The position numbers and the translations under genes were made by a program. The notes under the pieces were generated by a model. It was not told where the DNA came from, made no database searches, and worked only from the letters and a program-made list of their open reading frames with translations. DNA of 64,000 nucleotides from Escherichia coli (lineage in GTDB: Bacteria > Pseudomonadota > Gammaproteobacteria > Enterobacterales > Enterobacteriaceae). Numbering within the stretch: the first letter of the stretch is position 1; every line of letters begins with the position of its first letter. This document shows positions 1 to 64,000 of the stretch, piece after piece. Location of the stretch: NCBI RefSeq assembly GCF_003991155.1, contig NZ_CP031293.1. One strand, written 5' to 3'.

Positions 1-1961
1 ACCGCCTTATTTTAATCCATAGCAAAGATAATCCTTGCTTATCGATTGGCTCAGGTATAGCGGATATCGATATGTTCCGCGGTAATTTCAGCATTAAAGA
101 TAAATTGCAGGAGAAAATTGCGCTTACCGACGCCATCGTCAGCCAGTCACCGGATGGCTGGTTAATCCATTTCAGCCGTGGTTCTGACATTAGCGCCACG
201 CTGCGTATCTCTGCCGACGATCAGGGCCGTTTATTGCTGGAACTACAAAACGACAACCTTAACCACAACCGTATCTGGCTGCGCCTTGCCGCTCAACCAG
301 AGGACCATATCTACGGCTGCGGTGAACAATTCTCCTACTTTGATCTGCGCGGCAAACCGTTCCCGCTATGGACCAGTGAACAAGGCGTTGGTCGCAACAA
401 GCAAACCTATGTCACCTGGCAGGCCGACTGCAAAGAGAACGCGGGCGGCGACTATTACTGGACTTTCTTCCCGCAGCCTACGTTTGTCAGCACGCAGAAG
501 TATTACTGCCATGTTGATAACAGTTGCTACATGAACTTCGACTTTAGCGCCCCGGAATACCATGAACTGGCGCTGTGGGAAGACAAAGCAACGCTGCGTT
601 TTGAATGTGCTGATACATACATCTCCCTGCTGGAAAAATTAACTGCCCTGCTGGGACGCCAGCCAGAACTGCCCGACTGGATTTATGACGGGGTAACGCT
701 CGGCATTCAGGGCGGGACTGAAGTGTGCCAGAAGAAACTGGACACCATGCGTAACGCGGGCGTGAAGGTCAACGGCATCTGGGCGCAGGACTGGTCCGGG
801 ATCCGTATGACCTCGTTTGGTAAACGTGTGATGTGGAACTGGAAGTGGAACAGCGAAAACTATCCGCAACTGGATTCGCGTATTAAACAGTGGAACAAAG
901 AAGGCGTGCAGTTCCTCGCCTACATCAACCCGTATGTTGCCAGCGATAAGGACCTCTGCGCCGAGGCGGCTTCACACGGCTATCTGGCAAAAGATGCCTC
1001 TGGCGGTGACTATCTGGTGGAGTTTGGTGAGTTTTATGGCGGCGTTGTCGATTTGACCAATCCTGAAGCCTATTCCTGGTTCAAAGAAGTCATCAAGAAA
1101 AACATGATCGAATTGGGCTGCGGCGGCTGGATGGCAGATTTTGGCGAATACTTGCCGACCGATACGTATCTGCACAACGGCGTCAGTGCCGAAATAATGC
1201 ATAACGCCTGGCCTGCGCTGTGGGCGAAATGTAACTACGAAGCCCTTGAAGAAACGGGCAAGCTCGGCGAGATCCTCTTCTTTATGCGCGCCGGTTCTAC
1301 CGGTAGCCAGAAATACTCCACCATGATGTGGGCGGGCGACCAGAACGTTGACTGGAGTCTGGACGATGGCCTGGCGTCTGTCGTCCCGGCGGCGCTGTCG
1401 CTGGCAATGACCGGACATGGCCTGCATCACAGTGATATTGGCGGTTACACCACCCTGTTTGAGATGAAGCGCAGCAAAGAGCTGCTGCTGCGCTGGTGCG
1501 ATTTCAGCGCCTTCACGCCGATGATGCGCACCCACGAAGGCAACCGTCCTGGCGACAACTGGCAGTTTGACGGCGACGCGGAAACTATCGCCCATTTTGC
1601 CCGTATGACCACAGTCTTCACCACGCTGAAACCTTACCTGAAAGAGGCCGTCGCGCTGAATGCGAAGTCCGGCCTGCCGGTTATGCGCCCGCTGTTCCTG
1701 CATTACGAAGACGACGCGCAGACCTACACCCTGAAATATCAGTACCTGTTAGGCCGCGACATTCTGGTCGCTCCGGTGCATGAAGAAGGCCGTAGCGACT
1801 GGACGCTCTATCTGCCGGAGGATAACTGGGTCCATGCCTGGACGGGTGAAGCGTTCCGGGGCGGGGAAGTTACCGTTAATGCGCCCATCGGTAAACCGCC
1901 GGTCTTTTATCGCGCCGATAGCGAATGGGCGGCACTGTTCGCGTCGTTAAAAAGCATCTAA
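1..1961 (+). CDS. yihQ: Sulfoquinovosidase / GH31 alpha-glucosidase, 5' end truncated by window edge
   Basis: ORF 72..1961; reading frame stays open back to position 3; protein matches GH31 YihQ as recalled; followed by yihP and yihO as in K-12. Confidence 0.85.
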   Translation, partial: RLILIHSKDNPCLSIGSGIADIDMFRGNFSIKDKLQEKIALTDAIVSQSPDGWLIHFSRGSDISATLRISADDQGRLLLELQNDNLNHNRIWLRLAAQPEDHIYGCGEQFSYFDLRGKPFPLWTSEQGVGRNKQTYVTWQADCKENAGGDYYWTFFPQPTFVSTQKYYCHVDNSCYMNFDFSAPEYHELALWEDKATLRFECADTYISLLEKLTALLGRQPELPDWIYDGVTLGIQGGTEVCQKKLDTMRNAGVKVNGIWAQDWSGIRMTSFGKRVMWNWKWNSENYPQLDSRIKQWNKEGVQFLAYINPYVASDKDLCAEAASHGYLAKDASGGDYLVEFGEFYGGVVDLTNPEAYSWFKEVIKKNMIELGCGGWMADFGEYLPTDTYLHNGVSAEIMHNAWPALWAKCNYEALEETGKLGEILFFMRAGSTGSQKYSTMMWAGDQNVDWSLDDGLASVVPAALSLAMTGHGLHHSDIGGYTTLFEMKRSKELLLRWCDFSAFTPMMRTHEGNRPGDNWQFDGDAETIAHFARMTTVFTTLKPYLKEAVALNAKSGLPVMRPLFLHYEDDAQTYTLKYQYLLGRDILVAPVHEEGRSDWTLYLPEDNWVHAWTGEAFRGGEVTVNAPIGKPPVFYRADSEWAALFASLKSI

Positions 1962-2006
1962 TCACATCCGCCCGTGGGGAAACTCACGGGCAAAGGGAGA
2001 ACAACG

Positions 2007-3392
2007 ATGAGTCACATCACAACGGAAGATCCAGCAACTTTACGCCTGCCCTTTAAAGAGAAACTCTCTTACGGTATTGGCGACCTGGCCTCTAACATCC
2101 TGCTGGATATTGGTACGCTTTATCTTTTGAAGTTTTATACCGACGTTCTGGGGCTGCCTGGCACCTATGGCGGCATTATCTTTTTGATTTCAAAATTCTT
2201 TACCGCCTTTACCGATATGGGTACCGGCATTATGTTGGATTCCCGACGCAAGATCGGTCCAAAAGGTAAGTTCCGTCCTTTTATTCTGTATGCGTCATTC
2301 CCAGTCACCTTACTGGCGATCGCCAACTTTGTCGGCACACCGTTTGATGTCACCGGTAAAACGGTGATGGCCACCATCCTGTTTATGCTTTACGGACTGT
2401 TTTTCAGCATGATGAACTGTTCCTACGGCGCAATGGTGCCTGCCATCACCAAAAACCCCAACGAGCGCGCATCGTTGGCGGCATGGCGTCAGGGCGGCGC
2501 TACGCTGGGCCTGCTGCTGTGTACGGTGGGATTCGTGCCGGTTATGAATCTTATCGAGGGTAATCAGCAACTTGGCTATATCTTCGCCGCCACGCTGTTT
2601 TCACTGTTCGGCCTGCTGTTTATGTGGATCTGCTATTCGGGCGTGAAAGAGCGTTATGTCGAAACCCAACCTACCAATCCGGCGCAAAAGCCTGGCTTGT
2701 TGCAATCTTTCCGTGCGATTGCCGGTAACCGCCCGCTGTTCATTCTGTGCATTGCCAACCTCTGCACTTTAGGGGCATTTAACGTCAAGCTCGCCATTCA
2801 GGTCTATTACACCCAGTACGTGCTCAACGATCCCATCCTGTTGTCATATATGGGATTTTTCAGCATGGGCTGTATTTTCATCGGCGTGTTCCTGATGCCC
2901 GGCGCAGTCAGACGTTTTGGTAAGAAGAAGGTCTATATCGGCGGCCTGCTGATTTGGGTGCTTGGCGATCTGCTCAACTATTTCTTTGGCGGCGGTTCGG
3001 TCAGCTTCGTGGCGTTCTCCTGCCTGGCATTCTTCGGCTCAGCGTTTGTTAACAGCCTGAACTGGGCGCTGGTTTCCGACACCGTCGAGTACGGCGAGTG
3101 GCGCACCGGTGTGCGTTCGGAAGGTACGGTCTACACCGGTTTCACCTTCTTTCGCAAAGTATCTCAGGCGCTGGCAGGTTTCTTCCCAGGCTGGATGCTG
3201 ACGCAAATCGGCTATGTGCCAAACGTCGCCCAGGCTGACCACACTATCGAAGGGTTGCGCCAACTGATCTTCATCTACCCAAGCGCACTGGCAGTAGTCA
3301 CCATCGTGGCAATGGGTTGCTTCTACAGTCTGAACGAGAAGATGTACGTCCGCATTGTTGAAGAGATAGAAGCCCGTAAACGCACGGCGTAA
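2007..3392 (+). CDS. yihP: GPH-family sugar:cation symporter
   Basis: ORF 1974..3392; start moved to ATG at 2007 (MSHITTED), preceded by GGGAGA RBS; clear paralog of the next ORF. Confidence 0.85.
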   Translation: MSHITTEDPATLRLPFKEKLSYGIGDLASNILLDIGTLYLLKFYTDVLGLPGTYGGIIFLISKFFTAFTDMGTGIMLDSRRKIGPKGKFRPFILYASFPVTLLAIANFVGTPFDVTGKTVMATILFMLYGLFFSMMNCSYGAMVPAITKNPNERASLAAWRQGGATLGLLLCTVGFVPVMNLIEGNQQLGYIFAATLFSLFGLLFMWICYSGVKERYVETQPTNPAQKPGLLQSFRAIAGNRPLFILCIANLCTLGAFNVKLAIQVYYTQYVLNDPILLSYMGFFSMGCIFIGVFLMPGAVRRFGKKKVYIGGLLIWVLGDLLNYFFGGGSVSFVAFSCLAFFGSAFVNSLNWALVSDTVEYGEWRTGVRSEGTVYTGFTFFRKVSQALAGFFPGWMLTQIGYVPNVAQADHTIEGLRQLIFIYPSALAVVTIVAMGCFYSLNEKMYVRIVEEIEARKRTA

Positions 3393-3434
3393 TTATAATA
3401 AACAACGCCCTGCGGGGCGTTATAAGGAGTGATT

Positions 3435-4838
3435 ATGTCTGACCATAATCCACTGACATTAAGACTGAATCTGCGGGAAAAAATCGCCTATGGTATGGGC
3501 GACGTCGGTTCGAATTTAATGCTCTGCATCGGTACTCTGTATCTCCTCAAATTTTATACCGATGAATTAGGGATGCCTGCTTACTATGGCGGGATTATCT
3601 TTCTGGTGGCGAAGTTTTTTACCGCATTTACCGATATGCTCACCGGATTTTTACTCGACTCGCGGAAAAATATTGGGCCTAAAGGCAAATTTCGTCCCTT
3701 TATTTTATATGCAGCGGTTCCGGCGGCGTTAATTGCAACGCTCCAGTTTATCGCCACCACCTTTAGTTTGCCGGTTAAAACGACGATTGCCACCGCACTG
3801 TTTATGATGTTTGGACTTTCATACAGTCTGATGAACTGCTCGTATGGTGCGATGATCCCGGCCATTACCAAAAACCCCAATGAGCGCGCGCAGCTCGCGG
3901 CTTACCGCCAGGGTGGTGCAACCATAGGGCTATTGATTTGTACCGTGGCGTTTATTCCGTTGCAGTCGCTTTTTTCTGACTCAACCGTCGGTTATGCCTG
4001 TGCGGCACTGATGTTCTCCATTGGCGGCTTTATTTTTATGATGCTGTGCTACAGAGGCGTCAAAGAGCATTATGTGGACACGACGCCAACCGGACATAAG
4101 GCCAGTATTCTCAAATCATTTTGCGCGATATTTCATAATCCACCTTTGCTGGTATTGTGCATTGCTAACCTGTGTACTCTGGCGGCATTTAATATCAAAC
4201 TGGCGATTCAGGTCTATTACACCCAGTATGTGCTAAATGATATTAATTTATTGTCGTGGATGGGATTCTTCAGTATGGGATGCATCCTCGTCGGCGTATT
4301 ACTGGTGCCATTAACTGTAAAATATTTTGGTAAAAAACAGGTTTATTTAGCTGGCATGGTGCTGTGGGCGGTTGGTGATATCCTGAATTATTTCTGGGGA
4401 AGTAACTCTTTCACTTTCGTCATGTTCTCTTGTGTCGCCTTTTTTGGCACGGCCTTTGTAAACAGCCTGAACTGGGCACTGGTGCCAGATACCGTAGATT
4501 ACGGTGAATGGAAAACCGGTATTCGTGCCGAAGGTTCTGTTTATACCGGTTATACCTTCTTTCGTAAAATTTCTGCCGCACTTGCTGGCTTCTTGCCAGG
4601 CATTATGCTGACGCAAATAGGTTATGTTCCCAACATCGCGCAAAGTGATGCGACATTACAGGGTTTGCGTCAGCTCATTTTTATCTGGCCTTGTGCACTG
4701 GCAATTATTGCTGCATTGACGATGGGATTCTTTTACACACTCAATGAAAAACGGTTTGCACTGATTATTGAGGAAATTAACCAACGCAAAAATAAAGAAA
4801 TTGAGACAGAAGAAAAAACGGCTTCCGTAACGTTATAA
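3435..4838 (+). CDS. yihO: GPH-family transporter (sulfoquinovose importer in K-12)
   Basis: ORF 3429..4838; ATG at 3435 preceded by AAGGAG; paralogous to yihP. Confidence 0.85.
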   Translation: MSDHNPLTLRLNLREKIAYGMGDVGSNLMLCIGTLYLLKFYTDELGMPAYYGGIIFLVAKFFTAFTDMLTGFLLDSRKNIGPKGKFRPFILYAAVPAALIATLQFIATTFSLPVKTTIATALFMMFGLSYSLMNCSYGAMIPAITKNPNERAQLAAYRQGGATIGLLICTVAFIPLQSLFSDSTVGYACAALMFSIGGFIFMMLCYRGVKEHYVDTTPTGHKASILKSFCAIFHNPPLLVLCIANLCTLAAFNIKLAIQVYYTQYVLNDINLLSWMGFFSMGCILVGVLLVPLTVKYFGKKQVYLAGMVLWAVGDILNYFWGSNSFTFVMFSCVAFFGTAFVNSLNWALVPDTVDYGEWKTGIRAEGSVYTGYTFFRKISAALAGFLPGIMLTQIGYVPNIAQSDATLQGLRQLIFIWPCALAIIAALTMGFFYTLNEKRFALIIEEINQRKNKEIETEEKTASVTL

Positions 4839-4904
4839 ATGTCAATAGCCGCTATTTCCATCCTGGTGGGTGGCGGCCTCCCTACGCTTAAAAATGGACT
4901 TATT

Positions 4905-5597
4905 ATGAAAAAGATTAATGCAATAATTCTATTATCCTCTCTGACCTCTGCCTCGGTATTTGCTGGCGCATACGTCGAAAACAGGGAGGCATATAATCTC
5001 GCCTCCGATCAGGGCGAGGTTATGCTACGTGTGGGTTATAACTTCGATATGGGCGCGGGTATTATGTTAACCAATACCTACACCTTTCAGCGAGAAGATG
5101 AACTCAAACATGGATATAACGAAATCGAAGGTTGGTATCCGTTATTCAAACCAACCGATAAATTAACCATCCAGCCCGGTGGCTTAATTAATGATAAGAG
5201 TATCGGTTCGGGTGGTGCTGTTTATCTGGATGTTAACTACAAATTTACTCCATGGTTTAACCTGACGGTACGTAATCGTTTTAACCATAATAACTATAGC
5301 TCAACCGATTTGAACGGTGATCTGGATAATAATGACAGCTACGAGATTGGCAACTACTGGAACTTTATTATTACCGATAAGTTCTCATATACCTTTGAAC
5401 CGCATTATTTTTATAACATTAATGATTTCAATAGCAGCAATGGTACGAAGCATCACTGGGAAATCACTAACACCTTCCGTTATCGCATTAATGAACACTG
5501 GCTCCCTTATTTCGAATTACGCTGGTTAGATCGTAATGTCGAACCGTACCACCGCGAGCAAAACCAGATTCGTATCGGGACGAAGTATTTCTTCTGA
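4905..5597 (+). CDS. ompL: Outer membrane porin OmpL
   Basis: ORF 4839..5597; true start likely MKKINAIILLSS (signal peptide) at 4905; ends in the aromatic C-terminal residue typical of beta-barrel porins. Confidence 0.85.
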   Translation: MKKINAIILLSSLTSASVFAGAYVENREAYNLASDQGEVMLRVGYNFDMGAGIMLTNTYTFQREDELKHGYNEIEGWYPLFKPTDKLTIQPGGLINDKSIGSGGAVYLDVNYKFTPWFNLTVRNRFNHNNYSSTDLNGDLDNNDSYEIGNYWNFIITDKFSYTFEPHYFYNINDFNSSNGTKHHWEITNTFRYRINEHWLPYFELRWLDRNVEPYHREQNQIRIGTKYFF

Positions 5598-5605
5598 TGT
5601 AAAAC

Positions 5606-5683
5606 TGCCGGATGAGGCGAAAACGCCTTATCCGGCCTACGGTTGATACGGTTTTCGTTGGCCGGATTAAGCCACATCCGGCC
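5606..5683. repeat. REP/BIME elements (two REP units)
   Basis: gccggatgaggcgaaaacgccttatccggcctac and ggccggattaagccacatccggcc: canonical REP palindromes. Confidence 0.75.
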
Positions 5684-5688
5684 ATTAA

Positions 5689-6954
5689 TTAAGCTTCAGC
5701 CGCCAGCATCTCTTTCTTACGTTGGCTAATACGCTTAACCAGCATTACGGAAACCACCGCACCACAGAATGCGAAGCAGGCCATAATGCCAAACACGATT
5801 TTGTAGCCAATAATCCCCGGATTTAAATCCAGAATGTAGCCATACAGACTGAAGCAGAACATCGCCGGGGCGTAACCAATAAAGCTACCCAACGCCATCG
5901 CCGCGCCTGTTTTATTTTCAGCAATTTTTGCTTCGCCGATAGGTGCAAAAAATACGGCTCGCTGTGTAAAGACTATCGCGCCAAAGCCCAGCGTACATGC
6001 CATCCCTAAATAGACCGGCATACTTTCGTGCGGCAGCATAATCAACAGTACGAGCGCAGCGGTACTGATGATAAAGGTGTAGCATAGATATTTACTCGGC
6101 GATTTCAGGATCTTATCTGAAATCATGCCACCAATCGGTCCACCAATCATTTTCAGACAGTATTGGTTAATGATGCCGTAAGCCCCCACCAGCGCAACGG
6201 GCAATAGATAGATGTTTTTCAGGAATGGAATGAAGAATGTCAGGCCACAGTAAACCGCGTAAACGAAGAAGACGTTAAAAGCGATAAGCCAGATGGTTTT
6301 GTCTCTCAGCACCGAGGTCATACTGGTGTTTTGCGATGCTCCGTCTTCTTTTTTCACCTCAACGGACGGTGCCTCTTCTTTGTCATTCAGGACAAAGAAA
6401 ATAATAATGCCTACGGCAATCACAATAAGGGAATAGAACCAGATGCCTGCTTTAAAACCCAATAAGCCACTGCCAAACCAGGTAAATACTGCCAACGCAG
6501 AAAATGCCACCACGGTATCGACAATGCCACGCCCTGTTTCGAAGAAGCCAAACAACCGACCTTGTTGTTCGCTATTGCCCAATCGACTTACCGACTTGAG
6601 CAAGACCGGCCAGTTCATCATGTCGCAAGTAACGCCAAATAGCGCCCAGACAAAGAGGATGCCCCAATACCCCGGCATTGTCGTCAAATAAACACCCAGT
6701 AATCCTGTCGCAATGAGTGAGAATGACATGGTGTATCTGCGCGGTAGTTTATCGGCAAAATAAATAGACAGAAAAAAACCCACTGTCGTGACAAATGAGT
6801 TTACCGACATAGCATTACCAATTTGACCATTGGTCAAATGGAAATATTCCTGCATCGGGATATAAAACGCATCTTTCAGCGACGGTAATTTATAAATTGT
6901 ACCGCCACACAATGTTAATAGACTAAATAACGCCCATTTCTTTTTCGTGAGCAT
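5689..6954 (-). CDS. yihN: MFS transporter
   Basis: 421-aa ORF, hydrophobic multi-TM protein; position between ompL and yihM as in K-12. Confidence 0.85.
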   Translation of the reverse strand: MLTKKKWALFSLLTLCGGTIYKLPSLKDAFYIPMQEYFHLTNGQIGNAMSVNSFVTTVGFFLSIYFADKLPRRYTMSFSLIATGLLGVYLTTMPGYWGILFVWALFGVTCDMMNWPVLLKSVSRLGNSEQQGRLFGFFETGRGIVDTVVAFSALAVFTWFGSGLLGFKAGIWFYSLIVIAVGIIIFFVLNDKEEAPSVEVKKEDGASQNTSMTSVLRDKTIWLIAFNVFFVYAVYCGLTFFIPFLKNIYLLPVALVGAYGIINQYCLKMIGGPIGGMISDKILKSPSKYLCYTFIISTAALVLLIMLPHESMPVYLGMACTLGFGAIVFTQRAVFFAPIGEAKIAENKTGAAMALGSFIGYAPAMFCFSLYGYILDLNPGIIGYKIVFGIMACFAFCGAVVSVMLVKRISQRKKEMLAAEA

Positions 6955-7055
6955 AACATCCCCTAAGCGATTTTTAAAATCACTGTTTTAAAGGCAATAA
7001 GATACCGACCATTCATATGGAATGGTTTTATTAACTGCGTATGAGTTAAAACTTA

Positions 7056-8036
7056 TTAGTGGTTCAGAAGATGGTTTGCCTCTTGTTTGATTTGTTGTAG
7101 TACGTTACGCACATGATTTATCTGATTAATTGCATCTTCTTTTTCTTTACGTAACCGCGCATCCAGTAAATGATTTTCTGGCAATGGTGTTTCACTCATC
7201 TGGCGATAAGGGATCCACGGATTATCATCTTCGTCTTCAAAGCGGAACGCCGGCGCATAGTAATCAACCTCTTCTTCCAGGCCATATGCCGTCACCTGCG
7301 GCTCATCATCACCCAGGCATATAAGGTGCGTTAATAACGCTTTGAACGGCATATCACCCTGACCTGAAATACAGGCTTTATGACCCAGGCCACCCGGTTC
7401 TTTAACGATCAAGGCATCTTTGATATGGACCTGGGTAATATGCGGTGCCATCGTTTTTAAAGCGTCGATGGGATGCTCATTTGCATTGATCATGTTCGCA
7501 AAATCAAACAGTAAGGAAAGAGATTCCATCTCACTTTCTTTGACCAGCGACACCAGCTCATGACTTTTTAAATCTTCATGCTGCTCGATCGTAAAAGTCA
7601 GGCCGCTGTCCTGATACGTTTCCCGTACATAGGCAATGTCGTTAGCGATAATCGATAATACATCGCGCAAATTACCTTCATAACGCGGATAAAAACGTAC
7701 GGAGGATGCCCCAGTTTTCAACGCGATGGCGACGGCTTCGTCAATAGATTTTTTATCTGAGGCGCTGGTTTCAATATGAATATCAAGGTTCAGACGGCGG
7801 GCTTTATCCCCAAAGGCAGAGAGTTCTTTATCGTCCATATTACCAAGAGAAAAACGCTCTCCATCCAGAACATGGATTTTGACGCCACGTAGATTATTTT
7901 CACTTGCGATATCAAGTAAATCAGCAGGCAACACTCTTTCCAGTCGCATATTTAAATGAAAGGCATAAGCATGTAAATAAAGAGGAAGAGTGTCGACACG
8001 TTGTAGAATCTTTCTTGCGTTATTTATTGTCACCAT
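7056..8036 (-). CDS. yihM: Sugar-phosphate isomerase/epimerase-like (TIM-barrel) protein
   Basis: 326-aa ORF; conserved synteny with yihL and yihN. Confidence 0.8.
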   Translation of the reverse strand: MVTINNARKILQRVDTLPLYLHAYAFHLNMRLERVLPADLLDIASENNLRGVKIHVLDGERFSLGNMDDKELSAFGDKARRLNLDIHIETSASDKKSIDEAVAIALKTGASSVRFYPRYEGNLRDVLSIIANDIAYVRETYQDSGLTFTIEQHEDLKSHELVSLVKESEMESLSLLFDFANMINANEHPIDALKTMAPHITQVHIKDALIVKEPGGLGHKACISGQGDMPFKALLTHLICLGDDEPQVTAYGLEEEVDYYAPAFRFEDEDDNPWIPYRQMSETPLPENHLLDARLRKEKEDAINQINHVRNVLQQIKQEANHLLNH

Positions 8037-8043
8037 AAAACAC

Positions 8044-8754
8044 CTACAGATTAATGATGAGGTCTACGGCCTCAAATCGCCAATATTCAATATCTATCTG
8101 GACAATATTGCCCTGCTGGTCGGCGCGATGCTTTTCAATTAAGATCGCTGGCATACCCGCAGAACCGCCAAGATACTTGCTGATATCGCCCGGCATTCTG
8201 ACGGGTTTGAAAATCAATTTTTTTACTACCGTCTCTTTTTGGTAGCACTTTTCCCAGACTGCAGAAAATGAGTGGTTTTCAAGTTGTTCAATAAAACCCG
8301 GGGCAACTTCAGGATTAATATATGTTTCGTGATAGAAAACTTTATGTCCTTCCAGCGCCCCCCAGCCGGTGATGCGATAGAGTTCAGTTGATGGTGTCAC
8401 TGCAATCAGTGGCGCGAGCGTCTCGGGAATATCGCTGGTACGGTTTTTCTCGGTAAACCCCCAGGAAGGCTCTCGTCCTTGCTCAATTGCGGCCCGCTGA
8501 AAGCTCGCTGACAGCTCCGGACTGTAATTAAATCGCGGCTGGGTCACGAACCACCCCTTACGATCCTTACGGAAGATTTTGGATTCTGCCTCGAGGTTCA
8601 ACAACGCCTGGCGCAGCGTCATACGTTTAATGCCCAGCAGTTCTCCCAGCTCTCTTTCTGAAGGGAGTTTTCCACCCGGCGTGGTGATGCCATCTTTCAA
8701 CCACCGATCCAGTTTCTCTTTTGCATTTTCTACGGTGGATTGATTCTCCGCCAT
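8044..8754 (-). CDS. yihL: GntR-family transcriptional regulator
   Basis: 236-aa ORF with N-terminal wHTH motif (ERELGELLGIKRMTLRQAL) and C-terminal effector domain. Confidence 0.85.
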   Translation of the reverse strand: MAENQSTVENAKEKLDRWLKDGITTPGGKLPSERELGELLGIKRMTLRQALLNLEAESKIFRKDRKGWFVTQPRFNYSPELSASFQRAAIEQGREPSWGFTEKNRTSDIPETLAPLIAVTPSTELYRITGWGALEGHKVFYHETYINPEVAPGFIEQLENHSFSAVWEKCYQKETVVKKLIFKPVRMPGDISKYLGGSAGMPAILIEKHRADQQGNIVQIDIEYWRFEAVDLIINL

Positions 8755-8932
8755 TGTTTAATCCTTTTGGTTTAAACCAGATGAAGCATCTTACGCTTAC
8801 GCCAAAAAAGAAAGCAATTAACGGTGTATGACTTTGCAGATAATTGTGACAAAGCTCTCTATTGACGTAATCACAGACTTATAAGGGAGATACTCGCATT
8901 GGTGTGCGCTCACGACAGGTAAAAAAAAACCT

Positions 8933-8944
8933 GCCAGCGATGGC
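8933..8944. repeat. Target-site duplication (left copy), gccagcgatggc
   Basis: Exact 12-bp direct repeat flanking the IS at 8933-8944 and 10371-10382. Confidence 0.8.
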
Positions 8945-10370
8945 TAATGCCAGTCAGTTAAGCAACTGACTGGCTCTTTTTCGGGGCTGTGGGGTATTTC
9001 CAGGGCCTCTCCTTTACCACTCTCGGGAAGGCCCTTTCCCTTCTTGTCGGTAATTTCACAAGTTGTCCCATACTTGCAAGATCGCGCATCAGCTCCGGTA
9101 TACGTCCCGGTGAAGCGCCCTGCAATGTCATCAGCATTCTCATCACCATTCCGCATGATTCTGAGAAACTCAGTTGATTCGGCCAGTAACCTTTCAGATG
9201 TTCCGCCATTTTAATCATCTGATATCTCACCAGATTATAAGCCAGTAAGACACCCCACAGCTCTTGCTCCACAAGCTCCGGTTTTTTACTTCTCAGCGTC
9301 AGCCTGCTCAGTTGCATCGTCTGTTTTATCTCCCTGTATCCCAGTTCGATTTCCCAGCGATGACTGTACAGATCCGCCATTTCTCCTCCGGGGAAGCGCA
9401 TGGCGTCCGTCATCGACGTCAGCAGATGGCAGACTTTTCCTTTGCGCGTCACGGTCAGCAGGCGGGCTGTCACTTCATTTCCCAGTCCCGGCCACTTTTT
9501 TCGTGCCTGCGGGCTGGTTTTCAGCTTCACCAGATGATCGCCTTTACCCAGTTTTCTGATCTCTTCATATTGCGCTCCCTTTCTGAGAGGTATCATCCAG
9601 TGGCGGTGTTCTCCCGCCAGGCTCCAGGCATTTAACAGTCCCAGTGAGTAATAACCTTTATCCATTAACGTCAGAGTGTTATCGCCGGTTTGTTCTATAA
9701 GTTGCTCAGCAAGCTCATTTTCGCTGTTCTTCATCGTGCCGAAGGCTGCAGCCGTCAGCAGATGGCTGGTCAGTTCCATCTGGCAGACCATTTTGACCTG
9801 CGGGTAGAGCGCCGGGTTCCCGGCATGTGTCTGGCGGGGGAAGGCTGCATCGTTCTCTGGTGTATCCGGTGTGCGCCAGAACACACCATCGATGGCCAGC
9901 AAGGTCAGGCCGCACCAGTGCGGATGCGGCGTGGCGTTATGCCAGAGCTGCGCTGTTTTCGTGAACACGCGGCGGACAGCCTCACTTCCCAGGCGCTGGC
10001 GGGCCTGAATAACGGCACTGGGGGCAACGAAGGGGCGATTGCCCGGCAGCATGATGTCCAGGCGATTCACAATCTGGTGAAGAGGTTCTTTACGCTCAAG
10101 CGCCATGCCAACAATACACCAGACCATCATTTCGAGGGGAAGACGGCGCTTGCGTAGCGTTACAGTACCTGATTCGGCAAGGCAACGAGAGATGAGTTCG
10201 GGGTCGAGGTAATCCCCCAGAGAAGTCAGTGGGTTACGCAGAGAATCGTAACGGGATACCAGATCAAGAGCCTGTCCAATGTGCATAAAAAAATCCGGAA
10301 ACAAGTGAGCGTTTCCGGATTCTTACACAGCCACTGGATCGGTCAACTGATCCTTAACTGATCGGCATTA
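8945..10370 (-). mobile_element. IS4-type insertion sequence, 1426 bp, apparently intact
   Basis: Single long transposase ORF; imperfect terminal inverted repeats TAATGCCAGTCAGTTAAG (left) and CTTAACTGATCGGCATTA (right, i.e. TAATGCCGATCAGTTAAG in reverse complement); flanked by 12-bp direct repeat; length matches IS4 as recalled. Confidence 0.85.
8958..10286 (-). CDS. insG: IS4-family (DDE) transposase, 442 aa
   Basis: ORF 8958..10304 (track start is TTG); first ATG gives [16 protein letters not shown]...; sequence recognised as the E. coli IS4 transposase. Confidence 0.85.
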
Positions 10371-10382
10371 GCCAGCGATGGC
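10371..10382. repeat. Target-site duplication (right copy), gccagcgatggc
   Basis: Identical to 8933-8944. Confidence 0.8.
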
Positions 10383-10408
10383 AGGTTTTTTATAACTAAA
10401 AAACGAAA

Positions 10409-12232
10409 TTAATCGTCTTTCGGTGCGCGGTTGGCGCGACGACGATCGTTTTCCGTCAGGTGACGTTTACGAATACGGATAGAGGTCGGAGTCACTTCTA
10501 CCAGTTCGTCATCATCGATGAACTCCAGAGCTTGTTCCAGAGTCATGCGGATAGGCGGAACCAGAACAACGGCTTCGTCAGTACCGGAAGCACGCATGTT
10601 GGTCAGTTTCTTACCGGTCAGGCAGTTTACAGTCAGGTCGTTAGAGCGGCTGTGAATGCCGATAATCTGACCTTCGTAAACTTCTGCACCGTGACCGAGG
10701 AACAGCTTACCGCGGTCCTGCAGACCGAACAGCGCGAACGCTACCGCTTTACCCTGACCGTTAGAGATCAGTACGCCGTTCTGACGCTGACCCACTTCAC
10801 CCGGACGTACGTCGTCGTAGTGGCTGAAGGTGGAGTACAGCAGACCAGTACCGGAAGTCATGGTCATGAACTCAGAACGGAAGCCAATCAGACCACGGCT
10901 TGGGATCACGTAGTCGAGACGTACGCGGCCTTTACCGTCTGGATTCATGTTTTTCAGGTCGCCTTTACGTTCGCCCAGCGCCTGCATCACAGAACCCTGA
11001 TGCTGTTCTTCAACGTCCAGCGTCACGTTTTCATACGGCTCTTGTTTACGACCGTCGATTTCACGGAAGATTACTTTCGGACGGGATACCGCCAGTTCGA
11101 AACCTTCACGACGCATGTTTTCAATAAGAACAGACAGGTGCAGTTCGCCACGACCAGAAACGCGGAACGCATCGGCGTCTTCGGTTTCTTCTACGCGCAG
11201 CGCAACGTTGTGTACCAGTTCTTTGTTCAGACGATCCAGGATCTGACGAGACGTTACGAACTTACCTTCTTTACCGCAGAACGGCGAGGTGTTAACGCAG
11301 AAGAACATAGAAACGGTCGGCTCATCAACGGAGAGTGCCGGCAGCGCTTCAACGTTTTGCGTGTCGCAAACGGTGTCAGAAATGTTCAGTTCGCCCAGGC
11401 CCGTGATCGCCACGATATCGCCAGCTTCCGCCAGATCGGTTTCAATACGTTCCAGACCGAGGTGGCCCAGCACTTTACCGACTTTCGCGTTACGGGTTTT
11501 GCCTTCGCTATCGATGATAGTGACCTGCTGGTTCGGCTTCACTTTACCGCGCTTGATGCGGCCAATGCCGATAACGCCAACATAGCTGTTGTAATCGAGC
11601 TGAGAAATCTGCATCTGGAACGGACCGTCAAGGTCAACGTCCGGCGCAGGAACGTGGTCAACAATCGCCTGATACAGCGGGGTCATGTCTTCCGCCATAT
11701 CTTCGTGGTCCAGACCCGCGATACCGTTCAGCGCAGAAGCGTAAACGATCGGGAAGTCCAGCTGCTCGTCGGTCGCGTCGAGGTTAACGAACAGATCGAA
11801 TACCTGATCCACAACCCAATCAGGACGCGCGCCAGGGCGGTCAACTTTGTTGATAACAACAATCGGCTTCAGGCCGTAAGCAAACGCTTTTTTGGTTACG
11901 AAGCGCGTTTGCGGCATCGGGCCGTCAAATGCGTCAACCACCAGCAGCACTGAGTCTACCATGGACATTACACGTTCAACTTCACCACCGAAGTCGGCGT
12001 GCCCCGGGGTATCAACGATGTTGATACGGTAATCATTCCATTTGATAGCGGTGTTTTTCGCGAGGATGGTAATCCCACGCTCTTTCTCCAAATCGTTGGA
12101 GTCCATCACGCGCTCTTGGGTTTCGGCACGAGAGTCGAACGTACCGGATTGTTGGAGCAGCTTGTCTACCAGGGTGGTTTTACCATGGTCTACGTGCGCG
12201 ATGATGGCGATATTACGCAATTTTTCGATCAC
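10409..12232 (-). CDS. typA: Ribosome-associated translational GTPase BipA/TypA
   Basis: 607-aa ORF, N-terminal G-domain [13 protein letters not shown]-like domain architecture. Confidence 0.95.
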
Positions 12233-12383
12233 AACTTTGCCTCAGGCATTAGAAATAGCGCGTTATTGTACACGGATTAATCGCACTACAAAACAGGATC
12301 ACAAACATCCTCCGCAAACAAGTATTGCAGAGTCCCTTTGTGATCGCTTTCACGGAGCATAAAAAGGGTTATCCAAAGGTCAT

Positions 12384-12462
12384 TGCACCAACATGGTGCT
12401 TAATGTTTCCATTGAAGCACTATATTGGTGCAACATTCACATCATGGTGCAGCCCTTTTGCA
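12384..12462 (+). promoter_or_regulatory. NtrC (NRI) enhancer sites upstream of glnA
   Basis: TGCACCAacatGGTGCt (12384-12400), GCACtatatTGGTGCA (12417-12433) and a third GGTGCA..TTGCAC element, matching the TGCACC-N5-GGTGCA consensus. Confidence 0.75.
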
Positions 12463-12505
12463 CGATGTTAAGCATGATAACGCCTTTTAGGGGCAATTTA
12501 AAAGT

Positions 12506-12521
12506 TGGCACAGATTTCGCT
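12506..12521 (+). promoter_or_regulatory. glnAp2 sigma-54 promoter (-24/-12)
   Basis: TGGCAC-agatt-TCGCT about 85 nt upstream of the glnA ATG; matches recalled glnAp2 sequence. Confidence 0.8.
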
Positions 12522-12604
12522 TTATCTTTTTTACGGCGACACGGCCAAAATAATTGCAGATTTCGTTACCACGACGACCATGACCAATCCAGGAGAGTTA
12601 AAGT

Positions 12605-14014
12605 ATGTCCGCTGAACACGTACTGACGATGCTGAACGAGCACGAAGTGAAGTTTGTTGATTTGCGCTTCACCGATACCAAAGGTAAAGAACAGCACGTC
12701 ACTATCCCTGCTCATCAGGTGAATGCTGAATTCTTCGAAGAAGGCAAAATGTTTGACGGCTCCTCGATTGGCGGCTGGAAAGGCATTAACGAATCCGACA
12801 TGGTGCTGATGCCAGACGCATCCACCGCAGTGATTGACCCGTTCTTCGCGGATTCTACCCTGATTATCCGTTGCGACATCCTTGAACCTGGCACCCTGCA
12901 AGGCTATGACCGTGACCCGCGCTCTATTGCGAAGCGCGCCGAAGATTACCTGCGTTCCACTGGCATTGCCGACACCGTACTGTTCGGGCCAGAACCTGAA
13001 TTCTTCCTGTTCGATGACATCCGTTTCGGATCATCTATCTCCGGTTCCCACGTTGCTATCGACGATATCGAAGGCGCATGGAACTCCTCCACCCAATACG
13101 AAGGTGGTAACAAAGGTCACCGTCCGGCAGTGAAAGGCGGTTACTTCCCGGTTCCGCCGGTAGACTCTGCTCAGGATATTCGTTCTGAAATGTGTCTGGT
13201 GATGGAACAGATGGGTCTGGTGGTTGAAGCCCATCACCACGAAGTAGCGACTGCTGGTCAGAACGAAGTGGCTACCCGCTTCAATACCATGACCAAAAAA
13301 GCTGACGAAATTCAGATCTACAAATATGTTGTGCACAACGTAGCGCACCGCTTCGGTAAAACTGCGACCTTTATGCCAAAACCGATGTTCGGTGATAACG
13401 GCTCCGGTATGCACTGCCACATGTCGCTGTCTAAAAACGGCGTTAACCTGTTTGCTGGCGACAAATACGCAGGTCTGTCTGAACAGGCGCTGTACTACAT
13501 TGGCGGCGTAATCAAACACGCGAAAGCGATTAATGCCCTGGCAAACCCGACCACCAACTCTTACAAGCGTCTGGTCCCGGGCTACGAAGCACCGGTAATG
13601 CTGGCTTACTCTGCGCGTAACCGTTCTGCGTCTATCCGTATTCCGGTGGTTTCTTCTCCGAAAGCACGTCGTATCGAAGTACGTTTCCCGGACCCGGCGG
13701 CTAACCCGTACCTGTGCTTTGCTGCCCTGCTGATGGCCGGTCTTGACGGTATCAAGAACAAGATCCATCCGGGCGAAGCGATGGACAAAAACCTGTATGA
13801 CCTGCCGCCGGAAGAAGCGAAAGAGATCCCACAGGTTGCTGGTTCTCTGGAAGAAGCACTGAACGAACTGGATCTGGACCGCGAGTTCCTGAAAGCCGGT
13901 GGCGTGTTCACTGATGAAGCGATCGATGCGTACATCGCTCTGCGTCGCGAAGAAGATGACCGTGTGCGTATGACTCCGCATCCGGTAGAGTTTGAGCTGT
14001 ACTACAGCGTCTAA
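12605..14014 (+). CDS. glnA: Glutamine synthetase (type I)
   Basis: 469-aa ORF; adenylylation-site context NLYDLPPEE present. Confidence 0.97.
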
Positions 14015-14074
14015 TAGTTGAAGTTGTACTACCCGGCGCAACAACGCCGGGATTTAGTTGCCGTGGAAACTTTC

Positions 14075-14100
14075 AGCCCATCTCTGCATGGGCTTTTTTC
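14075..14100 (+). terminator. Rho-independent terminator after glnA
   Basis: Hairpin agcccatctctgcatgggct followed by TTTTTT. Confidence 0.7.
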
Positions 14101-14140
14101 TCCGTCAATTCTCTGATGCTTCGCGCTTTTTATCCGTAAA

Positions 14141-14166
14141 AAGCTATAATGCACTAAAATGGTGCA
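14141..14166 (+). promoter_or_regulatory. glnL promoter region with overlapping NtrC operator
   Basis: -10-like TATAAT at 14145-14150 immediately followed by palindrome TGCACTAAAATGGTGCA (14150-14166). Confidence 0.7.
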
Positions 14167-14187
14167 ACCTGTTCAGGAGACTGCTTT

Positions 14188-15237
14188 ATGGCAACAGGCA
14201 CGCAGCCCGATGCTGGGCAGATCCTCAACTCGCTGATTAACAGTATTTTGTTAATTGATGACAATCTGGCGATCCATTACGCCAACCCCGCCGCGCAACA
14301 ACTGCTCGCCCAAAGCTCCCGCAAATTGTTTGGTACGCCGTTACCGGAACTGTTGAGCTACTTCTCATTAAATATCGAGCTGATGCAAGAAAGTCTGGAG
14401 GCGGGGCAAGGTTTTACCGATAACGAAGTGACGCTGGTCATCGACGGGCGCTCGCATATCCTTTCTGTGACGGCCCAGCGTATGCCGGACGGCATGATCC
14501 TGCTGGAGATGGCTCCGATGGATAACCAGCGCCGCTTAAGTCAGGAACAGCTACAGCACGCCCAGCAGGTTGCTGCCCGTGATTTAGTGCGCGGCCTGGC
14601 ACATGAGATTAAAAATCCGCTTGGCGGTTTACGTGGCGCGGCGCAGCTGCTCAGCAAAGCGTTACCTGACCCATCACTACTCGAATATACCAAAGTGATT
14701 ATCGAACAGGCGGACCGGCTGCGAAATCTGGTCGACCGTCTGTTGGGGCCGCAGCTGCCCGGTACGCGCGTTACCGAAAGTATTCACAAAGTGGCTGAAC
14801 GCGTGGTAACGCTGGTGTCGATGGAACTGCCGGACAACGTGCGGTTGATTCGTGATTACGATCCCAGCCTGCCGGAACTGGCGCACGACCCGGATCAAAT
14901 TGAACAGGTCTTGCTGAATATTGTGCGCAATGCGCTACAGGCGCTGGGGCCGGAAGGCGGTGAAATCATTCTGCGTACCCGCACCGCGTTTCAACTGACC
15001 TTACACGGCGAGCGCTACCGGCTGGCGGCGCGGATTGATGTGGAAGATAACGGGCCGGGCATTCCGCCTCATTTGCAGGATACGCTGTTTTACCCGATGG
15101 TCAGCGGCCGCGAAGGTGGCACCGGGCTTGGCTTATCCATCGCTCGTAATTTGATTGATCAGCATTCAGGCAAAATTGAATTTACCAGTTGGCCAGGGCA
15201 TACCGAGTTCTCGGTTTACCTGCCTATCAGGAAATAA
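14188..15237 (+). CDS. glnL: Nitrogen regulation sensor histidine kinase NtrB (NRII)
   Basis: 349-aa ORF; H-box [11 protein letters not shown]; ATPase G-boxes. Confidence 0.95.
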
Positions 15238-15248
15238 AGGTGACGTTT

Positions 15249-16658
15249 ATGCAACGAGGGATAGTCTGGGTAGTCGATGACGATAGTTCCATCCGTTGGG
15301 TGCTTGAACGTGCGCTCGCTGGGGCAGGTTTAACCTGTACGACGTTTGAGAACGGCGCAGAAGTGCTGGAGGCGCTGGCGAGCAAAACGCCGGATGTGCT
15401 GCTTTCAGATATCCGTATGCCGGGAATGGACGGGCTGGCGCTGCTCAAGCAGATTAAACAGCGCCATCCAATGCTTCCGGTCATCATTATGACCGCACAT
15501 TCCGATCTTGATGCTGCCGTCAGCGCCTATCAACAAGGGGCGTTTGATTATCTGCCCAAACCGTTTGATATCGACGAAGCCGTGGCGCTGGTTGAGCGCG
15601 CCATCAGTCATTACCAGGAACAGCAGCAGCCGCGTAATGTTCAGCTTAACGGCCCAACGACCGATATCATCGGCGAAGCGCCAGCCATGCAGGACGTGTT
15701 CCGTATTATCGGTCGGCTTTCGCGTTCTTCTATTAGCGTGCTGATTAACGGCGAATCCGGCACCGGTAAAGAACTGGTCGCTCATGCCCTGCATCGCCAC
15801 AGTCCGCGAGCCAAAGCGCCGTTTATCGCGCTGAATATGGCAGCTATCCCAAAAGATTTGATCGAATCAGAACTGTTTGGTCACGAGAAAGGCGCGTTTA
15901 CCGGCGCGAATACCATTCGTCAGGGGCGTTTTGAACAGGCTGATGGCGGTACATTATTCCTCGATGAAATTGGCGATATGCCGCTGGATGTGCAGACGCG
16001 TTTGCTGCGCGTGCTGGCAGACGGTCAGTTTTACCGCGTTGGCGGCTATGCGCCGGTGAAAGTGGATGTGCGGATTATCGCTGCCACTCACCAGAATCTT
16101 GAACAGCGGGTGCAGGAAGGTAAGTTCCGTGAGGATCTGTTCCACCGCCTGAACGTTATCCGCGTTCATCTGCCGCCACTGCGTGAGCGTCGGGAAGATA
16201 TTCCCCGTCTGGCACGCCATTTTTTACAGGTTGCCGCGCGAGAGCTGGGCGTAGAAGCGAAGTTGCTGCATCCGGAAACCGAAGCCGCGCTGACGCGTCT
16301 GGCGTGGCCAGGCAACGTGCGCCAGCTGGAAAACACCTGTCGCTGGCTAACGGTGATGGCCGCCGGGCAGGAAGTGTTGATTCAGGATTTGCCCGGTGAA
16401 CTGTTTGAATCAACGGTTGCGGAGAGTACTTCGCAAATGCAACCGGACAGTTGGGCGACACTTTTAGCGCAGTGGGCAGATCGGGCGCTACGTTCCGGTC
16501 ATCAAAATCTGCTTTCCGAAGCGCAGCCTGAGCTGGAGCGGACGTTACTGACGACCGCGTTGCGACATACGCAGGGGCATAAACAGGAAGCAGCGCGGCT
16601 ACTTGGCTGGGGCCGTAACACCCTGACGCGTAAGTTAAAAGAGCTGGGAATGGAGTGA
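15249..16658 (+). CDS. glnG: Nitrogen regulation response regulator NtrC (sigma-54 enhancer-binding protein)
   Basis: ORF 15189..16658; start at [12 protein letters not shown] (15249) gives 469 aa; receiver domain, AAA+ GESGTGKE and GAFTGA motifs, C-terminal HTH. Confidence 0.95.
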
Positions 16659-16769
16659 TTCACGGCTTGTGTGTAAAGATTGATTATTGAGCGCAAATTG
16701 CTGGTATTTTGCGCTTTACTGTTCCGATAAGTTCAGTATGATCTTGCCCGGAAAACGGGGAGAGTCATT

Positions 16770-16880
16770 ATGCTGGAATCAATAATTAATCTGGTATCGA
16801 GTGGCGCAGTTGACAGCCACACACCACAAACTGCCGTTGCTGCCGTGCTGTGTGCCGCGATGATTGGGCTGTTTAGTTGA
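16770..16880 (+). CDS. yshB: Small hydrophobic protein (36 aa)
   Basis: ATG at 16770 preceded by GGGGAGAG; translation MLESIINLVSSGAVDSHTPQTAVAAVLCAAMIGLFS; not in the supplied ORF track (too short); corresponds to annotated K-12 yshB as recalled. Confidence 0.6.
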   Translation: MLESIINLVSSGAVDSHTPQTAVAAVLCAAMIGLFS

Positions 16881-16912
16881 GTTTCAGATTGCTGATGAAG
16901 TGCTCTTTGTTC

Positions 16913-17000
16913 ATGCCGGATGCGGCGTGAACGCCTTATCCGGCCTGCAAAAGCAATATTTTCAACAGGTTTTGTAGGCCTGATAAGCGTAGCGCATCAG
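16913..17000. repeat. REP/BIME elements
   Basis: gccggatgcggcgtgaacgccttatccggcctgc and aggcctgataagcgtagcgcatcaggc. Confidence 0.75.
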
Positions 17001-17069
17001 GCAATCTTGTTCTCAGCACATTGATGGCGCTTTCGTTTTCTACTTTGTAAACGAAGCGCCATTCACTAT

Positions 17070-18443
17070 TTAAATCACCCGTGAGAACTGCTGCATCCGC
17101 GCTTTCTGGCGCAGATAGGTATCAAAGCACATGCAAATGTTGCGGATCAGCAAGCGACCTTTCGCCGTCACTTGAATCCCCTTCTCATCCACATCCACCA
17201 GCCCATCTTTTGCTAACGGGGCGAGCAGCTTGAGATCTTCCGCAAAGTAATCAGCGAAGTGCAAATCCCACTGTTGCTCAATGGGAGCGTAATCCAGACG
17301 GAAGTTGCAGATGAGCGACTTAATCACATCGCGGCGAATACAGTCATCACGCGTTAGCGCAATACCACGCCACAGCGCATTGCCTTGTTCATCCACTTGC
17401 TGATAGTACTGCTTCAACTCTTTCTGGTTCTGCGCGTAGCAGTCGCCAATCATGCTGATGGCGGAAACGCCCATCCCCAGCAAATCGGTATCGCCCTGAG
17501 TGGTATAGCCCTGGAAGTTACGATGCAACACGCCTTCGCGCTGGGCCACTGCCAGCTCGTCATCAGGGCGAGCAAAGTGATCCATACCGATAAACTGATA
17601 GCCCGATTGTGTCAGGAAGGCGATGGTTTCCTGCAAGATATCGAGTTTTTGTTGCGGACTCGGCAAGTCAGCATCTTTGATTTTGCGTTGGGCGGCAAAA
17701 ATAGTTGGCAGATGCGCGTAGTTAAAGACGCTCAGACGATCGGGGTTCAGCTCCGCCACACGTTTCAGGGTAAAGGCAAAACTTTCCGGCGTCTGTTTCG
17801 GCAGACCGTAAATCAGGTCGATGTTGGTGGAGGTAAAGCCAATCTCACGCGCATGGTTAAGCAGTGCAAAGATGAACTCTTCATCCTGCTCGCGGTTAAC
17901 CAGACGTTGCACTTCTTTGTTGAAGTCCTGCACGCCCATGCTCAGGCGATTAAAGCCCTCGGCGCGTAAATGATCGAGTACATCCAGTTCGATTTCGCGC
18001 GGATCGACTTCGATCGAAATCTCCGCATCGGCATTGAACTGGAAGTTTTCGCGCAGCAGCTTCATCAGACGGCTGATTTGCGCTTTGTTCAGATACGTCG
18101 GCGTACCACCGCCCCAGTGCAGCTGGCTCACCTTGCGCCCGGCAAAAAGCGGTGCACGATGGACGATTTCTTGCTCCAGCGCGTCCAGATACTGATCGGC
18201 CTTGTGCTGCTGGCGAGTAACTATCTTATTGCAACCGCAGAAGTAACAAAGCTTATGGCAGAACGGAATATGTACGTAGAGAGATAATGGACGCTCAGGA
18301 TAGCGCGCCACGGCTTGTAAAAACGCCTGTTCGCCGAAGTCTTCTGAAAACTCCAGCGCGGTCGGGTACGAGGTGTATCGTGGCCCGGAATAGTTATATT
18401 TCTGGATCAGGGCCAGATCCCAGTCGATTTGCTGTACAGACAT
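17070..18443 (-). CDS. hemN: Oxygen-independent coproporphyrinogen III oxidase (radical SAM)
   Basis: ORF 17070..18449; start MSVQQIDW; CxxxCxxC radical-SAM motif HIPFCHKLCYFCGC. Confidence 0.95.
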   Translation of the reverse strand: MSVQQIDWDLALIQKYNYSGPRYTSYPTALEFSEDFGEQAFLQAVARYPERPLSLYVHIPFCHKLCYFCGCNKIVTRQQHKADQYLDALEQEIVHRAPLFAGRKVSQLHWGGGTPTYLNKAQISRLMKLLRENFQFNADAEISIEVDPREIELDVLDHLRAEGFNRLSMGVQDFNKEVQRLVNREQDEEFIFALLNHAREIGFTSTNIDLIYGLPKQTPESFAFTLKRVAELNPDRLSVFNYAHLPTIFAAQRKIKDADLPSPQQKLDILQETIAFLTQSGYQFIGMDHFARPDDELAVAQREGVLHRNFQGYTTQGDTDLLGMGVSAISMIGDCYAQNQKELKQYYQQVDEQGNALWRGIALTRDDCIRRDVIKSLICNFRLDYAPIEQQWDLHFADYFAEDLKLLAPLAKDGLVDVDEKGIQVTAKGRLLIRNICMCFDTYLRQKARMQQFSRVI

Positions 18444-18631
18444 GCTCACTCCTTCCGATGGCGTCTCTGGCGGCTACGGCGTACCGGCGGATGCCCGTTT
18501 CGGGTCATCAGCCGGTTGCGCAGCCACTTTTGTCGCCGCGACAACCGCTGTAGTTTAACGAATAACCACACCAGATAACATATAACCGGAAGGGTTATCA
18601 GCAGAACGGGAAGGCCCACGGCGGCAATCCG

Positions 18632-19141
18632 TTAGTTGCCCCGCAGCAGACGCATCATGTCTTCTTGCTTCTCGTCTTCTTCCTCTTCTTCGTCATCGTC
18701 ATAAGAGAGGCCGAGTTTCTGCATCAACTCATCAATACGATCCAGTTTAGCATCCACCCAGGATTGCTCTTCGGCGCTCAGGGTTTCGCCTGCTTCCAGA
18801 CGTTCCAGCAGCGCATCCAGACGCTCATCCGTTTCCAGTAATTCCAACTCCGCCTGCGGTGAAAGCATAGGTTTCTCACTCTTCGGTTTGTGCTGTTTGG
18901 TGACTTTTTCAGTCACGCCCAATGGAATAGGGGTTTTACTGCCAATACGTGGATCTTTTGGTGCGTTCTGGCCTTTGCTGCCTGACGAGGTGTTACCGCC
19001 CGCTGCGCGGCTGCCCGGCGCATGACCACGACGTTTTTTCTGACGCTTACGGTCACGAGCTTCCTGATCCAGCTCCTCGCGTGTTTTTCGACGCGCTTTT
19101 GCATGACCTTTGCTGCGTGAGTTTGAAGATGATGGTTTCAT
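18632..19141 (-). CDS. yihI: Der GTPase-activating protein YihI
   Basis: ORF 18632..19204; start MKPSSSNSR (169 aa); highly basic N-terminus and acidic C-terminus. Confidence 0.9.
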
Positions 19142-19207
19142 AATGGTTCGTCTTTTAGCCGTTTTATTCAGTATAGATTTGCGGCGGAATCTAACAGAAA
19201 GCAAGCA

Positions 19208-19452
19208 AAGAAAAAAGGCGACAGATTACTCTGTCGCCTTTTTTCCTGACTCATAACCCTTAACGGGTCTTACAATCCTTGCAGGCCGCCAACACACCCT
19301 GTTTTTCCATTAGCCGGAACAATCCGTGTTGATTCCATTTCCGTTTAATTACGTCTCCGGACGTTTGTCTTCCTGACAATCCTCTGTCTTCGCCTCCTGG
19401 CGCTCCTGACCCTCATCCTGAGTCATTGTTCCTGTTAGCGTCCTCGCTCTAT
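19208..19452 (-). ncRNA. csrC: CsrC sRNA (CsrA-sequestering RNA)
   Basis: Minus-strand sequence ATAGAGCGAGGACGCTAACAGGAACAATGACTCAGGATGAGGG... with many GGA motifs, ending in hairpin ggcgacagagtaatctgtcgcc plus U-run; lies in the yihI-engB spacer as in K-12. Confidence 0.75.
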
Positions 19453-19722
19453 GGGTGCTACTTTACGCCTTTGCTTTAAACAAACAATCAACCGCCATCA
19501 GTATTTGCACATTTTCAGAGTTTTATATAAAAGCAATTAACTGATTTATATAGCTTATTTGACATGCATCGCAGAATTTTCTCTGCTATTTCGCATAAAG
19601 ACTATCGGCAATGTCTCACAAAGCGTATGGCTTTTACTTACAACGCTCACGCCGAAAAATCCGCCTTTTATTATGGTTCAGGTATAATCGCCGCAAAGCT
19701 TTGACTGACGGAGACGACCGCT

Positions 19723-20355
19723 TTGACTAATTTGAATTATCAACAGACGCATTTTGTGATGAGTGCGCCTGATATTCGCCACCTACCTTCCGATACCGGA
19801 ATTGAAGTGGCTTTTGCAGGCCGTTCCAACGCAGGTAAATCCAGCGCGCTGAACACGCTGACTAACCAGAAAAGCCTGGCGCGGACCTCAAAAACCCCAG
19901 GGCGCACCCAGCTTATCAACCTGTTTGAAGTGGCTGACGGCAAGCGTCTGGTTGACTTGCCTGGGTACGGTTATGCGGAAGTCCCGGAAGAGATGAAGCG
20001 CAAATGGCAGCGCGCGCTCGGCGAGTACCTCGAAAAACGTCAGAGCCTGCAAGGTCTGGTGGTGCTAATGGATATTCGCCATCCGCTGAAAGATTTGGAT
20101 CAGCAGATGATTGAGTGGGCGGTAGACAGCAATATCGCCGTGCTGGTGCTGCTGACCAAAGCGGACAAACTGGCAAGCGGCGCACGTAAAGCGCAATTGA
20201 ATATGGTGCGTGAAGCGGTGCTGGCGTTTAACGGTGATGTGCAGGTTGAAACCTTCTCTTCACTGAAGAAACAAGGCGTGGACAAGCTGCGGCAGAAACT
20301 GGATACCTGGTTTAGCGAGATGCAGCCTGTAGAAGAAACGCAGGACGGCGAATAA
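19723..20355 (+). CDS. engB: Ribosome biogenesis GTP-binding protein EngB/YsxC
   Basis: 210-aa ORF with TTG start; G1 motif GRSNAGKSS. Confidence 0.93.
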
Positions 20356-20374
20356 TTTTCTTGCCTTAATGCTT

Positions 20375-20460
20375 GTGCCGGATGTGGCGTATCCGGCCAG
20401 TAAATTCAATAGATTACACTTCTACCGTTGGCCTGATAAACATGGCGCATCAGGCATTAC
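20375..20460. repeat. REP elements
   Basis: gccggatgtggcgtatccggcc and ggcctgataaacatggcgcatcaggc. Confidence 0.7.
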
Positions 20461-20480
20461 GGATCTTTTCTTTCGCCCAA

Positions 20481-20589
20481 TAAAAAACGCCCCAGTCATT
20501 ACTGACTGGGGCGGCTAAAATATTCAGCCAAATCCGATTACGTGAAGTAAAAGGTCTGAAAGATAGAACATCTTACCTCTGTACCCTAC
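20481..20589 (-). ncRNA. spf: Spot 42 sRNA
   Basis: Reverse complement reads GTAGGGTACAGAGGTAAGATGTTCTATCTTTCAGACCTTTTACTTCACGTAATCGGATTTGGCTGAATATTTTAGCCGCCCCAGTCAGTAATGACTGGGGCGTTTTTTA (109 nt), the Spot 42 sequence with its terminator. Confidence 0.9.
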
Positions 20590-20736
20590 GCGACTAACTT
20601 TACTCTTTTTTGTTCAGTTCAGAAAGCATTTTTTGTAATTTTTTTTCAGTTGTTGCATAGGAATTTCTAATAGCCATCACAAAACGTGACAGCTTATGTT
20701 GCTTACTTACGAAAAAAGGGCATGTTCAGGCGAATC

Positions 20737-23523
20737 TTAGTGCGCCTGATCCCAGTTTTCGCCACTCCCCACTTCCACCAGCAACGGCACATCCAGACGG
20801 GTACAGTTTTCCATCAGTTGATGAATCTGCTTCGCGACGGCATCGACATCATCTTTATGAACTTCAAATACCAGTTCATCGTGTACCTGCATGATCATAC
20901 GTACACGCGGTTGCTCAGCCTGTAGCCACGCATCAACGGCAATCATCGCCCGTTTGATAATGTCGGCGGCGGTTCCCTGCATTGGCGCGTTAATGGCTGC
21001 ACGTTCAGCCGCTGCACGACGAGCACCATTGCTGGATTTGATATCCGGCAGATACAGACGGCGTCCGTCCAGCGTTTCAACGTAGCCCTGCTCTTTCGCC
21101 TGAGCACGGGTGCGTTCCATATACTCCAGCACGCCAGGGTAGCGTTCGAAGTAAAGGTCCATGTACTTCTGCGCTTCTTTACGTGGAATGTTCAATTGCC
21201 GCGCCAGGCCGAAAGCACTCATGCCATAAATCAGACCAAAGTTGATCGCTTTCGCGCTACGGCGTTGCTCGCTGGTTACGGTTTCCAGTGGTAAACCAAA
21301 CACTTCTGCCGCCGTAGCCCGGTGGATATCTTTTCCTTCCGCGAATGCGGTCAGCAAGCCTTTGTCACGCGAGAGATGCGCCATAATGCGCAGTTCAATC
21401 TGCGAGTAGTCCGCCGAGACAATCACATAATCCTCTGGCGCAATAAACGCCTGGCGGATACGACGACCTTCTTCATTACGCACCGGAATGTTTTGCAGGT
21501 TAGGATCGGTTGACGATAAACGTCCCGTTGCGGTTACTGCCTGGTGATAAGAGGTATGTACACGCCCGGTTTTCGGGTTGATCATCAACGGCAGCTTGTC
21601 GGTGTAGGTCGATTTCAGCTTCGCCAGACCACGATACTCCAGAATCACTTTTGGCAACGGATAGTCCAGCGCCAGTTCTTCCAGTACCTCTTCCGACGTT
21701 GACGGCGCGCCACCCGGCGTTTTCTTCAGCGGTTTAATGCCCTGTTTTTCAAACAGAATGGTTTGTAACTGCTTGGTGGAAGAAAGGTTAAATTCTTCAC
21801 CTGCAATTTCATGCGCTTTCTTTTCCAGCTCAGCCAGACGCAAGGTGAGCTCTTCAGAGTGATTGTGCAGCACTTTCGGATCGATCTTCACACCGTTACG
21901 TTCAATGCGTGAAAGCACCGGCACCAGCGGCATTTCGATATTCTCGAAGACGTTCAACGGCCCTTTGTGTTTTTGCAGATCCGGCCACATTTTCAGATGC
22001 AACTGCAAGGTGACATCTGCATCTTCGGCGGCGTAACGTCCGGCTTCTTCGAGGGCAATCTGGTTAAAGGTCAGTTGATTTTTGCCTTTACCCGCAATCT
22101 CTTCAAAAGTGATGGTTTTGTGCTTCAACCAACGTTCCGCGAGGCTGTCCATATCGTGACGCCCGGCAACGCTATTGAGAATGTAGGACTCCAGCATGGT
22201 ATCAAACGCAATCCCACGTAGTTCAATGCCGTAGTTCGCCAGAATACCGCGATCGTATTTCAGGTTTTGCCCGACCTTCAGCGCCTTTTCATCTTCCAGC
22301 AGCGGTTTTAGCAACTCGAGTGCACGCTCGCGAGAGATTTGATCGGGCGCATCAAGATAATCATGAGCAACCGGAATATATGCCGCTACGCCTGGCTCGA
22401 TAGCAAAAGAAAGCCCGACCAGGTTAGCAGAGATGTTATCAAGGCTGTCGGTTTCGGTATCAAATGCAAATACCGGCGCTTTTTCCAGCTTCGCAATCCA
22501 CTCTTTCAGTGTTTCTTCATCAAGGATGGTGACGTAGTTGTCATAAGAAATCACCGTTGCCGTCACTTCTGGCGCTTCGTCTGCAACACTGGTTTCCTGC
22601 GGCCTGGCTGCGGGTTTCACCCCTTTAGCCTGTAGCCATTTGCCCGCTTCGACATCAGCAGTCCAGCGTTTGAACTCATACTTTTTGAACAGCCCTAACA
22701 ACTCTTCCGCCGCCGGTGGCTGCACTTCCAGTTGTTCACAGGTCAGCTCCAGTTCAACGTCGGTTTTAATCGTCGCCAGCTGGTATGAGAGATAAGCAAC
22801 TTCTTTGTTTTGCTCGAGCTTCGCTGCCATTGTTTTCGCGCCACGGAAGCTCAACCCAGCAATTTTTTCTGGCTCGGCATACAGCGTATCCAGCCCGCCA
22901 AGACCTTGCAGCAATGCCTGCGCGGTTTTTTCACCGACGCCCGGTACGCCAGGAATGTTATCAGAGGAGTCACCCATCAGCGCCAGGAAATCGATGATCA
23001 GTTCTGGCGGCACGCCGTACTTATTCACCACCTCTTCCGGTCCGAGGATGGTATTCGTCATGGTGTTGATAAGCGTGATATTTGGTGTCACCAGCTGCGC
23101 CATATCTTTATCGCCAGTGCTGATCAGCACCGGACGCCCGGCTTTTTCGGCTTCGCGCGCCAGAGTACCAATAACGTCGTCCGCTTCTACGCCAGAAACC
23201 GCCAGCAGCGGCAGTCCCATCGCTTTAACCATCGCGTGCAGAGGTTCGATTTGTGCTCGCAGATCGTCCGGCATTGGCGGGCGATGTGATTTGTAATGTT
23301 CAAACAGTTCATCACGAAAGGTTTTTCCCTTGGCGTCAAAGACCACCGCTGCATGCGTCGGTTTATATTGCATGATCAGACTGCGCAGCATGTTGAGGAC
23401 ACCATACATCGCACCAGTCGGCTCGCCTGCGCTGTTAGTCAGCGGGGGAAACGCGTGATATGCGCGATAAAGATAAGATGAACCATCTACAAGGATAAGT
23501 GGATTTTGGGGGATCTGAACCAT
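20737..23523 (-). CDS. polA: DNA polymerase I
   Basis: 928-aa ORF; 5'-3' exonuclease, 3'-5' exonuclease and polymerase domains. Confidence 0.97.
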
Positions 23524-23646
23524 AATGTCCGTGCCTGTTTATCAGATTATGGGTAAAGGATGCCACAGACAGGATGAAAACATGAGTTTTTCACCGCTTT
23601 TCGTGAAAATCTTTTGTAGATCTTCTGGATCGCTCGCAAATCGTCA

Positions 23647-23655
23647 TGTGGATAA
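23647..23655 (+). promoter_or_regulatory. DnaA box in the polA promoter region
   Basis: TGTGGATAA is the reverse complement of the consensus TTATCCACA, about 125 bp upstream of the polA ATG; a second near-match TGTGGATAG lies at 23788-23796. Confidence 0.6.
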
Positions 23656-23886
23656 CTTTGTGCATAAATTATTTACATCACTTTTAATTTATTATCATGC
23701 TTTTTACAGCATGATGTTTATCTTTGTTTTTCATGCAGTTAAAAATAAAGCCATCCCTAATAATTGAGATAATGGGATTTTTTCTAATGTGGATAGATAT
23801 GAATTATTTTTCTCCTTAAGGATCATCCGTTATTTGGGTCGTTTTCTGCTAAAATCTGCGCCTTGCGCTTCTTTAGCGCACTGTCT

Positions 23887-24819
23887 ATGGCTAACCTTTT
23901 GAATAAATTCATTATGACGAGAATACTCGCTGCGATAACCCTTTTGCTGAGTATCGTATTGACCATTTTGGTCACTATTTTTTGTTCCGTCCCGATCATC
24001 ATTGCCGGGATTGTAAAACTATTGCTACCTGTGCCAGTCATTTGGCGAAAGGTTTCGCGTTTTTGTGATTTTATGATGTATTGCTGGTGTGAAGGTCTGG
24101 CGGTATTACTGCATCTGAACCCACACCTGCAATGGGAAGTTCACGGGCTGGAAGGGTTAAGTAAGAAGAACTGGTATCTGCTTATTTGTAACCACCGTAG
24201 TTGGGCAGATATTGTCGTACTGTGCGTGCTGTTTCGTAAGCACATTCCGATGAATAAATATTTCCTCAAGCAGCAGCTGGCCTGGGTGCCATTTCTTGGC
24301 CTGGCGTGCTGGGCGCTGGATATGCCGTTTATGAAGCGTTATTCCCGCGCTTATTTATTACGTCATCCGGAGCGACGTGGTAAAGATGTTGAAACCACTC
24401 GGCGTTCTTGTGAAAAGTTTCGCCTGCATCCCACCACCATTGTCAATTTCGTTGAAGGCTCCCGTTTCACGCAAGAAAAACATCAGCAAACCCACTCCAC
24501 TTTTCAAAACTTGTTGCCACCAAAGGCGGCAGGCATTGCGATGGCGCTAAATGTACTGGGTAAACAATTCGATAAACTGCTTAATGTTACGCTGTGTTAT
24601 CCGGACAATAACCGTCAGCCGTTCTTCGATATGTTAAGCGGTAAACTGACGCGGATTGTCGTACATGTGGATTTACAGCCTATTGCCGATGAGTTACATG
24701 GCGACTACATCAATGACAAAAGCTTTAAGCGCCATTTTCAGCAATGGCTGAACTCATTGTGGCAGGAAAAAGACCGGCTTCTGACATCGTTGATGTCATC
24801 ACAGCGGCAGGAAAAGTAA
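23887..24819 (+). CDS. yihG: PlsC-family lysophospholipid acyltransferase
   Basis: ORF 23863..24819 (TTG in track); probable ATG start MANLLNKF at 23887; acyltransferase HxxxxD-type motif NHRSWADI. Confidence 0.85.
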
Positions 24820-24823
24820 GTTT

Positions 24824-24852
24824 TACTCGCCTCTGAATGAGCAGAGGCGAGT
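24824..24852. terminator. Bidirectional hairpin between convergent yihG and yihF
   Basis: tcgcctctg-aatga-gcagaggcga perfect 10-bp stem with T-rich flanks. Confidence 0.6.
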
Positions 24853-24859
24853 GAGTATT

Positions 24860-26290
24860 TTAATGAACAAAACGTCCGGCACGAGACATAAATTCTTCTT
24901 CGCTCATCTCCTGTCCGTTAAAAACAACTTTACCCGGTGTATAACGCAGTTGCAGCGAGGCGGTATTGTTGTCAATCGTGATTAACTGCAACATCTGACC
25001 TAATGTCATCATCCCGCTGATTTGTTTATCAGCCTGCTTTTGCGCTTTTTCAGCATCCATCCCTTCAGATAAATTAAGCTGTTTTGCGGTTTCTGTGACG
25101 ACATTAAGCGGTAACTTCACATCAAAATTGAGCGATTTAATATCTTTGTTTGTGGATGATGAAGATTTGGCTGGGTCGGCAATACTGATATCCAGATTGG
25201 CATTTAGTTCGCCGAGTGCGTTCTTCCATCTTACCGGTTGTTTAATGGTCGGCTCACTTTTTTGTAATAACGGTAAATACTCTTTGAACAATGCAGCATT
25301 CACTTCTTGCAGAGCAACTTCATCGTTTGCTAACTCAGGGTGTGCAGCAAGGTGCTTCTGCATCGCAATGTTATACTGGATGATAAATTGGCGCACCGCT
25401 GAGGGATCAATAGATTCAGCAATCAATGACCACTCACCACTACCGAGTTGCTGATTCCCTTTTGTTAACTTATCAAGTTCGTAGGTCAGATTGACATTGA
25501 TATAATCTTTGTCTTTAACGCGATCCAGCATGGTTTTTGCAACGAAAGCATCGATTTGGGCAACGTCTTCCCCGTGATTGATAATGTTAATCTGATTAAA
25601 TTTCGACTCGCTTTCACCAACCGGAAATTTCTTTTCTTCTAATCGCGCCAGAGAATCAATGGTAAAACTTTTTGCCGTTACTTTGTTCATTGGTGATAAT
25701 TGCAGAACAATATCTTCGACTTTGCCTTCAATATCCAGGTTAGACAATGAACTACCATCACCATTAAAAGTAAACTGGCCCTCACCAAAAGAAAACTTTC
25801 CATACTCTGCAGGGGCAACATCTAATGTCGTAGAGAATGAGCCACCAAACGCGAATCGCAATGTCGCTTCCACGGGCGATTTATTTTTCGCGGCGATAAA
25901 TAGCGGTTGTGTCAGTTCATTATTCACTAAGTTCACTTTTGCCGCTGCCAGTGCTGGGATGACATTACCATGCATTAACATTGTGATGGGCAACGGACCG
26001 TGCTCAACATCCACATCAAATACAACTTTCTGGCCTGGCTTGATATTGAGATCGGGTGCACCGTTATCGAATGTCATTTGCATTTGAAAACGGGAATTAA
26101 AAAAGCCTTTGTCAAAGTTTTTATAACTTAACGTCATATCGTAGGCATGTTCACCTTTCTTTTTCGCATCGTTAAAATCTTTAATAAACTTTTCGACACC
26201 AGGCTGAATTTGCGTACCTGTGTACCATGTGCCACCACCCCAGATTACGGCTAACGCAACAATAACACCTGTAGCTGACTTATGTATCAT
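24860..26290 (-). CDS. yihF: DUF945-family exported protein
   Basis: 476-aa ORF with N-terminal signal/anchor sequence. Confidence 0.85.
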   Translation of the reverse strand: MIHKSATGVIVALAVIWGGGTWYTGTQIQPGVEKFIKDFNDAKKKGEHAYDMTLSYKNFDKGFFNSRFQMQMTFDNGAPDLNIKPGQKVVFDVDVEHGPLPITMLMHGNVIPALAAAKVNLVNNELTQPLFIAAKNKSPVEATLRFAFGGSFSTTLDVAPAEYGKFSFGEGQFTFNGDGSSLSNLDIEGKVEDIVLQLSPMNKVTAKSFTIDSLARLEEKKFPVGESESKFNQINIINHGEDVAQIDAFVAKTMLDRVKDKDYINVNLTYELDKLTKGNQQLGSGEWSLIAESIDPSAVRQFIIQYNIAMQKHLAAHPELANDEVALQEVNAALFKEYLPLLQKSEPTIKQPVRWKNALGELNANLDISIADPAKSSSSTNKDIKSLNFDVKLPLNVVTETAKQLNLSEGMDAEKAQKQADKQISGMMTLGQMLQLITIDNNTASLQLRYTPGKVVFNGQEMSEEEFMSRAGRFVH

Positions 26291-26395
26291 ATAAATATTC
26301 CCTGATAAAACAGCAAAACTTTAAATATCCGCTTATGCTGAAATAATGTCCAGCGGCAGGACGCATTATCAGAATGTATTTATATTTATTAAATA

Positions 26396-26425
26396 ATAAA
26401 AAAAACCCGTGAATATTCACGGGCC
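26396..26425 (-). terminator. Rho-independent terminator of dsbA
   Basis: cccgtgaatattcacggg hairpin followed by U-run on the minus strand (A-run 26396-26405 on plus). Confidence 0.75.
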
Positions 26426-26444
26426 TTATGTAATTTACATTGAA

Positions 26445-27071
26445 TTATTTTTTCTCGGACAGATATTTCACTGTATCAGCATACTGCTGAACAAAAACAT
26501 CCATATTGCTGGTATCCATACCCTGCGGATTCAGCTGATATTTACCGTTAACAAACATCGCCGGAACGCCACGCAATTGCACGTCAGCTGCAGCTTTTTC
26601 CTGCTGAGCGACCAGAGATTTGACCACGAAGCTGTTCCACGCCGCGTCGTACTCTTCACCTTTAATACCTGCGTTGATAAATACATCGCGGATATCAGAT
26701 GCTGAACGAATGGTCTGGGTTTTCTGTACGCCTTCAAACAGCGGAACAGTGACTTTGTCTTCCACGCCCAGCGCCATCGCCACAGCCCATGCCTGAGTCA
26801 GATCTTTGCCCAGGTCACCACCCATGAAGTTGACGTGGTATTTAGTCATCTTCACGCCTTCCGGCAGTTTTTTCTTCACATTATCAGAAATATGCAGAAC
26901 TTCTTCAAACTGATAGCAGTGCGGACAGAAGAAAGAGAAAAACTCCAGCACTTGCGGCGCGCCAGCTACCGGTTTTTCCAGGGTAGTGTACTGTTTACCA
27001 TCTTCATACTGCGCCGCCGATGCGCTAAACGCTAAAACTAAACCAGCCAGCGCCAGCCAAATCTTTTTCAT
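26445..27071 (-). CDS. dsbA: Periplasmic thiol:disulfide oxidoreductase DsbA
   Basis: 208-aa ORF; signal peptide; active site CPHC. Confidence 0.97.
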
Positions 27072-27087
27072 GATCTACTCTCTCCGA

Positions 27088-28074
27088 TTAATACATAGGT
27101 GTTAATTGTAAAGGGGGTTCTTGTAGAACTTTTGCCTGTTCTATAAAAGTCGCCGTTTGTCGCAGCCAGTAATCTTCCCCGGTTAACCACGGGAAATTTT
27201 TCGGGAACGCGGGATCAGCCCAACGCCGCATTAGCCAGGCAAGATAATAAACCAAACGCATGGCGCGTAAAGGTTCAATCAGTCCGATTTCAGCGGTGTC
27301 GAACTCGCTAAATTCTTCATAAGCTTCAATAATAGTTTCCAGTTGCATCCGCTGCTCGGCTTTATCGCCATTGAGCAACATCCACAAATCCTGAACGGCT
27401 GGACCATTACGTGCATCATCCAGATCAACAAACATTGGACCATCGCGCCAGAGAATATTCCCGGCGTGGCAGTCTCCATGTAGCCGCAGAACGGTGAAAT
27501 CTTCCCGCCAGTGTGCTGTAACGGCGGCGATCAGCTCATCTGTCGCTTTCAGAAATGCCGCTTTCAACCCGGAAGGTATCAGTGTAGCGTCCTCAAACAG
27601 CTTGCGAGGCTCAATGAGATATTCATTCAGACCGATGGTCGGGCGATGGATAAAAAGCTGTTTGCGCCCCGTCTGGTGCATACGCCCTAAATAACGCCCA
27701 ACCGCTTCCATCTGATCGATATTATCAGCTTCGAACTGGCGACCACCGACGCCTGGAAAAACAGCGAAATAAAATCCCTGATGATTCAATAAAGTCTGAC
27801 CGTTAAAGGCCACAGGTGCTGCGACCGGAACTTCATCATTTACCAACTGCAACGCAAATTGATGTTCTTCGAGGATTTGATCGGCTGTCCAACGTTCAGG
27901 ACGATAAAATTTGACGACAAAACGTCGACGATCTTCGTCCTGAAATTGATAGACACGGTTTTCATAGCTGTTAAGCGGGGTAAGACCGGAATCCACCCGG
28001 ATCCCTTGCTCAAACAGAGCATCCATGATGGTATCCGGGTGTAGTGTCTGGAAAGTAAAAGCGCTGTTGTTCAT
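27088..28074 (-). CDS. srkA: Stress-response Ser/Thr protein kinase SrkA (YihE/RdoA)
   Basis: 328-aa ORF; kinase-like catalytic motif HGDCHAGNILW and DLDD. Confidence 0.93.
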   Translation of the reverse strand: MNNSAFTFQTLHPDTIMDALFEQGIRVDSGLTPLNSYENRVYQFQDEDRRRFVVKFYRPERWTADQILEEHQFALQLVNDEVPVAAPVAFNGQTLLNHQGFYFAVFPGVGGRQFEADNIDQMEAVGRYLGRMHQTGRKQLFIHRPTIGLNEYLIEPRKLFEDATLIPSGLKAAFLKATDELIAAVTAHWREDFTVLRLHGDCHAGNILWRDGPMFVDLDDARNGPAVQDLWMLLNGDKAEQRMQLETIIEAYEEFSEFDTAEIGLIEPLRAMRLVYYLAWLMRRWADPAFPKNFPWLTGEDYWLRQTATFIEQAKVLQEPPLQLTPMY

Positions 28075-28150
28075 CCCATCATCCGGAAAACATTACGAAT
28101 GATGAAGGATATCATTTCACGATGATTTTGGTGGCACCGCTTACAAGCTT

Positions 28151-28420
28151 TTACTCTTTAATTACGCCGCGAGCGCGTAACAGCGCCGTTTTGAAGTCTT
28201 CTTCATAATCTTTTTGCAAACCCGGGATCACCGCATCTTTCGCGGAATCACGCATTTTCAGGTGATAGATCAGAATGTCATCCGTCAAATCCGCCAGTTC
28301 GCCGTCAAAACCTGACTCTTTCGCCAGTTTCTGCAAAAATTGCAGCAGGTTAAGGTCTGGCTCTTTTTGCCAGGCTGGCTGGAGGAGTTCAATAACTTCA
28401 TTCAGACGTTTACATTTCAT
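28151..28420 (-). CDS. yihD: DUF1040-family protein YihD
   Basis: ORF 28151..28450; start at [13 protein letters not shown] gives 89 aa. Confidence 0.85.
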
Positions 28421-28489
28421 AGTAATGCTCCTTACTCTTGAGACAGACACGTTAGCAGGGTCAATCCCACAATAAAAGAGGCGATATCG

Positions 28490-29074
28490 GTGAATCTGAT
28501 GACGACGATAACAGGCGTTGTGCTGGCGGGCGGTAAAGCCAGACGAATGGGCGGCGTAGATAAAGGATTGCTTGAATTAAACGGCAAACCATTATGGCAA
28601 CATGTCGCTGATGCGCTTATGACGCAGCTTTCTCACGTCGTGGTTAATGCTAATCGTCATCAGGAAATCTATCAGGCAAGCGGTCTGAAAGTGATTGAAG
28701 ATTCACTGGCGGATTACCCAGGCCCTCTGGCAGGAATGCTTTCAATAATGCAGCAGGAAGCGGGTGAGTGGTTTTTGTTTTGTCCGTGCGATACGCCTTA
28801 CATTCCCCATGATTTAGCCTCCCGGCTTACTCATCAGCGCAAAGATGCGCCTGTCGTGTGGGTCCACGACGGTGAACGCGATCACCCGACTATTGCTCTG
28901 GTAAACCGCGCAATTGAGCCTTTATTACTGGAATATCTGCAAGCAGGAGAACGCCGGGTTATGGCATTTATGCGTCTGGCTGGCGGTCATGCGGTTGATT
29001 TCAGCGATCGTAAAGAGGCATTTATAAACGTGAATACGCCAGAGGAGCTTGCCCGATGGCAGGAAAAACGATGA
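28490..29074 (+). CDS. mobA: Molybdenum cofactor guanylyltransferase
   Basis: 194-aa ORF with GTG start; [11 protein letters not shown] nucleotide-binding motif. Confidence 0.93.
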
Positions 29075-29583
29075 TACCGTTACTCGCCTTTGCCGCGTGG
29101 AGTGGTACTGGAAAAACTACACTGCTGAAAAAACTGATCCCGGTATTATGCGCCAGAGGGATCCGTCCGGGGCTGATTAAGCATACGCACCATGATATGG
29201 ATGTTGATAAACCGGGCAAAGATAGCTATGAGCTGCGCAAGGCTGGCGCGGCGCAAACCATCGTTGCCAGCCAGCAGCGATGGGCCTTGATGACGGAAAC
29301 ACCAGGCGAAGAAGAGCTGGATCTACATTTTCTCGCAAGTCGAATGGATACCTCAAAGCTGGATTTGATTCTGGTCGAAGGGTTTAAGCATGAAGAGATC
29401 GCAAAGATTGTGCTGTTTCGCGATGGAGCCGGACATCGACCGGAAGAATTAGTGATAGACAGGCATGTTATTGCTGTAGCCAGTGATGTGCCGCTTCATC
29501 TTGATGTCGCGTTACTGGATATTAATGATGTTGAGGGGCTGGCTGATTTTGTGGTGGAGTGGATGCAAAATCAGGACGGATAA
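29056..29583 (+). CDS. mobB: Molybdopterin-guanine dinucleotide biosynthesis adapter protein
   Basis: 175-aa ORF; P-loop GTGKTT; overlaps the mobA 3' end by 19 nt. Confidence 0.9.
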
Positions 29584-29640
29584 GCAAGAGTAGGCTGGAT
29601 AAGACGCGCCAGCGTCGCATCCGGCATTTTTTTGCACCAA
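29584..29640. repeat. REP element
   Basis: ggataagacgcgccagcgtcgcatccggc. Confidence 0.65.
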
Positions 29641-29642
29641 CG

Positions 29643-29672
29643 CAAAAAAGGCCATCCGTCAGGATGGCCTTT
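29643..29672 (-). terminator. rrn operon terminator (T1-type)
   Basis: Minus strand aaggccatcctgacggatggcc followed by TTTTTT immediately 3' of the 5S gene. Confidence 0.85.
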
Positions 29673-29683
29673 CGCTTAATTTG

Positions 29684-29803
29684 ATGCCTGGCAGTTCCCT
29701 ACTCTCGCATGGGGAGACCCCACACTACCATCGGCGCTACGGCGTTTCACTTCTGAGTTCGGCATGGGGTCAGGTGGGACCACCGCGCTACGGCCGCCAG
29801 GCA
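29684..29803 (-). rRNA. rrfA: 5S ribosomal RNA (120 nt)
   Basis: Reverse complement reads TGCCTGGCGGCCGTAGCGCGGTGGTCCCACCTGACCCCATGCCGAACTCAG...GGAACTGCCAGGCAT. Confidence 0.97.
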
Positions 29804-29896
29804 AATTCTGTTTTATTAACCCGCTTGTCGCCGGTTAATTTAATCTGTATCAGGCTGAAAATCTTCTCTCTTCCGCCAAAACACCTTCGGCGTTGT

Positions 29897-32800
<2,904 letters not shown>

Positions 32801-32982
32801 TCACAACCCGAAGATGTTTCTTTCGATTCATCATCGTGTTGCGAAAATTTGAGAGACTCACGAACAACTTTCGTTGTTCAGTGTTTCAATTTTCAGCTTG
32901 ATCCAGATTTTTAAAGAGCAAAACTTCGCAGTGAACCTTTGCAGGTACACTCTGAAGTATTTTTATTTAATCACTACAGAGA

Positions 32983-33058
32983 TGGTGGAGCTATGCGGGA
33001 TCGAACCGCAGACCTCCTGCGTGCAAAGCAGGCGCTCTCCCAGCTGAGCTATAGCCCC
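32983..33058 (-). tRNA. alaT: tRNA-Ala (UGC), spacer tRNA
   Basis: Reverse complement GGGGCTATAGCTCAGCTGGGAGAGCGCCTGCTTTGCACGCAGGAGGTCTGCGGTTCGATCCCGCATAGCTCCACCA (76 nt). Confidence 0.97.
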
Positions 33059-33100
33059 ATAACATGTAGTTAAAACCTCTTCAAATTTGCGGTGCAAATT

Positions 33101-33177
<77 letters not shown>

Positions 33178-33245
33178 GTAGAGGTTTTACTGCTCATTTT
33201 CATCAGACAATCTGTGTGAGCACTGCAAAGTACGCTTCTTTAAGG

Positions 33246-34787
<1,542 letters not shown>

Positions 34788-34959
34788 AAAAGTTTGATGC
34801 TCAAAGAATTAAACTTCGTAATGAATTACGTGTTCACTCTTGAGACTTGGTATTCATTTTTCGTCTTGCGACGTTAAGAATCCGTATCTTCGAGTGCCCA
34901 CACAGATTGTCTGATAAATTGTTAAAGAGCAGTGCCGCTTCGCTTTTTCTCAGCGGCGC

Positions 34960-35140
34960 GGGGTGTGCATAATACGCTTTCCCGCTACAGAGTCAAGCAT
35001 TTTTTTGCTTTTCTCTGTTGAGATTCTCAGGAGAACCCCGCTGACCCGGCGGCGTGTTTGCCGTTGTTCCGTGTCAGTGGTGGCGCATTATAGGGAGTTA
35101 TTCCGGCCTGACAAGAGGAAATTTAAAATAATTTTCTGAC
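34960..35140 (-). promoter_or_regulatory. rRNA operon tandem promoters P2 and P1 with UP element
   Basis: Minus strand: P1 TTGTCAGGCCGGAATAACTCCCTATAATGCGCCACCACTG with upstream AT-rich UP element AGAAAATTATTTTAAATTTCCTC; P2 TTGACTCTGTAGCGGGAAAGCGTATTATGCACACC. Confidence 0.9.
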
Positions 35141-35163
35141 CGCGCATTTTTTATTCTTTATGC

Positions 35164-35709
35164 TTATTTCAGCGTCGGTTTGTCGGTTAAATGGGCGATT
35201 TCTCGGGCGAAATTCGCTACCTGCTCCCAATCGGTATAGACAACTTCTTTGCGCGTATCCGTTTCACCGCCTGACATCTTCATAATCAGTTTTATCATAA
35301 AGCGGTCGTACCAGCGGTAACGTGGATAACGCAGCGCCCCGGCAATAACCGCGCAGCGATCGGGACGCCATTGTGAACTCATCAGAAACTTCCGCGCGTA
35401 GCTGTTGGTCTGTGGAGTACGCTTCTCCGGTTTACGCGCCACAAGGTTTACGGAGTAAAAGGCGCTCGGCATCGAATTCAGCCGCGTCGCATGCTTTTTG
35501 ACAAATTCCTGGAACGCAGAGTGGTAGTGACCATAGCGAATAGAAGCACCAATGACCACACGGTCGTAGTTTTCCCACTGTGGTTCTTCAATGCGGTGCA
35601 CATTGGCGACATCCGCCTGGATCCCCAGTTCTTTCAGTTCCGAAGCCAGGTAGGAGGCAATCTCGCGCGTTTGTCCGTCCCTTGTTGAGAAAAGAATTAA
35701 TGTTTTCAC
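35164..35709 (-). CDS. hemG: Protoporphyrinogen IX dehydrogenase (menaquinone-dependent), flavodoxin-like
   Basis: 181-aa [17 protein letters not shown] flavodoxin start. Confidence 0.93.
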
Positions 35710-35720
35710 GTATTACTCCA

Positions 35721-37172
35721 TCATTCACGCCAGAAAGTCGGGGTAAAGAGCACCAGCAATGTAAAGACCTCGAGACGACCAAACAGCATGTTGGCAATCA
35801 GGATCCATTTAGCCACCGGGTTCATACTGGTAAAGTTATCAGCAACCACGCCAAGCCCTGGCCCCAGGTTATTCAATGTCGCAACAACCGAGGCAAAAGC
35901 AGAAAAGTCATCCACGCCCGTGGCGATAATCGCCAGCATACTGACAATAAACACCAATGCATAGGCGGAGAAAAATCCCCAAACGGCTTCGAGGATACGT
36001 TCCGGCAGTGCGCGATTCCCCAGCTTAATGCTATAGACGGCGTTCGGATGCACCAGTCGTTTCAGCTCACGGTTCCCCTGCTTAAACAGCAGCAGGATGC
36101 GGATCACTTTCAGGCCACCGCCCGTTGACCCGGCGCAACCGCCGATAAAAGCTGAACATAAAAGCAGTACCGGCAAAAAGAGCGGCCAGCGGGCAATGCT
36201 GTCAGTTGTAAACCCGGCGGTTGTCGCCATCGACACCACCTGGAAAAACGCCTGGTTAATTGTCATCAGCGCCGAACTGTAGACATTATGAAACCACAGT
36301 ACGAGTGTACAAATAACCACCAGTGAAAACTGTACGCCGATAAACATGCGAAATTCCGGATCGCGCCAATAAACCTTCAGACTACGCCCACTTAACAGTG
36401 AAAAGTGCAGACCGTAGTTACAGCCAGAGATCAGCAGGAAGATAGCAATGATAGTGTTAATAGTCGGGCTGTCGAAATAACCGATACTGGCATCATGTGT
36501 CGAGAAGCCGCCAATAGCGATAGTCGCAAAGCTATGGCCGATGGCATCAAAGGCATCCATTCCAGCAAACCACAACGCCAGCGCACAGGCGACGGTCAGC
36601 AAGACATAAATCAACCACAGGGTTTTCGCCGTTTCCGCAATTCGCGGGCGCATTTTGTTATCTTTCAGCGGGCCGGGCATTTCTGCGCGATAGAGCTGCA
36701 TCCCACCCACGCCGAGGATAGGCAGTATCGCAACCGCCAGCACGATGATCCCCATACCGCCAAACCATTGCAGCATCTGGCGATAAAAGAGGATGGCATG
36801 AGGGAGCGAATCCAGCCCCACCAGCGTAGTGGCCCCCGTGGTGGTCAGGCCAGAGAAAGACTCAAAAAACGCATCGGTAATCGTGAGGTTCGGGCTTTCC
36901 GAGAAGATAAAAGGGAGCGCACCGACGCTACCCAGCACGGTCCAGAACAGCACCACTATCAGAAACCCCTCACGGGATTTCAGTTCGCCCTTCTCTTTGC
37001 GGTTCGGCCACCACAGCATAGAGCCAATGGCGAGGGCGACAAAAAAGGTCTGGGTAAAAGCGCGGCCCGCTCCATCCCGGTAGATGAGTGCTACCAGCCC
37101 AGGGATAATCATGGTCCCTGAAAATAAGATGACCAGTAGTCCAACGATTCGGGTAATGGCGCGAAAATGCAT
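35721..37172 (-). CDS. trkH: Trk-system potassium uptake protein
   Basis: 483-aa polytopic membrane ORF; K+ transporter-type repeats. Confidence 0.93.
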   Translation of the reverse strand: MHFRAITRIVGLLVILFSGTMIIPGLVALIYRDGAGRAFTQTFFVALAIGSMLWWPNRKEKGELKSREGFLIVVLFWTVLGSVGALPFIFSESPNLTITDAFFESFSGLTTTGATTLVGLDSLPHAILFYRQMLQWFGGMGIIVLAVAILPILGVGGMQLYRAEMPGPLKDNKMRPRIAETAKTLWLIYVLLTVACALALWFAGMDAFDAIGHSFATIAIGGFSTHDASIGYFDSPTINTIIAIFLLISGCNYGLHFSLLSGRSLKVYWRDPEFRMFIGVQFSLVVICTLVLWFHNVYSSALMTINQAFFQVVSMATTAGFTTDSIARWPLFLPVLLLCSAFIGGCAGSTGGGLKVIRILLLFKQGNRELKRLVHPNAVYSIKLGNRALPERILEAVWGFFSAYALVFIVSMLAIIATGVDDFSAFASVVATLNNLGPGLGVVADNFTSMNPVAKWILIANMLFGRLEVFTLLVLFTPTFWRE

Positions 37173-37210
37173 CTCTGCCGCTTCCTTAGTTCTGCAAAAC
37201 GAAGTGGGGA

Positions 37211-37825
37211 TTATTCTTCAATCGCTAACAATTGCAATGAACCACGGCTAAAATCCGCCAGCTTTGCGGAAAATTCAGCCACTTTCGCCGCCGGAAGCGC
37301 CACCCGCAGCAGAACGAATGCCTGATAATCACTGTTGATAATTTTGCCGTCACACTGCCCCAGCAACGCTTCAATGCCGGTTAACTGACTATATTCACAT
37401 TGCAAAGTATATTCGGTTAATGGCGTCTTGCGTTGGGTCGTTAGCTGGCGCAGCGCCTGATTCACGCCGCCGCCATACGCTTTCACTAACCCACCGGTAC
37501 CAAGCAATATGCCGCCGTAGTAGCGCACCACCACAGCGGTAATTTCCCCGACGCCGCTGCCCATTAGTTGGGCGAGCATCGGTTTACCGGCCGTTCCCGC
37601 CGGTTCCCCGTCGTCAGAGAAACCGAGCTGTTGAGAATCATCCGGCGCACCCGCCACCCACGCCACGCAATGGTGGCGGGCATCGGGGTGTTCTGCCCGT
37701 ACCGATTCAACAAACGCTTTCGCCGCCTCAACGCCATCGGTATGCGCTAACATCGTTATGAAGCGGCTCTTTTTGATCTCTTCAACGACCGTGACCGGTG
37801 CCGCAGGAATTAACCAGCTTTCCAT
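37211..37825 (-). CDS. yigZ: IMPACT-family protein YigZ
   Basis: ORF 37211..37828; start codon overlaps the pepQ stop (TGATG). Confidence 0.88.
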   Translation of the reverse strand: MESWLIPAAPVTVVEEIKKSRFITMLAHTDGVEAAKAFVESVRAEHPDARHHCVAWVAGAPDDSQQLGFSDDGEPAGTAGKPMLAQLMGSGVGEITAVVVRYYGGILLGTGGLVKAYGGGVNQALRQLTTQRKTPLTEYTLQCEYSQLTGIEALLGQCDGKIINSDYQAFVLLRVALPAAKVAEFSAKLADFSRGSLQLLAIEE

Positions 37826-39156
37826 CACGCCAGTTTCAGATCCCGGGTCATGTTTTCCACGTTGTTTTCGTGGATCACCACGTTGTCTTCGATACGAATG
37901 CCGCCGAACGGTTTCAGTGCTTCAATTTTCTGCCAGTTGAAGTGTTTGCTGAACTGCCCGTCACGCCACGGTGCCAGCAGCGATTCGATGAAGTAGATAC
38001 CCGGTTCGATGGTTAACACCATGCCCGGCTGGAGAATACGGGTGCAGCGCAGGTACGGATATTTTGCCGGTGCCGCGAGGTGCGTACCGCTATCATCTTG
38101 CATAAAGCCAGCTACGTCATGCACCTGCAGGCCCAGCGGATGACCGATACCGTGCGGCATAAACGGTCCGGTGAGATCGTTTTCGACCATCGCTTCTTCA
38201 CTCATATCGGTGATGATTTGATGTTTACGCAGCAGTTTGGCGATGCGCTGATGGAACTGGATGTGATAATCCACATAGCTGACGCCTGCTTTCATGGTGG
38301 CGATCAGCGCCAGTTGTTCATCATTTACGTCTTTCACCAGCTGTGCGTAGTCGTTGTCGCTTTTTGCCGACCAGGTACGGGTCAGGTCAGCCGCATAGCC
38401 GTTATATTCGGCCCCGGCATCCAGCAGGAAGCTGCGCATCTCTTCCGGTGCCTGGTGGTCCAGTTTGGTGTAATGCAACACCGCAGCGTGTTCGTTAAGC
38501 GCCACAATGTTGCTGTAAGGTACGTCGGTATCACGATGACCGGTCGCGGTCAGATAGGCAATGTTGATATCGAACTCGCTCATGCCAGAACGGAACGCTT
38601 CTTCTGCCGCGCGATGACCGTTGACCGCCATTTTCTGCGCTTCGCGCATACAGGCCAGTTCGTACTCGGTTTTGAAGGAGCGGTAGTAATGCAGGTAGTC
38701 GATCACCCCTTTCGGGTTGATGTTGCTGGCCTCAATACCCAGTTGCAGCGCACGTTCCGGCACCGGACCGATATAACCGATATTGCCGCGCGCAGCAGGC
38801 AGCAGGCTACCAATGCCATCGGCTTTCAGCAGCGCGATCACTTCCACATCTTCAGTCCAGAAGGAGTTCGGCAGCGGTTCGACGTTGTGCCAGTAATCAA
38901 CCGGCAGATAAAACCACAGTTTCGGCTTGTTCACGCCATCCACCAGCAGCCAGCAGTTTGGCACCTGAGTTACCGGCACCCACGCTTTGAATTGCGGGTT
39001 CACTTTAAACGGATAGGGATGATCGTCGAGAAAAACGTTGAACAGTTCGCCGGAGTGAATAAGTAACGCATCCAGCTTGAAGCGCGCCAGCGCATCGCGA
39101 GTCCGTTCTTGTAAGGTAGCTATATGATTTTTATAGAGTGAGGCCAGTGATTCCAT
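37825..39156 (-). CDS. pepQ: Xaa-Pro dipeptidase (prolidase)
   Basis: 443-aa ORF; M24 metallopeptidase fold, HGIGH motif. Confidence 0.95.
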
Positions 39157-39303
39157 TTTTTACCCTTCTGTTTTTTTGACCTTAAGTCTCCGCATCTTAG
39201 CACATCGTTCATCCAGAGCGTGATTTCTGCCGAGCGTGATCAGATCGGCATTTCTTTAATCTTTTGTTTGCATATTTTTAACACAAAATACACACTTCGA
39301 TTC

Positions 39304-39320
39304 ATCTGGTACGACCAGAT
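39304..39320 (+). promoter_or_regulatory. FadR operator in the fadBA promoter
   Basis: ATCTGGTACGACCAGAT perfect palindrome about 25 bp upstream of the fadB ATG. Confidence 0.85.
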
Positions 39321-39345
39321 CACCTTGCGGATTCAGGAGACTGAC

Positions 39346-41535
39346 ATGCTTTACAAAGGCGACACCCTGTACCTTGACTGGCTGGAAGATGGCATTGCCG
39401 AACTGGTATTTGATGCCCCAGGTTCAGTTAATAAACTTGACACTGCCACCGTCGCCAGCCTCGGCGAGGCCATCGGCGTGCTGGAACAGCAATCAGATCT
39501 AAAAGGGCTGCTGCTGCGTTCGAACAAAGCAGCCTTTATCGTCGGTGCTGATATCACCGAATTTTTGTCCCTGTTCCTCGTTCCTGAAGAACAGTTAAGT
39601 CAGTGGCTACACTTTGCCAATAGCGTGTTTAATCGCCTGGAGGATCTGCCGGTGCCGACCATTGCTGCTGTCAACGGCTATGCGCTGGGCGGTGGCTGCG
39701 AATGCGTGCTGGCGACCGATTATCGTCTGGCGACGCCGGATCTGCGCATCGGTCTGCCGGAAACTAAACTGGGCATCATGCCGGGCTTTGGCGGTTCTGT
39801 ACGTATGCCACGTATGCTGGGCGCTGACAGTGCGCTGGAAATCATTGCCGCCGGTAAAGATGTCGGCGCGGATCAGGCGCTGAAAATCGGTCTGGTGGAT
39901 GGTGTAGTCAAAGCAGAAAAACTGATTGAAGGGGCGATGGCGATTTTACGCCAGGCCATTAACGGCGACCTCGACTGGAAAGCGAAACGTCAGCCGAAGC
40001 TGGAACCGCTAAAACTGAGCAAGATTGAAGCCACCATGAGCTTCACCATCGCTAAAGGGATGGTCGCACAAACGGCGGGGAAACATTATCCGGCCCCCAT
40101 CACCGCAGTAAAAACCATTGAAGCTGCGGCCCGTTTTGGTCGTGAAGAAGCCCTAAACCTGGAAAACAAAAGTTTTGTCCCGCTGGCGCATACCAACGAA
40201 GCTCGCGCACTGGTCGGCATTTTCCTTAACGATCAATATGTAAAAGGCAAAGCGAAGAAACTCACCAAAGACGTTGAAACCCCGAAACAGGCCGCTGTGC
40301 TGGGCGCAGGCATTATGGGTGGCGGCATCGCTTACCAGTCTGCGTGGAAAGGCGTACCGGTTGTCATGAAAGATATCAACGACAAGTCGTTAACCCTCGG
40401 CATGACCGAAGCCGCGAAACTGCTGAACAAGCAGCTTGAGCGCGGCAAGATCGATGGTCTGAAACTGGCTGGCGTGATCTCCACGATCCACCCAACGCTC
40501 GATTACTCTGGTTTTGACCGCGTGGATGTTGTGGTAGAAGCGGTTGTCGAAAACCCGAAAGTGAAAAAAGCCGTGCTGGCAGAAACCGAGCAGAAAGTAC
40601 GCCCGGATACCGTACTGGCGTCTAACACTTCAACCATTCCTATCAGCGAACTGGCCAACGCGCTGGAACGTCCGGAAAACTTCTGCGGGATGCACTTCTT
40701 TAACCCGGTCCACCGAATGCCGTTGGTGGAAATTATTCGCGGCGAGAAAAGCTCCGACGAAACCATCGCGAAAGTTGTCGCCTGGGCGAGCAAGATGGGC
40801 AAGACGCCGATTGTGGTTAACGACTGCCCCGGCTTCTTTGTTAACCGCGTGCTGTTCCCCTATTTCGCCGGTTTCAGCCAGCTGCTGCGCGACGGCGCGG
40901 ATTTCCGCAAGATCGACAAAGTGATGGAAAAACAGTTTGGCTGGCCTATGGGTCCGGCATATCTGCTGGACGTTGTGGGCATTGACACCGCGCATCATGC
41001 CCAGGCTGTCATGGCAGCAGGCTTCCCGCAGCGAATGCAGAAAGATTATCGCGATGCCATCGACGCGCTGTTTGATGCCAACCGCTTTGGTCAGAAGAAC
41101 GGCCTCGGTTTCTGGCGTTATAAAGAAGACAGCAAAGGTAAGCCGAAGAAAGAAGAAGACGCCGTCGTTGACGACCTGCTGGCAGAAGTGAGCCAGCCGA
41201 AGCGCGATTTCAGCGAAGAAGAGATTATCGCCCGCATGATGATCCCGATGGTCAACGAAGTGGTGCGCTGTCTGGAAGAAGGCATTATCGCCACTCCGGC
41301 AGAAGCGGATATGGCGCTGGTCTATGGCCTGGGCTTCCCTCCATTCCACGGCGGCGCGTTCCGCTGGCTGGACACCCTCGGTAGCGCAAAATACCTCGAT
41401 ATGGCACAACAATATCAGCACCTCGGCCCGCTGTATGAAGTGCCGGAAGGTCTGCGTAATAAAGCGCGTCATAACGAACCGTACTATCCCCCGGTTGAGC
41501 CAGCCCGTCCGGTTGGCGACCTGAAAACGGCTTAA
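39346..41535 (+). CDS. fadB: Fatty acid oxidation complex alpha subunit (enoyl-CoA hydratase / 3-hydroxyacyl-CoA dehydrogenase)
   Basis: ORF 39220..41535; start at [12 protein letters not shown] (39346) gives 729 aa. Confidence 0.95.
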
Positions 41536-42708
<1,173 letters not shown>

Positions 42709-42711
42709 CCA

Positions 42712-42840
42712 CTTGCCGGATGCGGCGTGAACGCCTTATCCGGTCTACCGATCCTGCACCCATGTGGGTCTGATAAGAAGCGCCAGCGTCGCATCAGGCA
42801 TCGTGCACCGATTGCCGGATGCGACATAGATCTAAATGCC
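42712..42840. repeat. REP/BIME cluster (about three REP units)
   Basis: gccggatgcggcgtgaacgccttatccggtctac..., ctgataagaagcgccagcgtcgcatcaggc, gccggatgcgac. Confidence 0.75.
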
Positions 42841-42868
42841 ACTGTATAAAGTTTTAGTTGCCGTTCTT

Positions 42869-42893
42869 CCCGCCTGTCAGGGGCGGGTTTTTT
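42869..42893 (+). terminator. Rho-independent terminator (fadBA)
   Basis: cccgcctgtcaggggcggg followed by TTTTTTAT on plus strand. Confidence 0.7.
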
Positions 42894-42898
42894 ATATC

Positions 42899-43600
42899 TC
42901 AGATAAATGCAAACGCATCGCCAAACAGGCGATCTTCCCGCGCATTACGCTCGCTGCAAAACAGGTCACGGGCAATTTTCGCCATCTCAAAACGTCCGGC
43001 AATATAGATATCATGCTCTGCCAGCGTACCATGATCCTGCAATACCGCCGTTAACACGGTGCCAGTACGCCCACGCCAGCCCGCTTCCGGTTGTTCAACC
43101 ACCGGCACCACTTGTAGACCAGGATGCTTCAACGAAAGCGCCTCAAGCTCGCAGAGATCATACAGATGCTGCTCTTCACGCCCACCCCAGTAAATGGTGA
43201 TATCACGGTTTGGGTTACGCGCCAACGCTGTCAGCAAAATCGAGCGGGCATAAGAGAACCCGGTGCCGCCCGCAATCAAAATCATCGGACGCTCTTCATC
43301 ATCGCGCAGCCATGCCTCACCGTGCGGAATATCGACCACGATTTGATGATCTTTAAGAATGCGGTCCATGACTGCTTTCGCGTAAAGGTTGATTTCAGAA
43401 GCGCCAATATGCAGCTCGATGAAACCTTTTTCATCCGGCGTCGAAGCCATTGAGAACGGACGTTTGTCACGCTCATCCATCACTACCATCAAATACTGAC
43501 CAGCACGAAAAGAAAAGGCCGCGTCTGGTACGATTCGGACACGGTATACGGTATCCGTGATAGCTTCTACCGAGGTCACTTTACAGCTTAAGGTTGTCAT
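42899..43600 (-). CDS. fre: NAD(P)H-flavin reductase
   Basis: ORF 42899..43633; start at [15 protein letters not shown] gives 233 aa. Confidence 0.93.
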
Positions 43601-43645
43601 GCGCTTTCTCTGTCGGATCGATAAATAGGGCAAAACAAACGCGCA

Positions 43646-45139
43646 TCAGGCGCTTTTACCGTTGTTAAAAATAGCCAGTTCATCCCAAATGGCGTCAATA
43701 TGCGCGACAACATCTGGATCTTTTTTGATGGGACGTCCCCATTCACGCTGGGTTTCCCCCGGCCATTTATTCGTGGCATCCAGCCCCATTTTTGAACCCA
43801 GCCCGGAGACAGGCGAGGCAAAATCCAGATAATCAATAGGCGTATTTTCGACCAACACCGTGTCCCGCGCCGGGTCCATACGGGTGGTAATCGCCCAAAT
43901 CACATCGTTCCAGTCGCGTGCGTTGACGTCATCATCGCAAACGATCACAAATTTAGTGTACATAAACTGGCGTAAGAACGACCAGACGCCCATCATGACG
44001 CGCTTCGCGTGTCCGGCGTACTGTTTTTTGATCGTCACTACCGCCAGACGATAAGAACAGCCTTCAGGCGGCAGGTAAAAATCGACAATTTCCGGGAACT
44101 GTTTTTGCAGAATCGGCACAAACACTTCGTTCAACGCCACGCCCAGCACCGCAGGTTCATCCGGCGGACGCCCGGTATAGGTGGAATGATAAATCGCATC
44201 TTCACGCTGGGTAATATGCGTCACGGTAAATACCGGGAAACTATCGACTTCGTTATAGTAACCGGTGTGGTCGCCATACGGCCCTTCCGGCGCAGTTTCG
44301 CCTTGTTCGATATACCCTTCCAGCACAATCTCCGCACTGGCGGGCACTTCCAGGTCATTGGAGATACACTTCACCACTTCGGTCTTGGTGCCGCGCAGCA
44401 ATCCGGCAAACGCATACTCTGAAAGCGTATCCGGAACGGGGGTGACTGCGCCGAGAATCGTGGCGGGATCGGCACCCAGCGCCACAGAAACCGGGAAACG
44501 TTCGCCCGGATGCGCCGCACACCACTCCTGATAATCCAGCGCGCCACCGCGATGCGACAGCCAGCGCATAATCAGTTTGTTTTTACCAATCAGCTGCTGG
44601 CGATAAATGCCCAGATTCTGCCGCTCTTTATGCGGACCGCGCGTTACGGTCAGCCCCCAGGTAATCAGCGGCGCGGCATCTTCCGGCCAACAGGTCATAA
44701 TGGGAATGCGATTGAGATCGACGTCATCGCCAGAGACGATTTTTTGTTGGCAGGGCGCACCACGCAGTCGCTTTGTCGGCATGTTCAATACTTGCTTAAA
44801 CTGCGGCAGTTTATCAAACAGGTCGCGGAAACCTTTTGGCGGCTCCGGCTCTTTCAGAAACGCCAATAATTTACCAACTTCACGCAGCGCCGAAACATCT
44901 TCCTGCCCCATACCCATCGCCACGCGCTTTGGCGTACCGAACAGGTTGCACAGCACCGGCATTGAGTAGCCTTTAGGGTTTTCGAACAACAGCGCAGGCC
45001 CACCGGCACGCAAAGTACGGTCAGCAATTTCAGTGATTTCCAGATGCGGATCCACCGGGAGCGTGATACGTTTAAGCTCACCCTGCTGCTCAAGCAGCGT
45101 CAAGAAGTCGCGTAAATCGTTATATTTCATGGCGTCCAT
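43646..45139 (-). CDS. ubiD: 3-octaprenyl-4-hydroxybenzoate decarboxylase
   Basis: 497-aa ORF; UbiD family. Confidence 0.95.
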
Positions 45140-45260
45140 TGTAGCCTCTTAATCTGCGCCCATTATACGGCGTTCATCTTTGCGATGCTGTAAATTTGTT
45201 AAATTAGCGTGAACTCTGACGGTATAACGCAAACCGGGGAATATAATTAACTTAGCGTAA

Positions 45261-46573
<1,313 letters not shown>

Positions 46574-46614
46574 CCTGTACTCCATATGACAACCGCCCTG
46601 ACGGGCGGTTGAAT

Positions 46615-47391
46615 TTATTCTTCAGTTTTTTCGCTTTCTGCTTCAGCGTCGTTTTCCTCTTCCCGGTTTCGACCCTTACCAACGTAAAAGCGAGAGAAGA
46701 AGACACCGATTTCAAACAGGCAGTACATCGGGATCGCCAGCAGCGTTTGCGAGAAGACATCCGGCGGCGTCAGCAACATCCCGACAACGAATGCACCAAC
46801 CAGCACATACGGGCGTTTTTTGCGTAAGTCTTCTGGCGAGGTAATCCCCATCCAGCACAGCAGCACAATTGCCACAGGCACTTCAAAGGAGACACCAAAC
46901 GCCATAAACAGCGCCATAACGAAGCTTAAATAGCTGGCGATGTCGGTGGATACCTGTACCCCTTCCGGCGCGGTATTGGCAAGGAAGCCAAATGCCAGCG
47001 GAAAGACCACAAAGTAGGCGAACGCCATGCCGATATAAAACAACAGAGAGCTGGAAACCAGCAGCGGCACCACCAGGCGACGTTCATGCTTATACAGCGC
47101 TGGGGCGATAAACGCCCACACCTGATAGAGAATCACCGGCGCTGACAGAATCAGCGACACCATAAAGGTCAGCTTGATCGGCGTAAAGAACGGCGAGGCC
47201 ACGTCGGTGGCGATCATCGTTGAACCTTGCGGCAACTGCTTGATCAATGGCGCGGATACCAGGTGATAGATGTCATTGGCGAAATAGACCAGACACAGGA
47301 ATATCACGATCACCGCGATAATGCAGTTCAGCAGACGCTTACGCAGCTCAATCAGATGCGTGATAAGCGGTTGAGTATCTTCTACAGACAT
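46615..47391 (-). CDS. tatC: Twin-arginine translocase subunit TatC
   Basis: 258-aa six-TM ORF. Confidence 0.96.
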
Positions 47392-47393
47392 GT

Positions 47394-47909
47394 TTACGGT
47401 TTATCACTCGACGAAGGGGAAGGTGCAGCGGTTTTCGGTTCAGCGTCCGCAGCAGGTTTTACCACCGGCTCTGGCGTGGTTTCTGGCTTCTGTTCCGGCG
47501 AACTGGCCTGCGTTTGTGCAGCGGCAGGCGTTACGCCTTCATGCGCAGCTTCATTGTCTTTCACCACCGGGTTATGGATGGTGTGCGCTTCATCGCTCGC
47601 CTTTTCAGGATCGTTTGCAACGTAGGAACGCTTCATCGACTCCGCGGCCTGGCGTAATTCATCCATCGACGCTTTCAGTTCGGGTGTCAGGTTAGTGAGG
47701 CTCGCCTTTTCAACCTTTTTCAGACTGTCCTGAAACTCCTGGAGTTTTAACTCCTGGGTCAGTTCGTTCTGCACCGTTGTCGCCAGTGAACGCAACGCGC
47801 GAATCCAGCCCGCGACCGTTTTTACCGCCACAGGCAGTCGTTGCGGCCCCAGAACGACGAGGCCGATGATGAATACCAATAGCAGTTCGCTAAAACCGAT
47901 ATCAAACAC
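47394..47909 (-). CDS. tatB: Twin-arginine translocase subunit TatB
   Basis: 171-aa [16 protein letters not shown]-terminal TM helix plus amphipathic helix. Confidence 0.96.
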
Positions 47910-47912
47910 GGA

Positions 47913-48182
47913 TTACACCTGCTCTTTATCGTGGCGCTTCGCGTCTTCTGTTTTAGCCTGTTCCTGATTCGTATCCGCCTGCTTATCGGCGATAGTTTTC
48001 GCAGTAAAATCAGCATCCTGACTGGTTTTATCCTGCTTTGGTTCATCATCGCTCATTGCTTTTTTAAAGCCTTTGATCGACGCACCAAGATCGGAACCGA
48101 TGGAGCCGAGCTTTTTGGTGCCAAAAAGCAGTACAACGATGACGGCAATAATCAATAACTGCCAAATACTGATACCACCCAT
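47913..48182 (-). CDS. tatA: Twin-arginine translocase subunit TatA
   Basis: ORF 47913..48224; start at [12 protein letters not shown] gives 89 aa. Confidence 0.95.
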
Positions 48183-48260
48183 ACATGTTCCTCTGTGGTA
48201 GATGATGATTAAACAAGGCCGCATTATACGTTACACAGCCCGCCTTGAGCGATGAAAAAA

Positions 48261-50503
<2,243 letters not shown>

Positions 50504-50516
50504 TTCCGGTCTCCTG

Positions 50517-51272
50517 TCAGAACTTATAACCACGATGCAACGCCACAACCCCTGCCGTCAGATTGTAGTAGTCGACACTTTCGAATCCGGCATCCTGCAT
50601 CATGGCTTTCAGGGTATCCTGATCGGGATGCATACGGATGGATTCTGCCAGATAACGGTAGCTGTCGGCGTCGTTCGCGACCAGTGAGCCAATACGCGGC
50701 AGCACATGGAAGGAGTATGCATCATAGGCTTTGCTCAGCGGCTCGATAATTGGCTTCGAGAACTCAAGCACCAGCAGGCGGCCGCCGGGTTTCAGCACGC
50801 GATACATTGAACGCAGTGCTTTATCTTTGTCGGTGACGTTACGCAGACCAAACGAAATGGTGATGCAATCAAAGGTGTTATCCGGGAACGGCAGCGCCTC
50901 AGCGTTCGCTTGAACATACTCAACGTTGCCAATCACACCGATATTACGCAGCTTCTCGCGGCCCATTTTGAGCATGGATTCATTGATATCAGCAAGGACC
51001 ACTTTGCCAGTTTCTCCGACCAGGCGAGAGAATTTCGCTGTCAGGTCGCCGGTGCCACCAGCCAGATCCAGCACGGTCTGCCCACGGCGTACGCCGCTGC
51101 AATCAATCGTGAATCGCTTCCACAAACGATGAATACCGAATGACATCAAATCATTCATGACATCGTATTTTGATGCCACGGAATGGAAAACGTGGGCGAC
51201 CATATCCGCTTTTTGTTCCTTCGCGACGGTCTGAAAACCAAAGTGCGTCGTTTCTTGTGACTTATCCACCAT
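50517..51272 (-). CDS. ubiE: Ubiquinone/menaquinone C-methyltransferase
   Basis: 251-aa ORF; SAM-binding motif LDLAGGTGD. Confidence 0.96.
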
Positions 51273-51366
51273 CTCAATGCCTGCTCATCAAAAAATTGTT
51301 CCAGAAGTGTAACAGATTGGGCGTCGATGCCCTAGATTTCTACCCGGCTTAACTACCCCCAATGGG

Positions 51367-52794
51367 CTAGCGCGACTGCTGATTATATTCATCATCGCGT
51401 TGATAAGCTTCATCATTCGGCTGCTCCGGAACCGACCGCAGTCGATACTCTTCATCCTGGCTCACCGCTTGTTCAGCCAAATCCGGATTAATCTCGCGTT
51501 TAATTTCTACCCCTAAACCGCGAAACGCTTCTGCCTGCGCCAGCACATTTCCGCGACCTGAAGAGAGTTTTTTCATTGCCTGGCGGTAGTTATCCTGCGC
51601 TTTGTCGAGACTTTGACCAATCGCTGACATGTCATCGACGAACAAACGCATCTTGTCGTACAGCTTGCTGGCACGATCGGCGATTTGCTGGGCGTTGCGG
51701 CTTTGATGCTCATAACGCCACAGGTTGGCGATAGTGCGCAGCGCCACCAGCAGCGTAGTCGGGCTAACCAGCATGATATTGTTTTTCAACGCTTCGGTGA
51801 TCAGCTCCGGCTGGCGGTCAAGCGCCAGTAAAAAAGCGGGTTCAACGGGAATAAACATCAGAACGTAATCCAGGGTTCGCAGCCCCGGCAGCTGTTGATA
51901 ATCTTTGCGTCCCAGCAAACGGATATGGTTACGCACCGACGCGATATGTTCCTGTAGCGCGCTTTCGCGGGTGTAGTCATCTTCGGCGTTGAAATAGCGT
52001 TCATAGGCGACCAGCGTCATTTTGGCGTCGATCACCACATCTTTTCCCTGCGGCAACCGCACGATGACATCCGGCTGCATCCGCGAGCGGGCGTCATTTT
52101 CGATGCTGACCTGGGTTTCATATTCATACCCTTCACGCAGACCGGAAGCCTCCAGCACCCGCGTCAATACTACCTCGCCCCAGTTGCCCTGGGTTTTATT
52201 GTCGCCTTTCAGCGCACGCGTCAGGTTGATCGCTTCCTGGGCCATCTGGGCGTTGAGTTGCTGGAGGTTGCGGATTTCGTGAGTCAGGGTATGACGTTCC
52301 TGGGCTTCTTTACCAAAGCTGTCCTGGACCTGACGGCGGAAACCGTCCAGTTGTTCACGCAACGGCGACAACAGGCTGTTCAGGCTCTGACGGTTTTGCT
52401 CATCAACCCGGCGATTGCTGTGCTCAAAAATACGGTTGGCGAGGTTTTCAAACTGCTCACTGAGGCGCTGCTCGCTGTTAATCATCTGGCGAATTTTATC
52501 GTCAGCATGTTGCTGTGCAGCTTCCATCCGCGTGGTCACTTCACGCAGATCGGCCTCCAGCGAGGTGTTAATACTTTGCAGGCTGCGCACTTCGTTATTG
52601 AGTAACTCGCACTCAGCGCGCCAGTGCTCGCTTTGGGTAATTTGTTGTTTTGCCGCGCTTAACTCCGCGACCATCTCTTCACGTTCAGCTAATTGCTCGG
52701 CTTTTTGCTGCGCATGTTGATAACTGGCAAACAGCCAGCCAATTGCCACACCCACCAACGCAATAACTGCGTAAACCATGATTGAGAAATCCAC
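51367..52794 (-). CDS. rmuC: DNA recombination protein RmuC
   Basis: 475-aa ORF, N-terminal TM segment and long coiled-coil. Confidence 0.93.
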   Translation of the reverse strand: MDFSIMVYAVIALVGVAIGWLFASYQHAQQKAEQLAEREEMVAELSAAKQQITQSEHWRAECELLNNEVRSLQSINTSLEADLREVTTRMEAAQQHADDKIRQMINSEQRLSEQFENLANRIFEHSNRRVDEQNRQSLNSLLSPLREQLDGFRRQVQDSFGKEAQERHTLTHEIRNLQQLNAQMAQEAINLTRALKGDNKTQGNWGEVVLTRVLEASGLREGYEYETQVSIENDARSRMQPDVIVRLPQGKDVVIDAKMTLVAYERYFNAEDDYTRESALQEHIASVRNHIRLLGRKDYQQLPGLRTLDYVLMFIPVEPAFLLALDRQPELITEALKNNIMLVSPTTLLVALRTIANLWRYEHQSRNAQQIADRASKLYDKMRLFVDDMSAIGQSLDKAQDNYRQAMKKLSSGRGNVLAQAEAFRGLGVEIKREINPDLAEQAVSQDEEYRLRSVPEQPNDEAYQRDDEYNQQSR

Positions 52795-52913
52795 AACGCC
52801 TCCTGACGCAACAACTTACCCGCACAAAATAGAATTGTGCTGTACAAACGTCCAGTTTGAAAGAAGTTTCCTGCGAGGCGCTACGCAAAACGATCGTTAA
52901 TTTTCATTATTTT

Positions 52914-52949
52914 ATCCCACAATATGAGATGGAGTTTATATTGTGGGAT
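52914..52949 (+). promoter_or_regulatory. Perfect 12-bp inverted repeat, candidate IclR-type operator
   Basis: ATCCCACAATAT-(12 nt)-ATATTGTGGGAT, 62 bp upstream of the IclR-family gene start. Confidence 0.5.
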
Positions 52950-53010
52950 ATATCACCTTTTCCCCACGTCATTATGTGGAACACTTCAGCAATATCATCA
53001 GGAGAAACGT

Positions 53011-53778
53011 ATGGCAGAAACCTCTTCAACCACCGCAGGCGCACAAACGTTATTACGTGGACTGGCGGTTCTTAATGCTGTTTATAACGGCTGCCATGAC
53101 CTAAAAAGTATCGGCGAGTTCACCGGCACGACCCGGAGCACAACCCATCGTTTAGTCACCGTTCTGGTGGAACAACGCTACCTGCGCCATGTCCCAACGC
53201 AGGGCTACCAACTGGGTGCCAAACTGATCGAATTCGGTGCCAGAGCACTGGAAAGCACCTCGCTGTACGAAATTGCCCAGCCCGTTTTGCAACGCCTTGC
53301 CCGTTACACCCTGGACACCGTGCATCTGGGGATCGTTGAAGGCGACGAAGTGCTGTATCTGGAGAAGATCAACAGTCAGCGCGGGCTGGAAATGCGCTCA
53401 CGCCCAGGCCATCGCATGCCACTGGCAATCACCGGCATCGGCAAGGCATTGATCCTCAACCGAACAGAAGAAGAGTGGCGCACGCTGTTTAAGACCTGTG
53501 GTGATGAAACAAAACTGGGCGCATTTATTCAGAACATGCGTCGTTATGCCGCCAGTGGTTTTGCTTTTGATCTGGAAGAGAACGAGCCGACTATCCGTTG
53601 CGTTGCAGCGCCGGTTTACAACGCCCGGGATGAAATTGTGGCGGCTATTTCTGTCGCCAGTACCACCACGTATATGTCGCTGGCGCGTCTGGAAGAACTG
53701 GCACCTTACGTCAAATCCTGTGCAGAAGAGATATCCGCTGAACTGGGCTGGGGTAAGCACGTCCGCAAAGATAAATAA
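53011..53778 (+). CDS. IclR-family transcriptional regulator
   Basis: ORF 52924..53778; ATG at 53011 preceded by AGGAG; N-terminal wHTH (LRGLAVLNAV...) and C-terminal effector domain typical of IclR. Confidence 0.8.
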   Translation: MAETSSTTAGAQTLLRGLAVLNAVYNGCHDLKSIGEFTGTTRSTTHRLVTVLVEQRYLRHVPTQGYQLGAKLIEFGARALESTSLYEIAQPVLQRLARYTLDTVHLGIVEGDEVLYLEKINSQRGLEMRSRPGHRMPLAITGIGKALILNRTEEEWRTLFKTCGDETKLGAFIQNMRRYAASGFAFDLEENEPTIRCVAAPVYNARDEIVAAISVASTTTYMSLARLEELAPYVKSCAEEISAELGWGKHVRKDK

Positions 53779-53801
53779 ACCATGATTAAAGGAAACGACT
53801 A

Positions 53802-54806
53802 ATGCCGGGAGCACCCTCATTTATTGCCCTGGACTGGGGAACGTCATCGCTTCGGGCATGGCGTTTTGGCGAATCACCAAATCCACAAGAAAAACGTGAA
53901 TTCCCCTGGGGGATCATGAAATTACCCTCCCAGGCAGCAACACGTGAGGACGCTTTCCACGATACGTTTTTACGTGTCTGCGGCGACTGGCTGGCACAAA
54001 CCCCATGCCCGGTACTGGCTTGCGGCATGCTCGGCAGTGCGCAAGGGTGGCAACCAGCAGCTTATTTACCTTGCCCGGTCACTCTCGAGGGTCTGGCGAA
54101 GCAGTTGACGCCTGTTATCCACCAGCAGCAGACAATGCTGCACATCATTCCTGGCGTGATTAAAGAAGGTGAAATGCCCGAAGTGATGCGTGGCGAAGAG
54201 ACACAAATCTTCGGTGCTATCTCGATGGAACCGGCCCTGCAAAACGCGATCCATCAGGGTATGCCAGTGCTGATAGGCTTACCCGGCACACATGCGAAAT
54301 GGGCAGTAGTTGAAAACAACACCATTACCGATTTCCGAACCTTTATGACGGGCGAGTTATTTGATGTTTTATCCCGCCATTCGATTCTCGGTGCCACCAT
54401 GCATCCTGGAGATGAACCGCACTGGGATGCCTTCACCCACGGGCTGACAGCAGCACAAGAGCATCATCAGACCGGATTATTATCGACGCTGTTTTCGACC
54501 CGTTCGCGCCTGCTGACCAGTAATCTTACGTCGTCCTCGCAGGGGGATTACCTTTCCGGATTACTGATAGGCCATGAATTATGTGGTCTGGCATCCAGTT
54601 TGCTACGTGATTTACCCGCCACAACACCGATCGCCTTAATCGGTAGCGCAAATCTGAACAGCCGCTATTCACAAGCATTCAACCACGTTTTTCCCGACAG
54701 ACAGATACACGCCATTCCCAATGCCACTGAACAGGGATTATGGCGAATCGCCCACGCTGCCGGGTTACTGTCCACCAACGCCAGGGAATGTACCCATGCC
54801 ATTTAA
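53802..54806 (+). CDS. 2-dehydro-3-deoxygalactonokinase (DgoK)-family sugar-acid kinase
   Basis: 334-aa ORF; motifs shared with DgoK as recalled: IALDWGTS-LRAW, VMRGEETQ, PGTHAKW, DFRTFMTGEL, LSGLLIG; RBS AAAGGAAA upstream. Confidence 0.7.
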   Translation: MPGAPSFIALDWGTSSLRAWRFGESPNPQEKREFPWGIMKLPSQAATREDAFHDTFLRVCGDWLAQTPCPVLACGMLGSAQGWQPAAYLPCPVTLEGLAKQLTPVIHQQQTMLHIIPGVIKEGEMPEVMRGEETQIFGAISMEPALQNAIHQGMPVLIGLPGTHAKWAVVENNTITDFRTFMTGELFDVLSRHSILGATMHPGDEPHWDAFTHGLTAAQEHHQTGLLSTLFSTRSRLLTSNLTSSSQGDYLSGLLIGHELCGLASSLLRDLPATTPIALIGSANLNSRYSQAFNHVFPDRQIHAIPNATEQGLWRIAHAAGLLSTNARECTHAI

Positions 54807-55425
54807 TACGCTTTTGCAAAAAACCGGTTTAGTCGCCATTTTACGCGGTGTGAAACCGGATGAGATTGTCGCCATCGGTGAAAAACTGTACGCCGCCGGA
54901 TTCCGCCTGATTGAGATTCCTATGAACTCGCCGGAGGCGTTGCAAAGTATCAGTTTACTGCGCGACGCCCTGCCTAAGGACTGCCTGGTCGGAGCCGGAA
55001 CTGTGCTTTCGGTAGAGCAGGTGGTTGCGGTTAAAGAGGCTGGGGGCCAGATTATCGTGATGCCGCATTGCGATACTGCGGTGATCCGTCGCGCCCGTGC
55101 GCTGGGTATGTATTGTGCGCCTGGCGTCGCCACGCCCACCGAAGCCTTTGCTGCCATTGAACATGGTGCTAATGCCATCAAGCTGTTCCCAGCTGAACAA
55201 ATTACGCCAGAAGTTACCAAAGCCTGGCGTGCGGTTATTCCACAATCCGTTCCGATGTTACCGGTTGGCGGTATCACACCGGAAACCATGGCGCGTTATC
55301 TGAGCCACGGCGCAAACGGCTTTGGCCTCGGTTCTGCGCTATATCACCCCGGCATGACGCCAGAGCAAGTCTATGAAAATGCAGTACTGTTTATGAACGC
55401 ATGGAACAATTTAAATAGCAACTAA
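54796..55425 (+). CDS. KDPG/KDPGal (DgoA/Eda)-family class I aldolase
   Basis: ORF 54721..55425; probable start MPFNTLLQKTGLVAILRGV at 54796, overlapping the kinase 3' end by 11 nt; aldolase-family motifs (IEIPMNSP, GAGTVL, PGVATPTE, VGGITPE). Confidence 0.7.
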   Translation: MPFNTLLQKTGLVAILRGVKPDEIVAIGEKLYAAGFRLIEIPMNSPEALQSISLLRDALPKDCLVGAGTVLSVEQVVAVKEAGGQIIVMPHCDTAVIRRARALGMYCAPGVATPTEAFAAIEHGANAIKLFPAEQITPEVTKAWRAVIPQSVPMLPVGGITPETMARYLSHGANGFGLGSALYHPGMTPEQVYENAVLFMNAWNNLNSN

Positions 55426-55449
55426 CTGATAAATAAGGATATAAAAGCA

Positions 55450-56424
55450 ATGATAAAACATCTTACCTTACCGAAAAAAATGGCTGCAATGGTACTTCTT
55501 GCAGGCGCTGCCCTCAGCATTGCGCCTGTACAGGCAGCCTCCTACCCAACCAAACAGATCGAGTTAGTCGTTCCCTACGCTGCCGGAGGCGGTACGGATC
55601 TGGTTGCCCGTGCCTTTGCTGATGCCGCCAAAAACCATTTACCCGTCAGCATCGGGGTTATCAATAAACCTGGCGGAGGCGGTGCTATCGGCCTGAGTGA
55701 AATCGCCGCTGCCCGCCCTGGCGGTTACAAAATTGGTTTAGGCACAGTTGAACTGACCACCCTTCCCAGCCTCGGAATGGTGCGTTTTAAAACCAGCGAC
55801 TTTAAACCCATTGCCCGTCTGAATGCGGATCCGGCTGCTATCACAGTCCGTGCCGATGCGCCGTGGAATAGCTATGAAGAATTTATGACTTACGCCAAAG
55901 CGAATCCCGGAAAAGTACGCATTGGTAACTCAGGCACCGGAGCTATCTGGCATCTGGCGGCAGCTGCACTGGAAGACAAAACGGGCGCAAAGTTTTCTCA
56001 TGTCCCGTATGACGGCGCAGCCCCTGCCATTACAGGCCTGTTAGGCGGGCACATTGAAGCGGTTTCCGTAAGCCCAGGAGAAGTTATCAACCATGTGAAT
56101 GGCGGCAAGCTGAAGACACTGGTAGTGATGGCGGATGAGCGAATGAAAACCATGCCTGACGTCCCGACGTTAAAAGAGAAAGGCGTTGATCTCTCCATCG
56201 GCACCTGGCGCGGCCTGATTGTGTCGCAAAAAACGCCGCAGGATGTGGTGGATGTTCTGGCAAAGGCAGCAAAAGAGACGGCTGAAGAGCCTGCATTCCA
56301 GGATGCACTGCAAAAGTTGAATCTCAACTATGCATGGCTTGACGCTGCCAGCTTCCAGACCCAAATCAGCGAACAGGAAAAGTACTTTGACGAGTTGCTG
56401 ACTCGCCTGGGCCTGAAAAAATAA
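55450..56424 (+). CDS. tctC: Tripartite tricarboxylate transporter (TTT) periplasmic substrate-binding protein, TctC/Bug family
   Basis: 324-aa ORF; signal peptide; resembles TctC/Bug proteins. Confidence 0.8.
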   Translation: MIKHLTLPKKMAAMVLLAGAALSIAPVQAASYPTKQIELVVPYAAGGGTDLVARAFADAAKNHLPVSIGVINKPGGGGAIGLSEIAAARPGGYKIGLGTVELTTLPSLGMVRFKTSDFKPIARLNADPAAITVRADAPWNSYEEFMTYAKANPGKVRIGNSGTGAIWHLAAAALEDKTGAKFSHVPYDGAAPAITGLLGGHIEAVSVSPGEVINHVNGGKLKTLVVMADERMKTMPDVPTLKEKGVDLSIGTWRGLIVSQKTPQDVVDVLAKAAKETAEEPAFQDALQKLNLNYAWLDAASFQTQISEQEKYFDELLTRLGLKK

Positions 56425-56437
56425 ACCTGAGGTACGG

Positions 56438-56947
56438 TTGATGAACACAAAACAGTCTGTTGCTCAACTCGCCGTACCGCACCGCAAGCGCCTTTCATCA
56501 ACGATGGTGGTGGCGCTGTTACTTTGTGTGGTTGCTGGCGCGGTGATGATTAATGCCGCTGATTTTCCAGCAACGGCCATTGAAACGGATCCCGGTGCAA
56601 GTGCCTTCCCTACTTTCTATGCCTGCGCTCTGATTGTGCTCGCTGTCTTGCTGGTGATACGCGATCTTTTGCAGGCAAAACCAGCCTCTTGCGCCAACGC
56701 ACAGGAAAAACCGGCATTCAGGAAAACGGCAACAGGAATTGCGGCAACCGCGTTTTATATTGTGGCGATGAGCTACTGCGGTTATCTCATTACTACTCCT
56801 GTTTTCCTCATCGTCATTATGACGTTGATGGGCTACAGGCGATGGGTACTCACACCGGGTATTGCGCTGCTGTTAACGGCAATCCTCTGGTTGCTGTTTG
56901 TCGAAGCGTTACAGGTGCCATTGCCTGTCGGCACATTTTTCGAATAA
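56438..56947 (+). CDS. tctB: TTT small membrane subunit TctB
   Basis: 169-aa hydrophobic ORF between tctC and tctA. Confidence 0.7.
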   Translation: MMNTKQSVAQLAVPHRKRLSSTMVVALLLCVVAGAVMINAADFPATAIETDPGASAFPTFYACALIVLAVLLVIRDLLQAKPASCANAQEKPAFRKTATGIAATAFYIVAMSYCGYLITTPVFLIVIMTLMGYRRWVLTPGIALLLTAILWLLFVEALQVPLPVGTFFE

Positions 56948-56959
56948 CAGGGGCCAGCA

Positions 56960-58450
56960 ATGTTTGAAAGTGAACTTTTAACTCAGGGTTTTTCGACATT
57001 ACTCAATAATCCTCAGGCGCTGCTGTTTGCCACTTTTGGGGTGATGCTGGGTATTGTGATTGGCGCTTTGCCTGGTCTGACAGCGACCATGGGTGTGGCG
57101 ATTTTGCTGCCTTTCACCTACGGCATGGAGCCTGTTTCTGGCTTGTTGATGATTTGCGGCGTCTTTTTTGGTGGCGTCTACGGTGGTTCTATCACCGCAA
57201 TTTTGCTCAAAATTCCCGGAACGCCTGCCGCCGCAGCCACCGCTATTGATGGTTATGAGCTGACGAAACAGGGAAAAGCAGGGCTGGCATTGAGTGCCGC
57301 CACGTTCTCTTCCTTTAGTGGCGGAACGCTCAGCATTATCGTGCTGATGTTTCTCTCTCCGGTACTTGCCAGTTGGGCGCTGAAATTTAGTGCCTCGGAG
57401 TCCTTCGCCCTGGCAACCTTCGGACTGAGCATTATTGCCAGTATTTCCGGTGAGTCGCTGATTAAAGGGCTGATTGCCGGGGTTGGCGGATTGCTGATCG
57501 CAACGATAGGCCTTGATCCAATGGGCGGTTTTCCACGGTTTACAGGTGGATTTGTGGAGCTGATGAATGTGCCATTTATCCCGGTGATGATTGGTTTATT
57601 TGCTGCTTCAGAAGCATTCCGCTCTATGGAGCAAAACCAGCAAATTCGTCAGGGGGCGAAGGTGGCTATCGGCAGTCTGTTACTGCCCTGGCAAACACTA
57701 CGCCGCATTGCATTAACCATTTTGCGCTCATCAGGATTAGGGGTTTTTATCGGCATGATCCCCGGTGCGGGGGCGGATATTGCAGCTTTTGTTGCCTATA
57801 ACGAAACTCGTCGTTTCAGTAAGACACCAGAAAACTTTGGTAAGGGTGAAATTAAAGCTGTGGCCTCCTGTGAGGCAGGCGCGAATGGCTGCACCGGTGG
57901 CGCATTGTTACCTATGCTGACGCTGGGGATCCCTGGCGATGCGGTAACCGCCATCATGCTGGGCGCGTTAACGTTACAGGGAATGCAACCAGGCCCGCTG
58001 ATGTTTACCGACCACGGCGATATGGTTTATACACTGTTTGTCGGCATGATCTTTTGTTACTTCATGCTGCTAGTTCTTGGACTGCTCTCTTTGAAAGTCA
58101 TCGGTAACGTGGTGAAGATCCCCGGCAATATTCTCACACCGATGATCCTCGCACTTTGTGTGGTCGGGACTTATGCGTTGAACAATAGCCTGTTTGATGT
58201 TGGCATTATGCTGATTGCAGGCGTGGTGGGCTATTTCATGCAGAAAGGAGGATATCCGGCATCACCCGTAGTGCTGGCATTGATTATGGGCCCGATGGCA
58301 GAAAGTAATTTTCGCCGTGCGCTGTCGCTTTCAGGGGGTTCACTGGACTTTCTGTATACCCGACCGGTCACTCTGGCATTGCTAACTCTGGCAGCCTTTA
58401 CGCTACTGACGCCAATAATCCGCAAAATAATGCGTTTACGGCGTCAGTAA
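56960..58450 (+). CDS. tctA: TTT large permease subunit TctA
   Basis: 496-aa polytopic membrane ORF with Gly-rich TM segments. Confidence 0.8.
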   Translation: MFESELLTQGFSTLLNNPQALLFATFGVMLGIVIGALPGLTATMGVAILLPFTYGMEPVSGLLMICGVFFGGVYGGSITAILLKIPGTPAAAATAIDGYELTKQGKAGLALSAATFSSFSGGTLSIIVLMFLSPVLASWALKFSASESFALATFGLSIIASISGESLIKGLIAGVGGLLIATIGLDPMGGFPRFTGGFVELMNVPFIPVMIGLFAASEAFRSMEQNQQIRQGAKVAIGSLLLPWQTLRRIALTILRSSGLGVFIGMIPGAGADIAAFVAYNETRRFSKTPENFGKGEIKAVASCEAGANGCTGGALLPMLTLGIPGDAVTAIMLGALTLQGMQPGPLMFTDHGDMVYTLFVGMIFCYFMLLVLGLLSLKVIGNVVKIPGNILTPMILALCVVGTYALNNSLFDVGIMLIAGVVGYFMQKGGYPASPVVLALIMGPMAESNFRRALSLSGGSLDFLYTRPVTLALLTLAAFTLLTPIIRKIMRLRRQ

Positions 58451-58457
58451 CTGATAT

Positions 58458-58487
58458 CGCTCCCCGAAGTTGGGGAGCGTTTTTTTA
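58458..58487 (+). terminator. Rho-independent terminator ending the accessory operon (abuts the udp stop)
   Basis: cgctccccgaagttggggagcg followed by TTTTTTT. Confidence 0.8.
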
Positions 58488-59249
58488 TTTCAGCAGACGA
58501 CGCGCCGCTTCCACCACGATTTTCACCGCATGGCTTTCGGTTTGTTTCATCGTCTCAGCATTCGGGATCTCTTGCTGGGTGCGGTTAACGATAACCCCCG
58601 CTACCATACCGGCACGCAGGCCCTGACTTGCACACATGGTCAGCAGGGTTGCAGATTCCATTTCATAGTTCATTACGCCCATCGCCTGCCACTCTTCCAT
58701 AGAACCTTTAAAGTGACGAACTACGCGACCAGAGTAAGTATCGTAACGTTCCTGACCAGGGTAGAAGGTATCAGAAGAAGCTGTCACGCCAACGTGAGTC
58801 GTCGCGCCAATGGATTTCGCAGCTTCAACCAGCGCAGTCGTACATTCGAAATCAGCGACAGCCGGGAATTCCAGCGGTGCGAAGTGCAGGCTCGCACCAT
58901 CCAGACGAACAGACGCCGTGGTAACCAGGACATCGCCAACATTAATATGCGGCTGAATAGCGCCCGTTGTGCCGATACGCAGGAAGGTGCGAATGCCCAG
59001 CTGTGCCAGCTCTTCAACAGCAATAGAGGTAGACGGGCCGCCGATACCGGTAGAGCAGACGATAACAGGTTTACCATCCAGCTCTGCACGCCAGGTGGTG
59101 AATTCGCGATGAGATGCCAGCTTAACCGGCTTATCCATCAGCGCGGCGATCTTTTCCACACGATCCGGGTCGCCAGGGACGATGGCAAGCGTAGCCCCTT
59201 GTAAATCGTTTTTAGTGAGGCCGAGATGAAAAACATCAGACTTGGACAT
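58485..59249 (-). CDS. udp: Uridine phosphorylase
   Basis: ORF 58485..59255; start [11 protein letters not shown]. Confidence 0.96.
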
Positions 59250-59374
59250 ATACAACTCCTCTGTGAATCGGTTTAGTCAGAAGAAGCAAAAAGACACTTT
59301 ACCGAAGGGTTTAACATTTTTTCGTGATACTCATCACCATGACGAAAATGCGTTGCATAAATTTACCCGCCAAA

Positions 59375-59390
59375 AGTGATGCAAATCACA
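59375..59390. promoter_or_regulatory. CRP-binding site in the udp promoter region
   Basis: AGTGA-tgcaaa-TCACA matches TGTGA-N6-TCACA; a TGTGA half-site lies at 59445-59449. Confidence 0.6.
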
Positions 59391-59510
59391 TAAATCACTC
59401 TTCATTCTGCAGGACTGCATAAAAGATGAGCCGATTCAGGCAATGTGATTTGTTGCATGCTGACTATAGTTAACATTGCGCAACATTTTTATAAGGGTAC
59501 GGAGAATACC

Positions 59511-60320
59511 ATGGCAACAACACAACAATCTGGATTTGCACCTGCTGCATCGCCTCTCGCTTCGACCATCGTTCAGACTCCGGACGACGCGATTGTGGCG
59601 GGCTTCACCTCTATCCCTTCACAAGGGGATAACATGCCTGCTTACCATGCCAGACCAAAGCAAAGCGATGGCCCACTGCCAGTGGTCATTGTAGTGCAGG
59701 AAATTTTTGGCGTGCATGAACATATCCGCGATATTTGTCGCCGTCTGGCGCTGGAGGGGTATCTGGCTATCGCACCTGAACTTTACTTCCGCGAAGGCGA
59801 TCCGAATGATTTTGCCGATATCCCTACGCTGCTTAGCGGTCTGGTAGCAAAAGTGCCTGACTCGCAGGTGCTGGCCGATCTCGATCATGTCGCCAGTTGG
59901 GCTTCCCGCAACGGCGGCGATGTTCATCGTTTAATGATCACCGGATTCTGCTGGGGTGGACGTATCACCTGGCTGTATGCCGCGCATAATCCACAGCTAA
60001 AAGCCGCAGTGGCGTGGTACGGCAAACTGACGGGCGATAAGTCGCTGAATTCACCGAAACAACCTGTTGATATCGCAACCGATCTTAACGCGCCGGTTCT
60101 CGGCTTATATGGCGGCCAGGATAACAGCATTCCGCAAGAGAGTGTGGAAACGATGCGCCAGGCGCTGCGGGCAGCAAACGCGAAAGCAGAGATTATCGTG
60201 TACCCGGATGCAGAGCATGCGTTCAACGCTGATTATCGCCCGAGCTATCATGCCGAATCTGCGAAAGATGGCTGGCAGCGAATGTTGGAATGGTTTACAC
60301 AGTATGGTGTTAAAAAGTAA
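59511..60320 (+). CDS. ysgA: Dienelactone hydrolase-family protein
   Basis: ORF 59445..60320; start at MATTQQSGF preceded by GGAGAA; alpha/beta hydrolase. Confidence 0.85.
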   Translation: MATTQQSGFAPAASPLASTIVQTPDDAIVAGFTSIPSQGDNMPAYHARPKQSDGPLPVVIVVQEIFGVHEHIRDICRRLALEGYLAIAPELYFREGDPNDFADIPTLLSGLVAKVPDSQVLADLDHVASWASRNGGDVHRLMITGFCWGGRITWLYAAHNPQLKAAVAWYGKLTGDKSLNSPKQPVDIATDLNAPVLGLYGGQDNSIPQESVETMRQALRAANAKAEIIVYPDAEHAFNADYRPSYHAESAKDGWQRMLEWFTQYGVKK

Positions 60321-60576
60321 CGCCATAGTCGCTAAATCTGATGATTAAGCTCACGCAATTTCAACGATTTTTTTAATCTCAAAACCATACAGCATCAAAA
60401 AATTTGTTGCTGTATGCCACTCTTTGACTCCCTTCACATTCGTCATCACACCACCTGCTGAATGCAAAAATTTCGTTGCTGTGCGGCAAACTTTTTTCCT
60501 GTTTTGTGCCGCTTTTCTCCTGAATACTCGTTCTCAGAACAACTGGATCGTTTAAACATCAGACAGGAGATTTACC

Positions 60577-61245
60577 ATGACGCAATCCATTTTTCAGGCT
60601 CAACCCTTTGAATTACCTTTTGATCCGCGCACAACTGCACTGGTCATGATCGACATGCAGCGTGACTTTGTCGAAGCAGGGGGCTTCGGTGAGGCACTGG
60701 GCAATGATGTTTCACTGGTACGCACGGCTATCGCACCATGTACAGAGGTGCTGGCAGCCGCACGTCAAAAAGGAATTATGGTTATTCATACTCGTGAAGG
60801 CCATCGTGCAGACTTAAGCGACTGCCCGCCAGCCAAACTGACGCGCGGCGGAAAAACCTTTATTGGTGAACCAGGACCGATGGGACGCATTCTGGTCAGA
60901 GGTGAAGCAGGTCATGACATCATTCCTGAACTGTACCCGGTGGCAGGCGAACCGGTGATTGATAAGCCTGGCAAAGGCGCGTTTTATCAAACCGACTTAC
61001 ATCTGATTTTGCAAAACCACGGTATCAAGACGCTGATAGTTTGTGGTGTTACAACCGAAGTTTGCGTAACCACCACCGTGCGCGAAGCAAATGATCGTGG
61101 CTATGAATGCATTATCCCGGAAGATTGTGTCGGCTCCTATTTCCCGGAATTCCAGAAATACGCCCTCGAGATGATCAAAGCACAAGGTGCCATTTTCGGT
61201 TGGGTTACTGATTCCAAAGCCATTATTGCAGGCCTGGAAGGCTAA
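60577..61245 (+). CDS. Isochorismatase-family cysteine hydrolase (amidase-like)
   Basis: 222-aa ORF; Asp in MIDMQRDF, Lys in KPGKGAF, Cys in VCGVTTEVCV: the D-K-C triad pattern of this family. Confidence 0.75.
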   Translation: MTQSIFQAQPFELPFDPRTTALVMIDMQRDFVEAGGFGEALGNDVSLVRTAIAPCTEVLAAARQKGIMVIHTREGHRADLSDCPPAKLTRGGKTFIGEPGPMGRILVRGEAGHDIIPELYPVAGEPVIDKPGKGAFYQTDLHLILQNHGIKTLIVCGVTTEVCVTTTVREANDRGYECIIPEDCVGSYFPEFQKYALEMIKAQGAIFGWVTDSKAIIAGLEG

Positions 61246-61250
61246 CACCG

Positions 61251-62111
61251 ATGGTACAGGTTACGCTTTGCGCATCGTCGTTGGGATATCTTTTCCCGCA
61301 GAATGAAACGCAAGATTTACGTCTACATAGCGCTTTTAAACATGCGGTAAATCTGTATTCAGACGCGGGAACATTCATCACTCTGTTGTGTGCGCAAACG
61401 TATCTGAATCTCCCTGATGCAGCCAGAGTCTGGCTACCTGAATGTTGGGACTGGCGAAGAGAGATTGCCCATTCAGATCCCATTCAGTTAACCCCAGGCT
61501 TACTGCGGACACCTCGATTTTGTGTGGCGCTCGAAAACGCAACGCTCTGGCAGTCGCCATTTGTGGGGGGAATGCTGACACTTGAGGCATTCCCTTTGGT
61601 TTTCCAGCACTACCCAACGATGGCATCGCAACGGCTTTTATTTTGTCTGGAACATAACGTTCAAAGCACATTGCACCTGCCGGATAGTCTCACGCACCAG
61701 GGATTAGCGATTATGGAGCATCCAGATGCGCTGGAACGCCAGGTGCCACAACTGATCGGCTTTGGTAAAGGCTTAACGCCCGATGGAGATGACTATTTGT
61801 TGGGCTATCTGGCAGCACTCTGGTTATGGCAACTCCCTGCACCACTTGCCGATCATCAATACCGGTTGCAGCAGGTAATTGATCAACATGCGCACAACAC
61901 CACGGATATCAGTCGTCATTATCTGGAGCGTGCGCTTCAGGGACATTTTTCAGAACCGATTTGCCAGTTACTCGCACAACTGGTTGGGAGTGCATCGGCA
62001 ATGACAATCGCATCCTGTGCAGAACAGGTCATGCAATTTGGCGCAACGTCAGGAGTAGATTGCCTTGCAGGAATGCTGCATGGCTTTCGAACCCTGAACA
62101 CCATAAATTGA
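61251..62111 (+). CDS. Conserved hypothetical protein, possibly DUF2877 (YahE/YlbF-like)
   Basis: 286-aa ORF starting 5 nt after the hydrolase stop; GFGKGLTPDGDDYLLGY motif; assignment by position next to the FdrA-like gene, not verified. Confidence 0.45.
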   Translation: MVQVTLCASSLGYLFPQNETQDLRLHSAFKHAVNLYSDAGTFITLLCAQTYLNLPDAARVWLPECWDWRREIAHSDPIQLTPGLLRTPRFCVALENATLWQSPFVGGMLTLEAFPLVFQHYPTMASQRLLFCLEHNVQSTLHLPDSLTHQGLAIMEHPDALERQVPQLIGFGKGLTPDGDDYLLGYLAALWLWQLPAPLADHQYRLQQVIDQHAHNTTDISRHYLERALQGHFSEPICQLLAQLVGSASAMTIASCAEQVMQFGATSGVDCLAGMLHGFRTLNTIN

Positions 62112-62205
62112 TTTCAACCTTTTCTCCCGTAGCCCGTTTATGGGGCTACACGGGGATGCTTTGCCCGAATTTTGCTATCGGGCGGAATGAAACAGGCGTA
62201 ACAGC

Positions 62206-63765
62206 ATGAAAGTTAAATATAAAGTTTTCAGTAATCTTTATCAGGACTCAGTTTCTCTGATGCAGATTTCCGCGCAAATCAGCAAGTTGCCCGGTATTCA
62301 ACAGGCCTCGGTCGTCATGGGAACACCCAATAATCTCGAGCAATTGAGCGATGCGGGTCTGGGTAACGAAATCAACGCCAGTCCCAATGATTTAGTGATT
62401 GCAGTCATGGGTGAAGAAGATATTTGCAATGAAGCACTGGTACTGGCCCAGCAACGTCTGACCAGCAAACCCGATGATGAAACGGATAGTGGCATTAAAA
62501 CACCGGAAAAGGTCAGCCTGGAAATGGCACTGGAAGCCGAGCCCGAAGCCAACCTGGCACTCATTTCTGTACCGGGAGACTACGCCGCCGCCGAAGCAAT
62601 TAAAGCGTTAAACCTCGGAATGAACGTGATGATGTTCAGCGATAACGTCAGTATCGTGCAGGAAAAATCCATCAAAACGCTTGCCCGAGAACGTCAGCGC
62701 ATCGTAATGGGACCTGACTGTGGAACCGCCATTGTTAACGGCATTCCGTTAGGCTTCGCTAATGTGGTGAAACGCGGAGCAATTGGTGTTATTGGCGCGT
62801 CAGGCACCGGGCTACAGGAAGTGACTTGCCGAATCGACCAGCTCGGAGCGGGTATTTCTCAGGCGTTGGGAACAGGCGGACATGATCTCAGTGAAGAGAT
62901 TGGTGGAATATCGATGCTCTTCGCTTTAGATGCGCTGGCGCAAGACGATGAAACTCGCGTGATTGTGCTTATTTCAAAACCGCCTTCACCGATCGTTGCC
63001 CGGACTATTCTGGAGCGTGCCGAGGCTTGTGGAAAACCCGTGGTGGTGAATTTCCTCGGTGCGAATCCGCATGATCTGGCACGTCCCAATATCACCGCGG
63101 CCACCACACTTGCCAGCGCCGCAAATATCGCCGTGGCGTTACTGAATGATCAACCACTTCCGACTATCGAGACCGAAATTTCCTGCGACGATCTCACAAT
63201 GTTACAAAACGCCTGCCAGCGCCTGCCAGCCCATCGCCAGGCGATACGCGGTGTTTTCGCCGGAGGAACCTTCTGCTACGAAGCGCAACTTATCTGCCAA
63301 CAAAAGGGATTCAGCGCAGCCTCCAATACGCCAGTTGCGGGTAATCGTGCTCTGGCAAATATCTGGCAAAGCGAAGATCACACGTTGATCGATATGGGCG
63401 ACGATGATTTCACCCGTGGCAAACCGCATCCAATGATCGACCCGACTCTGCGCAATCAACGTCTGCTCAACGAACTCAACGACTCACACACTGCCGTCGT
63501 GTTATTCGACCTGGTACTTGGTTATGGCGCTTCCACGACGCCTGCCAGCGAATTACTGGACCAACTTTCACACATCGACATGAATAACGCACCGTTGCTG
63601 ATTGCGCACGTTTGCGGAACGGAAGCTGATCCGCAAATACGCAGTCAGCAGATAAGCGCACTACAAAATGCAGGGGTCATCATCGCCAGCAGCAATGCAC
63701 AGGCGGCGTTATGGGCCAGCACCGTTGCACAGACTCAGTTGCAGAAAAAGGGGCTAAACGCATGA
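62206..63765 (+). CDS. FdrA-family protein (CoA-binding, succinyl-CoA synthetase alpha-like fold)
   Basis: 519-aa ORF; motifs recalled from FdrA: QDSVSLM, VMGTPNN, NVMMFSDNV, MGPDCGT, IGVIGASGTG, PHPMIDPTLRNQ. Confidence 0.75.
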   Translation: MKVKYKVFSNLYQDSVSLMQISAQISKLPGIQQASVVMGTPNNLEQLSDAGLGNEINASPNDLVIAVMGEEDICNEALVLAQQRLTSKPDDETDSGIKTPEKVSLEMALEAEPEANLALISVPGDYAAAEAIKALNLGMNVMMFSDNVSIVQEKSIKTLARERQRIVMGPDCGTAIVNGIPLGFANVVKRGAIGVIGASGTGLQEVTCRIDQLGAGISQALGTGGHDLSEEIGGISMLFALDALAQDDETRVIVLISKPPSPIVARTILERAEACGKPVVVNFLGANPHDLARPNITAATTLASAANIAVALLNDQPLPTIETEISCDDLTMLQNACQRLPAHRQAIRGVFAGGTFCYEAQLICQQKGFSAASNTPVAGNRALANIWQSEDHTLIDMGDDDFTRGKPHPMIDPTLRNQRLLNELNDSHTAVVLFDLVLGYGASTTPASELLDQLSHIDMNNAPLLIAHVCGTEADPQIRSQQISALQNAGVIIASSNAQAALWASTVAQTQLQKKGLNA

Positions 63766-64000
63766 ATACCTTATTTAATCAGCCTTTGAAGGTTGTGAAC
63801 GCGGGACTACACAGTTTTGCTGACAATATTCAACATGCCGGGGGAAGCGCAATTGCACTCAACTGGCAGCCACCAGCACAAGGCGATATTGACGCTGGAT
63901 TGGATCTGGCATCGTTGCTACGTCATCCCCTGGTAGAAAATGCCAACCAAATCGCCATGACACGTTATCTCGAAGCACAGCCCGTGCTGGTGGATGTCAT
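63762..64000 (+). CDS. Downstream ORF translationally coupled to the FdrA-like gene (DUF1116 YlbE/YahG-like by position), 3' end beyond window
   Basis: ATG overlaps the FdrA-like stop (ATGA); frame open to the window end (MNTLFNQPLKVVNAGLHSF...); family inferred from gene order only. Confidence 0.45.
   Translation, partial: MNTLFNQPLKVVNAGLHSFADNIQHAGGSAIALNWQPPAQGDIDAGLDLASLLRHPLVENANQIAMTRYLEAQPVLVDV

Follow-up and report, generated by a model that had tools for sequence, protein, structure and literature searches.

A likely target-site-driven and probably near-neutral IS4 insertion in the predicted typA terminator upstream of yihLMN in Escherichia coli

The window, a stretch of 64,000 nucleotides of an Escherichia coli genome, carries on its minus strand, in this order, typA, a copy of IS4, yihL, yihM and yihN (Table 1). 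A 100% identical stretch in strain 2016C-3878 has the same genes in its RefSeq annotation, and the yihL ORF is identical to the RefSeq yihL CDS of that strain. The best NCBIfam match of yihL is PhnR (TIGR03337), the 2-aminoethylphosphonate regulator, but the score of 183 bits lies under the curated cutoff of 297 and yihL is therefore not a PhnR equivalog; it is a GntR/HutC-type regulator to which no ligand is assigned. An earlier, sequence-only reading of this DNA had described yihL as an uncharacterised GntR-family regulator, consistent with a 2022 survey which places YihL among the E. coli regulators of unknown function and gives no precise yihL promoter (PMC9308461). Our literature search for yihL, yihM and yihN returned no functional characterisation, with yihL appearing mostly as a linked Keio marker or in listings of unknown regulators, and a profile scan of YihM gave no NCBIfam family match. 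The Rfam scan of the typA–yihL spacer together with IS4 returned no RNA family. On the other side of typA, in the 5' region that separates it from glnA, there is an Rfam match to the ES222 sRNA (12314–12421, minus strand; 135 bits against a gathering score of 62).

Table 1. Features of the typA–IS4–yihLMN locus (window coordinates).
Feature	Position	Strand	Description
yihN	5689–6954	minus	downstream of yihL, full length
yihM	7056–8036	minus	downstream of yihL, full length
yihL	8044–8754	minus	intact ORF, ATG start, 236 aa; GntR-family (HutC/PhnR-like) regulator; RefSeq yihL
Native yihL upstream spacer (promoter region)	8755–8932	minus	unaltered; 100% identical to IS-free genomes
Outer arm of split typA terminator, yihL side	8921–8932		A9-CCT
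Target-site duplication copy 1, GCCAGCGATGGC	8933–8944		inner stem and loop of typA terminator
IS4, complete	8945–10370	minus	1426 bp; IRR 8945–8962, IRL 10353–10370
IRR-side hairpin, terminator-like	8949–8974	plus	11-bp perfect stem, −18.7 kcal/mol, then TCTTTTT; overlaps transposase stop codon
IS4 transposase gene	8958–10304	minus	RefSeq TTG start at 10304, 448 aa; ATG at 10286, 442 aa
IRL-side hairpin, terminator-like	10287–10324	minus	14–15 bp stem, −19.8 kcal/mol, z −5.8, then U7 directly before transposase ATG
Promoter-like site	10319–10346	minus	TTGACC-16-AAGAAT with TG extension; probably the transposase promoter (putative assignment)
Target-site duplication copy 2, GCCAGCGATGGC	10371–10382
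Other outer arm of split typA terminator	10383–10408	minus	AGG-T6 (plus strand) and 14 nt to typA stop
typA (bipA)	10409–12232	minus	intact, 607 aa, ribosome-dependent GTPase; NF007583 1442 bits, cutoff 1260

The inserted element is bounded by 18-bp terminal inverted repeats that agree at 16 of 18 positions (TAATGCCAGTCAGTTAAG / TAATGCCGATCAGTTAAG) and lies between the two copies of a perfect 12-bp direct repeat. The match of its transposase ORF to NF033592 ('IS4 family transposase') reaches 304 bits, the cutoff being 115, and the RefSeq product name is 'IS4-like element IS4 family transposase'. The gene is co-directional with typA and yihL, so the end of IS4 facing yihL is the right (3') end, as had been read previously. 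Compared with its counterparts at this site in other strains, the IS4 of the window differs by 4–11 nt. An assembly artefact can be rejected because the insertion is present in 70 complete genomes; moreover, a 2226-bp structure containing IS4 is 100% identical in many complete genomes. The native typA–yihL spacer measures 216 bp, of which 26 bp (10383–10408) are now on the typA side and the remainder on the yihL side, where the previously given interval of about 190 bp between the yihL start (8754) and the IS4 end (8945) proved to be exactly 190 bp (8755–8944). The sequence-only reading had also held that IS4 abuts the yihL upstream region and displaces any more distal regulatory site, or read-through from typA, by 1.4 kb. 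IS4 does mark the distal limit of that region and has increased the distance to typA by 1.4 kb, but the upstream sequence itself is unchanged and no more distal native regulatory DNA has been moved, 190 of the 216 bp having stayed with yihL.

The empty site was rebuilt by removing IS4 and one copy of the repeat, giving AAAAAAAAACCTGCCAGCGATGGCAGGTTTTTT, with the layout A9-CCTGCCAGCGATGGCAGG-T6. In the transcribed strand, the rebuilt sequence forms a 13-bp hairpin followed by U9, starting 14 nt past the typA stop codon, with a predicted fold of −17.3 to −18.7 kcal/mol and z of about −4 to −6 (−5.9 for the −17.3 kcal/mol fold). On the basis of these folding predictions, the hairpin and U9 are assigned as the putative intrinsic (rho-independent) terminator of typA. 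IS4 is located 26 bp beyond the typA stop codon, at the exact centre of this hairpin, and the 12-bp duplication corresponds exactly to its inner stem and loop, implying that the cut was symmetrical about the hairpin dyad. Over its 600 bp, the rebuilt empty site matches several IS-free genomes at 100% identity, and comparison with such genomes shows that nothing has been lost or altered in the native sequence between the terminator and yihL. Of 5426 complete genomes, 4351 have the empty site without a break or almost so; strains with a short insertion close by, such as IS200C in strain 405, are counted among them.

The terminator region is variable in other respects. Two alleles of the loop (8937–8940 and 10375–10378 in the window) are exact reverse complements of each other, GCGA being found in the window and, we infer, in K-12, and TCGC in CD306, O157:H7, BL21 and an O121 strain; the difference amounts to two linked substitutions, of the kind expected from template switching in a hairpin. 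GCAA represents a third allele. An 86-nt loop-allele query matched O157:H7, BL21, O103:H2 and APEC O1 at one mismatch, with nearby SNPs blurring the identity bands, and TCGC also occurs in IS-free genomes (CD306, locus L006); the TCGC allele is thus widespread. In strain 405, IS200C lies directly beside the terminator A-run (GACAGGTA / IS200C / AAAAAAAAACCTGCC; L007 1775–2480, corresponding to window ~8920/8921), representing a second, unrelated IS family that uses the typA terminator region.

The distribution of the insertion was analysed in 5426 complete E. coli genomes, which together contain roughly 5400 copies of IS4. IS4 occupies the typA site in the window orientation in 54 genomes and in the flipped orientation, searched for with a synthetic query in which IS4 was reversed, in 16. 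These 70 are all the genomes whose empty-site match splits into two places, and therefore every large interruption at this point is IS4. Ten of the loci were compared base by base. In all of them, a 1426-bp IS4 is inserted at identical phosphodiester positions with base-identical junctions, and the duplicated 12-mer tracks the local terminator allele in 10 of 10: GCCAGCGATGGC in the window, L002, L004, L005 and L009, GCCATCGCTGGC in L003, L010 and L011, and GCCAGCAATGGC in L012 and L013. Each of the three loop alleles is found with IS4 in both orientations, which implies at least six independent insertions, on the assumption that recombination did not carry the insertion between backgrounds. 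The flanking haplotypes of the ten loci differ by ~0.4–1.6%, with SNPs 5–72 bp from the junctions, and the IS4 copies by 0–14 nt. The window belongs to the largest group of carriers, 41 genomes with at least 99.9% identity over 8.2 kb, recovered from humans, cattle, poultry, pets and water in many countries. A single ancestral insertion can be rejected given the three duplicated alleles, the two orientations and the existence of IS4-free sister genomes. A further mechanism considered was inversion through the outer stem arms, which would reverse the loop within the duplication; it is not needed for L003, as the TCGC allele exists in IS-free L006, and is excluded for L012 and L013, whose duplications are identical. 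Collectively, the typA terminator is a recurrent, orientation-indifferent hot spot of IS4. Our literature searches, which were directed at other questions, returned no prior description of it as such.

The preference of IS4 for such sites extends beyond E. coli. When the exact 30-nt right end of IS4 was scanned for in one representative genome per species, 67 loci were found in about 30 species of Enterobacterales, yielding 60 unique outward flanks. TTTT is present at nt 13–24 from the IS4 end in 46 of the 60 flanks, compared with 20 of 300 control windows further out, and the T frequency at nt 18–19 reaches 85–87%. The flanks are C-rich at nt 1–4 and G-rich at nt 9–12, and their first 10–14 nt are self-complementary over at least three outer pairs in 45 of 60 cases, compared with 65 of 300 controls. 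This profile amounts to half a hairpin followed by a U tract, the signature of an element inserted at an intrinsic-terminator dyad, and the window flank, GCCATCGCTGGC-AGG-T9, fits it. The 60-flank preference agrees with the target consensus AAA-N20-TTT and with the insertion of IS4 in the pheST attenuator terminator, both of which are said to have been described by Mayaux et al. in 1984. The behaviour is thus of the known IS4 kind; what is documented here is its recurrence in both orientations at one site, the three duplicated alleles and the 60-site profile. Strong specificity in the target arms is reported for some IS4-subgroup elements (PMC2266710).

Several individual loci in this collection deserve separate mention. 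Three Pectobacterium species (L050, L053, L074) share the same flank after the IS4 right end, TTCAGAAAATGATTTTCTTGCTAGAAAA, which is not terminator-like; this exception to the terminator rule may go back to one old insertion that the species share, or to a fragment within another repeat. Kosakonia oryziphila REICA_142 (L034–L049) contains no fewer than 16 IS4 right ends, the majority beside flanks with a hairpin and a T-run, and represents an IS4 expansion outside E. coli that is suited to the study of target sites. Citrobacter sp. 18056 (L069) and Chryseobacterium sp. 18061 (L071), which come from one study and are labelled as different phyla, have an identical flank at the IS4 end, and in a 1403-bp contig of an Oscillospiraceae MAG (L065) the IS4 right end lies 1 bp from one contig end, and at this length the contig probably holds little beyond IS4. 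Cross-contamination or mis-binning is likely for these three IS4 ends.

How the insertion might affect transcription was assessed from predicted folds and promoter-like sequences. On the typA side, the remnant of the split terminator has no U tract and its fold (−7.1 kcal/mol, z −0.7) is no better than that of shuffled sequences, and typA transcripts should therefore enter IS4. There, 47–84 bp inside the left end, they would encounter the IRL-side hairpin, which is terminator-like for transcription coming from typA, whereas the IRR-side hairpin, classed as terminator-like by the consensus scan, faces transcripts that arrive from the direction of yihL. The inward-facing hairpins at the two ends thus probably replace the split terminator in either orientation of the element, and they would also protect the transposase gene. 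The −10 hexamer of the only promoter-like site, upstream of the transposase gene, lies inside the 5' arm of the IRL-side hairpin, so that transcripts from that promoter would not themselves form the hairpin. On the yihL side, the remnant is reduced to a 4-bp stem (−5.0 kcal/mol, no better than shuffles) located 3 nt before U9, and a low level of transposase transcription could therefore extend into yihL. Such read-out from the transposase gene appears to be the sole plausible new input to yihL, and this in the window orientation only. At the threshold of a consensus scan, a crude method that is blind to weak promoters and to those of sigma factors other than sigma-70, the minus strand from 9000 to 8755 showed no outward IS4 promoter toward yihL, and the spacer showed no consensus sigma-70 site for yihL. 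Inspection by eye of 8755–8900 gave weak candidates only, e.g. the extended −10 TGTCACAAT and TTGCTT-18-TAAGAT, which are not relied on here. A genomic-SELEX peak of RpoD has been assigned to the typA–yihL spacer for the yihLM operon, with no consensus promoter given (PMC3946193).

The genes downstream of the insertion are often missing or interrupted. In about 1000 of the 5426 genomes yihLMN is absent beside typA, homology ending at the terminator and other gene sets following it, and in 141 complete genomes, counted as those sharing the junction haplotype at a coverage of at least 80%, yihM is disrupted by ISEc31. The yihLMN module is thus accessory and often lost. As examples of replacement, the place of yihLMN is taken in CD306 (L006 6900–7050; window ~8921–8944) by genes for a DeoR regulator, a sugar kinase and an aldolase together with yihU, and in UPEC-774U (L008 4900–5010; also window ~8921–8944), which lacks the terminator hairpin, by an STM4011–4015 radical-SAM cluster; the 3' end of typA borders a hypervariable region. 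ISEc31 in yihM carries a group II intron (ltrA) and occupies 2139–5666 of L012 and L013, equivalent to a point within 7056–8036 of the window.

We consider it likely that the structure is a target-site-driven, probably near-neutral IS4 insertion showing no sign of rewired regulation. According to this model, the IS4 transposase cut the typA terminator symmetrically about its centre, with a stagger of 12 bp, splitting the hairpin and duplicating its inner stem and loop. IS4 prefers a GC-rich palindrome with an A-run on one side and a T-run on the other, which makes the typA terminator a recurrent hot spot, hit independently and in either orientation. Transcripts of typA that enter IS4 would probably be stopped at the hairpin and U7 inside the left end, and in flipped copies the right-end hairpin would stop them, while the yihL promoter region would stay intact, with weak transposase read-out across the crippled remnant as the one plausible new input. 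The presence of both orientations in independent lineages fits target choice by the transposase rather than selection for an orientation-dependent effect on yihL. The suggestion of the sequence-only reading that the insertion changes yihLMN expression finds no support in the intact spacer, the split terminator, the inward hairpins, the outcome of the outward-promoter scan or the occurrence of both orientations, and a large regulatory consequence for yihLMN is unlikely.

Alternatively, the insertion could be adaptive, IS4 in the window orientation raising yihLMN expression through transposase or typA transcripts that cross the broken terminator, and the clone having been selected for this. The transposase gene is indeed co-directional with yihL, the remnant terminator is weak (−5 kcal/mol), and the 41 near-identical carriers were isolated from a wide range of hosts and countries; so widespread a clone is compatible with a benefit. 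However, hitch-hiking explains the clone size equally well, flipped insertions are about as frequent per haplotype (at least five in each orientation), a strong predicted hairpin lies at each IS4 end, and no outward promoter was found in the consensus scan. Moreover, two IS4 carriers have a disrupted yihM, and the module is lacking next to typA in the roughly 1000 genomes described above, so we regard adaptive activation as improbable. The opposite effect, a loss of input, would follow if yihL were partly fed by read-through from the highly expressed typA gene and the IS4 terminators and added distance lowered yihLMN expression. The geometric argument of the sequence-only reading for such displaced read-through holds, the RpoD SELEX study gives no consensus promoter for yihLM (PMC3946193), and the 2022 survey gives no precise yihL promoter (PMC9308461). 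By contrast, the native terminator is predicted to be strong (−17.3 kcal/mol, U9) and would already have insulated yihL, so that read-through was probably low before the insertion, and an RNA polymerase binding peak falls within the spacer (PMC3946193); a loss of typA-derived input is accordingly very unlikely.

A further possibility concerns the origin of the two orientations. Within the 141-genome lineage that shares yihM::ISEc31, the typA terminator is occupied by IS4 in two members, S1-ISR-02-A and SCAID WND2-2021 (L012 and L013), which agree fully in the flanks and in the element itself but have it in opposite orientations, and the IS4-free members, among the matches listed, are 100% identical to the 2600-bp empty-site query. 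Although this pair and the 11-bp perfect inverted repeat spanning each junction might suggest that a resident IS4 was flipped when its inverted ends, lengthened by the palindromic duplication (TGGC-TAATGCC / GGCATTA-GCCA), recombined with each other, a repeat of 11 bp offers homologous recombination very little length, two fresh insertions are simpler given the identical flanks of the listed IS4-free members, and the three loop alleles would still need several separate insertions, making in-situ inversion highly improbable.

Repeated, target-driven insertion of IS4 has several implications. For yihLMN the consequence would be small, as the upstream DNA of the regulator is untouched and many E. 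coli lineages do without the module, and, there being no sign of IS-driven rewiring, the locus is not to be prioritised as a regulatory variant. IS4 between typA and yihL is a homoplasic marker (at least six independent hits, in both orientations) and must not serve as a clonal marker. Furthermore, the flank analysis provides a quantitative picture of the preference of IS4 for intrinsic-terminator dyads in about 30 species, and the terminator-like hairpins predicted inside both ends suggest how such insertions may stay nearly neutral. More broadly, and tentatively, since we give the idea somewhat less than even credence, IS4 could be a dedicated terminator-seeking element across Enterobacterales, one that reads the structure or symmetry of a hairpin, cuts at the dyad, replaces the lost terminator and shields its transposase from host read-through via inward terminators at both ends; the typA terminator would then be one recurrent landing pad of a self-insulating 'safe-haven' strategy.

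The element corresponds to the known E. coli IS4 (ISfinder IS4 family, IS4 subgroup), the sequence of which was reportedly determined by Klaer et al. in 1981, in its length of 1426 bp, its inverted repeats matching at 16 of 18 positions and its single DDE transposase gene. IS4 generates target-site duplications of 11–13 bp, a range that includes the 12 bp found in the window. The insertion also resembles known ones in its palindromic target with A and T runs at the sides, although the runs are 18 nt apart at the typA site as opposed to 20 in the reported consensus. In IS10 and IS50, shielding of the transposase from outside transcription by a hairpin is a classic logic, which the layout of the putative promoter and hairpin in IS4 appears to share. 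With cases in which IS1, IS2, IS5 or IS10 activates genes through outward or hybrid promoters, the locus has in common an IS that precedes, in the same direction, an operon that is silent or poorly expressed. In contrast to those cases, no outward or hybrid promoter was detected here, independent insertions show no orientation bias, and IS4 lies 190 bp from the start codon, outside the promoter region. Further parallels are IS1397 and ISKpn1, which target REP/BIME sequences, ISPpu9 and ISPa11 of the IS110 family, and ISRm22 of the IS4 family, all of which, like IS4 here, are site-selective and insert at the centre of an intergenic hairpin palindrome. Targeting of extragenic palindromes has been described as a 'safe haven' that spares coding sequence (PMC1525189). 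The target at typA differs in being a predicted functional rho-independent terminator and not a REP element, and IS4 appears to make up for its loss through the terminator-like hairpins that face inward at its own ends.

Follow-up and report, generated by a model that had tools for sequence, protein, structure and literature searches.

Downstream of typA in the window (the whole stretch of 64,000 nucleotides of Escherichia coli DNA that was analyzed) an insertion sequence lies within a palindrome, dividing it into two halves. The locus poses a double question. Why has the element entered at precisely this position, and what would its presence mean for the expression of typA on one side and of yihL, yihM and yihN on the other?

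The block from 8945 to 10370 on the minus strand, read directly from the sequence, is a complete IS4 element of exactly 1426 bp. Its end-to-end alignment with the annotated IS4 of K-12 MG1655, likewise 1426 bp long, contains no gaps and five mismatches (99.65% DNA identity). We assigned elements to IS4, of subgroup IS4 in the IS4 family, on the basis of a length of around 1426 bp and an end-to-end nucleotide identity of >95% to the reference IS4, and the copy in the window lies within both limits. The copy ends in the inverted repeats TAATGCCAGTCAGTTAAG and TAATGCCGATCAGTTAAG, which fit the 18-bp imperfect repeats beginning -AATR that are given for IS4 in Table 1 of PMC2266710. The single uninterrupted open reading frame of the copy corresponds to an IS4-family DDE transposase by comparison with the NCBIfam profile NF033592 (IS4 family transposase, equivalog), scoring 304.5 bits against a cut-off of 115. 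Two of its 442 residues differ from those of K-12 InsG, and in identical genomes the gene is labeled in RefSeq as 'IS4-like element IS4 family transposase'. The positions of these and the other features of the locus are collected in Table 1.

Table 1. Features of the typA-yihL region that carries IS4, in order of position in the window.
Feature	Position	Strand	Basis or comment
yihL (GntR-family regulator), first gene downstream of the insertion	8044..8754	-	ORF; annotated yihL in identical genomes
Intact spacer before yihL, expected to contain its promoter	8755..8920	-	Collinear with the K-12 bipA-yihL spacer
A9 on the plus strand, read as the typA terminator's U9 tract on the minus strand	8921..8929	-	Sequence; K-12 allele
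yihL-side half-site CCTGCC-AGCGAT-GGC	8930..8944		Contains left duplication copy 8933-8944
IRR, inverted repeat at the transposase-3' end	8945..8962		18 bp, 16/18 match to other end
Inward-facing terminator-like hairpin at the IRR end	8949..8984	+	11-pair stem, 4-nt loop, then TCTTTTTCGG; terminator scan
IS4 transposase gene (insG type)	8958..10286	-	442 aa, intact ORF; stop codon within IRR hairpin
Hairpin AAGAAUCCGGAAAC...GUUUCCGGAUU, then U7	10287..10324	-	Inverted repeat; ends one base before transposase AUG
Predicted transposase promoter TTGACC-16-AAGAAT, TG extension	10319..10346	-	Consensus scan
IRL, inverted repeat at the transposase-5' end	10353..10370		18 bp
typA-side half-site GCCAGCGATGGC-AGG-T6	10371..10391		Contains right duplication copy 10371-10382
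typA (bipA), intact	10409..12232	-	ORF; protein WP_000570668.1

The element is flanked by an exact 12-bp duplication of its target, GCCAGCGATGGC, which cannot be extended by even one base on either side. Identity over 12 bp at two fixed boundaries has a chance probability of about 6e-8, and the same junctions are present in 54 independent complete assemblies. The length lies within the 10-13 bp that we took as the criterion for IS4, and the other copies examined have duplications of 11 or 12 bp. In all these respects the copy is the same element as the IS4 of E. coli K-12 (insG, b4278), the founder of the IS4 family, sharing its length, its 18-bp imperfect repeats and its 12-bp duplication. 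The two differ in location, as the K-12 element lies between yjgZ and nanX. A scan of positions 8000-12500 against Rfam gave no match inside IS4 or at its junctions, the sole match being the ES222 sRNA upstream of typA. The copy is complete and probably active; its activity is hinted at indirectly by the repeated insertions described below and by the presence of up to around 32 copies per genome.

Reading along the plus strand, the yihL side of the junction runs A9 (8921-8929), CCTGCC (8930-8935), AGCGAT (8936-8941) and GGC (8942-8944), at which point IS4 begins. Beyond the element the sequence resumes with GCCAGCGATGGC (10371-10382), AGG and T6 (10386-10391). On the minus strand the order of genes is typA, the IS4 transposase in the same direction, yihL, yihM and yihN. 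Thus the preliminary description of this locus, which had identified the element as IS4 with boundaries at 8945 and 10370, a 12-bp target duplication and an intact transposase gene co-directional with typA, was correct in its structural reading and coordinates on every point. The gap-free alignment with K-12 IS4 and the match to NF033592 give its identity, the end-to-end alignment gives its limits (no differing boundaries were found), the duplication is an exact direct repeat, and the 442-amino acid reading frame lies on the minus strand, as does typA.

When IS4 is removed together with one copy of the duplication, the sequence A9-CCTGCC-AGCGAT-GGCAGG-T6 is restored 23 nt past the typA stop codon. 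The reconstructed empty site folds as a hairpin of 13 pairs, with a free energy of -20.0 kcal/mol on the plus strand and -18.7 kcal/mol on the minus strand. We joined 8645-8944 to 10383-10682 to create a 600-bp empty-site query, and of the 5426 complete E. coli genomes 4351, among them K-12, match it without interruption. In K-12 the site is ...ATAAAAAACCTGCCAGCGATGGCAGGTTTTTTTTTGCC..., beginning 23 nt past the bipA/typA stop, i.e. TAA-N23-AAAAAACCTGCCAGCGATGGCAGGTTTTTTTTT, and its hairpin has a calculated free energy of -20.4 kcal/mol (z = -5.0). In the empty allele a G/C-rich stem of seven pairs, CCUGCCA/UGGCAGG, is closed by a 4-nt loop and followed by U9 in the direction of typA. The A6 that precedes the stem (A9 on the other strand) makes the structure symmetrical. 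From sequence and folding the empty site is therefore predicted to be a symmetrical, two-way intrinsic terminator of typA. The preliminary description had assigned the split hairpin to typA on reconstruction and looked to the IS-free K-12 spacer for comparison; the hairpin is found there as it predicted, with its U9 tract and 23-nt distance from the stop, and we found no IS-free close relative with an empty site that lacks it.

The query is matched at 100% identity in just one genome, that of CFSAN061771. This strain is identical across the 600 bp yet diverges by 1.0-1.4% over 40 kb, which rules it out as a direct ancestor. In around 1000 other genomes the match is confined to the typA half of the query. 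ST131-like genomes lack yihLMN, and ompL adjoins the A-run of the same typA hairpin. In another type of genome the region is replaced by the STM4011-4015 island, and the typA hairpin is gone.

It could be argued that the palindrome does not work as a terminator but belongs to a different kind of structured repeat, for instance a REP-like element, and that no terminator has been disrupted. Termination at this site is predicted from sequence, and a consensus terminator scanner does not call the K-12 site. However, this scanner misses hairpins in which the A-run pairs with the T-run, since its greedy extension of the stem consumes the tail. Moreover, the 7-pair G/C-rich stem, 4-nt loop, U9 tract, spacing from the stop codon and folding energy seen in K-12 are those of a textbook intrinsic terminator, and the palindrome occurs once only in the 25-kb K-12 region searched, so that it is not a dispersed repeat there. 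We regard this explanation as so improbable that it can be given almost no weight, and we continue to treat the palindrome as the typA terminator.

The behavior of the scanner has a wider bearing on our methods. It calls neither the intact K-12 typA terminator nor the IS4 hairpin with its U7 tract, because in both the A-runs pair with the T-tail. Stems that are extended through A:U pairs use up the T-tail, and the silence of the scanner at the junctions is consequently not evidence. The consensus promoter and terminator scan was rejected as a test of terminator loss, as it misses the intact K-12 terminator too, and folding energies were used instead.

Is the insertion peculiar to the strain from which the window derives? 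IS4 is found at exactly this position in 70 of the 5426 complete E. coli genomes, a frequency of 1.3%. In 54 of these the element is co-directional with typA, and in 16 it is inverted; the inverted carriers include the reference strains IAI39 and CE10. The number of carriers equals the number of genomes in which the match to the empty site is split in two places, which suggests that interruptions of the 600-bp stretch are essentially all due to IS4. We read the junctions in a sample of 15 carriers, and in every one the 12-bp duplication occupies the identical position. The sampled carriers fall into four classes according to the orientation of the element and the allele of the hairpin loop, which in the direction of typA reads either AGCGAT or its reverse complement ATCGCT. 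The local allele is present in both copies of the duplication, and this holds for both orientations. The classes are further divided by SNPs in the flanks and by approximately seven variants of the IS4 sequence.

We conclude from these sequences that there have probably been at least four independent insertions at the typA site, and possibly around 10, although gene conversion among copies of IS4, or transfer of the locus by recombination, might have raised this count. Both orientations with perfect duplications are something that a single origin cannot give.

Some of the carriers are nevertheless closely related, and it is necessary to ask if all 70 could derive from one ancestral event that was spread by homologous recombination, with no hotspot involved. 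Over 30.7 kb the window and MRY15-117, typed as ST457 in its paper, are 100% identical, and CREC-544 is also ST457; the carriers whose sequence type we traced are three ST457 strains and one published as ST93. Over 42 kb the last of these, LWY24, has a single base difference from MRY15-117 (ST457), so that part of the distribution is accounted for by clonal descent or by transfer through recombination, and in 42 carriers the sequence across the junction is identical to at least 99.8%. Yet recombination cannot flip an insertion sequence while keeping a perfect 12-bp duplication, and 16 genomes have the element in the opposite orientation. In addition, both copies of the duplication match the loop allele of the local background in both orientations, and the flanking SNPs and IS4 variants differ among the groups. 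A single origin is thus very unlikely, and recurrent insertion at the one site is the reading we retain.

The preliminary description had treated the insertion as a one-off event and had proposed a survey of related strains. The precision of placement that it noted stands, with the same 12 bp used each time, but the 70 carriers in two orientations are not what would be expected of a single occurrence. Since this is the recurrent hit of a preferred type of target, the precision reflects the target choice of IS4 and not a property of this strain.

We therefore assembled IS4 flanks from genomes and metagenomes, comprising 68 unique sequences on the IRL side and 19 on the IRR side. They were gathered by scanning for the 40-nt IRL end, together with loci already fetched, and some of them are the ends of draft contigs or recombinant copies. 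The contig scan for the IS4 end gave no E. coli representative, and yielded mostly contig-end copies in one Kosakonia draft that have one-sided flanks. Counting outward from the end of the element, C occupies +1 in 74% of IRL-side flanks (n = 68) and 53% of IRR-side flanks (n = 19). On both sides positions +9 to +15 are G-rich, and T is present at +16 to +20 in 62-88% and 74-89% of the IRL- and IRR-side flanks, respectively. At least five T nucleotides are found between +15 and +21 in 51% (IRL) and 63% (IRR) of the flanks, compared with 2.9% at random positions in the same loci. The ends of the duplication are fully self-complementary in 28% (IRL) and 53% (IRR), where the corresponding figure for random positions in the same loci is 1.4%. 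Around one third to one half of the surveyed flanks have no clear T-run, and the preference is therefore strong but not absolute.

Because the two ends of IS4 show the same flanking profile, it is well supported by these sequences that the full target comprises an A-run, a G/C-rich dyad of approximately 18 bp and a T-run, as in an intrinsic terminator that works both ways. In the window the T-runs are T6 on the IRL side, spanning +16 to +21, and T9 on the IRR side, spanning +16 to +24, and the site is thus of the preferred type; as A9-N18-T6 it is a near-ideal example of the profile. A second example in E. coli is the terminator of proL (tRNA-Pro), A8-CCAACC-GTAAA-GGTTGG-T8, in which an 11-bp duplication is centered on the loop. 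The site occupied in K-12, AAAT-AGGC-[ATCTTGGTTCTG]-GTG-TTTG, has no obvious hairpin, but an A-run and a T-run are present at the same spacing nonetheless. We sought a rule that would tie the length of the duplication (11 or 12 bp) to the spacing between the A-run and the T-run, and discarded it, as the two-sided sites follow no simple rule.

The typA site fits this preference for an A-tract, a G/C-rich dyad of around 18 bp and a T-tract, and this would explain why IS4 landed there. We consider it highly probable that IS4 transposed into the center of the typA intrinsic terminator hairpin with duplication of the central 12 bp, and that this is a favored target, hit repeatedly and at close to neutral cost.

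There are precedents for such selectivity. Klaer, Starlinger and co-workers reportedly described, in around 1980-81, a hotspot for IS4 in galT that was struck in both orientations. Mayaux et al. are said to have found, in a 1984 study in Gene, an insertion of IS4 in the attenuator terminator of pheST, and to have proposed the target consensus AAA-N20-TTT. This consensus did not appear in the literature that we searched, the old IS4 papers lying beyond the reach of the search. The typA site, A9-N18-T6, contains AAA-N20-TTT. The classical galT and pheST sites resemble that at typA in their high specificity, use of both orientations, duplications of 11-13 bp, and bracketing by an A-run and a T-run. 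They differ in being laboratory mutants at other loci, whereas here 70 natural genomes with at least four events and a profile drawn from 87 flanks mark terminator hairpins as the usual target.

Other mobile elements choose safe sites. Tn7 inserts at attTn7 behind glmS, IS1397 and ISKpn1 enter the palindromes of REP/BIME sequences, and the target of IS231A is GGG-N5-CCC flanked by bent A/T tracts. Like these, IS4 enters short structured intergenic signals downstream of genes, and so spares coding sequence. It is of a different family from Tn7 and IS1397, and its motif of A-run, dyad and T-run is unlike the REP consensus recognized by the REP-homing elements. To our knowledge there is no accessory targeting protein for IS4.

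We turn now to the consequences for transcription. On the typA side the remaining half-site reads A6-CCUGCC-AUCGCU-GGC in the direction of typA with no U-tract following it. The fold is reduced to -4.7 kcal/mol (z = -0.6), and from these two changes we infer that the original terminator is inactivated on the typA side. The U9 tract is now 1438 bp from the first half of its own hairpin, on the far side of the element, and the typA-side half-site would no longer terminate. On the yihL side a mini-hairpin of four pairs, followed by AGG and U9, is left after the transposase stop, and weak transposase-driven read-out into yihL is possible.

IS4 has stable hairpins of its own at both ends. At the typA-proximal end, approximately 46-84 nt inside the element, the hairpin formed by AAGAAUCCGGAAAC and GUUUCCGGAUU with its U7 tract has a folding energy of -23.5 kcal/mol (z = -6.3). 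It is predicted to act on typA-derived transcripts either as an inward-facing terminator or as a trap for the ribosome binding site of the transposase. Transcripts from typA would enter IS4 and for the most part halt around 80 nt inside it, at this hairpin and U7, before reaching the transposase AUG. The hairpin at the IRR end (-20.6 kcal/mol, z = -3.7) has the tail TCTTTTT, and would meet transcription arriving from the yihL side. In the 16 inverted insertions it would instead meet transcription from typA, and could play the same part there.

The transposase itself should not be silenced by the upstream hairpin. In a promoter scan of 8600-10600 the sequence TTGACC-16-AAGAAT was the sole promoter-like site, and the start of transcription predicted from it, at around 10312, falls where the 5' arm of the hairpin ends. 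A transcript beginning at 10312 is unstructured, with a calculated folding energy of 0 kcal/mol. The transposase promoter would thus initiate within the hairpin, and its transcript would escape termination.

This arrangement recalls IS10 and IS50, in which a fold-back sequesters the start region of the transposase in transcripts that read through from outside. IS4 is predicted to share with them a stable hairpin just upstream of the transposase AUG that forms only in transcripts begun outside the element. It differs in that the hairpin is followed by U7, and besides trapping the ribosome site it would thus resemble a genuine terminator.

The flanking genes are little disturbed in sequence. The coding sequences of typA and yihL are unchanged in the carrier, and WP_000570668.1 is annotated for typA in all carriers and non-carriers that we examined. 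The 190 bp upstream of yihL are untouched by the insertion. The consensus promoter scan called no promoter in the spacer from 8755 to 8920; PMC3946193 lists a constitutive RpoD promoter for the typA-yihL spacer. A literature search for IS4 linked to typA or yihL found none, and this listing for the spacer was all that it returned.

Given that the inward hairpins of IS4 would stop read-through and that the yihL spacer is intact, the net effect on the expression of typA and yihLMN would be small. The insertion would be close to neutral, and yihL would stay insulated. We expect the 3' UTR of typA to be approximately 80 nt longer and the expression of yihLMN to be little changed. The preliminary description had suggested that read-through from typA and altered yihL expression might follow from the insertion; on this analysis such effects are probably minor. 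The insertion is tolerated in both orientations in many lineages, and this fits with a small effect on expression.

The repeated use of one site could also be viewed as adaptive, with insertions selected for altered formation of the typA 3' end or altered expression of yihLMN, and target preference secondary. It is consistent with this that one lineage of worldwide distribution, which includes ST457 strains and occurs in people, livestock, pets and water, is fixed for the insertion. But the two orientations in which it occurs have different expected polar and promoter effects, and at 1.3% the carriers are few. The typA site fits the general target profile of IS4 at unrelated loci, terminator-like hairpins face inward at both ends of the element, and neither the two coding sequences nor the spacer upstream of yihL is changed. 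We consider selection for the insertion unlikely, and prefer the near-neutral use of a favored target.

Taken one step further, IS4 might be regarded as a terminator-homing and self-insulating element, one that recognizes two-way terminators, cuts symmetrically around the dyad and brings with it one inward-facing terminator at each end. We put this forward tentatively, as a serious possibility rather than the probable case. Its targeting half is well supported by the flanking sequences; the self-insulation half is one that we infer, and it would depend on the predicted hairpins acting as proposed. Neither terminator homing nor self-insulation was found in these terms in the searchable literature, out of whose reach the old IS4 papers lie.

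The element itself was already known, and it is classical behavior for IS4 to duplicate a target of this length, to be extremely selective of site and to insert in both orientations. What is added here is a census of one natural hotspot (70 carriers among 5426 genomes, at least four events), a quantitative target profile that marks bidirectional terminators as the typical target of IS4, and the suggestion that the two inward terminal hairpins of the element replace the insulation that it destroys. Annotation pipelines and simple terminator scanners should be used with caution in such cases, since a consensus scan overlooked the terminator of typA and the hairpin of IS4 alike.

The insertion can be seen as a near-neutral IS polymorphism that is usable as a lineage marker, and IS4 as a natural system in which to study how a DDE transposase reads the shape of an A-tract, a dyad and a T-tract. 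A further question is whether terminators carried by an insertion sequence can stand in for the one it has destroyed. If IS4 does home to terminators and insulate itself in the manner proposed, the flanking genes would be insulated whichever way the element is inserted, the transposase would be silent to transcription from outside, and the typA terminator would be a natural IS4 hotspot in E. coli, hit independently at least four times at the identical 12 bp.

Only the typA side of the typA terminator was matched in approximately 1000 of the 5426 complete E. coli genomes searched with the empty-site sequence. Within ST131-like genomes yihLMN are absent; the terminator is intact, and ompL is joined precisely to its A-run. 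A second type of genome has the STM4011-4015 radical-SAM island adjoining typA, with the hairpin deleted between two A-runs. From these two arrangements we conclude that the typA terminator is a boundary of structural variation. The terminator of isolate AF14 holds IS4 with a perfect 12-bp duplication, and beyond the A-run there lies an inverted block of yihU, a sugar kinase and a DeoR regulator in place of yihL. The endpoint of this rearrangement is exactly the A-run, not the end of the IS. A second record, H125, appears to have the same arrangement, with IS4 in the terminator and the inverted yihU block.

The six-nucleotide center of the terminator exists in the population as two alleles, AGCGAT and ATCGCT, each the exact reverse complement of the other. 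Each is found both in empty sites and in sites bearing IS4. This looks like inversion of the loop by template switching at the hairpin, rather than two independent point mutations.

Two carriers, LWY24 (comparison locus L114) and MRY15-117 (L116), differ by a single base over 42 kb around typA, and their published types are ST93 and ST457, respectively. Either there has been a large recombinational exchange, or the typing and the record are mismatched.

The consensus terminator scanner misses bidirectional terminators, in which the hairpin lies between an A-run and a T-run. It gave no call for the intact K-12 typA terminator (L113 4150-4500), nor for the hairpin plus U7 of IS4 (window 8600-10600).

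Positions of the features in the window and in the fetched comparison loci (L-numbers)
Feature	Position	Strand	Strain
typA terminator, 6-nt center	window 8936-8941 / 10374-10379; L002 4014-4019; L113 4261-4266		
ompL-typA terminator junction	L002 3949-4050		131
STM4011-4015 island-typA junction	L003 3975-4012		UPEC-774U
IS4 in terminator, inverted yihU block	L008 (NZ_OZ546925.1) 1-2545		AF14
Dam sites of IS4, IRL region	window 10337-10363	-	
etsC-downstream hairpin IS4 site	L111 2490-4010; L040, L056, L078		EC1722-1 (L111)
ES222 sRNA (Rfam RF02755)	window 12314-12421	-	
Photorhabdus khanii locus with IS4 end	L013		

At its transposase-proximal end, IS4 has three GATC (Dam) sites within the first 34 nt, one lying within the inverted repeat and the other two flanking the predicted -35 hexamer. 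The arrangement is reminiscent of IS10 and IS50, whose ends are under Dam control. The IS4 transposase is given as 448 aa in RefSeq, starting with TTG at 10304, and for K-12 insG the annotation gives 442 aa, starting with ATG at 10286. The 448-aa version would begin within the hairpin plus U7 structure (window 10287-10304).

Downstream of etsC, the EC1722-1 plasmid carries an IS4 variant inserted into the hairpin AAAACCCCCAGC-TAG-GCTGGGGGTT and flanked by an 11-bp duplication. This insertion site turns up again in metagenome contigs and on several plasmids (H147-H150). The IS4 within the typA terminator of strain 582 has nine SNPs in common with this plasmid copy.

On the other side of typA, the glnA-typA spacer contains a full-length match to the ES222 sRNA (135 bits), a short way upstream of the typA start codon.

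IS4 ends were also encountered in assemblies from outside E. coli. One such end lies on a 265-bp contig of Methylobacterium mesophilicum NBRC 15688 (L012), where the flanking sequence, ATCTTGGTTCTGGTGTTTGTAACAAAC..., matches the K-12 chromosomal IS4 site of E. coli exactly, and most likely this is E. coli contamination. Further loci come from Photorhabdus khanii (L013) and Kosakonia oryziphila, and most flanks have the same target of a hairpin plus T-run. The draft genome of K. oryziphila REICA_142 (L014-L029) contains at least 16 copies at contig ends, with a 40-nt end identical to that of E. coli IS4, and this indicates a recent expansion of IS4 outside Escherichia.

What the first reader, a model, noticed from the sequence alone, without database searches (positions are those of the whole stretch)
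10286..10323. Hairpin plus U-run immediately upstream of the IS4 transposase start codon
On the transposase strand the sequence GAATCCGGAAAC-gctcactt-GTTTCCGGATTTTTTT runs directly into ATG CAC ATT (MHI...). A terminator-like structure inside the IS end, abutting the start codon, would block or attenuate transcription entering from outside (here from typA) and may occlude ribosome binding. This looks like built-in insulation of transposase expression. The ORF track's TTG-extended start lies inside this hairpin and is probably not used.
Basis: partly seen in the sequence, partly recalled or inferred. Interest (0 to 1): 0.35.

Follow-up and report, generated by a model that had tools for sequence, protein, structure and literature searches.

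The report
IS4 left-end terminator hairpin shielding transposase
A conserved RNA hairpin plus U-run just before the IS4 transposase start codon most likely stops and silences transcripts entering from the neighbouring gene typA, whose own terminator this IS4 copy split; this is a well-known kind of transposon self-protection, so the finding is real but fairly ordinary.

Summary
On the minus strand, GAATCCGGAAAC (10322-10311) pairs with GTTTCCGGATTT (10302-10291). A run of seven T (10293-10287) follows and abuts the ATG at 10286. The element is canonical E. coli IS4 (1426 bp, 8945-10370). It sits inside the intrinsic terminator of typA, flanked by a 12-bp duplication.

In 21 IS4-subgroup relatives (34-100% transposase identity) the hairpin, T-run and ATG are all kept while the stem sequence turns over. 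Nine of 12 pairs show changes on both sides, and 0 of 500 shuffles reach the observed values. In all 21, the best sigma-70-like site (TTGAMC, 16-17 nt, xAxAAT) has a -10 box that overlaps the base of the 5' arm. The element's own mRNA should therefore lack that arm, and only transcripts from outside should fold.

The TTG start is not conserved.

The mechanism is of a known kind: the IS200 left-end terminator combined with IS10/IS50 fold-back inhibition.

Two side findings:
- These elements insert almost always at the apex of terminator-like hairpins.
- IS4 also carries an inward-facing hairpin at its right end. That hairpin coincides with a published Term-seq 3' end in K-12.

Interest is modest.

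The parts
8945..10370 (-). Complete IS4 element, 1426 bp
   Evidence: Both terminal inverted repeats were found. The element differs from K-12 IS4 at 5 of 1426 nt. RefSeq names the gene an IS4 family transposase. Precomputed Pfam domains on homologues are PF01609 and PF13006.
10353..10370 (-). Left terminal inverted repeat, TAATGCCGATCAGTTAAG
8945..8962 (+). Right terminal inverted repeat, TAATGCCAGTCAGTTAAG, read inward
10371..10382 (-). Left copy of the 12-bp target duplication GCCATCGCTGGC. It holds the loop and upper stem of the typA terminator.
   Evidence: the empty site exists in other genomes
8933..8944 (-). Right copy of the 12-bp target duplication. It is followed by AGG and nine T, the 3' half of the former typA terminator.
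10341..10346 (-). Predicted -35 hexamer TTGACC, flanked by GATC sites at 10352-10349 and 10340-10337
   Evidence: It belongs to the only sigma-70-like site found in 8700-10700. TTGAMC is kept in relatives.
10319..10327 (-). Predicted extended -10, TG-T-AAGAAT. The hexamer 10324-10319 overlaps the base of the hairpin's 5' arm.
   Evidence: the geometry is the same in all 21 relatives
10311..10322 (-). Hairpin 5' arm GAATCCGGAAAC. The predicted native transcription start, about 10314-10310, falls inside it.
   Evidence: The start site is inferred, not mapped.
10303..10310 (-). Hairpin loop GCTCACTT. It holds the TT of the non-conserved TTG codon.
10291..10302 (-). Hairpin 3' arm GTTTCCGGATTT, including the Shine-Dalgarno-like GGA at 10296-10294
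10287..10293 (-). Run of seven T (U-tract of the terminator), directly abutting the start codon
   Evidence: Five of the seven T are invariant, and the other two at least 90% conserved, in the 20 close relatives. A run of 5-8 T, interrupted once in L071 (TTTTCTT), is present in all 21.
8958..10286 (-). Transposase gene insG, 442 codons plus stop, starting at ATG 10286
8949..8982 (+). Right-end inward-facing hairpin GCCAGTCAGTT-aagc-AACTGACTGGC, then TCTTTTT-C. It is formed by the right inverted repeat and the 3' end of the ORF.
   Evidence: A Term-seq 3' end lies at the equivalent K-12 base, 4502127(+), which is window 8982.
10409..12232 (-). typA, the upstream gene on the same strand, whose terminator was split by the insertion

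Best explanation
The hairpin with its U-run is a transcript-specific insulator built into the left end of IS4.

RNA polymerase arriving from outside (here from typA, whose own terminator this copy split) transcribes both arms. The RNA then forms an 11-15 bp stem followed by seven U, which is an intrinsic terminator ending at or just before the AUG. Any RNA that escapes termination still holds the GGA ribosome-binding bases and the AUG in the helix, so it is poorly translated.

The element's own promoter (TTGACC, 16 nt, TG-n-AAGAAT) has a -10 box that is itself the A-rich base of the 5' arm. Transcription therefore starts inside that arm, at about 10314-10310. The native mRNA lacks the 5' arm, cannot form the hairpin, is not terminated, and has an open U-rich leader with an accessible GGA-N7-AUG.

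Shown here: the structure, its conservation with compensatory changes, the T-run and ATG adjacency, the conserved overlap of promoter-like site and stem, and the destroyed host terminator.

Inferred: actual termination, occlusion of the ribosome-binding site in vivo, and the position of the transcription start.
For: - Structure and energy.
- Terminator class: the site is found by my own scan. A discriminant in the style of d'Aubenton-Carafa gives +6 to +24. That is higher than the right-end hairpin (+0.9), which has a mapped 3' end in vivo.
- Conservation: all 20 close relatives keep the hairpin. Relatives at 34-53% identity keep the hairpin, T-run and ATG with unrelated stem sequences.
- Covariation on alignment A3: 98.4% of cells paired, 9 of 12 pairs changed on both sides, 27 such cells, and 0 of 500 shuffles reach these values. 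Controls with the 3' partner slid by 1-3 columns give 3-4 such pairs and 4-7 cells.
- Strand: 19 G-U cells would be A-C mismatches on the other strand, and the T-run is conserved only on the sense strand. Both point to a sense-strand RNA.
- Promoter: the only sigma-70-like site in 2 kb has the same geometry in all 21 sequences. The -10 ends 2-3 nt inside the 5' arm. A start 7 nt downstream leaves 2-3 nt of that arm, and the hairpin-region energy goes from -14 to -21 kcal/mol up to between 0 and -2.6.
- Accessibility of the ribosome-binding bases and AUG.
- Context: the typA terminator is split, the remnants are non-functional, and no other terminator lies between the typA stop and the hairpin.
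- Precedents: the IS200 left-end terminator (PMC4513863) and 5' terminators of IS elements in general (PMC2965389).
Against: - No transcription start for insG and no 3' end at this hairpin could be found in the datasets I could reach.
- In K-12 the left end faces the divergent gene nanX, so the published Term-seq data cannot test it.
- The stem is only moderately G+C-rich (5 G-C pairs). Part of the U-run can pair with the A-rich -10 region, which may lower termination efficiency.
- RNAs that start inside the 5' arm are still predicted to pair the GGA region weakly with downstream coding sequence (unpaired probability about 0.2-0.3).
- Alignment A3 was fitted to the model's structure, which inflates the pair counts somewhat.
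- The close relatives alone gave only one pair changed on both sides.
Confidence: 0.7

Rival explanations
1. Self-attenuator. The native transposase promoter fires upstream of the hairpin, so most of the element's own transcripts also terminate at the U-run. The hairpin's main job would then be to keep transposase synthesis very low.
For: The terminator abuts the ATG with no leader in between. Promoter prediction is only a consensus match. Very low transposase expression is typical of IS elements.
Against: Only 48 nt lie between the IS tip and the stem. The single promoter-like site there has its -10 inside the stem in all 21 relatives. K-12 Term-seq lists no 3' end in the insG 5' region, although insG is fully covered by one transcriptional context in both M9 and rich medium in SMRT-Cappable-seq. 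This is weak negative evidence.
Confidence: 0.12
2. Translational control only. The hairpin mainly sequesters the ribosome-binding bases and AUG in read-through RNA, as in IS10/IS50 fold-back inhibition. It would terminate little, and the U-run would serve as spacer or as a U-rich translation enhancer.
For: The GGA and AUG are buried in read-through RNA. The stem has modest G+C content. Part of the U-run can pair with the A-rich 5' flank. The stock terminator scan did not flag the site.
Against: A run of 5-8 T directly after the stem is kept in all 21 sequences, with one interruption in L071 (TTTTCTT). The terminator score is higher than that of the right-end hairpin, which does give a 3' end in vivo. 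The Burkholderia and Ralstonia relatives place a hairpin plus T-run about 100 nt upstream of the ATG, where it cannot occlude the ribosome-binding site.
Confidence: 0.1
3. DNA-level element. The palindrome would be a binding site for transposase or a host factor, or a cruciform or target-like decoy used in transposition, and would not act as RNA.
For: It is subterminal, about 48 nt from the tip. IS4 targets palindromes flanked by A and T tracts, and the hairpin has that general shape.
Against: The stem sequence turns over completely while pairing is kept, so no protein-binding motif is conserved. G-U pairs work only on the sense RNA. The fixed adjacency to the ATG and to the -10 box is not explained. 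The stem-loop is 26 nt between the A and T tracts, against 17-19 nt in real targets.
Confidence: 0.05
4. Chance inverted repeat with no function.
For: None beyond the general frequency of short palindromes.
Against: z = -5.8. Markov controls average 0.4 raw hits per 64 kb, against 19 in the real window. The hairpin is conserved with covariation across 21 lineages.
Confidence: 0.01

Closest known systems
[quoted passage not shown] 1999, as summarised in PMC4513863)
   Same: A terminator inside the left end, upstream of the transposase gene, protects against impinging transcription. RNA structure also hides the ribosome-binding site. The element's own transcription starts downstream of the terminator's 5' arm.
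   Different: IS200 uses two separate hairpins (nt 12-34 and nt 69-138), with the start site at about nt 40 between them. It belongs to an unrelated transposase family (Y1/HUH). In IS4 a single hairpin appears to do both jobs, and the -10 box is embedded in its 5' arm.
IS10 and IS50 fold-back inhibition of read-through transcripts (Davis, Simons and Kleckner 1985, cited in PMC2965389; details from my own knowledge)
   Same: They belong to the same IS family in the broad sense. An inverted repeat near the left end has a 3' arm covering the translation start. The native start site lies between the arms, so only outside transcripts fold. Dam GATC sites lie at the promoter.
   Different: In IS10 and IS50 the structure blocks translation only and no U-run terminator follows the stem. 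The IS4 hairpin is followed by seven U, so it has terminator anatomy as well.
5' terminators upstream of transposase genes, the 'mobile attenuators' of Naville and Gautheret 2010 (PMC2965389)
   Same: This is the generic class: intrinsic terminators at the 5' end of an IS that prevent its expression when it is inserted in a transcribed region.
   Different: The families named in the passages read from that paper (ISBma2, IS3/IS2/IS600, ISL3) do not include IS4. That paper does not describe promoter-in-stem geometry.
Mobile elements that home to intrinsic terminators or hairpins, such as class C group II introns and IS1272/IS1182-type elements (from my own knowledge; only the titles were seen)
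   Same: Insertion at terminator hairpins, a relatively safe site at the ends of transcription units.
   Different: The integration chemistries differ. IS4 enters at the hairpin apex and duplicates 11-14 bp, and its recognition seems to be the spacing of the A and T tracts (AAA-N20-TTT).

Membership tests
IS4 (IS4 family, IS4 subgroup) | DDE transposase of the IS4 type in a single ORF | tested here: met
   The ORF has 442 codons. Homologues carry precomputed Pfam domains PF01609 and PF13006. RefSeq names the gene 'IS4-like element IS4 family transposase'.
IS4 (IS4 family, IS4 subgroup) | 18-bp terminal inverted repeats beginning -AATR, and an element length of about 1400-1650 bp | tested here: met
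   TAATGCCGATCAGTTAAG and TAATGCCAGTCAGTTAAG lie at 10370 and 8945, giving a length of 1426 bp. This matches Table 1 of PMC2266710 and the K-12 mobile-element annotation.
IS4 (IS4 family, IS4 subgroup) | Target duplication of 10-13 bp | tested here: met
   The 12-bp direct repeat GCCATCGCTGGC flanks the element. The empty site was found in other genomes.
Intrinsic (Rho-independent) terminator | Stable stem-loop immediately followed by a U-rich tract on the transcribed strand | tested here: met
   The stem is 11-15 bp at -15 to -18 kcal/mol, followed by seven U. The site is detected by my own scan.
Intrinsic (Rho-independent) terminator | RNA 3' ends generated at the U-tract in vivo or in vitro | not testable with these tools
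   No dataset was available for a typA::IS4 strain. The K-12 left end receives no read-through on the same strand. The analogous right-end hairpin does have a Term-seq 3' end.
IS10/IS50-type protection from outside activation (fold-back inhibition) | Inverted repeat near the left end whose 3' arm covers the ribosome-binding site or start codon | tested here: met
   The GGA at 10296-10294 lies in the 3' arm and the AUG is 7 nt after it. Their unpaired probabilities are 0.01 and 0.14 in read-through RNA.
IS10/IS50-type protection from outside activation (fold-back inhibition) | Native transcription start lies between the two arms, so native mRNA lacks the 5' arm | tested here: inconclusive
   This is predicted from a conserved promoter-like site whose -10 box overlaps the 5' arm in all 21 sequences. 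No mapped start site was found.
IS10/IS50-type protection from outside activation (fold-back inhibition) | Read-through transcripts are translationally silent | not testable with these tools
   This needs reporter fusions.
IS200-type left-end terminator | Terminator inside the left end that stops impinging transcription before the transposase gene | tested here: inconclusive
   The anatomy and conservation fit. Function was not assayed.

The most novel reading that the evidence does not exclude
IS4-subgroup elements may be terminator-swapping insertion sequences. Their transposase would home to the apex of intrinsic-terminator hairpins (AAAA-SSS-N11-14-SSS-TTTT), destroying the host terminator. 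The element would then make up for this, and shield itself, with inward-facing terminators at both ends. The left terminator would be fused to its own promoter: the -10 box is the terminator's A-tract, and the U-tract is the translation leader. Only self-initiated transcripts would then reach the transposase gene. Insertion would be nearly neutral for the host and safe for the element in either orientation.
Probability: 0.45. Interest if true: 0.55.

Novelty: new member of a known kind. Interest (0 to 1): 0.38.

Why it matters
The finding explains how one of the first insertion sequences described can sit directly behind an expressed host gene without being switched on.

It shows a compact overlapping code. 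The -10 box is the A-tract of a terminator, and the terminator's U-tract is the leader of the mRNA.

It corrects a widespread automatic annotation, the 448-aa TTG start.

Together with the target-site survey, it suggests that IS4-like elements specialise in replacing host terminators with their own. This bears on how IS insertions rewire 3' UTRs and operon boundaries, and it could be tested directly by Term-seq in strains that carry typA::IS4.

The principle of IS self-protection from read-through is already established, so the advance is incremental.

Tried and rejected
- Rfam scan of 8700-10700 at E <= 1: no match.
- The stock terminator scan did not list the hairpin, because it extends the stem into the T-run. 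I replaced it with my own scan.
- Close relatives alone (alignment A1, 20 sequences, 83% mean identity) gave only one pair changed on both sides and unimpressive shuffle statistics. More distant relatives were needed.
- Searches for a mapped insG transcription start or a 5'-UTR 3' end all failed:
  - Thomason 2015 is not held.
  - Kim 2012 supplements have no entry.
  - The SMRT-Cappable-seq operon table is cut, and only a transcriptional-context count for b4278 is available.
  - Conway 2014 supplements are not held.
  - The Cappable-seq GTF is truncated.
- Searches for the original IS4 literature also failed. Mahillon and Chandler 1998 and Hallet 1991 are not held. Searches for Klaer and Mayaux returned nothing relevant. 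Statements about AAA-N20-TTT and about Klaer 1981 therefore rest on my memory.
- My regular expression for the right inverted repeat picked the wrong site in L022 and L070. For L070 I read the right end by eye.
- I considered and rejected that the hairpin is simply a remnant of a captured target terminator. It is internal to the inverted repeat, conserved with covariation, and longer (26 nt between the tracts) than real targets (17-19 nt).

Full report
**What is there**

On the minus strand the sequence reads ...TGTGTAAGAATCCGGAAACgctcacttGTTTCCGGATTTTTTTATGCACATT.
- The 5' arm is GAATCCGGAAAC (10322-10311), the loop is GCTCACTT (10310-10303) and the 3' arm is GTTTCCGGATTT (10302-10291).
- Seven T (10293-10287) run directly into the ATG at 10286-10284.
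- The hairpin with its U-run folds at -18.4 kcal/mol.
- The whole 99-nt left end folds at -38.9 kcal/mol, with z = -5.8 against dinucleotide shuffles.
- The stock terminator scan did not list it, because it extends the stem into the A-U pairs and so uses up the T-run.
- My own scan (stem of at least 9 bp, at least 4 G-C pairs, at least 6 T in the next 8 bases) places it among about 8 distinct terminator-class hairpins in the 64-kb window. Markov controls average 0.4 raw hits, against 19 in the real window.

**Identity and context**

The element is canonical E. coli IS4.
- It is 1426 bp long (8945-10370, minus strand) and has 18-bp terminal inverted repeats.
- It encodes a 442-codon transposase.
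- It differs from the K-12 copy at 5 nt, none of them in the first 468 nt.

It is flanked by the 12-bp duplication GCCATCGCTGGC (10382-10371 and 8944-8933). Removing the element and one repeat rebuilds AAAAAACCTGCC-atcgct-GGCAGGTTTTTTTTT, a textbook intrinsic terminator 18 nt after the typA stop codon. This uninterrupted site exists at 100% identity in other E. coli genomes, and 4304 of 5426 genomes carry it. The identical typA::IS4 junction is present in many others.

The insertion therefore split typA's own terminator at its loop. The junction remnants score far below the terminator threshold, at about -67, against +44 for the intact terminator. That discriminant formula is from my memory of d'Aubenton-Carafa 1990. 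typA and the transposase gene are on the same strand. typA transcription must now run into the IS4 left end, and the first terminator-like structure it meets is the hairpin under study.

**Conservation**

A scan of one genome per species returned IS4-like elements from many Enterobacterales. All 20 distinct left ends keep the hairpin, the T-run and the ATG. They are too similar to show much covariation, with only one pair changed on both sides.

I then collected relatives at 34-53% transposase identity. They came from plasmids of Serratia, Pantoea, Shewanella and E. coli, an IncC plasmid from an uncultured bacterium, and a marine gammaproteobacterial MAG. These keep the same layout with unrelated stem sequences:
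- ATCCGTAATCTC / GAGATTACGGAT
- ATCCGATGAC / GTCATCGGAT
- ATCCGGGTTCAG / CTGAACCCGGAT
- ATACCCTCAG / CTGAGGGTAT
- ACGGCTTCC / GGGAGCCGT

Each is followed by a run of 5-8 T (interrupted once in L071) and then the ATG.

On a covariance-model alignment of 21 sequences:
- 98.4% of cells pair.
- 9 of 12 pairs show changes on both sides, in 27 cells.
- No shuffle out of 500 reaches any of the measures.
- Controls with the 3' partner slid by 1-3 columns give 3-4 such pairs and 4-7 cells.

The alignment was fitted to the structure, which favours it. The perfect stems are nevertheless plain in the raw sequences. Nineteen G-U cells, and a T-run conserved only on the sense strand, point to an RNA made from the transposase strand.

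Two betaproteobacterial relatives (Burkholderia, Ralstonia) lack this hairpin. They have instead a hairpin formed by the left inverted repeat itself, followed by a T-run at the extreme left tip.

**How the element's own mRNA would escape**

The only sigma-70-like site in 8700-10700 is TTGACC, 16 nt, then TG-T-AAGAAT, at 10346 to 10319. Its -10 hexamer is the A-rich base of the 5' arm.

In all 21 sequences the best promoter-like match has the same geometry:
- The -35 is TTGAMC, followed by GATC.
- The spacer is 16 nt (17 in one sequence).
- The -10 is xAxAAT and ends 2-3 nt inside the 5' arm.

A start 7 nt downstream of the -10 leaves only 2-3 nt of that arm in the RNA. The hairpin-region energy then rises from between -14 and -21 kcal/mol to between 0 and -2.6.

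Partition-function folding gives these unpaired probabilities:

| RNA | GGA region | AUG |
|---|---|---|
| Read-through from typA | 0.01 | 0.14 |
| Starting inside the 5' arm | about 0.2-0.6 | 0.6-0.9 |

The transcription start is inferred. I found no mapped start.

**Most likely mechanism (confidence about 0.7)**

Transcripts from outside contain both arms. They form a terminator that ends them at the U-run. Any that escape keep the ribosome-binding bases and the AUG in a helix.

Native transcripts start inside the 5' arm, do not fold, and are translated from GGA-N7-AUG.

The rivals are self-attenuation of native transcripts, translational occlusion without real termination, a DNA-level role, and chance. 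They are listed separately with their tests.

**The TTG start**

The TTG at 10304-10302 sits at the junction of loop and 3' arm. It is CCG or TCG in most relatives, whereas the ATG is kept in 20 of 21. K-12 annotates insG from the ATG. PGAP's 448-aa product uses the TTG and is probably too long by six codons.

**Side findings**

1. Target sites. I rebuilt thirty-four distinct insertion sites of IS4-like elements.
   - They give the consensus AAAA-SSS-[11-14 bp duplication]-SSS-TTTT, with T at +5 in 34 of 34 and A at -7 to -4 in 26-29 of 34.
   - About 28 of them are near-perfect hairpins with the duplication centred on the loop, which is the shape of an intrinsic terminator.
   - There is no orientation bias.
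   - The resident K-12 site fits the tract spacing but is not a hairpin. Recognition therefore seems to depend on tract spacing, and terminators happen to fit it.
   - This agrees with the old AAA-N20-TTT rule (from my memory) and with the 'spectacular' target-arm specificity reported in PMC2266710. That paper never mentions terminators.
2. Right-end hairpin. The right end carries an inward-facing hairpin on the plus strand (8949-8974) followed by TCTTTTT.
   - It is conserved in the clade at 62% identity or more.
   - Term-seq data from Adams et al. 2021 list an RNA 3' end at MG1655 4502127(+), antisense to insG, in two of three conditions. It lies at the C after that T-run, which is window 8982.
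   - The same study lists a Rho-dependent termination region 49 nt further in.
   - This is experimental support that IS4 carries a working inward terminator at one end. The left hairpin scores higher on the same scale.
3. GATC sites. Three conserved Dam (GATC) sites lie in the first 35 bp and flank the -35.

**Comparison with what is known**

The mechanism combines two established ideas. One is the IS200 left-end terminator that blocks impinging transcription (PMC4513863). The other is IS10/IS50 fold-back inhibition, in which the native start lies between the arms (cited in PMC2965389; details from my knowledge).

Naville and Gautheret described 5' terminators of IS elements as a class, and the passages I read did not list IS4.

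I could not reach the 1981 IS4 sequence paper or the 1998 review. I therefore cannot exclude that this hairpin was already noted there.

**Verdict**

The feature is real, conserved and almost certainly functional. It is a new, well-supported member of a known kind. Its novelty is modest and its interest is about 0.38.

Noticed in passing
window 8933-8944 and 10371-10382, with flanks 10383-10400 and 8915-8932: This IS4 copy sits in the loop of typA's intrinsic terminator, flanked by the 12-bp duplication GCCATCGCTGGC. The empty site is intact in 4304 of 5426 complete E. coli genomes. typA mRNA in this strain should therefore end inside IS4.
   Followed up: yes
L001-L076: 34 rebuilt insertion sites: IS4-subgroup elements in about 15 species insert almost always at the apex of hairpins flanked by A and T tracts. 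The consensus is AAAA-SSS-duplication-SSS-TTTT, with T at +5 in 34 of 34. This is the shape of an intrinsic terminator. There is no orientation bias. The resident K-12 site fits the spacing but is not a hairpin.
   Followed up: partly
window 8949-8982, plus strand: The right inverted repeat pairs with the 3' end of the transposase ORF to form an inward-facing hairpin followed by TCTTTTT. Published Term-seq data (Adams 2021, supplementary file 1) put an RNA 3' end exactly there in K-12, at 4502127(+). A Rho-dependent termination region lies 49 nt further in.
   Followed up: yes
window 10363-10360, 10352-10349 and 10340-10337, minus strand: Three GATC (Dam) sites lie in the first 35 bp of the left end, two of them flanking the predicted -35. 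They are conserved in most relatives, and the 51%-identity element L022 has five. This suggests methylation control like that of IS10 and IS50.
   Followed up: no
window 10302-10304; L001 1617-2963: RefSeq/PGAP annotates the transposase as 448 aa from a TTG inside the hairpin. The K-12 annotation and conservation both support the ATG and 442 aa.
   Followed up: yes
L005 and L006 (Pectobacterium aroidearum NZ_CP065044.1): The left flank of one copy matches the right flank of the other, and the reverse is also true. This indicates a chromosomal inversion by recombination between two IS4-like copies about 110 kb apart.
   Followed up: no
L073 (Burkholderia multivorans plasmid) and L074 (Ralstonia solanacearum megaplasmid), left ends: These relatives, at 36-37% identity, lack the hairpin next to the ATG. 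They have instead a hairpin made by the left inverted repeat and an inner complement, followed by a T-run at the extreme tip. The insulator appears to have been moved.
   Followed up: partly
L028-L056 (Kosakonia oryziphila REICA_142): At least 13 left ends and about 15 right ends of a 99-100% identical IS4 lie at contig breaks. This indicates a recent large expansion of IS4 in this genome.
   Followed up: no
window 10287-10324, plus strand: Read on the opposite strand, the same hairpin is followed by TTCTTAC in E. coli and by TTTTTAC in many relatives. It may therefore also act as a weaker terminator for antisense transcripts leaving the element, making it bidirectional like the IS200 terminator.
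   Followed up: no

Follow-up and report, generated by a model that had tools for sequence, protein, structure and literature searches.

The DNA that we analyzed, a 64,000-nucleotide stretch of the Escherichia coli chromosome referred to below as the window, almost certainly carries the canonical glnALG control region of this species. This control region is already known: no sigma-54 promoter has been studied more than the one that it houses, which is found here at its native location, and the elements that an earlier note had named from the letters are unchanged. As a finding it matters little, its use being that of a positive control for recognizing regulatory architecture from raw sequence. 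The sole, and modest, novelty is a common natural allele of site IV, a low-affinity NtrC site that belongs to the "governor" of the glnA promoter.

The typA-glnA-glnL-glnG gene order, together with 100% identity to a syntenic complete E. coli chromosome annotated in this way, identifies the source of the stretch. Around the control region the genes follow one another as yihL (minus strand), an IS4 transposase gene (minus strand), typA/bipA (10409-12232, minus strand), and then, all on the plus strand, glnA (12605-14014), glnL (14188-15237), and glnG (15249-16658). The last three encode glutamine synthetase (469 aa), the NtrB/NRII sensor kinase (349 aa), and NtrC/NRI (469 aa), respectively, so that the sigma-54 activator, with its sigma-54-interaction AAA+ domain, is itself encoded in the window. 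GlnA, NtrB, NtrC, and TypA are 100% identical in amino acids to their K-12 counterparts, and the nucleotide differences, of which there are 28 in glnA, are synonymous only. The 372-bp typA-glnA intergenic region is matched in 5,425 of 5,426 complete E. coli genomes. Elsewhere in the window, Rfam matches correspond to CsrC (19199-19452), Spot 42 (20481-20599), a complete rrn operon with two tRNAs (29686-34787), and the Erse sRNA (49898-50149), a set that fits the region of the E. coli chromosome around 87 min.

The glnAp2 Promoter and Its Enhancer

The promoter at the heart of this region, glnAp2, is readable as a sigma-54 element of the form TGGCAC-AGATT-TCGCT (TGGCACAGATTTCGCT), located on the plus strand at 12506-12521, exactly where the earlier note had placed it, and identical to K-12. 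Its GG (12507-8, at -25/-24) and GC (12519-20, at -13/-12) are one helical turn apart, and when the element is compared with the TGGCAC-N5-TTGCW consensus there is a single mismatch (TCGCT vs. TTGCW), which falls outside both dinucleotides. In an alignment with the characterized glnAp2, there is likewise no substitution at the GG or the GC, the positions at which a change would have spoken most directly against the assignment made in the earlier note. In K-12, this identical sequence is known to depend on rpoN (PMC5159524). Published offsets would put the glnAp2 start site at about 12532, 12 nt past the GC and with a leader of 73 nt ahead of the glnA ATG.

Upstream of this promoter lie two tandem NtrC palindromes, whose letters are as the earlier note had reported them. 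High-affinity site I, TGCACCAACATGGTGCT, spans 12384-12400 (center 12392) and agrees with the consensus at 13 of 14 positions, while high-affinity site II, (A)GCACTATATTGGTGCA, spans 12416-12432 (center 12424) and agrees at 12 of 14; both are identical to K-12. Their centers are 32 bp apart, which is the spacing, about three helical turns, of the two TGCACC-N5-GGTGCA sites in a glnAp2-type enhancer. When +1 is set at 12532, sites I and II are centered exactly at -140 and -108, as published, site I having been described at -140 (PMC5159524). The palindromes had been said to lie about 100-140 bp upstream of the promoter element, and this holds if the distance is counted from the start site but not if it is counted from the -24 GG, to which the centers are only ~83-84 and 115-116 bp away; measured to the whole -24/-12 element, they lie 83-96 and 115-128 bp upstream. 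Site I also overlaps the promoter region of glnAp1, as an operator, and site II overlaps the probable start of that promoter, at about 12417-12418.

Cross-genus conservation sets these elements apart from the DNA in which they are embedded. The exact 20-nt sigma-54 core is found upstream of glnA in 80 Enterobacteriaceae loci (one genome per species), although its columns are identical by virtue of the way in which the loci were selected and thus carry no weight as conservation. Among these core matches, 73 non-E. coli loci have enough flanking sequence for comparison. In these other-genus loci, the half-sites of sites I and II are invariant, the CRP site upstream is nearly so, and the right half of site III and the TTGCAC of site IV are invariant or nearly invariant, while the sequence in between varies freely. 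Within the species, the E. coli strains LH50-c, ETEC6335, and AST85 show further polymorphisms when compared with 12380-12535 of the window, namely a C/T difference within the site I spacer, an A/T difference in the sigma-54 N5 (AGATT vs. AGTTT), and a G/A difference in site V, all of which avoid the conserved positions.

The glnAp1 Promoter and Its CRP Site

The earlier note did not mention the CRP site, glnAp1, or the low-affinity NtrC sites III-V. A CRP-binding site, TGTGATCGCTTTCACG, can be read at 12339-12354 (center 12346.5) and is identical to K-12; a classical CRP site has been described upstream of glnAp1 (PMC1865078). By the published offset of 115 bp upstream of glnAp2 (PMC1865078), glnAp1 would start at ~12417-12418, with the center of the CRP site at about -71.5. 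The features of a CRP-dependent sigma-70 promoter are thus in place: the CRP site is upstream, and the probable start is flanked by NtrC sites I and II. A simple sigma-70 consensus scan returned no good -35/-10 pair for glnAp1, and it also missed the glnL promoter. We do not count this against either promoter, given that neither is strong and that the scan makes stringent demands on the -35; for glnAp1, the lack of such a pair is as expected of a weak, activator-dependent promoter.

On the opposite strand, Rfam reports a match to the ES222 sRNA (135 bits; 12314-12421, minus strand). Directed toward typA and antisense to the region of glnAp1, it covers DNA that also holds the CRP site, NtrC site I, and a portion of site II. 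A terminator-like hairpin (12332-12310) closes the match, which has a better fold than shuffled sequences (z = -3.2). It may correspond to an upstream or leader transcript of typA, the promoter of which would share DNA bound by NtrC. A literature search on ES222 found nothing relevant.

The glnL Promoter

A third strong NtrC site lies on the other side of glnA. The glnL promoter (glnLp, plus strand) displays a -10 element, TATAAT, at 14145-14150, which directly adjoins an NtrC operator, TGCACTAAAATGGTGCA, at 14150-14166, the last T of the former being common to both. The operator agrees with the consensus at 13 of 14 positions and is identical to K-12. The overlap of an NtrC palindrome with the glnL promoter, as previously proposed, is thus borne out, and it matches K-12 in an alignment with the characterized glnLp; indeed, all of the 110 bases that precede the glnL ATG (14078-14187) are identical to K-12. 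The arrangement itself, a TATAA/TATAC run followed directly by a TGCAC-N7-GTGCA-like site (at least 11/14 of the consensus), is kept in 58 of 61 glnLp loci.

A Model for Nitrogen Control of the Locus

The anatomy of the region, its identity to K-12, and its conservation come from the present analysis; for the mechanism outlined here, we draw on published work on the identical sequence of K-12 (PMC5159524, PMC3870243, and PMC1865078). When nitrogen is limiting, NtrB (encoded by glnL) would phosphorylate NtrC (encoded by glnG), and NtrC~P would bind to the strong sites at -140 and -108 and oligomerize. Via DNA looping and ATP hydrolysis, it would then turn the closed complex formed by sigma-54 polymerase on TGGCAC-N5-TCGCT into an open complex. 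Transcription from glnAp2 would cover glnA and then, by read-through, glnLG, amounting to positive autoregulation. Because sites I and II overlie the weak, CRP-dependent sigma-70 promoter glnAp1, NtrC would repress glnAp1, and binding to the third strong site, at the -10 of glnLp, would repress this internal promoter and so provide negative autoregulation. The weak sites III-V, located between enhancer and promoter, would modulate output, with sites III and IV acting as the governor that would lower it at very high NtrC~P.

The earlier note had concluded that this nitrogen-control circuit appears intact. This stands for the elements that it named and for GlnA, NtrB, and NtrC; it does not extend to site IV, which is not K-12-like, nor to rpoN, glnB, and glnD, which are outside the window.

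A Common Natural Allele of Site IV

When compared with K-12 MG1655, the typA-glnA intergenic region is identical at 368 of its 372 bases, with the CRP site, NtrC sites I, II, and V, the sigma-54 element, and the leader unchanged. All four differences fall in low-affinity sites, one in the spacer of site III and three in the right arm of site IV. Site III (12435-12451, center 12443) agrees with the consensus at 9 of 14 positions; it differs from K-12 by a G>A at 12444, and its right half, ATGGTGCA, is conserved. Site V (12479-12495, center 12487) is a weak match (8/14). Both are centered as in K-12, at the published positions of -89 and -45, respectively (PMC5159524). As for site IV (12459-12475, at about -66), its left arm, TGCAC, is kept, while its right arm has been replaced, GGTGCG reading GTTAAG as a result of three substitutions (12468 G>T, 12470 G>A, and 12471 C>A). 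The K-12 allele scores 9 and 8/14 at -68 and -65, on either side of the published -66. The allele in the window, which retains only the left arm, scores less than 8 and is below the threshold of the scan.

The bases that the window carries at the three site IV columns occur in none (0/73) of the other-genus loci, most of which keep (G/A)GTGCG, and Salmonella and several Citrobacter carry the exact K-12 form. The allele therefore appears to be derived within E. coli, as judged from this comparison. It is common nevertheless: a 68-nt query matched exactly in 2,066 of 5,425 complete E. coli genomes (38%), including O157:H7, while the K-12 form is present in about 3,200. In strain ETEC6335, the ancestral site IV occurs alongside an A at 12444, which indicates that the three site IV substitutions go together as a block and do not depend on the polymorphism at 12444. 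When the literature was searched for a glnAp2 polymorphism already on record, no paper combining the terms came up, which is no proof that none exists.

Could this allele alter the output of glnAp2? It is possible, although we would put the chance at well short of even, that the architecture is canonical but that the derived allele weakens the function of the governor, in which case strains with this allele (among them the one analyzed here and O157:H7) would be predicted to exceed K-12-type glnAp2 output at very high NtrC~P. What makes this plausible is that, according to PMC5159524, which cites Atkinson 2002, engineered loss of site IV alone is reported to raise output to ~125% or ~224% at high NtrC. 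The nature of the change points the same way, since three substitutions within 4 bp remove the GGTGC arm, with bases foreign to all 73 other-genus loci, and are inherited together. However, site IV is weak to begin with, and its right arm also differs in several of the other genera (GACCTG, GACGTG, and GGAGTG, as well as GATGCT in E. albertii), which suggests relaxed constraint; the frequency of the allele among complete genomes further indicates that it is at least well tolerated. On balance, the variant may slightly raise the expression ceiling, but we regard it as rather doubtful that, in nature and across a whole lineage, the triple substitution has weakened the glnAp2 governor. Were this true, the two major E. 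coli regulatory haplotypes would differ in their ceiling of GS/NtrBC expression under severe nitrogen starvation.

The Nearby IS4 Insertion

The window also contains an IS4 element of 1,426 bp (8945-10370, minus strand), recognizable by its annotated IS4 transposase and flanked by a 12-bp target duplication, GCCAGCGATGGC, at 8933-8944 and 10371-10382. It sits in the loop and stem of a hairpin that, in K-12, separates the 3' end of typA from yihL. As inserted, it comes between the stop codon of typA and the T-run that probably belongs to the typA terminator, and it stands in front of yihL.

That IS4 might perturb gln regulation, for example by outward promoters or polarity, is very improbable. 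The hairpin downstream of typA is split, so typA transcription may read into IS4, but the end of the element (10370) is 2,014 bp from site I with the whole of typA in between, typA is transcribed away from glnA, and the typA-glnA intergenic region is uninterrupted. Position and orientation thus lead us to reject such an effect. The assertion in the earlier note that the gln region is unaffected by the nearby insertion sequence holds as far as the sequence goes, given that IS4 lies ~2 kb off, beyond the 3' end of typA. The difference in site IV is a common natural allele unrelated to IS4.

Consensus Scans

How strongly do the motifs stand out from the background? Loose patterns are of no help here. 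Over the whole window, an IUPAC pattern for NtrC sites allowing one mismatch found 3 matches vs. 3.3 expected from shuffled sequence, and the corresponding sigma-54 pattern found 3 vs. 3.4, neither of which is above chance. With these counts at chance level, the argument is built on where the motifs lie, on their identity to K-12, and on their conservation. We replaced the uninformative IUPAC counts with cross-genus conservation and a fuller consensus score, for which every 17-mer of the 64 kb was compared with TGCACCAnnnTGGTGCA at 14 positions. Only three 17-mers in the 64 kb score at least 12/14, starting at 12384, 12416, and 14150, and all three lie within the two intergenic regions flanking glnA, which together make up 545 of the 64,000 bases.

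From the one-mismatch counts, which equal the shuffled expectation, one might argue that the NtrC palindromes and the -24/-12 match arose by chance and play no part in regulation. This notion has a negligible probability and is refuted by the identity of the sequence to the experimentally characterized K-12 region, by half-sites that are invariant across genera amid variable flanks, by three sites that are the top three consensus matches in 64 kb and all beside glnA, and by the conserved arrangement of glnLp.

Comparison with Other E. coli Strains

The best match to the whole region is strain 2016C-3878, which has the same IS4 in the same place and a 372-bp typA-glnA intergenic region that is 100% identical. 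A further difference from K-12 lies downstream of glnA, where the glnA-glnL spacer is 173 bp long vs. 285 bp in K-12, the 3' UTR of glnA being 112 bp shorter here. This 3' UTR (14015-14100, plus strand) is of the short EsrF/GlnZ form and is devoid of the REP insertion of K-12 GlnZ; E. coli genomes show at least three length variants of it, and classes of GlnZ have been described (bioRxiv 10.1101/2022.04.01.486790). It exhibits a seed-like GTTGCCGTGGAAACTT that adjoins a terminator hairpin (14075-14094) and its T-run. A search of Rfam gave no GlnZ family match at the glnA 3' UTR, and the region was compared directly with K-12 and O157:H7 instead. In enterohemorrhagic E. coli (EHEC) O157:H7, which has an EsrF-type GlnZ, the 3' end of glnA and the 3' UTR are identical to the window over 14005-14130, and the haplotype of sites III-V is the same, with no difference in the stretches compared.

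Of the two common natural haplotypes of the low-affinity governor sites, K-12, the laboratory model, thus carries only one. The other, shared by the strain analyzed here and O157:H7, is without half of site IV, and together the two offer a ready natural experiment on what low-affinity activator sites do, a matter of debate.

Follow-up and report, generated by a model that had tools for sequence, protein, structure and literature searches.

The window analyzed here, a 64,000-nucleotide stretch of Escherichia coli DNA, contains the gene for glutamine synthetase (glnA) and, separated from it by a spacer of 173 nt, the start of glnL, in an operon context that reads as that of E. coli glnALG. The glnA stop codon is directly followed by a 3′ untranslated region (UTR) that ends in an intrinsic terminator, and because the T run of this terminator ends at position 14099 the UTR comprises 85 nt. 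An earlier sequence-only reading of the window had described an 85-nt UTR with a strong intrinsic terminator after the glnA stop, as we find; it had bounded the segment at 14015 and 14100, of which the first position is correct and the second overshoots the final U by one base. The coordinates of all features discussed in this region are compiled in Table 1.

Table 1. Features of the glnA-glnL region in window coordinates, with the evidence from which each was defined.
Feature	Positions	Strand	Description and basis
Sigma-54-type promoter TTGGCACAGATTTCGCT	12505-12521	+	GG at 12507-12508, GC at 12519-12520; read from the sequence
glnA coding sequence	12605-14014	+	Glutamine synthetase, 469 aa, parental mRNA of the sRNA; ORF list, with glnA as the annotation in all matching E. 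coli genomes
RNase E-like motif AG↓UUU (RN↓WUU)	13989-13993, cut 13990/13991	+	In the last glnA codons; motif scan
glnA stop codon TAA	14012-14014		
GlnZ, O157-type / Class I (= EsrF)	14015-14099	+	85 nt; whole glnA 3′ UTR, first base downstream of the stop through to the final U of the terminator
5′ hairpin CCCGGCG-CAACAA-CGCCGGG	14032-14051	+	7 G-C pairs, G+C-rich; folding, −15.4 kcal/mol alone
GGGAUUUAG motif (GGGATTTAG as DNA)	14049-14057		Partly in the 3′ arm of the 5′ hairpin
RNase E-like motifs GG↓AUU and GA↓UUU	14050-14055, cuts 14051-14053	+	Just 5′ of the seed; motif scan
Seed 5′-UUGCCGUGGAAA-3′	14058-14069	+	One exact match in the 64-kb window, 0.03 expected by chance
Rho-independent terminator	14075-14099	+	Stem AGCCCAT/ATGGGCT (14075-14094), loop CUCUGC, six U (TTTTTT, 14094-14099); terminator scan and folding, −10.1 kcal/mol
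glnL promoter −10 box TATAAT	14145-14150	+	Perfect; read from the sequence; outside the sRNA
NtrC-type palindrome TGCACTAAAATGGTGCA	14150-14166	+	Overlaps the TATAAT box; read from the sequence
glnL start	14188		

The elements that flank this segment correspond to those expected of the operon. The sigma-54-type promoter upstream of glnA is presumably glnAp2, as judged from what is established for the E. coli glnALG operon, and the −10 box and overlapping NtrC-type palindrome upstream of glnL make up a region (14145-14166) that we take to be the classical NtrC-repressed glnL promoter (glnLp). A sigma-70 consensus scan missed the TATAAT box of the latter because its −35 element is poor. Several other RNA genes are recognized by Rfam in the window. 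The ES222 sRNA (RF02755) matches over the full length of its model at 12314-12421 on the reverse strand, with 135 bits against a gathering threshold of 62; it lies in the divergent intergenic region between typA and glnA, on the typA strand, and overlaps the NtrC-site region upstream of glnA. The remaining above-threshold matches, also on the reverse strand, are CsrC (19199-19452), Spot 42 (20481-20599), Erse sRNA (49898-50149) and a complete rRNA operon (29686-34787) with 16S, two tRNAs, 23S and 5S, including StyR-44 in the spacer beside the 23S gene.

The sequence-only reading had proposed that the segment is the local unit of GlnZ, a small RNA (sRNA) derived from the glnA 3′ UTR, and had suggested Rfam and comparison with described GlnZ sequences as means of checking it. 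The former does not settle the identity, since scans with Rfam 15 yield no GlnZ match in the window, either at the gathering threshold or at E ≤ 1. The latter, together with the literature, identifies the segment as O157-type GlnZ, for which EsrF is another published name: the glnA-glnL spacers of the window and of E. coli O157:H7 strain ECP19-198 are identical at 173 of 173 positions, the UTR has the published length of 85 nt, and the conserved seed is present. The feature is thus an already known one. Over its first 25 kb the window is 100% identical to several E. coli chromosomes, which identifies the organism as E. coli; non-O157 strains are among these matches, and the host strain may differ from O157. 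A megablast search with the region 13900-14250 returned a match under annotated glnA and glnL in 5,425 of the 5,426 complete E. coli genomes, with both annotated genes flanking the match in 5,424 of them. E. coli AMSHJX01 (NZ_CP030939.1) is the sole genome in which the match starts at query position 154 (approximately 14053 in the window); in this genome the seed and terminator do not run on from the 3′ end of glnA and the 5′ half of the UTR, and an insertion or rearrangement possibly splits GlnZ from glnA.

A substantial body of experimental work bears directly on this allele. Three types of glnA 3′ UTR have been described in E. coli, of 197 nt in K-12, 85 nt in O157 and 230 nt in O111; GlnZ was seen by northern blot in both O157 and O111, where it is induced with glutamine as the sole nitrogen source, and the O157-type GlnZ is functional once swapped into K-12 (Miyakoshi et al. 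2022, PMC9731577, eLife 11:e82411). The enterohemorrhagic (EHEC) form was named Class I by Walling et al. 2022 (bioRxiv 10.1101/2022.04.01.486790), who report that it is induced by nitrogen deprivation and represses glnP, sucA and aceE in a seed-dependent manner; for glnP a compensatory mutation supports this. In strain EDL933, an RNA named EsrF was mapped by 5′ and 3′ RACE to exactly 85 nt, from the T adjoining the glnA stop to the T run of the terminator (Jia et al. 2021, PMC8092317, mBio 12:e03605-20), and Walling 2022 and Miyakoshi 2022 subsequently showed this RNA to be the O157-type or Class I GlnZ. The segment of the window agrees with EsrF in length, 5′ end and motif: its 85 nt begin at the T that follows the glnA stop, and the GGGAUUUAG motif occupies the expected place. 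The existence of a discrete transcript, its induction under low nitrogen and the repression of its targets are therefore taken here from the literature on an identical sequence; our own analysis contributes the location of the segment, its anatomy, its identity to the characterized allele, its seed and its complementarity to targets.

Folded as RNA, the segment 14015-14100 reaches −28.3 kcal/mol (z = −2.3 relative to shuffled sequences) and forms two hairpins, separated by a linker that contains the seed. The first of these, a 5′ hairpin that the sequence-only reading did not describe, occurs in the O157 and O111 types but not in the K-12 type according to the alignment; when it is folded in isolation, positions 14028-14031 pair with 14055-14058 and lengthen its stem. 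The seed lies between this hairpin and the terminator and is predicted to be mostly single-stranded. In the centroid fold its 12 bases are unpaired save 14058 and 14060, with G14059 forming a bulge, and the minimum free energy fold also pairs 14069. The base at position 41 of the UTR (14055), which Miyakoshi et al. 2022 (PMC9731577) tied to the regulation of aceE, is U, the E. coli state. The terminator ends both the glnA mRNA and the sRNA, and is expected to serve as the Hfq-binding module. Open reading frames called mechanically over the segment, one of 41 aa on the reverse strand (14029-14154), one of 60 aa with a TTG start on the forward strand (14058-14240) and a TTG-initiated frame of 337 aa antisense to glnA, were set aside: they have no coding support, and RefSeq annotates nothing there.

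Complementarity to the published targets was assessed with RNAduplex, pairing the linker (14051-14075) with the upstream region of each target and using 300 shuffled seeds as a control. The genes sucA, aceE and glnP lie outside the window, and their upstream regions were taken from O157:H7 strain PV15-279, which carries an identical GlnZ core. The predicted duplex for sucA spans positions −52 to −26 from the start codon at −22.4 kcal/mol, with 12 of 300 shuffles performing as well; that for aceE spans −105 to −90, including the published C-99, at −20.8 kcal/mol (4 of 300); and that for glnP spans −22 to −11 at −18.4 kcal/mol (27 of 300). All three fall at the published sites. The outcome fits the published targets but, with energies only moderately better than those of the shuffled-seed controls, would not be strong on its own.

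Taken together, these lines of evidence identify the segment with high confidence as GlnZ in its short (O157-type, Class I) form, a 3′ UTR-derived, Hfq-dependent sRNA of Enterobacteriaceae that would act through the nitrogen-limitation mechanism described for it. That mechanism rests on the literature and is put forward as the most likely account. Under nitrogen limitation, NtrC and sigma-54 would turn on glnAp2 and produce the parental glnA-GlnZ transcript, which would terminate at the intrinsic terminator, with its end at 14099. Cleavage by RNase E near the glnA stop codon would then yield an RNA of approximately 85 nt together with a shorter species, and sucA, glnP and aceE would be repressed through pairing of the exposed seed of the Hfq-bound 3′ fragment with the 5′ region of each. 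The expected outcome is a lower consumption of 2-oxoglutarate and a lower uptake of glutamine at a time when glutamine synthetase is induced. Levels of GlnZ have been found to depend on NtrC (Walling et al. 2022, bioRxiv 10.1101/2022.04.01.486790). Experiments on the K-12 and Salmonella alleles established that GlnZ depends on RNase E and Hfq and has to be released from the mRNA; for the O157-type allele we infer all of this.

A scan for the RNase E motif RN↓WUU points to where such processing may occur. The motif in the last glnA codons is a candidate upstream processing site, which would generate a precursor of approximately 109 nt, and the pair of motifs just 5′ of the seed constitutes a candidate site for the origin of a shorter species of approximately 47-48 nt. 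Both full-length and processed GlnZ species have been observed in O157 (Miyakoshi et al. 2022, PMC9731577). The scan finds no motif at 14014/14015, and the published 5′ end at 14015 does not fit it, the nearest cuts being those at 13990/13991 and 14051-14053.

A different account has been given of the same RNA. According to Jia et al. 2021 (PMC8092317), the 85-nt EsrF is a primary transcript made from its own promoter within the end of glnA; NtrC represses it, high ammonium induces it, and its main action is to activate flhB by pairing through the GGGAUUUAG motif, thereby promoting EHEC motility and virulence. The RACE mapping, the resistance of the transcript to TEX, its unchanged abundance in a deletion of the glnA promoter and gel shifts with flhB mRNA all speak for this account, and the motif, read as GGGATTTAG in the DNA, is indeed present in the window. 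A transcript that is TEX-resistant and independent of the glnA promoter conflicts with an origin by pure processing. The opposite regulation, however, that is, induction by nitrogen limitation, has been reported in O157:H7 itself, with the disagreement made explicit in two later studies (PMC9731577; bioRxiv 10.1101/2022.04.01.486790). Our folds, moreover, lock three G residues of the motif into the 5′ hairpin, whose stem consists of 7 G-C pairs, and the identical allele is common to many non-EHEC E. coli. The sigma-70 consensus scan likewise detects no promoter-like site in 13950-14014, although the scan is a crude one that a weak promoter could escape. We consider it quite improbable that EsrF as originally modeled describes the segment. 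The remaining alternative, that the UTR works purely in cis, with the terminator stabilizing the glnA mRNA and attenuating read-through into glnLG and with small fragments representing decay intermediates devoid of trans function, draws on the slightly lower GlnA obtained upon deletion of the K-12 terminator (Miyakoshi et al. 2022, PMC9731577) and on a spacer whose terminator and glnL promoter region are invariant even as its body varies by large insertions, yet it is highly improbable in view of a 12-nt seed retained in three otherwise rearranged E. coli alleles, in Salmonella and, from the Rfam consensus, in Yersinia, of direct base-pairing proven by published compensatory mutations, and of GlnZ-target chimeras recovered on Hfq by RIL-seq, EPEC included. 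The cis role of the UTR is real; it is additional to the trans function of GlnZ and not an alternative to it.

The variation of the locus across E. coli places the short allele of GlnZ in context. Megablast resolves the glnA-glnL spacer into three length classes among E. coli genomes, and representative spacers were compared from K-12 MG1655, strain EC12, one short type and O157:H7. The terminator and everything 3′ of it, including the glnL promoter region, show no variation among the three spacer types in the alignment. To establish the distribution of alleles, a 65-nt probe (14018-14082) that takes in the 5′ hairpin and the seed and reaches into the terminator was searched against all complete E. 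coli genomes. The full probe was found in 2,859 of 5,426 genomes (approximately 53%), corresponding to the short O157 type; 991 of the 5,426 matched its first 33 nt only, up to the insertion point of the O111 type; and the approximately 1,575 remaining genomes, without a match, represent the K-12 type. The short form is hence the commonest allele in E. coli. Among the 3,850 genomes with a match, 3,743 carry the 65-nt core at 99% identity or more, a conservation of the segment far above chance.

Resolving the longer types called for some care. When the three spacer types were aligned with MAFFT the K-12 seed was put out of register, and it was local pairwise alignment that revealed the match between K-12 and the seed-plus-terminator unit of the window: the first ~45 nt of the K-12 MG1655 3′ UTR agree with window positions 14051-14100 at approximately 36 of 43 positions. 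On the basis of this comparison, the K-12 type resembles a duplicated seed-hairpin unit arranged around a REP element, and not the simple insertion between seed and terminator by which it has been described. Its 5′ copy consists of the seed and a diverged hairpin (GCCTGTCTCTGGCAGGC) and its 3′ copy of the terminator with a sequence resembling a decayed seed, with the REP element between the two. In EC12, our example of the O111 type, a 145-nt insertion lies between window positions 14051 and 14052, after the 5′ hairpin. The published description of the O111 type is of a 98-nt insertion between AGGUUCAAA repeats; those 98 nt alone fall short of the difference between the two reported lengths (230 − 85 = 145 nt).

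The presence of the 5′ hairpin and its GGGAUUUAG motif in the short and O111 types, and their absence from K-12, raise the possibility that GlnZ of these types acts, in a lineage-specific way, outside the conserved seed regulon as well, for example by activating flhB, which is disputed, or by shielding its 5′ end against RNase E. We regard such an activity as rather improbable; if it did exist, the three E. coli alleles of GlnZ would not be functionally equivalent.

No Rfam 15 family matches the segment at gathering thresholds, and RefSeq carries no annotation under the matched allele in E. coli genomes; automated pipelines consequently miss the short allele despite its being the commonest in the species. 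The best match obtained at E ≤ 1 is to Yersinia sRNA 49 (RF02766, Ysr49), at 13995-14099 on the forward strand, with 34.1 bits and E = 5.8e-4; the gathering threshold of this family is 95 bits, so that the window falls below it and is not a member by the Rfam criterion. The alignment takes in approximately the last 20 nt of glnA, starting close to the RNase E-like motif there, and only the seed and the terminator align well, the middle of the model being left unaligned. Because in the Ysr49 consensus GCCGuGGAAACUUUU precedes a GCCCau...auGGGC terminator, matching the seed and terminator of GlnZ, Ysr49 is probably the Yersinia counterpart of this sRNA. The name Ysr49 is absent from Miyakoshi 2022 and Walling 2022, and the Y. 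ruckeri paper that names Ysr49 makes no mention of GlnZ. The distribution of GlnZ over Gammaproteobacteria has already been published. Ysr49 could serve as the starting point for a proper family. The only other match in the segment, to anti-hemB (20 bits, E = 0.21), was rejected as a generic terminator match.

The result for the window is a known regulator correctly placed and its allele identified, nothing more. GlnZ ties nitrogen assimilation to carbon flux, in that the mRNA from which glutamine synthetase is made also holds back 2-oxoglutarate dehydrogenase, pyruvate dehydrogenase and the import of glutamine.

Set against the systems described to date, the segment is indistinguishable from the O157-type GlnZ, or EsrF, in sequence, in its length of 85 nt, in its position directly after the glnA stop and in having the seed beside the terminator. 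The K-12 type (Class III, 194-197 nt) shares with it the locus, the seed, the terminator and the downstream sequence, and targets sucA, glnP and aceE; its seed, however, directly follows the stop codon and precedes the diverged hairpin and REP element, and it lacks the 5′ hairpin found in the window. The long double-stranded REP stem of the K-12 form is a substrate of RNase III (Walling et al. 2022), and the short form has no such stem. The O111 type (230 nt) is the O157 type with an insertion, and it too has the seed adjoining the terminator. The same arrangement is seen in the GlnZ of Salmonella (Class II, 185 nt), which differs in its long, unrelated 5′ part and in an extra G by the seed that changes the targeting of aceE and deoD, where the window has the E. 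coli state. The body of GlnZ varies unusually much between strains of a single species. Beyond GlnZ, the sRNAs SdhX, CpxQ, SroC and MalH are also Hfq-associated products released from 3′ UTRs by RNase E, in which the terminator of the mRNA provides the 3′ end and Hfq module of the sRNA and regulation is coupled to the parental operon, but their sequences and regulons are unrelated to those of GlnZ.

Follow-up and report, generated by a model that had tools for sequence, protein, structure and literature searches.

A 36-codon open reading frame in the glnG-hemN spacer of Escherichia coli is yshB, a known gene for a small membrane protein

The 36-codon open reading frame that lies between glnG and hemN in the window, by which we mean the whole 64,000-nucleotide stretch of Escherichia coli DNA that was analysed (RefSeq assembly GCF_003991155.1, contig NZ_CP031293.1), is yshB, a gene known and annotated before, whose product, a small membrane protein, has been detected experimentally. 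The best overall explanation of the locus, to which we assign a probability of roughly 0.9, is that this known gene has its own promoter and that its product is anchored in the membrane. From the results given here or in the cited papers, YshB is a translated and selected small protein that can be cleaved, as a tagged form, by the intramembrane protease RseP.

Results

Identity and genomic setting of the reading frame

The following features lie in the glnG-hemN spacer:

16690 to 16715, + strand: inverted repeat AGCGCAAA-N10-TTTGCGCT, lying 32 nt past the stop codon of glnG and adjoining the -35 element
16715 to 16742, + strand: candidate sigma-70 promoter of yshB, TTTACT-16 nt-TATGAT, from a consensus scan
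16757 to 16764, + strand: Shine-Dalgarno sequence GGGGAGAG, read from the sequence, with its GGAG core at 16759 to 16762, 7 nt from the ATG
16770 to 16880, + strand: yshB coding sequence, 36 codons and a TGA stop, from the ORF listing, the NF033841 match and identity with K-12
16907 to 16952, no strand assigned: REP element GCCGGATGCGGCGTGAACGCCTTATCCGGCCT, a palindrome 3' of yshB
16970 to 17003, no strand assigned: second REP element TTTTGTAGGCCTGATAAGCGTAGCGCATCAGGC, in the opposite orientation, so that the two make up a BIME-like pair
17024 to 17062, no strand assigned: hairpin ATGGCGCTT-N21-AAGCGCCAT, whose arms are complementary at 9 of 9 bases, next to the hemN stop on its 3' side

The 36-residue product of the frame, read from its ATG to its TGA stop, is MLESIINLVSSGAVDSHTPQTAVAAVLCAAMIGLFS. 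The gene is housed in a spacer of 411 nt, with its ATG 112 nt after the stop of glnG (+ strand, stop at 16658) and with hemN (17070 to 18449, - strand) convergent to it. A preliminary description of this DNA had proposed a hydrophobic 36-codon frame here, with an ATG and a Shine-Dalgarno-like sequence, just downstream of the nitrogen regulator operon; the translation agrees exactly (GRAVY +1.12), and the glnG stop bears out the setting. Its further statement that the frame is flanked by REP elements stands for the 3' side, where there are two, and falls for the 5' side, where only the short hairpin or palindrome at 16690 to 16715 and the promoter are found. It had also named the frame as yshB, a small protein annotated at this place in K-12, and rightly so. 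The annotation of K-12 MG1655 has yshB (b4686, YP_002791260.1) at the same position between hemN and glnG, with a product identical to that of the window over all 36 amino acids and with the same promoter and Shine-Dalgarno sequence. Within the frame the two strains differ at 3 nucleotides, all of them synonymous third-position changes. The K-12 annotation has contained b4686 since the small-protein surveys of 2008.

Curated protein models give the same identification. The product matches the NCBIfam equivalog NF033841 (small_YshB) with 72.1 bits (E = 2.4e-20) against a curated cut-off of 34 bits, with residues 1 to 36 aligned on profile positions 1 to 40 of 40. Orthologues and homologs carry a precomputed Pfam match, PF28018:YshB, and the RefSeq PGAP label for the same DNA across E. 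coli genomes is "YshB family small membrane protein" or yshB. The gene is also a near-universal single-copy component of the species: of 5426 complete E. coli genomes, 5425 contain exactly one copy of a 181-nt segment spanning promoter and reading frame, always with an identity of at least 95%. Ten "plasmid" matches were considered as possible copies on mobile elements and rejected, as they belong to chromosomes, whole or in pieces, that carry a wrong label and keep the glnALG-yshB-hemN synteny intact. The gene order of a Salmonella "plasmid 3", for example, is glnA-glnL-glnG-yshB-hemN-yihI-yihA-polA.

The mere presence of such a frame would say little. The ORF listing has 56 frames of at least 20 amino acids within 4 kb, so one of the size of yshB is unremarkable alone, and the same spacer holds two frames of 34 to 37 amino acids that run through the REP elements. 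Since frames of this length are common by chance, the case for yshB as a gene needs other evidence. What lifts the frame above chance is its conservation across genera.

Conservation of yshB and evidence for coding selection

Loci were sampled by means of the GlnG C-terminus, so that the downstream spacers were picked without reference to yshB. The sample covers at least 11 Enterobacterales loci and at least 69 outgroup loci, and thus samples, rather than maps, how far the family extends taxonomically. By tblastn, a YshB homolog lies 110 to 135 nt past the glnG stop in 9 of the 11 Enterobacterales loci listed; the genera and species with a homolog are Enterobacter, Citrobacter, E. albertii, Superficieibacter and Acerihabitans. 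The same search found no homolog after glnG in any of the 69 outgroup loci listed (Shewanella, Pseudomonas, Halomonas, Acinetobacter and others). Two Enterobacterales loci have no yshB. One, from Klebsiella sp. BIGb0407 (L011, 3513 to 3600), has a glnG-hemN spacer of only 85 nt, and the other, from a low-GC metagenome-assembled genome (L012), has a different neighbouring gene. In at least one Enterobacterales lineage, that of the Klebsiella locus, yshB has thus been lost or was never gained. The Salmonella copy is 92% identical and has the same synteny, and even the most divergent full-length homologs (53 to 60% identity) are still encoded directly after glnG.

Ten orthologs were compared codon by codon. 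Over the 36 ungapped codon columns, 21 vary at position 1, 8 at position 2 and 34 at position 3. The pooled pN is 0.18 against a pS of 0.56, and pairwise dN/dS ranges from 0.05 to 0.5. A single length change occurs among the ten, an in-frame indel of 4 codons that yields proteins of 36 or 40 amino acids, and the annotated frame alone is free of stops in all of them. We rely on the column counts rather than on a chi-square test of pairwise differences, which is pseudo-replicated in that the pairs share ancestry. Judging from these substitution patterns, the yshB frame is under purifying selection in Enterobacterales, and such coding selection supports its translation.

The family is a narrow one. 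When 1.84 billion representative proteins were searched exhaustively, 15 matched at E <= 0.001, which is what marks its narrowness. All 14 matches with a retrieved sequence are YshB-like peptides; the fifteenth is a protein of 1691 amino acids (P0012) for which no aligned stretch is reported. Three entries of the representative library (P0002, P0006 and P0007) combine E. coli-like YshB N-termini with aberrant C-termini. In P0007, residues 1 to 24 are joined to a + strand frame, 16864 to 16977, which reads into the REP element (the corresponding part of the window is 16840 to 16977). These aberrant ends imply what may be rare deletions or frameshifts that would remove the membrane helix, or else assembly errors.

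The constancy of position raises the question of whether YshB serves its neighbours, as a membrane accessory either to the sensing and assimilation of nitrogen (GlnL/GlnG, AmtB) or to the anaerobic synthesis of haem (HemN). A gene for a periplasmic binding protein (SBP_bac_5) lies between yshB and hemN in the lineage that has a 37-amino-acid homolog, P0014 (L084 to L087, 3001 to 5650). As SBP_bac_5 parts yshB from hemN there while yshB remains about 100 nt after glnG (about 100 to 135 nt over such loci), it is glnG, rather than hemN, to which yshB is linked in a conserved way. That linkage, together with the overlap between the candidate glnG terminator and the -35 element of yshB, speaks for a functional tie to the neighbours. 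[quoted passage not shown] GlnL, GlnG and HemN are, moreover, cytoplasmic proteins. With these points weighed, we consider a role in the service of its neighbours improbable.

The yshB promoter and the conserved block upstream

The candidate sigma-70 promoter is preserved together with the translation signals. An alignment of ten species from several genera has CTTTAC at the -35 position and GTATGATC as invariant sequences, with the Shine-Dalgarno sequence and the ATG conserved as well; at the Shine-Dalgarno position, a purine-rich GGGAG, GGGGG or GGAGG block occurs in all 10 orthologous loci. Transcription is predicted to start near 16748 to 16750, which would give a leader of about 20 nt. 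An own promoter for yshB has been reported (PMC9731577). A hairpin in the 5' UTR that would mask the Shine-Dalgarno sequence (CCCG/CGGG) was considered and rejected: it has 3 base pairs, a free energy of -2.2 kcal/mol and no covariation.

The inverted repeat upstream of the promoter could be a candidate terminator hairpin of glnALG, a protein-binding palindrome, or both. As a conserved structure, the terminator hairpin is not supported, for 3 of 10 species have retained the sequence but can no longer form the pairing. The repeat forms part of a block conserved across genera (16671 to 16720) that contains TGTAAA (16671 to 16676) and the palindrome CGCAAA-N10-TTTGCG (16692 to 16713), next to the invariant CTTTAC. 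In the 3 of 10 species in which pairing is lost, the 5' half of the palindrome is retained, which points to a protein-binding site instead of, or besides, a glnALG terminator. The whole TGTAAA...CGCAAA-N10-TTTGCG block could be a candidate site for a regulator not yet assigned to yshB.

Conservation of this non-coding spacer would also be expected if the reading frame were incidental or regulatory and the functional product were an RNA, either derived from the glnALG 3' UTR or an independent sRNA, or a leader peptide that counts for being translated and not for its sequence. The position directly after glnG fits such an account, the equivalent position in Pseudomonas being that of the sRNA NrsZ (PMC9731577). 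The frame itself tells otherwise: three-base periodicity and a pN well below pS mean that it is the amino-acid sequence that is selected, and the intact peptide has been seen by top-down mass spectrometry (PMC12529367). No Rfam family matches the frame, the sole candidate 5' hairpin is the 3-base-pair structure without covariation described above, and, with hemN convergent, there is no same-strand coding gene downstream for a leader peptide to control. We therefore think it extremely unlikely that yshB acts through RNA alone or as a leader. A dual role, as both RNA and protein, may exist.

REP elements and the region 3' of yshB

The REP sequence GCCGGATGCGGCGTGAACGCCTTATCCGGCCT is present in 3 copies in the window against 0 expected by chance; the other two lie at 5607 to 5638 (3 mismatches) and 42715 to 42746 (1 mismatch). 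A query spanning the REP elements finds a median of 39 matching places per E. coli genome. The two elements downstream of yshB are also connected by an inverted repeat, in which 16935 to 16952 pairs with 16970 to 16987. A sub-threshold Rfam match to naRNA4 at 16909 to 16945 scores 38 bits, where the gathering score is 59.5, and falls on the REP palindrome; naRNA4 was rejected as a separate sRNA gene, as the match reflects REP similarity. Beyond the REP pair, the hairpin at 17024 to 17062 is identical in K-12 and is likely to be the region in which the convergent transcripts of hemN and yshB terminate.

This region differs between strains. In K-12, the yshB stop is directly followed by an additional REP-like insert of about 49 nt (L001, 1600 to 1648), which is absent from the window (16880 to 16905), and the second REP element differs between the two. 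The insert and the differing second element indicate that E. coli strains vary in the REP/BIME array 3' of yshB. Elsewhere in the same K-12 region, an sRNA, GlnZ (b4836; L001, 4429 to 4622), is annotated in the glnA 3' UTR of the glnALG operon.

Predicted structure and conserved residues of YshB

YshB contains no Lys or Arg, and the only residues in it that are charged or ionisable are two acidic ones and a single His. Its sole strongly hydrophobic run consists of residues 21 to 36, 16 residues at the extreme C-terminus. An AlphaFold prediction made with a 13-sequence alignment has two helices, spanning residues 2 to 13 and 17 to 35, with a mean pLDDT of 72. M1, P19, Q20, T21, A22, A25, C28 and A29 are invariant in the 13 sequences, and E3, H17, A24, F35 and S36 nearly so; the protein from the window carries all of the conserved positions. 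It likewise has the family core, H-(T/S)-P-Q-T-A-x-A-A-(V/I)-(L/M)-C-A, followed by the C-terminal hydrophobic tail.

The invariant small and polar residues (P19, Q20, T21, A22, A25, C28 and A29) fall on one helical arc of about 160 degrees. In a shuffle test of one-sided helix conservation over residues 21 to 36, 557 of 10000 shuffles reach the observed value, a marginal result, and over residues 17 to 36 the test is not significant. A search against PDB sequences returned no relative with a solved structure, and searches against PADLOC and PHROGs returned no match to YshB. With no positive charges flanking the helix, the orientation of YshB cannot be inferred from the positive-inside rule. 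A published table (PMC10470546, Table S1) gives a transmembrane segment from D15 to F35, obtained with TOPCONS rather than TMHMM, and a predicted N-out/C-in topology. The orientation to be expected of an RseP substrate would be N-in/C-out.

Published expression, RseP cleavage and virulence

Passages of PMC7549839 and PMC10502375 cite a level of more than 11,000 YshB copies per cell from ribosome profiling (Li et al. 2014). A C-terminally His-tagged form was undetectable after arabinose induction (PMC7549839), and intact YshB, which has no tryptic sites, was detected by top-down mass spectrometry (PMC12529367). Ribosome profiling, epitope tagging and conservation across Enterobacteriaceae had been named in the preliminary description as checks on the frame, and each speaks in its favour: profiling through the abundance cited in PMC7549839, tagging through the detection of tagged YshB (PMC10470546), to which top-down mass spectrometry adds the native peptide (PMC12529367), and conservation through a reading frame kept in ten orthologs from Enterobacterales.

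YshB is a class I substrate of RseP, positive in all four cleavage assays applied (an HA-MBP fusion with plasmid-borne RseP, HA-MBP with chromosomal RseP, a 3xFLAG fusion, and purified enzyme), and it undergoes an additional, RseP-independent periplasmic cleavage (PMC10470546). The RseP data all come from N-terminally tagged constructs and not from the native peptide (PMC10470546). The Salmonella homolog is reported to promote intracellular replication and virulence (Bomjan et al. 2019, as cited in passages of PMC10470546 and PMC9731577).

Cleavage by RseP places YshB in the company of toxins. HokB and HokE are likewise small, hydrophobic class I RseP substrates (PMC10470546), and the failure of His-tagged YshB to accumulate after arabinose induction (PMC7549839) would suit a peptide that damages membranes in the manner of type I toxins (Hok, TisB, Ibs, Ldr), by forming pores or by depolarisation, and that RseP detoxifies. 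The genetics of the two are different: Hok genes are toxic, occur in multiple copies, often on mobile elements, and come with antisense Sok RNAs and with leaders that are long and structured, whereas yshB is a single-copy core gene, fixed at the same syntenic position in E. coli and in related genera, with a leader of about 20 nt in place of a long structured 5' UTR. There is no promoter-like site on the opposite strand between 16500 and 17200, and no Rfam antitoxin or sRNA family was found at the frame, so that neither search points to the antisense RNA antitoxin of a type I toxin-antitoxin system. YshB also lacks Lys and Arg, PADLOC and PHROGs have no match to it, and cells reportedly contain more than 11,000 copies of it (PMC7549839, PMC10502375) and take no harm. 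PMC10470546 describes toxicity for HokB only and none for the YshB constructs. A toxin is, on this evidence, a very unlikely identity for YshB.

Discussion

The features described above can be combined into a working model. Just downstream of the glnALG operon, yshB would be transcribed from a sigma-70-type promoter of its own, and translation from a strong Shine-Dalgarno sequence and an ATG would yield the 36-residue YshB. The predicted layout has two helices, a short amphipathic one at the N-terminus (about residues 2 to 13) and one at the C-terminus (about residues 17 to 35), joined by a polar linker, and the last 16 residues would anchor the protein in the inner membrane. There, the transmembrane helix would pack against a larger inner-membrane protein and tune its activity or stability, with the invariant P19-Q20-T21-A22...A25...C28-A29 stretch as the putative packing surface, and RseP would set the lifetime of YshB.

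The modulatory part of this model draws on the fact that most characterised bacterial small membrane proteins, among them MgrB, MgtS, AcrZ and CydX, act in this way. These proteins, with their respective partners PhoQ, MgtA, AcrB and cytochrome bd, resemble YshB in having a single helix, fewer than 50 amino acids and own promoters. They were, like YshB, missed by classical annotation, and the comparison bears on the likely mode of action only. MgrB and CydX are RseP substrates alongside YshB (PMC10470546). The four have no sequence similarity to YshB, which differs from them in its lack of positive flanking charges and its 16-residue hydrophobic run. That YshB is a single-pass peptide which modulates a larger membrane protein and has an RseP-controlled lifetime is a tentative proposal, to which we give slightly less than even odds. 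Against it count the marginal shuffle test, the shortness of the hydrophobic run, whose transmembrane call comes from TOPCONS rather than TMHMM, the origin of all RseP data in N-terminally tagged constructs, and the C-terminally His-tagged form that escaped detection; none of this is real evidence against the identity of the gene. The toxin, RNA-only or leader, and NtrBC/HemN accounts all appear less likely than modulation of a membrane protein.

A more specific version of the modulator proposal can also be formulated. YshB would be a tail-anchored protein free of Lys and Arg, in which an invariant juxtamembrane and transmembrane face formed by H17, P19-Q20-T21-A22, A25 and C28-A29 binds one specific inner-membrane protein, perhaps via a metal- or redox-sensitive contact made by the His and Cys residues, and RseP cleavage would switch this binding off. 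We regard this version as doubtful in its full detail.

The finding carries little weight as a discovery, for the K-12 annotation, the curated NCBIfam and Pfam models and the automatic PGAP calls already exist. The comparative coding test, the defined conserved motif and the conserved promoter block could guide mechanistic work on the protein. YshB also shows how a gene track with a size cut-off leaves out a core protein of enterobacteria that is both real and abundant. Finally, if RseP does switch off the binding of YshB to a membrane partner, this would explain the intramacrophage phenotype in Salmonella.

Follow-up and report, generated by a model that had tools for sequence, protein, structure and literature searches.

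The csrC small RNA gene between yihI and yihA in a 64-kb segment of an Escherichia coli genome

Our analysis of a 64,000-nucleotide stretch of E. coli DNA (from contig NZ_CP031293.1; this whole stretch is called "the window" below) shows a G/A-rich unit on the minus strand that is almost certainly the E. coli csrC gene, which encodes the approximately 246-nucleotide non-coding RNA CsrC. We hold this identity with near certainty because the full-length Rfam match, the near-identity to the K-12 gene, the genomic context, the terminator, the upstream UvrY site and the GGA motifs all point to it, and we found no sequence feature that speaks against it. The activity of CsrA, which regulates carbon metabolism, biofilm formation, motility and virulence globally at the post-transcriptional level, is set by two decoy RNAs, of which CsrC is one. 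The gene is an already known one, and its presence here brings no novelty and no new biology.

Identification of the csrC gene

When the region from 18900 to 19800 is read on the minus strand, the unit starts ATAGAGCGAGGACGC at 19452 and closes in the hairpin AAAAAAGGCGACAGAGTAATCTGTCGCCTTTTTT at 19242-19209. A preliminary description, made from the letters of the sequence, had seen at 19208-19452 a GGA-rich structured unit of about 245 nucleotides, had proposed that it was CsrC, and had named an Rfam covariance-model scan as the check by which this proposal would stand or fall and an alignment to K-12 csrC as a further one. Both checks came out in its favor. An Rfam 15 scan of the whole window at the gathering threshold found the CsrC family (RF00084) at 19199..19452 on the minus strand; this match is full length (model positions 1-255 of 255) and scores 277.9 bits against a gathering score of 61 (E = 1.2e-87). 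A permissive re-scan, limited to 19000-19800, gave no credible match besides the minus-strand CsrC. In the alignment to K-12 MG1655, the non-coding RNA gene csrC (b4457, "small regulatory RNA CsrC"; NC_000913.3 4051036..4051281) matches 19207-19452 on the minus strand with 245 of 246 bases identical (99.6%). The 5' end at 19452 is as first described, and the 3' end, according to the K-12 annotation, is at 19207, one base beyond the 19208 given there. The GGA count and the predicted fold (below) bear out the structured unit, just as the context, terminator and UvrY site (also below) bear out its identity.

The genomic context is that of csrC. The gene order in the window is hemN, yihI, csrC, yihA (engB), Spot 42, polA, which is inverted relative to K-12, where csrC has yihA followed by spf and polA on one side and yihI followed by hemN on the other. 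As had been noticed from the sequence, the unit occupies the spacer between yihI and engB (581 bp), upstream of yihI and on the same strand. Kulkarni et al. found the yihA/yihI context to be diagnostic of csrC (PMC1488887). The locus thus shares with K-12 csrC (b4457, RF00084) its ends, terminator, yihA/yihI neighbors and UvrY site, and we regard the two as the same gene.

Table 1. Positions of csrC, its sequence elements and its neighbors in the window
Feature	Position	Strand	Basis
csrC small RNA gene (5' end A at 19452, 3' end 19207)	19207..19452	-	K-12 annotation alignment (source of both ends) and Rfam RF00084
Span of the 14 GGA motifs, presumed CsrA-binding sites	19244..19443	-	Motif count and Rfam consensus mapping
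GGA in hairpin loops (n = 6)	first G at 19443, 19418, 19397, 19382, 19358, 19278	-	Rfam consensus structure
GGA in single-stranded linkers (n = 5)	first G at 19432, 19406, 19373, 19342, 19336	-	Rfam consensus structure
GGA partly in stems (n = 3)	first G at 19325, 19308, 19246	-	Rfam consensus structure
Most conserved block, AGCGCCAGGAGGCGAAG; GCC-AGGA-GGC hairpin with GGA in the tetraloop	19388..19404	-	Upper-case in Rfam consensus; helix 3 100% paired
csrC intrinsic (Rho-independent) terminator: A-run, 18-bp stem, 4-nt loop, U-run	19208..19247	-	Terminator scan, MFE fold, Rfam helix 10
RefSeq pseudogene of strain 7/2 (locus L002, 1825-1991), where no ncRNA is annotated	~19260-19426	-	Mapped to window
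Candidate -10 hexamer TAAAGT (-13 to -8 from the K-12 5' end)	19460..19465	-	By-eye inference
Weak TTGTTT, ~16 nt upstream of TAAAGT	19482-19487	-	Read by eye
UvrY (BarA-UvrY response regulator) binding inverted repeat TGTGAGACATTGCCGATA (-168 to -151)	19603..19620	-	Exact match to published E. coli csrC sequence (PMC4682653)
TGTAAG half-site, 16 bp upstream of the UvrY repeat	19637..19642	-	Described in PMC4682653; found at the spacing stated there
hemN	17070-18449	-	ORF list / K-12 annotation
yihI (Der GTPase-activating protein), downstream neighbor, ATG at 19141	18632..19141	-	ORF list and K-12 annotation
yihA/engB (ribosome-biogenesis GTPase), divergent upstream neighbor	19723..20355	+	ORF list and annotation
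Spot 42 sRNA (spf), between yihA and polA	20481-20599	-	Rfam, 122.8 bits against a gathering score of 80
polA	20737-23523	-	ORF list

Distribution of csrC and comparison among genera

Of 5426 complete E. coli genomes, 5424 contain the csrC stretch, 5359 of them at an identity of at least 99%. The copy in the window is 100% identical over its full length to those of 7 of the 25 E. coli genomes in a ranked, evenly spaced sample, and at least 15 complete E. coli genomes match the 651-bp spacer region as a whole at 100% identity. Two of the 5426 genomes gave no csrC match, two matches are on records labelled plasmids, and some genomes have the gene in two places; these missing, plasmid or double matches could be matters of assembly or labelling, or could be real loss or duplication.

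Homologues were recruited by scanning one genome per species for the exact 17-mer AGCGCCAGGAGGCGAAG from the Rfam consensus, which returned an Enterobacteriaceae set plus many chance matches in unrelated G+C-rich genomes (Pseudomonas, actinobacteria, MAGs). Thirteen of the enterobacterial loci, from Citrobacter, Enterobacter, Superficieibacter, Pseudocitrobacter, Pseudescherichia, Pluralibacter, Kosakonia, Phytobacter and "Escherichia sp. ESNIH1", were then scanned with Rfam, and all 13 contain a full-length CsrC (140-275 bits). YihI is encoded just downstream of csrC on the same strand in all of them, YihA is divergent upstream in 12 (the 1.2-kb locus L062 ends before the YihA position), and Spot 42 is about 1 kb from csrC in 11; L005 and L062 probably end before Spot 42. 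In each of the 13 homologues GGA occurs 13-15 times on the RNA strand and 0-2 times on its complement.

An alignment of 14 sequences (the window and the 13 loci) has a mean column identity of 78%. The invariance of AGCGCCAGGAGGCGAAG in all 14 is there by construction and is no independent evidence, since this exact 17-mer was the bait with which the homologues were collected. On the alignment as it stands, 85.5% of the Rfam structure is paired, and this falls to 40-49% after a shift of the 3' partners by 1-3 columns; the comparison is a consistency check rather than an independent proof because the structure was derived from the same family. Compensatory change is seen in 15 cells, a number reached by none of 500 shuffles, and six pairs are changed on both sides, which 150 of the 500 shuffles equal or exceed; the covariation support for the CsrC structure is modest, as the set is small and its members are closely related. 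The MAFFT alignment is out of register over its first 45 columns (the 5' end) for several genera, and for this reason we dropped a long-range 5'-3' pairing that RNAalifold proposed instead of the first two small hairpins.

GGA motifs and RNA structure

Within 19208-19452 there are 14 GGA motifs on the minus strand versus 2 on the plus strand, where the means per 245-nucleotide window across the 64 kb are 3.3 and 2.8, respectively. Fourteen is the maximum for any 245-nucleotide window on either strand of the 64 kb and is reached by 0.036% of such windows. Dinucleotide shuffles of the csrC unit contain 8.8 +/- 1.9 GGA and reach 14 or more in 20 of 2000 cases (1%), so much of the GGA excess is carried by the G/A-rich composition of the unit; the strand asymmetry and the placement of the motifs in the structure are not compositional. 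A chance GGA-rich stretch is ruled out by the 64-kb maximum on either strand together with the 14 versus 2 asymmetry, with composition accounting for a part of the count.

The motifs had been described as lying in predicted loops, and in the Rfam consensus structure this is so for six of them; five others are in single-stranded linkers and three are partly in stems (Table 1). The many GGA motifs, confined to the RNA strand and exposed in loops or single-stranded stretches, that characterize CsrC are thus found here, with 11 of the 14 in loops or linkers. The predicted minimum free energy of the RNA is -87.4 kcal/mol, compared with -58.7 +/- 4.2 for shuffled sequences (z = -6.8).

Eight individual motifs had been quoted for the unit, and seven of these are present literally: AGGACG (19444), CAGGAAC (19434), CAGGATG (19420), CAGGAGC (19408), CAGGAGG (19399), CAGGAAG (19375) and ACGGAAATGGAA (19344). 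The eighth, AAGGAAA, is absent, and AATGGAAAA is found at 19310 instead; it was probably taken over from the reference rather than read, because K-12 has AAAGGAAAA where the window has AATGGAAAA. This is the site of the single difference from the K-12 gene, a U here for the A of K-12 at 19309, which changes AAAGGAAAA (K-12) to AAUGGAAAA (window) and keeps the GGA. Among the genera in the 14-sequence alignment the 19309 column is freely variable (G, A, C or U) and the adjacent GGA is invariant. The A-to-U allele would turn an ARGGA-type site into AUGGA; in this lineage the capacity for CsrA might be slightly retuned as a result.

The terminator and the relationship of csrC to yihI

A terminator scan identified an 18-bp stem with 7 G-C pairs, a 4-nucleotide loop and a T-run at 19247..19208 on the minus strand. 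The same hairpin is present in the minimum free energy fold and corresponds to Rfam helix 10, for which 96.9% of the cells are paired across genera in the 14-sequence alignment. CsrC therefore has its own Rho-independent terminator at the 3' end here, and the preliminary description was correct in placing a strong terminator at the end of the unit.

On the plus strand there is a CsrC match at 19201-19245 (42.9 bits, under the gathering score), and no convergent plus-strand gene ends there. Since the A6-stem-T6 hairpin is symmetric, this match is the terminator read backwards, and a second csrC gene on the plus strand is ruled out.

The distance from the 3' end of csrC to the yihI ATG is only 65 nucleotides, the two are on the same strand, and the tandem arrangement is preserved in 13 of 13 other loci, all of which would also be true if the unit were a long structured 5' leader of the yihI mRNA, co-transcribed with yihI, and no independent small RNA. 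We consider such a leader very unlikely, because the 18-bp G+C-rich hairpin and its U-run stand between the unit and yihI and are nearly invariant across genera, because a discrete non-coding RNA that ends there is annotated in K-12, and because CsrC is regarded in the literature as a separate short-lived small RNA (PMC7652899). With csrC as a gene of its own, there may still be some low-level read-through of its terminator into yihI. The csrC-terminator-yihI tandem in every locus examined might reflect functional coupling, for example regulated terminator read-through into yihI, which, if true, would tie CsrA titration to the Der GTPase and ribosome assembly. That such coupling exists, and/or that the 19309 allele retunes CsrA capacity, seems to us unlikely; what speaks for these ideas is synteny and one single-nucleotide difference at a naturally variable position.

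Annotation of the region as a protein-coding gene

In all of the listed RefSeq genomes except K-12 MG1655 the annotation pipeline (PGAP) has placed a "hypothetical protein" under the csrC match, and one might suppose from this that the region encodes a small protein or is a decayed protein gene. There is hardly any chance that this is so. The one such record that was inspected, that of strain 7/2, marks the feature as a pseudogene ("frameshifted; internal stop"), and the curated K-12 record has the non-coding RNA instead. Neither the ORF list nor an ORF search contains a minus-strand ORF of 40 or more amino acids inside the csrC unit, an ORF track being blind to this gene, as had been remarked, and the longest minus-strand ORF wholly within the RNA has 39 amino acids and a TTG start. 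In addition, conservation across genera tracks the GGA motifs and helices and not any reading frame. The protein-coding interpretation is thus ruled out by the lack of an ORF of at least 40 amino acids and by the flagging of the RefSeq coding sequence as a pseudogene, and the "hypothetical protein" over csrC looks like a systematic pipeline artefact over a known small RNA. The present finding matters only as correct annotation: recognizing the CsrC RNA prevents mis-annotation, since the listed RefSeq records other than K-12 MG1655 carry a "hypothetical protein" at this place.

The upstream control region

A consensus sigma-70 promoter scan upstream of csrC found no site above threshold, and for this reason a weak, activator-dependent core promoter would fit the region, in which two candidate elements were picked out by eye (Table 1). 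The 18-nucleotide sequence TGTGAGACATTGCCGATA occurs once in the window, where no match is expected by chance. At csrC of E. coli, Zere et al. assigned this imperfect inverted repeat to UvrY by footprinting and cross-linking (PMC4682653), and it falls inside the published ChIP-exo cross-linking region, -223 to -143 (PMC4682653). With both the repeat and the TGTAAG half-site exact, the upstream UvrY/SirA site expected of a csrC gene is present as far as the sequence can tell. One further substitution relative to K-12, T for G at 19539, lies about 87 bp upstream of the csrC 5' end (~-87).

Sites of the TGTGAGA type are found 153-167 nucleotides upstream of csrC in 7 of the 13 homologous loci, and the exact TGTGAGA heptamer is absent within 300 nucleotides upstream in 6 of the 13 (L049, L068, L033, L031, L007 and L045); the UvrY site may be more degenerate in the genera of those six.

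Relationship to CsrB and the Rsm RNAs

CsrC shares its Rfam clan (CL00106) and its GGA-repeat design with its paralogue CsrB, and lower-scoring overlapping matches to clan members existed and were suppressed in the scan, so we also weighed whether the unit might be a copy of CsrB or of another CsrB/RsmB clan member. This is extremely improbable. CsrC is the best-scoring member of the clan here, at full length, and neither a best clan score for the CsrB family (RF00018) nor the syd/yqcC context of csrB is found; the identity to K-12 csrC is 99.6%; the yihA/yihI context is specific to csrC, where csrB adjoins syd (PMC1488887); and the UvrY repeat is the csrC variant and not the csrB palindrome (PMC4682653). 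Score, identity, context and type of UvrY site together rule out CsrB and the other clan members. CsrB and CsrC are not found from one another by sequence search (PMC1488887).

E. coli CsrB (RF00018, CL00106) is, like CsrC, a decoy with multiple GGA motifs for CsrA that is activated by BarA-UvrY and degraded by way of CsrD and RNase E (PMC7652899). It differs in being longer and in having 22 GGA motifs (PMC7652899), compared with the 14 of csrC here, and its gene adjoins syd, carries a UvrY palindrome that is nearly perfect and, unlike csrC, depends on IHF (PMC1488887, PMC4682653). The RNAs RsmX, RsmY and RsmZ of Pseudomonas and RsmB of Erwinia/Pectobacterium are likewise GGA-rich small RNAs; they sequester the CsrA homologue RsmA (PMC1488887) and are activated by GacS-GacA, the orthologue of BarA-UvrY (PMC1488887). 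They belong to different sequence families from CsrC and have different genomic contexts and upstream activating sites, and they are more stable in species without CsrD (PMC7652899).

Expected mode of action

CsrB and CsrC contain multiple high-affinity CsrA sites and sequester CsrA from its mRNA targets (PMC7652899, PMC4682653). Phosphorylated UvrY activates transcription of both genes, to which ppGpp/DksA and the helicases DeaD and SrmB also contribute (PMC7652899, PMC4682653), and IHF is required for csrB and not for csrC (PMC4682653, PMC7652899). [quoted passage not shown] Loss of either RNA is offset by a rise in the other (PMC7652899, PMC4682653).

The sequence features behind the activities of CsrC (GGA sites, terminator and UvrY site) are present and intact in the window. 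From its near-identity to the characterized gene we infer that CsrA sequestration, BarA-UvrY activation and CsrD/RNase E decay would operate here as well. BarA-UvrY would activate synthesis of the RNA, whose transcription would stop at its own intrinsic terminator. The RNA would display many GGA sites in hairpin loops and single-stranded linkers, and CsrA dimers would be expected to bind these with high affinity, as they do in the nearly identical K-12 CsrC. Together with CsrB it would then titrate CsrA off mRNA targets and so relieve CsrA control of carbon metabolism, biofilm formation and motility. RNase E and PNPase would presumably degrade the RNA in a process that depends on CsrD and EIIA-Glc.

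Other RNA features of the window

In K-12 a small protein, SpfP, is annotated inside Spot 42, and Zere et al. reported weak UvrY cross-linking near spf (PMC4682653). Three other Rfam matches in the window are above their gathering scores, namely the Erse small RNA at 49898-50149 (319.4 bits), ES222 at 12314-12421 (135.3 bits) and StyR-44 at 32808-32916 (124.9 bits), all on the minus strand; the 3' end of the Erse match reads ...AAAUGA, like the end of a coding region, and StyR-44 is directly upstream of a 23S rRNA gene. That gene belongs to a complete rRNA operon at 29686-34787 on the minus strand, which consists of 16S (33246-34787), two spacer tRNAs (33104-33177 and 32986-33058), 23S (29897-32800) and 5S (29686-29801), and which, from its position relative to polA and hemN, we take to be probably rrnA.
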